The notes under the pieces are model-generated. The model saw nothing but the letters and a program-made list of their open reading frames with translations, had not been told where the DNA came from and did not search any database. A stretch of DNA of 22,792 nt from a virus, in the IMG/VR virus record IMGVR_UViG_3300033143_004906; one strand, given 5' to 3'. A program made the translations under genes and the position numbers. Position 1 is the stretch's first letter; every line of letters begins with the position of its first letter. Positions 1 through 22,792 of the stretch are shown here, piece after piece.

Positions 1-3000
1 TGTTCCAGAACTTCCACTACTACCACTAGACCCAGATGTTCCAGAACTTCCACTTGTACCTGAACTTCCACTCGTTCCACTTGACCCTGATGATCCAGAG
101 GTACCAGAACTTCCGCTTGAACCAGAAGACCCAGAACTTCCAGATGTTCCTGAACTTCCACTTGATCCAGATGTTCCACTTGTACCTGAACTCCCAGATG
201 TTCCACTAGACCCGCTTGAACCAGAACTACCACTACTTCCAGATGAACCACTTGTGCCACTGCTTCCACTACTTCCTGATGATCCAGATGAACCTGAACT
301 TCCAGATGAACCACTTGTCCCACTACTTCCAGATGATCCTTCTTGTACTATTATATTCCAATAATTTTCCCATAAAGTTCCAACACCAGGTTCATAATCA
401 TCCACCGCTGAATTATGATCTTGAATACATACATAACTATTTCCATTATGGTACACTACATCATTTATATAATAATTACTAGTTGAATCCCAATTTCCAA
501 TCCAGTTTATGGATGTTCCGCTTGATCCTGACGTACCTGATGATCCGCTTGTCCCTGAACTTCCAGATGATCCACTTGTCCCTGAACTTCCGGATGATCC
601 ACTTGTCCCTGAACTTCCGGATGATCCACTACTACCTGATGTACCTGAACTTCCACTTGTACCGGAACTTCCACTTGTACCGGAACTTCCACTACTTCCA
701 GATGAACCAGATGATCCACTACTACCTGACGTACCTGAACTTCCGCTACTACCTGACGTACCTGAACTTCCTGATGATCCACTACTACCTGACGTACCAG
801 AACTTCCACTACTTCCTGATGATCCACTACTACCTGACGTACCAGAACTTCCACTTGTACCAGAACTTCCACTTGTTCCACTAGAACCAGATGATCCACT
901 ACTACCTGAAGTACCGGATGATCCACTACTACCAGATGAACCACTTGAACCTGATGACCCACTTGTCCCACTACTTCCACTTGAACCAGATGTTCCACTT
1001 GAACCAGATGAACCACTTGAACCAGATGACCCACTAGACCCGGATGAACCACTAGACCCTGAAGAACCACTACTTCCGGCTTCGGTCACTATATCCCAAT
1101 ATATTTCCCAATTAGTACCTATCCCTGGTTCGGTATCATCTGGAGCAGAGTTATGATCTTGAGTGCATGTGTAACTATTTCCAGTATGATAAACTACATC
1201 ATTTATATAATAATTACTAGTTGAATCCCAATTTCCTACCCAATTAATAGAGGTTCCTGAACTTCCACTTGTTCCTGATGATCCTGATGTTCCTGAACTT
1301 CCACTACTTCCTGAAGTACCTGAACTTCCGCTTGTCCCGCTACTACCTGATGATCCAGATGAACCAGAACTTCCAGAAGATCCACTTGTTCCACTACTTC
1401 CAGATGATCCTGACGATCCTGATGATCCACTACTTCCGGAACTTCCGCTACTACCGGAACTACCACTTGTCCCGCTACTACCGGATGATCCACTAGAGCC
1501 TGATGAACCGGAACTTCCACTAGATCCTGATGAACCGGATGTTCCACTACTTCCACTACTTCCAGAACTACCACTAGACCCGGATGTTCCACTAGAACCA
1601 GATGTTCCACTAGACCCAGATGTTCCACTAGAACCGGATGTCCCACTAGACCCTGAACTTCCAGATGTTCCTGAACTTCCACTAGAACCAGAAGATCCAC
1701 TAGACCCAGATGTTCCACTAGACCCTGAACTTCCAGATGTTCCTGACGATCCACTACTTCCACTAGACCCGGATGATCCACTACTTCCTGAACTTCCTGA
1801 ACTTCCACTACTTCCAGATGTTCCGCTACTACCCGAACTTCCAGATGTTCCACTACTACCCGAACTTCCAGATGATCCACTTGATCCTGATGTTCCAGCA
1901 GGACCGGGAGCTCCTGATAGAGCAACATCCCAATCATTATATGTTCCTGTCCCAGTAATTGTTACAATATCTACAGATATTTCTCCAGTTACTGTATTAT
2001 ATAATGTAATTTCTCCTTCCATTTTATTATCATTATCATATGCAATAATAACAGTTTGTCCAATTGAATATGATAGATCTGGAGCTACATCAAATGTTTT
2101 TAATTCAATTGCTATATTCATACTAGTCGTAGAATCTGTAGCGTATAAATCTCCATCAAGTCCTGAAGTACCACTTGATCCTGAAGTACCATCTATACCT
2201 GAAGTACCACTTGACCCTGATGTTCCACTACTTCCTGATGTTCCACTAGATCCGGAAGATCCACTAGATCCAGAACTACCACTTGTTCCACTACTACCAC
2301 TTGTTCCGCTAGACCCGGAGGATCCTGATGTCCCCGAACTTCCACTTGTTCCACTACTTCCAGATGAACCGGATGTTCCTGAACTTCCACTTGTTCCAGA
2401 TGAACCGGATGTTCCTGAACTTCCACTTGATCCAGATGTACCTGAACTTCCACTTGATCCAGATGTACCAGAACTTCCACTTGTTCCAGATGAACCGGAT
2501 GTTCCGGAACTTCCACTTGATCCAGATGTTCCACTAGAACCTGATGTCCCCGAACTTCCACTTGTTCCACTACTTCCAGATGATCCACTTGTTCCACTAC
2601 TTCCACTAGACCCGCTTGATCCAGATGTTCCTGAACTTCCACTTGTTCCAGATGAACCAGAACTTCCAGATATTCCTGATGAACCGCTTGTACCAGATAT
2701 TCCTGAACTACCTGAACTACCTGATATTCCACTACTTCCACTTGTACCAGAAGTTCCTGATGATCCTGATGATCCAGACGAACCTGAAGAACCTTTTTTA
2801 ACGACAATATCCCAATAAATTTCCCAATTAGGGCCTATTCCTGGTTCTCTATCATCAGGGGCAGAATTATGATCTTGTACAGATATATAACTCTCACCAT
2901 TATGATAAACAACATTGCCAATAACATAATCACTAGTTGAATCCCAGTGTCCAACCCAAAAAAATGAAGATCCACTTGATCCTGAAGTTCCTGAACTGCC

Positions 3001-3234
3001 TGATGATCCAGAACTTCCTGATGTTCCTGAAGTACCGGATGAACCAGGAATACCGACTCCATCTAATTGTGATTTTGTGGCTAAATGATAGGATTCAACT
3101 GCATCAATACCACGAACGGGGGTTGTGAAACGGGGATCTGTGCCATCGTAATATAACTCGGATTCTTGATTATCACCGAGTTTGAGTTTTTGACTTTCAT
3201 ATAACTCAAAATTTTTATTTACGATTCTTGGCAT
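1..3234 (-). CDS. Giant collagen-like (G-X-Y)n tail-fibre or surface protein, X/Y mostly Ser/Thr, with three CBM5/12-type carbohydrate-binding modules. The C-terminal end lies beyond the window start.
   Basis: I translated the minus strand myself. ATG at 3234-3232 is preceded by AAGGA and an in-frame TAA 12 nt upstream. The N-terminus reads MPRIVNKNFELYESQKLKLGDNQESELYYDGTDPRFTTPVRGIDAVESYHLATKSQLDGVGIPGSSGTSGTSGSSG... The frame was checked at six separate points (3234, ~2950, ~2170, ~1896, ~1266, ~528 and positions 1-42) and it is one continuous frame with Gly at every third residue. The other two minus-strand frames contain stops, and the track's VQVE-type ORFs are those frames. Confidence 0.75.
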   Translation of the reverse strand, partial: MPRIVNKNFELYESQKLKLGDNQESELYYDGTDPRFTTPVRGIDAVESYHLATKSQLDGVGIPGSSGTSGTSGSSGSSGSSGTSGSSGSSFFWVGHWDSTSDYVIGNVVYHNGESYISVQDHNSAPDDREPGIGPNWEIYWDIVVKKGSSGSSGSSGSSGTSGTSGSSGISGSSGSSGISGTSGSSGISGSSGSSGTSGSSGTSGSSGSSGSSGTSGSSGSSGTSGSSGTSGSSGTSGSSGSSGTSGSSGTSGSSGTSGSSGSSGTSGSSGSSGTSGSSGTSGSSGTSGSSGSSGTSGSSGTSGSSGSSGTSGSSGTSGSSGSSGSSGSSGTSGSSGTSGSSGTSGIDGTSGSSGTSGLDGDLYATDSTTSMNIAIELKTFDVAPDLSYSIGQTVIIAYDNDNKMEGEITLYNTVTGEISVDIVTITGTGTYNDWDVALSGAPGPAGTSGSSGSSGSSGSSGTSGSSGSSGTSGSSGSSGSSGSSGSSGSSGSSGSSGTSGSSGSSGTSGSSGSSGSSGSSGTSGSSGSSGTSGSSGTSGSSGTSGSSGTSGSSGSSGSSGSSGTSGSSGSSGSSGSSGSSGSSGSSGTSGSSGSSGSSGSSGSSGSSGSSGSSGTSGSSGSSGSSGSSGSSGTSGSSGTSGSSGSSGTSGSSGTSGSSGTSINWVGNWDSTSNYYINDVVYHTGNSYTCTQDHNSAPDDTEPGIGTNWEIYWDIVTEAGSSGSSGSSGSSGSSGSSGSSGSSGSSGTSGSSGSSGTSGSSGSSGSSGSSGSSGTSGSSGSSGSSGTSGSSGTSGSSGTSGSSGSSGSSGSSGTSGSSGSSGSSGTSGSSGSSGTSGSSGSSGSSGSSGSSGTSGSSGTSGSSGTSGSSGSSGSSGTSGSSGSSGTSGSSGSSGTSGSSGTSGSSGTSINWIGNWDSTSNYYINDVVYHNGNSYVCIQDHNSAVDDYEPGVGTLWENYWNIIVQEGSSGSSGTSGSSGSSGSSGSSGSSGSSGTSGSSGSSGSSGSSGSSGTSGSSGTSGTSGSSGSSGTSGSSGSSGSSGSSGTSGSSGSSGTSGSSGTSGSSGTSGSSGSSGSSGT
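346..510 (-). repeat. CBM5/12-like module copy 3 (INWIGNWDSTSNYYINDVVYHNGNSYVCIQDHNSAVDDYEPGVGTLWENYWNII)
   Basis: Same motif as copies 1 and 2. Confidence 0.6.
1088..1248 (-). repeat. CBM5/12-like module copy 2 (INWVGNWDSTSNYYINDVVYHTGNSYTCTQDHNSAPDDTEPGIGTNWEIYWDIV)
   Basis: Same motif as copy 1, with about 80% identity by eye. Confidence 0.6.
2801..2965 (-). repeat. CBM5/12-like module copy 1 inside the giant ORF (FFWVGHWDSTSDYVIGNVVYHNGESYISVQDHNSAPDDREPGIGPNWEIYWDIV)
   Basis: Pattern W-x3-T/S-x-Y-x2-G-x-V-x-Y-x-G-x2-Y-x-C/S-x-Q-x-H-x-S-x5-EP-G-x5-W matches chitin-binding domain type 3 (CBM5/12). Three paralogous copies are present. Confidence 0.6.
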
Positions 3235-3266
3235 AGAATTATTTTATATCCTTGTGGGGTTGGTCT

Positions 3267-3275
3267 ATTATACCA
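3267..3275 (-). promoter_or_regulatory. Candidate extended -10 (TGgTATAAT on minus strand), about 33 nt upstream of the giant ORF start
   Basis: Plus-strand attatacca is TGGTATAAT on the minus strand. No convincing -35 was found. Confidence 0.25.
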
Positions 3276-3300
3276 AAACACTTAACTACCTTCCTTTAGT

Positions 3301-3912
3301 TTATCCGGTCACTGATATTAATAATTCAACTGTGTTATCTGGCATCCATACTTGAATTTCTGTATTATCTATATGTTTAACATCTAATGGAGATACTTTT
3401 TCTAAACTAGAAGCATCAACACAATATACAGTACAGTTGTTATTCATAATACTTGTACTAATATCAATAGAATAATATACATCATTCCCGGATACAAGCC
3501 ACTCACCTGATGTTATTGTAGTTCTTAAAATTTTAGATGCACCGGTATAATCTTCAACTTGATTTGTATACGTTTCTCTATAATATGCAGTAGTTACTCT
3601 AAATCTAATCAAATCATTTTCAGCAATAACAGTTGTATTGAATCTTATTTCTGTTGACCCTGTTTCGGAATAATCACCTTGTAAAAATTCTCCTACATAT
3701 GCATTGGCTCTTTTTAATACTCCATTAACATATACTTCCAACTCATTAGTTCCTACAGCAAAAATAAATCCTGTATTCACATATCTATTTGTTGCTTGGA
3801 GAGCAGTTATTTTTATCAATGTATCTCTAAGAACACCACTTGGTCTTATATAATCCGCCCCGGTTGCAACTTTTCTATAAATATTATCATTTACTCTTTG
3901 CACTTTACCCAT
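3301..3912 (-). CDS. Hypothetical structural protein (203 aa) between the fibre-like genes
   Basis: Complete ORF on the same strand as the structural module. No recognisable motif. Confidence 0.7.
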   Translation of the reverse strand: MGKVQRVNDNIYRKVATGADYIRPSGVLRDTLIKITALQATNRYVNTGFIFAVGTNELEVYVNGVLKRANAYVGEFLQGDYSETGSTEIRFNTTVIAENDLIRFRVTTAYYRETYTNQVEDYTGASKILRTTITSGEWLVSGNDVYYSIDISTSIMNNNCTVYCVDASSLEKVSPLDVKHIDNTEIQVWMPDNTVELLISVTG

Positions 3913-3940
3913 TATATCTATCTCCTTACATTAAAGGAAT

Positions 3941-6430
3941 TTATATTTCATGCCACATTCCAGTAGTTGGTGAATAAAGAAATGTTTTTGCTACTCCAGC
4001 AATTCCTATATAATCTTCTTGACTATTTAGTCTTATATTATTATTATGTTGAATAGTTGTTGTATAGTTTGATCCGTCAAAAATTATATGGATTTTTGTA
4101 ACATTGGTTGTATCAATATCAAAATTAGTTATTGTAATTGCTGAAGTAGAATCATTTGTTAACCAAATGTCTGCTGTATTAACATCTGGTGTATCATCAC
4201 CTTCCACAAATCTTGCTTCTAATAAATCTACAGCAGTTTCTAAAGCACTAACATCATTTGCCAAATTGCTTATATCAGTTTGATTATTACTTATATTAGT
4301 TTGGTTAGTACCTATATCAACTTGATTATCATAAATATCGCCTTTAACTTCATAAACATCTGATATTAAAATAGTAACTGTACTATCAAGATCTGCAATA
4401 TTAGTTTGATTTTGAGCAGCAACTGAATCAATACTTGATACAGAAATTTCTAATGCTGCAACATCAACTTGAAGTGAATCTACTGCTGTACTATCCGCTA
4501 AAAATAACCCACTTAAGTCATATAATTGATTATCTAATATTACTATAGCTTCAGTTATATTAGTTATTGAAGCAGTCGAATCCATATAATAAGAGGCTGA
4601 AAAATCTGGGTATTCGTCAGTATCTCCAGTACTTCCTACAAATGTTTGTAAATTATCTTTACTTGTTTCCATTGGAGTTACTAAATTTGAACCTCCATCA
4701 TTATCTATAGATGGGGTTGTATAAAAATCTGAATATAATGTTTGTATATTATATTCATTATACGGAACTGTTTCTGTCAAATTTTCATCTTTATCATATA
4801 TAATTCCATAACTAGTAATTGTATCTGTTCCTGAAAAATCACATCTAACTCTTAAATCAAATCCTTCTCTTAATATTTTTGAACCATTAATTGTAGCAGT
4901 TTCACCACTACTAGCTCCTGTAATTGTTTCTGATCCTGTAAAATCAGATGGAACTGGACTCAAATAACTTAATAATAAATAAGTCGGATATTGAGATGCT
5001 ACAATTGCTGTTTTTCCAGACGATCCCCCTGTAATTAATTCTCCAGCTGTAAATACCCCACTTGCCCCAGTTATAGGAACTTTATGAGTTGAAAATGTAT
5101 GTACTTGATCTAAAGTAGTTTGTTCCCAACCATCAATTCCTCCATCATTTGTAACAAACCAATTTGTATTACTTCCTGTTGGTTCACAACTTACTTGACA
5201 TATAACAATACAAGACCCATCATATCCCGAATCTGTTAGATCACTACTATAAAATGAAGTACCAACAGTACCATCTATTTGATGATTTGCTATATTATGA
5301 ACTGCGGTAGTATTTGTTGCGTCTATATAATCAGCATTTATAAATGAATCTGCTGTCAATCTCTTACAAATTGAAACTCCCAATAAATCTTGATAAGTAT
5401 CATACTCATTAGAAAAAGTTTCTCCTGATTGAGTTGAACCAGGCATAAACCATATATCAATTGTTCCTGCTGTATCTCCATCTTCAAGACAGACACCTAC
5501 TCCTTGTGAATATGGAACTGGAATCAAATTAGTTACTGCACCGGCGGTTGTTTTAGATAAATATACTTTATCACCTGAAACAATTGTAATTCCAGATTCA
5601 ACTACCACATTATCAACTTTTCCATATAATCTAACTTTTCCACTTCCATCACTTCCATTCCCAACTTGTAATACAGCACAATCAGCAAATGTACTTTGAT
5701 CAGATGCTATAGCTGGTTGTGCAATACCACTTGTGTCAACATATGCTAGTTGTCCAGTTATACAAGCAGTTGTATCTATATTATCCCTAATGGAGTCAAA
5801 TCCTTCCCATCTATTTGTTAAACCAAAATACATTTCATCTTCATCACGAACGTATATTAATCTTGCTTCATCATTAGTTTGAATAAATGTTGGTAATGTA
5901 TCTTCAACACCACAAAATAATTTACTATATACTCTTTTATTGTCAGTCTGACCAGGATCATAATCATGTAGAGATTCAATTTCAAAAACAGAACCAGTAA
6001 AAATAACTTTGACTGCTTTTAAGAATAAATACCTCCCACCATACACATAGTTAGTAGATGTTTTAGATGGAGACATAATCTTGATTGAAGCTTGTGGAGC
6101 AGGTTTGGTCTTTTCATATTCATAATCTAAAAGAATATAATAATAACCTGCCTCGTTGAAAAAACTGGTAGGAGTATAATTATTAGAATCTTCAAAATTA
6201 ATTGAATGAGTTGATGTAAATTGAAGAAATACATCGTCTTTAAATACTTCACCAGAACCCATAGTTACAATCGTCAATGGAGATGTTGCATCTAATGCAA
6301 CATCACAGGCATGAGTTGAATGAAGGCAATCAACACCTCTAGAAATAATTCTAGTTAAACGATTCACAATATTACTATAGTATGATGAATATGGATCTAC
6401 GGTTCTTTGCTGTGTTGGGTATACACTCAT
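3941..6430 (-). CDS. Large tail-fibre or receptor-binding-like structural protein (829 aa)
   Basis: Long ORF with AAGGAG 8 nt upstream of the ATG. The C-terminal third has Asn/Thr/Ser-rich heptad-like repeats (NQTNIADLDSTVT, DNQVDIGTNQTNISNNQTDISNLANDVSALETAV) typical of fibre shafts. The product call is inference. Confidence 0.75.
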   Translation of the reverse strand: MSVYPTQQRTVDPYSSYYSNIVNRLTRIISRGVDCLHSTHACDVALDATSPLTIVTMGSGEVFKDDVFLQFTSTHSINFEDSNNYTPTSFFNEAGYYYILLDYEYEKTKPAPQASIKIMSPSKTSTNYVYGGRYLFLKAVKVIFTGSVFEIESLHDYDPGQTDNKRVYSKLFCGVEDTLPTFIQTNDEARLIYVRDEDEMYFGLTNRWEGFDSIRDNIDTTACITGQLAYVDTSGIAQPAIASDQSTFADCAVLQVGNGSDGSGKVRLYGKVDNVVVESGITIVSGDKVYLSKTTAGAVTNLIPVPYSQGVGVCLEDGDTAGTIDIWFMPGSTQSGETFSNEYDTYQDLLGVSICKRLTADSFINADYIDATNTTAVHNIANHQIDGTVGTSFYSSDLTDSGYDGSCIVICQVSCEPTGSNTNWFVTNDGGIDGWEQTTLDQVHTFSTHKVPITGASGVFTAGELITGGSSGKTAIVASQYPTYLLLSYLSPVPSDFTGSETITGASSGETATINGSKILREGFDLRVRCDFSGTDTITSYGIIYDKDENLTETVPYNEYNIQTLYSDFYTTPSIDNDGGSNLVTPMETSKDNLQTFVGSTGDTDEYPDFSASYYMDSTASITNITEAIVILDNQLYDLSGLFLADSTAVDSLQVDVAALEISVSSIDSVAAQNQTNIADLDSTVTILISDVYEVKGDIYDNQVDIGTNQTNISNNQTDISNLANDVSALETAVDLLEARFVEGDDTPDVNTADIWLTNDSTSAITITNFDIDTTNVTKIHIIFDGSNYTTTIQHNNNIRLNSQEDYIGIAGVAKTFLYSPTTGMWHEI

Positions 6431-6607
6431 TTAATTGATCTCCTTAGGATATTTTCTATAAAAAAAGATAGGTAATAAACCTACTATTAGTATTTAAATT
6501 TTGTTCTAATAGTTACCCATTATTAGTTACTCACATAGGAAATAATTTAGTTTAAAACTGAAGAACTATATATATTATTTATTGAGGAAGGAATTTTTGA
6601 GGTGACG

Positions 6608-6640
6608 AAAAAGAAGGGACGTTCACTTTGGAACGCCCCT
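6608..6640 (-). terminator. Rho-independent terminator after the MucR-like gene (minus-strand RNA: GGGGCGUUC-loop-GAACGUCCC then UUCUUUUU)
   Basis: 9-bp stem with one mismatch at 6616-6624 and 6631-6639. An A-tract at 6608-6615 on plus gives a U-tract on minus. Confidence 0.5.
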
Positions 6641-6718
6641 AGTATTTAAATCTGGTAACTGTGAAAATAATTGTTTATTAGTATTTTTTCATTTATTTGT
6701 TCTTAATAAAATAGAAGA

Positions 6719-7369
6719 TTAGTTTTTACCTTTAATAACCTCATCTATATCATTAGATGTTGGAGCCTTTCCTTTTACTATAAACACTCTCCACCCATCA
6801 TTTTTTAATGTTTCATTACGTCTTGCTTTTGGAAATACATCTGTATTATGCCAGAATACATCAGGAAATTCAATATCTACTTTCATTACAGGATCACAAA
6901 AATCTGTTATAGTTTCATATAACAAATGTTGTTCAATATTTAATTTTTGAATTAAATAATTTTCTTCTGTATGAGGAAAATAAGTTTGTAGATGTTCTAT
7001 AATTCTATCCCTTATTTTTCTTATTGGATTTCCTGGTTTATTTGTCGCTTCCTTTATTTCATTGGCATAGAATTCTTCAATTGAAGGTCCTTCATCTGTA
7101 AGTACTTCTTCTGGAAATGAAAGTTCCTCTGCTATAACAGGTTCTTTCGTTTCAGGTTCTTCCATTATTCCAGTCTTAGCGTATTTTTGTTTTATTTTAA
7201 AATTCTCAGAAACAAACGCAGCTGTAGGATATCTCATCCTATATTGTTTCATAGTTATTCCATGTGACTTTAAATGAGTCACTGAAACAACTTTATAAGA
7301 TTTTCCGCATATTTGACAAATAACTTTTCCATCTTCATCGTGTGTTGAATATTGTAGATCATCTCCCAT
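6719..7369 (-). CDS. Ros/MucR-type C2H2 zinc-finger protein with a possible degenerate Vsr/DUF559-like C-terminal domain
   Basis: N-terminus CQICGKSYKVVSVTHLKSH has C-x2-C-x9-H-x3-H spacing, as in Ros/MucR. C-terminus ...DIEFPD...ARRNETLKNDGWRVFIV resembles the D..R..L...GW.V.R tail of DUF559/Vsr-like endonuclease folds. AAGGAG lies 7 nt upstream of the ATG. Confidence 0.6.
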   Translation of the reverse strand: MGDDLQYSTHDEDGKVICQICGKSYKVVSVTHLKSHGITMKQYRMRYPTAAFVSENFKIKQKYAKTGIMEEPETKEPVIAEELSFPEEVLTDEGPSIEEFYANEIKEATNKPGNPIRKIRDRIIEHLQTYFPHTEENYLIQKLNIEQHLLYETITDFCDPVMKVDIEFPDVFWHNTDVFPKARRNETLKNDGWRVFIVKGKAPTSNDIDEVIKGKN

Positions 7370-7432
7370 ATTAATTCTCCTTATTCAATGTTCTCTTATA
7401 TTTATAATTTGTTCTAAGTTAGGAGGGATATT
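7370..7432. promoter_or_regulatory. Divergent promoter region (TATAAT at 7403-7408 for the plus-strand genes; TATAAA/TATAAG boxes on the minus strand for the zinc-finger gene)
   Basis: 63-bp AT-rich gap between divergently oriented genes, both with SD sites. Confidence 0.35.
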
Positions 7433-7819
7433 ATGACCACGCACCATTACATGTTTTCTTTAGCAACAATAGGAGGATTTGGCGAAAAGGCAGGACAATA
7501 TTATATAAAACATGGAATTGTTCATTGGACTAGTGAACTAAATGAAAAAATTGCTGAAGTAATATTTTTAAAAAATGATAAGTTATTTCCTAATGGCATT
7601 ACATACAAGGAAGCATGTGATATTGAAAATGTTACAGAAAAAGAAATGGAAATAATAAATAGTATAAATCCTTTATTTATGGCAGCAAAAGTTAATCTAT
7701 GTACAGTTCATAAATTTATGACTGAAGGAGAAACCCCAACCGATTGGTTTGAAATGATAGTTTCAAATGCACATAAAAGAGAAAGCTTTAAAAAATTACT
7801 AAAAGATTCAGAAATTTAA
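7433..7819 (+). CDS. Hypothetical protein (128 aa)
   Basis: ORF with AGGAGGG SD. No motif recognised. Confidence 0.7.
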   Translation: MTTHHYMFSLATIGGFGEKAGQYYIKHGIVHWTSELNEKIAEVIFLKNDKLFPNGITYKEACDIENVTEKEMEIINSINPLFMAAKVNLCTVHKFMTEGETPTDWFEMIVSNAHKRESFKKLLKDSEI

Positions 7820-7829
7820 AGGAGGTTGT

Positions 7830-8213
7830 ATGAGTAATGAGGATATCTTAAAAAACATTACCGATGATATGGCAATGAAGTGGGTAGAAATATGTGCCAA
7901 AGTTGAACCGGAACTATGGAATACAGATACCCCAATTTTACCTGTTAATTTAAATGTTCCTAGAAGAGTAGTAGGACTTTTAAAAGAAGAGTTTGCATCA
8001 GGTAAAAGTGAAATAAATAAATTTTTTAATAATATTTTACAACAGGCAAGTCCTGAACATATAAGTAATATGACAATTAATGAATTTACAACTTATATGT
8101 TCAATTTTGTTATGCTTGAAGGAATATCAAGTATAATAAACCGAAGAGAGGATATTGTAAATAATCATCTCAGAAACGCCGAAGAATTGGTGAGAATGAC
8201 AAAGGAGGAATAA
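7830..8213 (+). CDS. Hypothetical protein (127 aa)
   Basis: ORF with AAAGGAGG SD. Confidence 0.7.
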   Translation: MSNEDILKNITDDMAMKWVEICAKVEPELWNTDTPILPVNLNVPRRVVGLLKEEFASGKSEINKFFNNILQQASPEHISNMTINEFTTYMFNFVMLEGISSIINRREDIVNNHLRNAEELVRMTKEE

Positions 8214-8367
8214 TAAAAGCACAAGTAGAACAATTTGAAACATTTTACGTAGTTATGCCAGTAATACACCTGTCATATTTAATCCGAAAACCAAAAGGTT
8301 TGTTGATAGTGATGCGGAACAAGCGGTTCAACAGTTTACTATCGCTCCAGAAGGGTTTTATGTTGTA

Positions 8368-16145: not shown

Positions 16146-17821
16146 AATATTTAGTTAAAGGTCGAAAAGTTGACCTAAAGCAAAATGACTTTGTTGCTAA
16201 AGGAGGCGAAGGAAGTGTTTTTCGGCAAGGGGAAAAAACATTTAAAATTTATACCGAACCGAAGAAAATGATCCCTGTTGGAAAAATACAAGAACTGTCT
16301 AAATTAAAAAAAGGTAACATCATAAGACCTCAGGAAATTATCTTTTCTACTAAAAAGAAACCTGTAGGATTTACAATGAAATGGGTTAATGGAATTCCTA
16401 TATGTAAAATGTTCACAAATGATTTCAGAAATCGGCAAGGAATAACCGAAGATATGGTAATTGCCTTAGTCGAAGAAATGAAATTAACTATTGATTTTAT
16501 TCATAAACAGAAATGTTTAGTAGTAGATGGTAATGAATTGAATTATATGGTGAACCAGAAATTCACAATTCCATATTTCATTGATGTTGACAGTTACCAA
16601 ACTCCGTCTTTTAAGGCAACAGCAATAATGCCATCAATTCGAGATTATCAAGCGAAGATACTATCTCCTATCACTGATTGGTTTTCATTTGCAATCATAG
16701 CATGTCAACTTTTTATCGGAATTCATCCATTCAAAGGAAAACATCCAGATTATAAAAAGAAAGACATGACAAAAAGAATGATTGAAAATGTATCAATCTT
16801 CAATTCAAAGGTTCGAGTTCCTCCACCAACCAGAGATTTCAACTTAATTCCTATCCATTACAAAGAATGGTTCTATTCATTATTTGAAAAAGGAATAAGG
16901 ATGTTACCCCCTGATATGCCTGGTGATGTAATTTTCTCTCAAATTCAAACTATCATTATAAAAAGTACTGATAACTTTGAAATAAAAGAGTTAAGATCAT
17001 TCATTGGAGATATTTTATATTATTCAGTTAGATATGGAGTTCATATTACCAAAACAAAAGGGACTCTATATATCAATCATTTACAATATAAAATAAGTCC
17101 TGATGTTGAGGTTCTCTTAACAGAGTCGGAACATGTTTTAATCAAAATCGAAAATGAAAGACTTCAGGTTAAAAGTTATGCTAATAAAGATCTAGTGGTT
17201 CCTGATCTAGCATGTCAAGAATTTATGATTGTTGATAACTGTTTATATCTCAGAAATAAAGGTAGTTTCACTGAAATAAATGTACTTGAATTAAAAAATA
17301 AAATTATATTTAATACCAAAGAAACATGGAGTATAATGCCGAATTCAAGTCATATGTTTAGTGGAGTTATATATCAAGATGTTCTTGGTATACCCTTTAT
17401 ATGTATCCCTATTCCTGATCCTTCTGGAATGGGCTCATTTCATATATATAAGGTTCCCGAGATAGAAGGATATAAGGTTATTGATGGAAAATATAAATCC
17501 GGTATTTGCGTTCTGATTGGTTATAAGAAAGGTGAATACCATATGTTTATATTGAAATTCGGAACTAAAATGGGGTCCTATTCATGTAGAATAATAAATG
17601 ATATAAACAACCCTGTTATAAATTTTACGGTTCTTGATAATGGTCTCGTTGTTTTAATGAACGATGATACGCTTGAAATATTCTCATATGATCCTTCTAA
17701 AGGAGATGTTAAAACATTCAATGATCCAGATGTTAATTCAACAAACAAATTATTTAGTGAGGGAATGAGAGTGCTGTTTGCAAAGGGCGACAAACTCTGT
17801 TCTCTAAAAGTCAAAAAATAA
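16142..17821 (+). CDS. Eukaryotic-like Ser/Thr protein kinase with an unknown ~280-aa C-terminal domain
   Basis: Gly loop AKGGEGSVF, Lys in FKIY, catalytic loop LVVDGNELN (D-x4-N), DFG-like IDVDS and subdomain IX-like WFSFAIIACQLFIGIHPFKG. The start ATGA overlaps the PP2C stop. Confidence 0.8.
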   Translation: MKYLVKGRKVDLKQNDFVAKGGEGSVFRQGEKTFKIYTEPKKMIPVGKIQELSKLKKGNIIRPQEIIFSTKKKPVGFTMKWVNGIPICKMFTNDFRNRQGITEDMVIALVEEMKLTIDFIHKQKCLVVDGNELNYMVNQKFTIPYFIDVDSYQTPSFKATAIMPSIRDYQAKILSPITDWFSFAIIACQLFIGIHPFKGKHPDYKKKDMTKRMIENVSIFNSKVRVPPPTRDFNLIPIHYKEWFYSLFEKGIRMLPPDMPGDVIFSQIQTIIIKSTDNFEIKELRSFIGDILYYSVRYGVHITKTKGTLYINHLQYKISPDVEVLLTESEHVLIKIENERLQVKSYANKDLVVPDLACQEFMIVDNCLYLRNKGSFTEINVLELKNKIIFNTKETWSIMPNSSHMFSGVIYQDVLGIPFICIPIPDPSGMGSFHIYKVPEIEGYKVIDGKYKSGICVLIGYKKGEYHMFILKFGTKMGSYSCRIINDINNPVINFTVLDNGLVVLMNDDTLEIFSYDPSKGDVKTFNDPDVNSTNKLFSEGMRVLFAKGDKLCSLKVKK

Positions 17822-17832
17822 AGGAGCTTATC

Positions 17833-18951
17833 ATGACTGAAAAGAAACATGTTGCACAAACCCTTATGACCCTGCTTATTAATCCACTCGTTATGGATAT
17901 TCTCGACCGGAATATAAGTATGGAAGATATCATTCCTCAAGTTAAGGAATTTTGGGGATATGACCTTATGAGCAGAAAACCTGGACCTGCTTATGATGGA
18001 AATGGAATTTTTCAGGGAACCAATCTCGACCTGGCGTGTTTTCTATACAACCTCATTGAACGTAATACAGTTATCAACATTCCGACCTATGATTCTTTCA
18101 GTGCTCCAAGACTCAAGGAAGGACAGACAATACTGTCAAAAGATAATCGCAATGGAGAGTTATTGGCGGTTATTGGAAACAAGTCCAATTTCCGGTTTTC
18201 GGTTCGTATTATGGATATGAATATCGTCAGTGCTGATAAAGTCGGGGACTTCCGTACATTTACCTTAACCGATAATGATGGAACCTGGTATAAAGGGTGG
18301 AATGAAATTCAGTTTGTTCCGACCATCAATGAAAACAAATTCATAACCGAAAATCAATTATGGTCCGGAAACAGAATTATTTTCACCAATTTTGTTCATC
18401 CGAATCGCTGGACTTCTTTCTTCGGGCATCATTATGCCATTACCAAACTTCTGATAAAGAGATTGACAGACGAGCGATCGTATCTGAATGTGTTAAAGAA
18501 AGAAATGATTGCTGATGGTATTACCTATCCTTCGGGATGGGCAACTTCTCCACAATCATTTCCGTCAGGAGAAACAAAACGTCTCAAAGTCGATTCGTTT
18601 GAAGTTCAGATTGATGTTCCCAATAATGATTCAAAATTTCCCGAGTATGAAAAATCTCAGGAAAGTCTGGTGCATTTAAACAAGATGTGGAAAAATTACG
18701 GTTCCACTATCGAAAGTCTCCGGTTCATGACCAGAGTTACTGAACTCGCCCATTACAATAAACCCGACAGAATGCCCTCCTGGTTACAAAATGTCGAGTG
18801 GGAACATGGTTATAAGGTTCCCCCGCGAGGAAGAAGTGAATGGGATCGTCTCGTTCTATTTCAGCCAGGTGTAGGTGAAACCGGAGTTTCAATCCGAAAG
18901 AGAAGATTCGTAAAATCAGAAACTGTTTCGGCCAGATACGAACCAGCATAA
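17833..18951 (+). CDS. Hypothetical protein (372 aa), immediately downstream of the kinase
   Basis: AAGGAG SD 7 nt upstream. Moderately GC-richer than its neighbours. No motif recognised. Confidence 0.75.
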   Translation: MTEKKHVAQTLMTLLINPLVMDILDRNISMEDIIPQVKEFWGYDLMSRKPGPAYDGNGIFQGTNLDLACFLYNLIERNTVINIPTYDSFSAPRLKEGQTILSKDNRNGELLAVIGNKSNFRFSVRIMDMNIVSADKVGDFRTFTLTDNDGTWYKGWNEIQFVPTINENKFITENQLWSGNRIIFTNFVHPNRWTSFFGHHYAITKLLIKRLTDERSYLNVLKKEMIADGITYPSGWATSPQSFPSGETKRLKVDSFEVQIDVPNNDSKFPEYEKSQESLVHLNKMWKNYGSTIESLRFMTRVTELAHYNKPDRMPSWLQNVEWEHGYKVPPRGRSEWDRLVLFQPGVGETGVSIRKRRFVKSETVSARYEPA

Positions 18952-18963
18952 CAGAGGTATAGT

Positions 18964-19116
18964 ATGAAAGATATTACTAAAAAGTTTTTTGAGGTACTTG
19001 AAAATAATTTAGATCGTGGATTTGAATCATGTCTTAAGCGTCTTGAAAAAGCTAAAACTCAACAAGAAATGGCCCTGATTGTTAAAAAATTTGAAAAAGA
19101 ATATGGTCTTTCTTAA
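18964..19116 (+). CDS. Small hypothetical protein (51 aa, MKDITKKFFEVLENNLDRGFESCLKRLEKAKTQQEMALIVKKFEKEYGLS)
   Basis: Not in the track, which applies a length cutoff. ATG with AGAGG upstream. Helical, charged composition. Confidence 0.35.
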   Translation: MKDITKKFFEVLENNLDRGFESCLKRLEKAKTQQEMALIVKKFEKEYGLS

Positions 19117-19125
19117 CAATTCAAA

Positions 19126-19152
19126 GGGAGGGTATATATAATATACCCTCCC
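19126..19152 (+). other. Perfect 12-bp-stem palindrome GGGAGGGTATAT-ata-ATATACCCTCCC (terminator-like hairpin or protein-binding site)
   Basis: Exact inverted repeat. No clear T-tract. It lies between the small ORF and the downstream operon. Confidence 0.45.
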
Positions 19153-19175
19153 ATATCATATATATAGAGAGGATT

Positions 19176-19520
19176 ATGGAACTATTAGAAGAATATTTCA
19201 AACTTCAGAAAAAGATTTATGAATATTTTGATTATGTTGAAGATTGGGTTGTTATTCCATTAGATGATGCAACTGAAATGTATTGGCAAATTGACGGCGG
19301 AGAAGGATATGATGGATCAGTTGTATATTGTGAAATTAAAGAAGCTGTAGAAAAAAGAACTGGTCAGGAATATGGAGGGCCAATATATACTCAACGATTT
19401 CTTCCTAAATGGGTATACAGAGCTGATGATTATACAATGATATGTATTGATACTCAAACAGACGGTAACAAATTTTTAATGGTGTTTGATAATAAAAAAG
19501 AAGTCAATGAGATATCTTAA
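19176..19520 (+). CDS. Hypothetical protein (114 aa)
   Basis: GAGAGGA SD. First gene of a tightly overlapping five-gene operon. Confidence 0.7.
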   Translation: MELLEEYFKLQKKIYEYFDYVEDWVVIPLDDATEMYWQIDGGEGYDGSVVYCEIKEAVEKRTGQEYGGPIYTQRFLPKWVYRADDYTMICIDTQTDGNKFLMVFDNKKEVNEIS

Positions 19521-19884
19521 AGAAATAGATAAAATTATAGCAGAAGAAATATTCAAATGGACAAATGTTAAATTTAAAACAGGTGGAAATATATATTTTG
19601 GTGAGCCTGATGATGATTATAATAAAGATTACCCATCCAATAAACATAGTATTAGAGTTCCATTATGGAGTAGTTATGGATCTACTGCGTTAGAATTAGT
19701 TGAAAGGATGCGATTCTTAGGATGGTGTATAAAAATGAAAGCTTCAAATTCAGGAAATTATCGAGTTAATTTTTATGATTTAGATTATCCTGGATTCGGA
19801 TCAAATGCACCTACTTTAGAATTAGCGATATGTGAAGCAGCAATAAGAACAATCAGAGAAAACCAAGGAGAAATTGTAATATGA
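19507..19884 (+). CDS. Hypothetical protein (about 126 aa)
   Basis: The track start at 19486 is a TTG. The ATG at 19507 overlaps the upstream stop by 14 nt. Confidence 0.6.
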   Translation: MRYLKEIDKIIAEEIFKWTNVKFKTGGNIYFGEPDDDYNKDYPSNKHSIRVPLWSSYGSTALELVERMRFLGWCIKMKASNSGNYRVNFYDLDYPGFGSNAPTLELAICEAAIRTIRENQGEIVI

Positions 19885-20282
19885 AAACTAAAATGGATTT
19901 TGTAACAAACTCAAGTTCAACTTCATTTGTAGCTTGGGGAATAAGTATGGAAAGGTCTGAATTATCTGAAAAGTACGGAGAAGCAATTTATAAATATCTA
20001 AAAACAAATGGAGATGATAGAATAAAAAAAGATCTAGAAACCATAAGTTTTGAAGAATTCTGTTATGATATTTACGAATATGTTTGGGACGGAATTGCAG
20101 GTCTAGATACTGCAGCCAGGTGGGAAGACGATATTATGATCGGAGGTTCACCAGATGATATGAAAAGTGATCAAACAAAGAACGAGTTCAAACAAGAAAT
20201 ATGTGAAAACTTTGCCAAAATTGGAATTGAAATGACTCCTGAAACTCTTGAATGGATTCAAGAAGGATGGATGGACGGATGA
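19881..20282 (+). CDS. Hypothetical acidic protein (133 aa)
   Basis: ATGA start/stop overlap with the previous gene. AAGGAG lies upstream. Confidence 0.7.
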   Translation: MKTKMDFVTNSSSTSFVAWGISMERSELSEKYGEAIYKYLKTNGDDRIKKDLETISFEEFCYDIYEYVWDGIAGLDTAARWEDDIMIGGSPDDMKSDQTKNEFKQEICENFAKIGIEMTPETLEWIQEGWMDG

Positions 20283-21382
20283 TAAAAGAATTTCCGACAT
20301 TATACGCTTTAGCGAAAACAAAGAAAATCAAACAGTGGACAACATGGGTTGAAGAACATGAAAATAATATAGCAACTATTCATGTCGAAGCTGGTTATAT
20401 AGATGGAAAAATTAATGATAAACCGAAGACAATTAAAAAAGGAAAAAATATAGGGAAGTCTAATGAAACGACTCCTTATACTCAAGCAATTTCTGATGCT
20501 CAATCAAAATGGAATAAAAAAAGAGATAAAAATTATGAGTTAGAAGTACCCGATCCTAAAAATTACGTTCCTAGAATTATGTTACCACAATTAGCAAAAG
20601 GACCAGGTAAAGGAAAAATTATATATTCTTGTTTCATACAACCTAAATTAAATGGTATTTGTAATTTAGCTGAATTACTTGCCAACTTAACTGTATTACA
20701 TCATTCAAGAGGCGGAAAATTATTTGAAACTATTGCACATTTAGATGAATGGGTTAGACGATGTAATCCTATTGCTCCATTACACGGAGAATTATATATG
20801 CATGGTGTTAGTTTACAAACAATAGGATCTTATACAAAAGAGTTAAAAGATGATTGTGAGAAACTCGAATTTTGGGTTTATGATATTGCTCATACAGAAT
20901 TACCTTTTGAACAGAGATTGAATTGGATGAGTGAAAATATAGCTACATTACCTCCAGAATGTCCTATTAAAATGACCCCTACATTCCTTGTAAATAATAA
21001 AGAAGAAACTAAACATTATCATGATAAATTTGTTTCTATGGGGTTTGAAGGAGGAATGTTAAAAAATAAAAATGGTATTTATATGTTCCAATATAATTCC
21101 GATGAGATTGAAAAAGTTAAATCATTTGAAGATAGTGAATTCGAAATTGTTGGTGGAAAACAAGGTGAAGGTCTTGATGAAGGTTGTGTTGTTTATAGAT
21201 GTAAAACTGAATCAGGTCTCGAGTTTGATGTTCGCCCGAGAGGAACTGTTGAGTTAAGACGTAAATGGTTTATAGAACTTGATCAAGTCATTGGAAAACC
21301 TTTAACCGTTAGATATCCTGAGCTTACTGATAGTGGAAAACCAAGTCAGGGAGTGGGTATCGCAATAAGAGATTATGAATAA
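20279..21382 (+). CDS. ATP-dependent nucleic-acid ligase-like nucleotidyltransferase (LigE or phage-type minimal ligase fold) with an atypical motif I
   Basis: Motif I PKLNGICNL...SRGGK (KxNGxC instead of KxDGxR, followed by the SRxG element), motif III LHGELYMHG, motif IV EGGMLKNKNGIY, and an OB-like tail (FEIVGGKQGEGLDEGCVVYRCKTESGLEFDVRPRG). The ATG at 20279 overlaps the TGA of the previous gene. Confidence 0.65.
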   Translation: MIKEFPTLYALAKTKKIKQWTTWVEEHENNIATIHVEAGYIDGKINDKPKTIKKGKNIGKSNETTPYTQAISDAQSKWNKKRDKNYELEVPDPKNYVPRIMLPQLAKGPGKGKIIYSCFIQPKLNGICNLAELLANLTVLHHSRGGKLFETIAHLDEWVRRCNPIAPLHGELYMHGVSLQTIGSYTKELKDDCEKLEFWVYDIAHTELPFEQRLNWMSENIATLPPECPIKMTPTFLVNNKEETKHYHDKFVSMGFEGGMLKNKNGIYMFQYNSDEIEKVKSFEDSEFEIVGGKQGEGLDEGCVVYRCKTESGLEFDVRPRGTVELRRKWFIELDQVIGKPLTVRYPELTDSGKPSQGVGIAIRDYE

Positions 21383-21792
21383 TGAATAAAGTTCAAGAAA
21401 TAACCGTATATGACATTGATAAATATATACAAAAAAAATCAGATGGAGAATATAAAGTCCATAGAGAAAATGAAATTACTATTATGGAATTTCCTTATGG
21501 GGTTATTGTTACCGGAATTGAAGGAGTTCATGAAATAAAAAATTTAGTCACAGATAGTATTAAAATTGAATTGGCTAAAATTAATAGGAAAACTCCTAAT
21601 AGTATTCCATTAATTCCTCACGCTCTTTCTGCAATTCCTCTTAAAGAATTTATGGATAATTGTTCTTCAAGAAAAGATACTTTAGGGAATTTTATAAGAA
21701 AATTTGGAAGTCGACTAGAAACGAACTATCGAATAATGTTAGATAGTATAAAAGAAGTTGGTGGTGATCCAGATCTATTCCCTAGAAAATAG
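21382..21792 (+). CDS. Hypothetical protein (136 aa)
   Basis: TAATG overlap with the ligase-like gene. Confidence 0.7.
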   Translation: MNKVQEITVYDIDKYIQKKSDGEYKVHRENEITIMEFPYGVIVTGIEGVHEIKNLVTDSIKIELAKINRKTPNSIPLIPHALSAIPLKEFMDNCSSRKDTLGNFIRKFGSRLETNYRIMLDSIKEVGGDPDLFPRK

Positions 21793-21804
21793 AAATAGAT
21801 TATT

Positions 21805-21840
21805 AAAAAGGAACGAAATATTATTTTTCGTTCTTTTTTT
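21805..21840 (+). terminator. Rho-independent terminator (AAAAAGGAACGAAA-tattatt-TTTCGTTCTTTTTTT), probably bidirectional
   Basis: 8-bp core stem GAACGAAA/TTTCGTTC flanked by an A-tract and a T-tract. It ends the five-gene operon. Confidence 0.6.
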
Positions 21841-21941
21841 GTTCCGAATACTATATATATTAATTAGTAATTAAAGAGTTGTTACCCTTAAAATTTAAAT
21901 AAAATTAAATCAATGTATATTAACTACGAAAGGAGAATATC

Positions 21942-22792
21942 ATGTACTGTTCTATATGTGAGGTATTTGATAATTTCGATGAGTTTGATATCGAAAAAAT
22001 ATGCGAAGCGCTTATTCCAATATTGACGTTATACTGGAATATATTTATAAACGTAAAAACCAGAATCAAAATTTTAAACGGGGATATAGTGCATTCCCCT
22101 GCAAACTTTAAAAAATTAGAACATCGAATTAAAGATGTAGTCGTTGTGGACGGCGAAAGAACCATCAGTATTTATACCTATTTTTCAACTCGTGTAAATA
22201 AAAAAATAGAATTACAAGTACGCGAACAACTCTGTCTTAAAATTCAGACTGGGTTCGACCGAGTCAAAAAACGAATTGACCTTGAAATGGTGGAAGATAT
22301 GGCAGCTTCGATAATTGATAGACCTTTCGGGTTAACAACTATCGTAAATGCCAATACAGGAATAATAAAATATATTAATGATGTCGGTGCAAAAATCTTA
22401 GGAACAACACGAAACAAGATTGAAGGAAAGGAAAATATATTCAACATCATTCCTGATCGTGTCTCCAGAAACTGGAAGAAGAAGATCAAAATAATGAGAA
22501 AGAACGATACCCATTGCTGGTCACGATGTAATGAATTATCTAAAGGGATGTTTTTCAAAACCGAGTTCACCAGATTTAAACATTCAAATGCTGCCGATGT
22601 ATGGGTGGTTATAAATTCCCATGATATCACTGAACAAAAAATGGTTGAAAGAGGTCTCGCTGAAAGCAAAAGAGATCTCGAATGGGTTCTTACAAACATC
22701 AATGAGGTTATTGTGGTAACTGATACTAATTATATAATAAAAACTGTTAATAAAGCTTTAACAGAAACCCTCGGGTATGACCCAAATAACAT
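21942..22792 (+). CDS. PAS-domain sensory protein (N-terminal part; it continues beyond the window)
   Basis: AAGGAG SD 7 nt upstream. I translated it myself. About 115 aa of unknown sequence are followed by two PAS-like segments (MVEDMAASIIDRPFGLTTIVNANTGIIKYINDVGAKILGTTRNKIEGKENIFNIIP... and LEWVLTNINEVIVVTDTNYIIKTVNKALTETLGYDPNN). Confidence 0.75.
   Translation, partial: MYCSICEVFDNFDEFDIEKICEALIPILTLYWNIFINVKTRIKILNGDIVHSPANFKKLEHRIKDVVVVDGERTISIYTYFSTRVNKKIELQVREQLCLKIQTGFDRVKKRIDLEMVEDMAASIIDRPFGLTTIVNANTGIIKYINDVGAKILGTTRNKIEGKENIFNIIPDRVSRNWKKKIKIMRKNDTHCWSRCNELSKGMFFKTEFTRFKHSNAADVWVVINSHDITEQKMVERGLAESKRDLEWVLTNINEVIVVTDTNYIIKTVNKALTETLGYDPNN

Follow-up and report, generated by a model that had tools for sequence, protein, structure and literature searches.

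A long Ser/Thr-rich collagen-like gene with CBM5/12-type modules, probably encoding a tail fibre of an uncultured jumbo-type phage

Known collagen-like fibres and their relation to the gene described here

Phage fibres in which collagen segments are split by a small globular module have been described before. In the EPclB-type side tail fibres this module is a phage-fibre repeat (Ghosh et al. 2012, PMC3368898), and rotary shadowing of EPclB from EHEC prophages, which has a Col-Pf2-Col organization, showed globules connected by stalks (PMC3368898). The collagen of the EPcl proteins is rich in Pro, contains ~22% charged residues, is flanked by PfN, PCoil, and PfC, and changes in length in multiples of three residues (PMC3368898). 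The fibre described here likewise alternates between collagen segments and small modules, but its X and Y positions are almost only Ser or Thr, and its nodes, of which there are at least 5, include ones that score as CBM_5_12. No match to Phage_fiber_2 was obtained for the protein in Pfam at E values up to 1, and PfN was not found.

Collagen blocks punctuated by modules of the kind found here are already present in sequenced phages, and what is unusual in this case is the Pro-poor Ser/Thr composition. Gly-X-Y blocks with the same W-G-W...Y...C-Q-D...W module occur in the T4-like coliphage Dhakavirus dhaeg (QHR70625.1) and in gp39/gp40 of Roseobacter phage CRP-125, in an order like that of our gene: N-terminal domain, collagen, module, collagen, module, collagen, C-terminal domain. 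Unlike our gene, these encode proteins of 429-501 aa with canonical triplets rich in Pro, Gln, and Lys. Their records are labelled "hypothetical" or "collagen-like" and come without functional data. Hardly any Pro is found in a number of metagenomic fibres (L030, of at least 3883 aa, P0006/P0152, P0072/P0151, P0036, P0106, and L093), which, as here, consist of GSS/GTS/GST triplets and have, embedded in register, the same beta-barrel module as our fibre. In contrast to the gene described here, most of these have no CBM modules; several have Peptidase_S74 ends and TibC-type glycosyltransferase (GT) cassettes, neither of which our truncated gene can show. No description of these Ser/Thr-rich fibres was found in the literature searched.

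Bacterial collagens generally have Pro as the commonest residue at X, while Thr predominates at Y. Among them, BclA of the Bacillus exosporium and the Thr-rich collagens have Gly-X-Y repeats rich in hydroxy amino acids, as the fibre does. BclA is glycosylated, and its repeat consists of GPT-type triplets. It is, however, located on the spore surface and bears a trimer knob at its C-terminus, whereas our gene stands in a phage context and encodes Ser at Y, Ser or Thr at X, and almost no Pro.

A collagen-like reading frame that runs off the contig

The window analysed here is an entire contig of 22,792 bp. On its minus strand, frame 0 is open from an ATG at position 3234 to position 1 (1..3234), covering 1078 codons with 0 stops; the remaining five frames contain 23-142 stops each over this region. 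As the window is the whole contig, the gene is truncated by the assembly, and the only reason for its absence from the ORF list is that the frame runs off the window. The encoded protein matched Pfam Collagen (PF01391) in 11 stretches with an E value of 2.4e-104, which confirms the giant minus-strand collagen-like gene that a preliminary description of this DNA had proposed to be hidden from the ORF track.

A near-identical contig (L001), which differs from the window by 8 substitutions and 0 indels in 4143 shared bases, adds 467 bp to the ORF, which then counts at least 1233 codons and is still open. Beyond the window, it adds a fourth CBM module, 6 more triplets, and the beginning of a C-terminal domain. 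A stop or frameshift inside the repeat tract, which the preliminary description allowed it might have overlooked, was found neither in the window frame nor in this extension. The C-terminus itself lies past the ends of the contigs, along with any trimerization or chaperone domain and the downstream genes.

Such a long frame could in principle be an artefact of a mis-assembled low-complexity repeat or belong to a decaying pseudogene. In line with this, the window and a further contig (L003) both end at an identical repeat position, L003 carries a 176-nt out-of-frame deletion, and the JGI gene caller broke the region into alternative-frame ORFs. We nevertheless regard an artefact as very improbable: the window and L001 are independent assemblies that agree over their shared bases and leave the frame open throughout, every substitution between them preserves Gly and only swaps Ser, Thr, and Ile at X, the domain modules show no damage and exceed their Pfam thresholds, and the architecture is shared by L093. 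The division of this gene into false alternative-frame ORFs by gene callers implies that fibres of this type are under-represented in protein databases.

Composition of the Gly-X-Y blocks

In the window, five blocks have Gly in every third place, their lengths being 10, 72, 74, 63, and at least 38 triplets. They correspond to aa 61-90 (2965..3054), 148-363 (2146..2793, with GSS/GTS/GIS triplets), 441-662 (1249..1914), 720-908 (511..1077), and 966-1078 (1..339), all on the minus strand; the second to fourth were matched by Pfam. With L001, the fifth block grows to 58 triplets and a sixth block of 6 is added, bringing the total to 283 triplets, with the register unbroken within each block. The X position of these triplets is occupied by Ser (192), Thr (80), Ile (7), and Pro (1), and the Y position by Ser (275), Pro (2), and Asp (2), so that X and Y are, as first noted, almost exclusively Ser or Thr. 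The blocks are nearly without Pro or charged residues, Lys and Glu being absent. The likeness to GxT-type collagens that had also been suggested does not hold, as the repeat pattern is G-[ST]-S, with Thr at X and not at Y.

Gly is retained at 283/283 positions by a mixture of codons (GGA 166, GGT 82, GGG 31, GGC 4), and Ser is encoded by both of its unconnected codon families (AGY:TCN of 92:100 at X and 110:165 at Y). The DNA repeats are codon-scrambled as well, with 67 distinct 9-mers encoding 256 triplets and a longest exact repeat of 45 nt. Because Gly is invariant while the Gly and Ser codons vary and the 9-mers are diverse, these data clearly point to purifying selection on the peptide (the Gly register and the identity of Ser) rather than on the DNA repeat. 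Length variation by slippage or recombination, for which the repeats had been proposed as a target, was not borne out: apart from the scrambling, no in-register length change was detected among three independent assemblies.

In the literature consulted, the stability of the triple helix rests on Pro/Hyp, on salt bridges of Lys with Glu/Asp, or on glycosylated Thr in Y, glycosylated Thr being a known stabilizer (PMC11923368). Over at least 283 triplets, our fibre lacks or departs from such helix-stabilizing features, namely Pro/Hyp, KGE/KGD salt bridges, and Thr in Y, and relatives reach 960. If the blocks are triple-helical, they would extend natural collagen sequence space and provide collagen biophysicists and biomaterial designers with a minimal hydroxyl-only scaffold.

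Alternatively, the Gly-Ser/Thr-Ser blocks may not be triple-helical at all, and instead be extended spacers of a mucin-like, heavily O-glycosylated or disordered nature, which do no more than keep binding modules apart on a protein that is monomeric or only loosely trimeric. The near lack of Pro and charged residues would agree with this, given the features to which helix stability is tied in the literature, and the GTs that adjoin some relatives would suit a mucin-like brush. A spacer, however, needs no Gly at every third residue, and in spite of strong divergence at synonymous sites the register is unbroken both here and across 960 triplets of L030. Moreover, the Gly-X-Y triplets abut the embedded modules directly on both sides, and collagen of the canonical Pro-rich kind harbours the same modules, with block composition forming a continuum. 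On these grounds, we consider spacers unlikely.

Gly with tripeptide periodicity and small residues is in principle also compatible with polyglycine-II folds. The repeats could then assemble into polyglycine-II/PPII helix bundles like those of snow-flea antifreeze protein or of the Gly-rich motifs in T4-type gp38 adhesins, rather than into a three-chain collagen helix. Such bundles use short antiparallel segments and turns, however, whereas here 58-74 triplets run uninterrupted without turn motifs. The very strong Pfam Collagen match and the occurrence of homologous modules within ordinary collagen sequence likewise argue against a bundle, to which we attach hardly any weight.

CBM5/12-type modules

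The blocks in the window are interrupted by three 57-aa modules at aa 91-147 (2794..2964), 663-719 (1078..1248), and 909-965 (340..510), all on the minus strand. These scored 27.6, 31.4, and 34.7 bits, respectively, against CBM_5_12 (PF02839; 68.1 bits in total), for which the curated threshold is 26.2 bits. The CBM5/12 identity first assigned to the modules therefore stands, while their number rises from three to at least four with L001. In addition, module 3 matched PDB entries 6z41 (E 7e-4) and 1ed7 (E 3e-3) in phmmer, the latter being the chitin-binding domain (ChBD) of ChiA1. An alignment of the four modules of the fibre with four other phage modules and the ChiA1 ChBD showed W7, Y13, and W51 to be invariant.

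The ChBD of Bacillus circulans ChiA1 (PDB 1ED7) aligns with the fibre modules at its Trp/Tyr/Trp positions and in the core C-x-Q-x-H-[TN]-S. Unlike CBM family 5/12 domains such as this one, the fibre modules have no attached enzyme and would be embedded in a proposed trimeric fibre, with ligand binding as a prediction. As the modules keep the surface aromatic residues of chitin-binding domains, they are predicted to bind polysaccharide, for which the GlcNAc polymer first proposed is a candidate; similarity to CBM5/12 is no proof of binding, and they could also be purely structural nodes.

The closest phage match of module 3 is a module of the Dhakavirus collagen-like protein (54% identity, E 9e-13). 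The same modules are found inside Pro-rich collagen in Dhakavirus dhaeg, in a CRP-125 "collagen-like protein" whose gene adjoins a tail fibre assembly gene, and in a tail fibre of Pelagibacter phage Mosig.

A beta-barrel module shared with other phage fibres

One interruption is of a different kind: a collagen-embedded beta-barrel module of 77 residues (aa 364-440; 1915..2145, minus strand), which we refer to as the mid domain. An ~80-aa beta-rich domain had been noted at 1925-2165 and taken to be unrelated. A domain is indeed present near there, but it is one of a widespread kind of beta-barrel module, found repeatedly within collagen-like phage fibres. Among its relatives, the Ser/Thr content of the surrounding Gly-X-Y sequence covers a continuous range from 2% to 91%, suggesting that, structurally, the Ser/Thr blocks do the work of ordinary collagen blocks. 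Several relatives with the mid domain terminate in Peptidase_S74 chaperone domains, and such relatives are placed in tail modules where sheath, T4 baseplate, or crAss markers are also present. L093, from IMG/VR, is the sole relative with the same trio of elements, including a CBM5/12-type module.

Proposed structure of the fibre

The profile searches, the sequence matches to solved structures, and the comparative context all support the original reading of the gene as a fibre gene. We think it probable that its product is a homotrimeric fibre of great length from an uncultured jumbo-type tailed phage, most likely a tail fibre in a variable receptor-binding cluster. In this fibre, the (Gly-Ser/Thr-Ser)n blocks of three chains would wind together as collagen-type triple helices, yielding rigid-to-semiflexible rods of ~50-63 nm each, or ~240 nm when all 283 known triplets are added up. 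Every chain would contribute one small globular module wherever the blocks are interrupted, and the three chains would together form a node. The result would resemble beads on a string, with three CBM5/12-type modules in each of four nodes and three beta-barrel modules in a fifth. Helix stability probably derives from a hydroxyl/hydration network of Ser and Thr, with the globular nodes acting as clamps, and O-glycosylation of Ser/Thr by phage-encoded GTs may stabilize the helix further. The CBM5/12 nodes would present many weak glycan sites for the reversible, multivalent capture of host-surface polysaccharide, while the missing C-terminal domain would form a specific tip or a folding nucleus. 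With ~12 CBM5/12-type modules per trimer along a fibre of this length, a long-range multivalent glycan-capture device of a jumbo phage is suggested.

Glycosyltransferases near related fibres

No GT was detected in the 22.8-kb contig, including 19.5 kb upstream of the fibre gene, using Pfam and HMMs built from the GTs of relatives. Cassettes with TIGR04414 Aah/TibC domains (254-297 bits versus a cutoff of 200) do adjoin Ser/Thr-rich fibres in L007, L009, L011, L029/30, and L038/42, while they were found beside 0/33 Ser/Thr-poor fibres. In the IMG/VR sample alone, this amounts to 2/10 Ser/Thr-rich versus 0/33, and the lineages overall are few and partly related. Immediately before the L093 fibre come a GT9-like ORF and a 1030-aa protein with multiple GT2 and methyltransferase domains. 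These neighbourhoods support the predicted glycosylation of Ser/Thr-rich fibres, so that the earlier suggestion of a possibly glycosylated fibre gains indirect backing from the TibC/Aah-type O-heptosyltransferases of relatives, though not from the window.

It is possible, if on balance doubtful, that the gene and its relatives constitute an undescribed "glyco-collagen" class of tail fibres, made up of (Gly-Ser/Thr-Ser/Thr)n without Pro or charge and reaching up to ~1000 triplets. Folding and stability would in that case be provided by dense O-glycosylation through enzymes that the phages encode, among them GT1-domain fusions of TibC/Aah-type protein O-heptosyltransferases, with sugars replacing hydroxyproline and salt bridges. 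The sugar coat might shield the fibre or act as a ligand. The link of relatives to TibC/Aah-type O-glycosyltransferases provides a testable way into virion glycosylation in phages other than mycobacteriophages.

Genomic context and attachment

The N-terminal non-repeat domain (aa 1-60; 3055..3234, minus strand) is presumed from its position to be the virion-attachment end. It had no match in Pfam or PHROG and no relative among the metagenome contigs, and a search of 5.8 billion proteins recovered a self fragment alone. Directly upstream, with a 66-nt gap, lies a gene for a 203-aa protein (3301..3912, minus strand) without a match in Pfam, PHROG, or phage tblastn searches. The cluster is headed by an 829-aa fibre-like protein (3941..6430, minus strand), two genes upstream of and on the same strand as the fibre gene. 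A coiled-coil segment of this protein resembles UspA1, P22 gp26, and reovirus sigma-1, with weak E values. In its family, the N-terminal part is conserved and the C-termini are variable, including Phage tail Collar domains and Kelch repeats.

In phage contigs of 265-269 kb, homologues of the 829-aa protein (P0160, P0189) are followed by beta-helix, Laminin_G_3, Collar, and Caudo_TAP (tail-fibre-assembly) genes. A tail fibre of a jumbo phage is the best reading of our gene because its 829-aa neighbour heads such a variable tail-fibre cluster there, and it is this context that favours the tail over the head as the attachment site. A fibre that decorates the capsid, for adherence to polysaccharide-rich surfaces (particles, mucus, or biofilm) rather than host recognition, would fit the unclassified N-terminal anchor, as well as the position of the Dhakavirus gene with the closest CBM-type module, which sits between rnlB and hoc in the head-decoration region. 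The Phage tail Collar domains in the 829-aa family, the Collar and Caudo_TAP genes that follow P0160 and P0189, and the Peptidase_S74 ends and adjoining sheath and baseplate genes of the mid-domain relatives all speak for the tail, and we see little likelihood in a head fibre.

Both here and in the 265-269 kb contigs, a ROS/MucR gene is found upstream of the 829-aa gene. Between the ROS/MucR-like gene and the fibre cluster, a consensus scan identified a terminator-like hairpin (6615..6640, minus strand), which is possibly the upstream boundary of the transcription unit.

A long open frame of Gly-X-Y triplets at the contig end

On the minus strand, an open frame of 1078 codons with no stop runs from an ATG at 3234 to window position 1; in the five other frames, stops number between 23 and 142 across 1-3234. 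Because it extends past the edge of the window, this gene does not appear in the ORF list, and since the window is the complete 22,792-bp JGI contig (P0155), the assembly must have stopped within the repeat. A 4610-bp contig from another sample (L001) carries the same gene with 8 substitutions and no indels across 4143 shared bases, and adds 467 bp to the frame, bringing it to 1233 codons with no stop yet. The giant frame of the preliminary description, free of frameshifts and stops in the repeat, is thus borne out in both contigs. Of the part beyond the window, L001 supplies a fourth module and the start of the C-terminal domain, but does not reach the 3′ end.

A third assembly (L003, JGI 3300033154) terminates at the same base as the window and contains a 176-nt out-of-frame deletion at L003 482-492 (approximately window 2710-2885). 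With it, 17 triplets and one half of module 1 are lost: the sequence passes from mid-module straight into triplet 18 of block 2, and a stop arises. The variant may be a defective one, or the assembly may have been misjoined at this point.

The JGI gene caller cut the gene into several false alternative-frame ORFs, both in L001 and L003 and in the window (507-1070, 1236-1937, and 2193-2807, minus strand). The latter three were considered as the source of the repeats and rejected, as they are by-products of the repeat lying in a frame with 23 stops. Because of this splitting, the real protein is missing from protein collections, and homologue searches came back empty for this reason: word-index searches returned only a self fragment for the N-terminus plus the non-repeat domain, and nothing for module 4 plus the C-terminal start. 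Exact DNA searches with the gene start against IMG/VR and with the end of L001 against metagenome contigs gave no match either, and as none of these searches yielded an extension, the 3′ end beyond L001 was not recovered.

The encoded protein begins with a domain (aa 1-60) for which no relatives were found among metagenome contigs. Six Gly-X-Y blocks of 10, 72, 74, 63, 58, and 6 triplets (283 in total) are interrupted by four 57-residue modules (aa 91-147, 663-719, 909-965, and 1140-1196, the fourth outside the window) and by a 77-residue non-repeat domain (aa 364-440). A C-terminal domain starts at aa 1215, of which the first 19 residues are known. The X position is occupied by Ser in 192 triplets, Thr in 80, and Ile in 7, and the Y position by Ser in 275 of the 283; the blocks contain 3 Pro, 3 Asp, and neither Lys nor Glu. 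Pfam Collagen matched the window protein in 11 stretches (E 2.4e-104), in agreement with the collagen-like register read by eye.

The observation at the level of the gene is therefore confirmed, and its main interpretation, a collagen-like, module-punctuated phage fibre, is supported by the Pfam Collagen and CBM_5_12 matches, the phage relatives, and the cluster context. Judged by its sequence, the protein is a fibre of known design whose composition stands out: what is distinctive is the combination of a near-pure Gly-Ser/Thr-Ser region, its length, and four CBM5/12-type modules.

The repeat is conserved as a peptide

The 256 triplets within the window are encoded by 67 different 9-mers. Tandem-repeat identity is 62-80% at most periods, and the longest exact direct repeat in the gene measures 45 nt. 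Gly is encoded by four codons (166, 82, 31, and 4 times) with no Gly position lost, and for Ser the AGY and TCN codon families are each used at X and at Y (AGY:TCN 92:100 and 110:165, respectively). Differences between the window and L001 are either synonymous or swap Ser, Thr, and Ile at X only. The repeat is thus conserved as peptide and not as DNA, and the varied codons, with Gly and Ser kept, point to selection that maintains Ser as well as a Gly in every third position.

The DNA repeats had been proposed as an obvious target for length variation. Given the 67 9-mers and the short exact repeats, simple slippage is less likely than was supposed. When repeat copy number was compared across the three assemblies, no length change in register was found, and slippage-driven variation was rejected on this ground.

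Punctuating modules and their phage relatives

Modules 1-3, the three that had been recognized by eye in the window, each exceed the gathering score of Pfam CBM_5_12, so that the assignment holds; their number rises to four with the copy in L001 (aa 1140-1196). For module 3, sequence matches extend to CBM5/12-type domains of known structure, namely 6z41 and the chitin-binding domain of ChiA1 (1ed7), and two Trp and one Tyr are invariant across an alignment of the fibre modules, other phage modules, and ChiA1. A search of IMG/VR with the module alignment returned only three distant loci, including L093, which is discussed below.

The closest match to a fibre module (54% identity, E 9e-13) lies in a 501-aa protein of Dhakavirus coliphages, whose collagen blocks, of the ordinary Pro-rich type, are set apart by two such modules. 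As cultured T4-like coliphages, these would offer an experimentally tractable relative of the module. In Roseobacter phage CRP-125, module-bearing “collagen-like proteins” adjoin a tail fibre assembly gene, and in Pelagibacter phage Mosig a 1245-aa tail fibre begins with the modules in tandem. The EPclB proteins of EHEC prophages have a Col-Pf2-Col layout and under rotary shadowing look like globules connected by stalks (PMC3368898). From these sequences, collagen blocks broken by small globular modules are a design already present in sequenced phages. In Escherichia phage dhaeg (MN850609.1), the gene for the 501-aa protein is situated at 3314-4819 between rnlB and hoc, and is annotated as hypothetical only.

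The non-repeat domain gave no match in Pfam and nothing significant in a profile search of PDB sequences. When 1.84 billion representatives were searched exhaustively with HMMER, on the other hand, 70,220 matches were obtained. Among the best 149 of these, 33 carry one to ten copies of the domain embedded in Gly-X-Y, 54 carry CBM-type modules, and 8 carry both. The preliminary description had called the domain unrelated, a view that is at odds with these 33 proteins. AlphaFold2 predictions reached a pLDDT of 40.7 without an alignment (discarded) and 85.6 with one; the modelled fold would be a common small barrel, and the family evidence is supportive, not diagnostic. A precomputed label on one relative (P0003), PF26696 “PTL_trimer”, may correspond to this domain; no paper mentioning the label was found. 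Relatives carrying the domain end in Peptidase_S74 chaperone domains and are surrounded by sheath, T4-baseplate, or crAss-type genes. Around the domain, the share of Ser and Thr at X and Y varies continuously from 0.02 to 0.91 over viral contigs, which in our reading argues that Ser/Thr blocks are structurally interchangeable with ordinary collagen blocks.

Glycosyltransferase genes beside Ser/Thr-rich fibres

The collagen-helix stabilizers treated in the literature consulted are Pro/Hyp, KGE/KGD clamps, and Thr in Y, and (Gly-Pro-Thr)10 folds only once galactosylated (PMC11923368; PMC8968730). The Gly-X-Y region of the fibre has none of these three types of stabilizer.

The Ser/Thr-rich fibres of relatives adjoin genes for large glycosyltransferases (GTs). 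Two GTs directly follow the fibre gene in L007 (14866-19251), an orthologous pair lies 2.3 kb downstream of the fibre in L011 (11856-17664), and L009 (14093-17113) encodes a fused GT of 1006 aa along with a methyltransferase. In L030 (IMGVR_UViG_3300008259_000066, 1-18298), a GT cassette starts 3 nt past the fibre stop. The L030 fibre, truncated at its N-terminus, spans at least 3883 aa; its 960 Gly-X-Y triplets are accompanied by six beta-barrel modules, and its end is Peptidase_S74-like. Immediately after this Ser/Thr-only fibre come a GT1/methyltransferase gene and then a GT1-TibC-like gene; L029 is a further case. The same cassette is present in L038 and L042. Its second GT scores 254-297 bits (cutoff 200) against NCBIfam TIGR04414, the model of Aah/TibC autotransporter O-heptosyltransferases. 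Enzymes of this family glycosylate Ser residues of repeat proteins.

With duplicates removed, the cassette was found at 5 of 13 loci with a Ser/Thr share of at least 0.65 and at none of 33 below it (one-sided Fisher p 9e-4), in a sample whose lineages are not independent, in which 3 of the 5 positives came via a different search route, and in which many loci are truncated. The only relative that combines GSS/GTS collagen, a CBM5/12 module, and the non-repeat domain is L093, where a 1030-aa triple-GT2/methyltransferase protein and a GT9-like ORF are encoded immediately upstream of the fibre. No GT was detectable in the present contig, which ends before the side where relatives keep theirs. We found no paper on TibC-type enzymes with phage collagen-like fibres, nor on a conserved phage GT cassette beside Ser/Thr-rich fibres. 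Seen by comparing gene contexts, Ser/Thr-only collagen fibres beside putative protein O-glycosyltransferase cassettes are the most interesting lead from this analysis. Further upstream in L093 (2337-5237), genes were found for a RimK-type ATP-grasp/Zn-protease fusion and a B12-binding radical SAM enzyme, possibly further protein-modifying enzymes.

Proposed architecture of the fibre

A collagen helix rises approximately 0.286 nm per residue. If three chains formed a collagen-type helix in each Gly-X-Y block, the four long blocks would measure approximately 50-63 nm each, and the 283 triplets approximately 240 nm in total. Three modules would then meet at each interruption, so that a fibre would carry 12 CBM5/12-type modules in four nodes, plus a single beta-barrel node. 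From their retained aromatic residues, the CBM5/12-type nodes could bind a host-surface polysaccharide in a multivalent, low-affinity manner, while the C-terminal domain, beyond the known sequence, might nucleate the trimer and perhaps provide specific recognition. The triple helix, its glycosylation, and the ligand of the modules are all putative.

Genomic setting

The fibre gene is the last of three genes on one strand (encoding 829 aa, 203 aa, and the fibre), which come after a terminator-like hairpin and a ROS/MucR-like gene. Neither the 203-aa nor the 829-aa protein matched anything in Pfam or PHROGs, or in GenBank phages by tblastn. The 829-aa protein contains a coiled-coil segment resembling UspA1, P22 gp26, and reovirus sigma-1, with weak E values, and members of its family share a conserved N-terminal part but differ at the C-terminus, where Phage tail Collar and Kelch domains are among those found. 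Downstream of its homologues on two contigs of 265-269 kb (P0160 on L094 and P0189 on L095), the set of genes changes and includes beta-helix, Laminin_G_3, Collar, and Caudo_TAP genes. Such changing gene content is the hallmark of a variable cluster for receptor binding in a jumbo phage. The ROS/MucR-type zinc-finger gene lies directly upstream of the cluster in the window (6719-7369, minus strand) and two genes upstream in the 269-kb contig L094 (7611-8315), and its product is a candidate regulator of late fibre genes.

The window also encodes a 771-aa homologue of the eukaryotic major vault protein, MVP (8368-10683, plus strand; Pfam MVP_shoulder E 3e-22, Vault_3), with 42% identity to unannotated ORFs of uncultured phage records of 462-735 kb (LR756500, LR756501, and LR756503). 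An origin from a eukaryotic giant virus was rejected, given these phage matches and the synteny of the fibre cluster with the tail-gene-bearing contigs of 265-269 kb. No tRNAs were found, nor any enrichment of promoter-like sites. At 11079-14471 (plus strand), three genes in a row encode an RNase H-like/RVT_3 protein, an RtcB RNA ligase (E 5e-114), and a protein resembling isochorismatases/nicotinamidases; an ATP-dependent DNA ligase is encoded at 20252-21382. Together with the MVP homologue and the phosphatase and kinase-like genes described next, the RNase H-like, RtcB, and DNA ligase genes fit a large phage. Adjacent genes at 14497-17821 (plus strand) encode a 251-aa protein that is vWA-like by eye only, with no Pfam match, a PP2C phosphatase (PF13672), and a protein of 559 aa that matches protein kinases weakly; these may form a phage-encoded Ser/Thr signalling trio.
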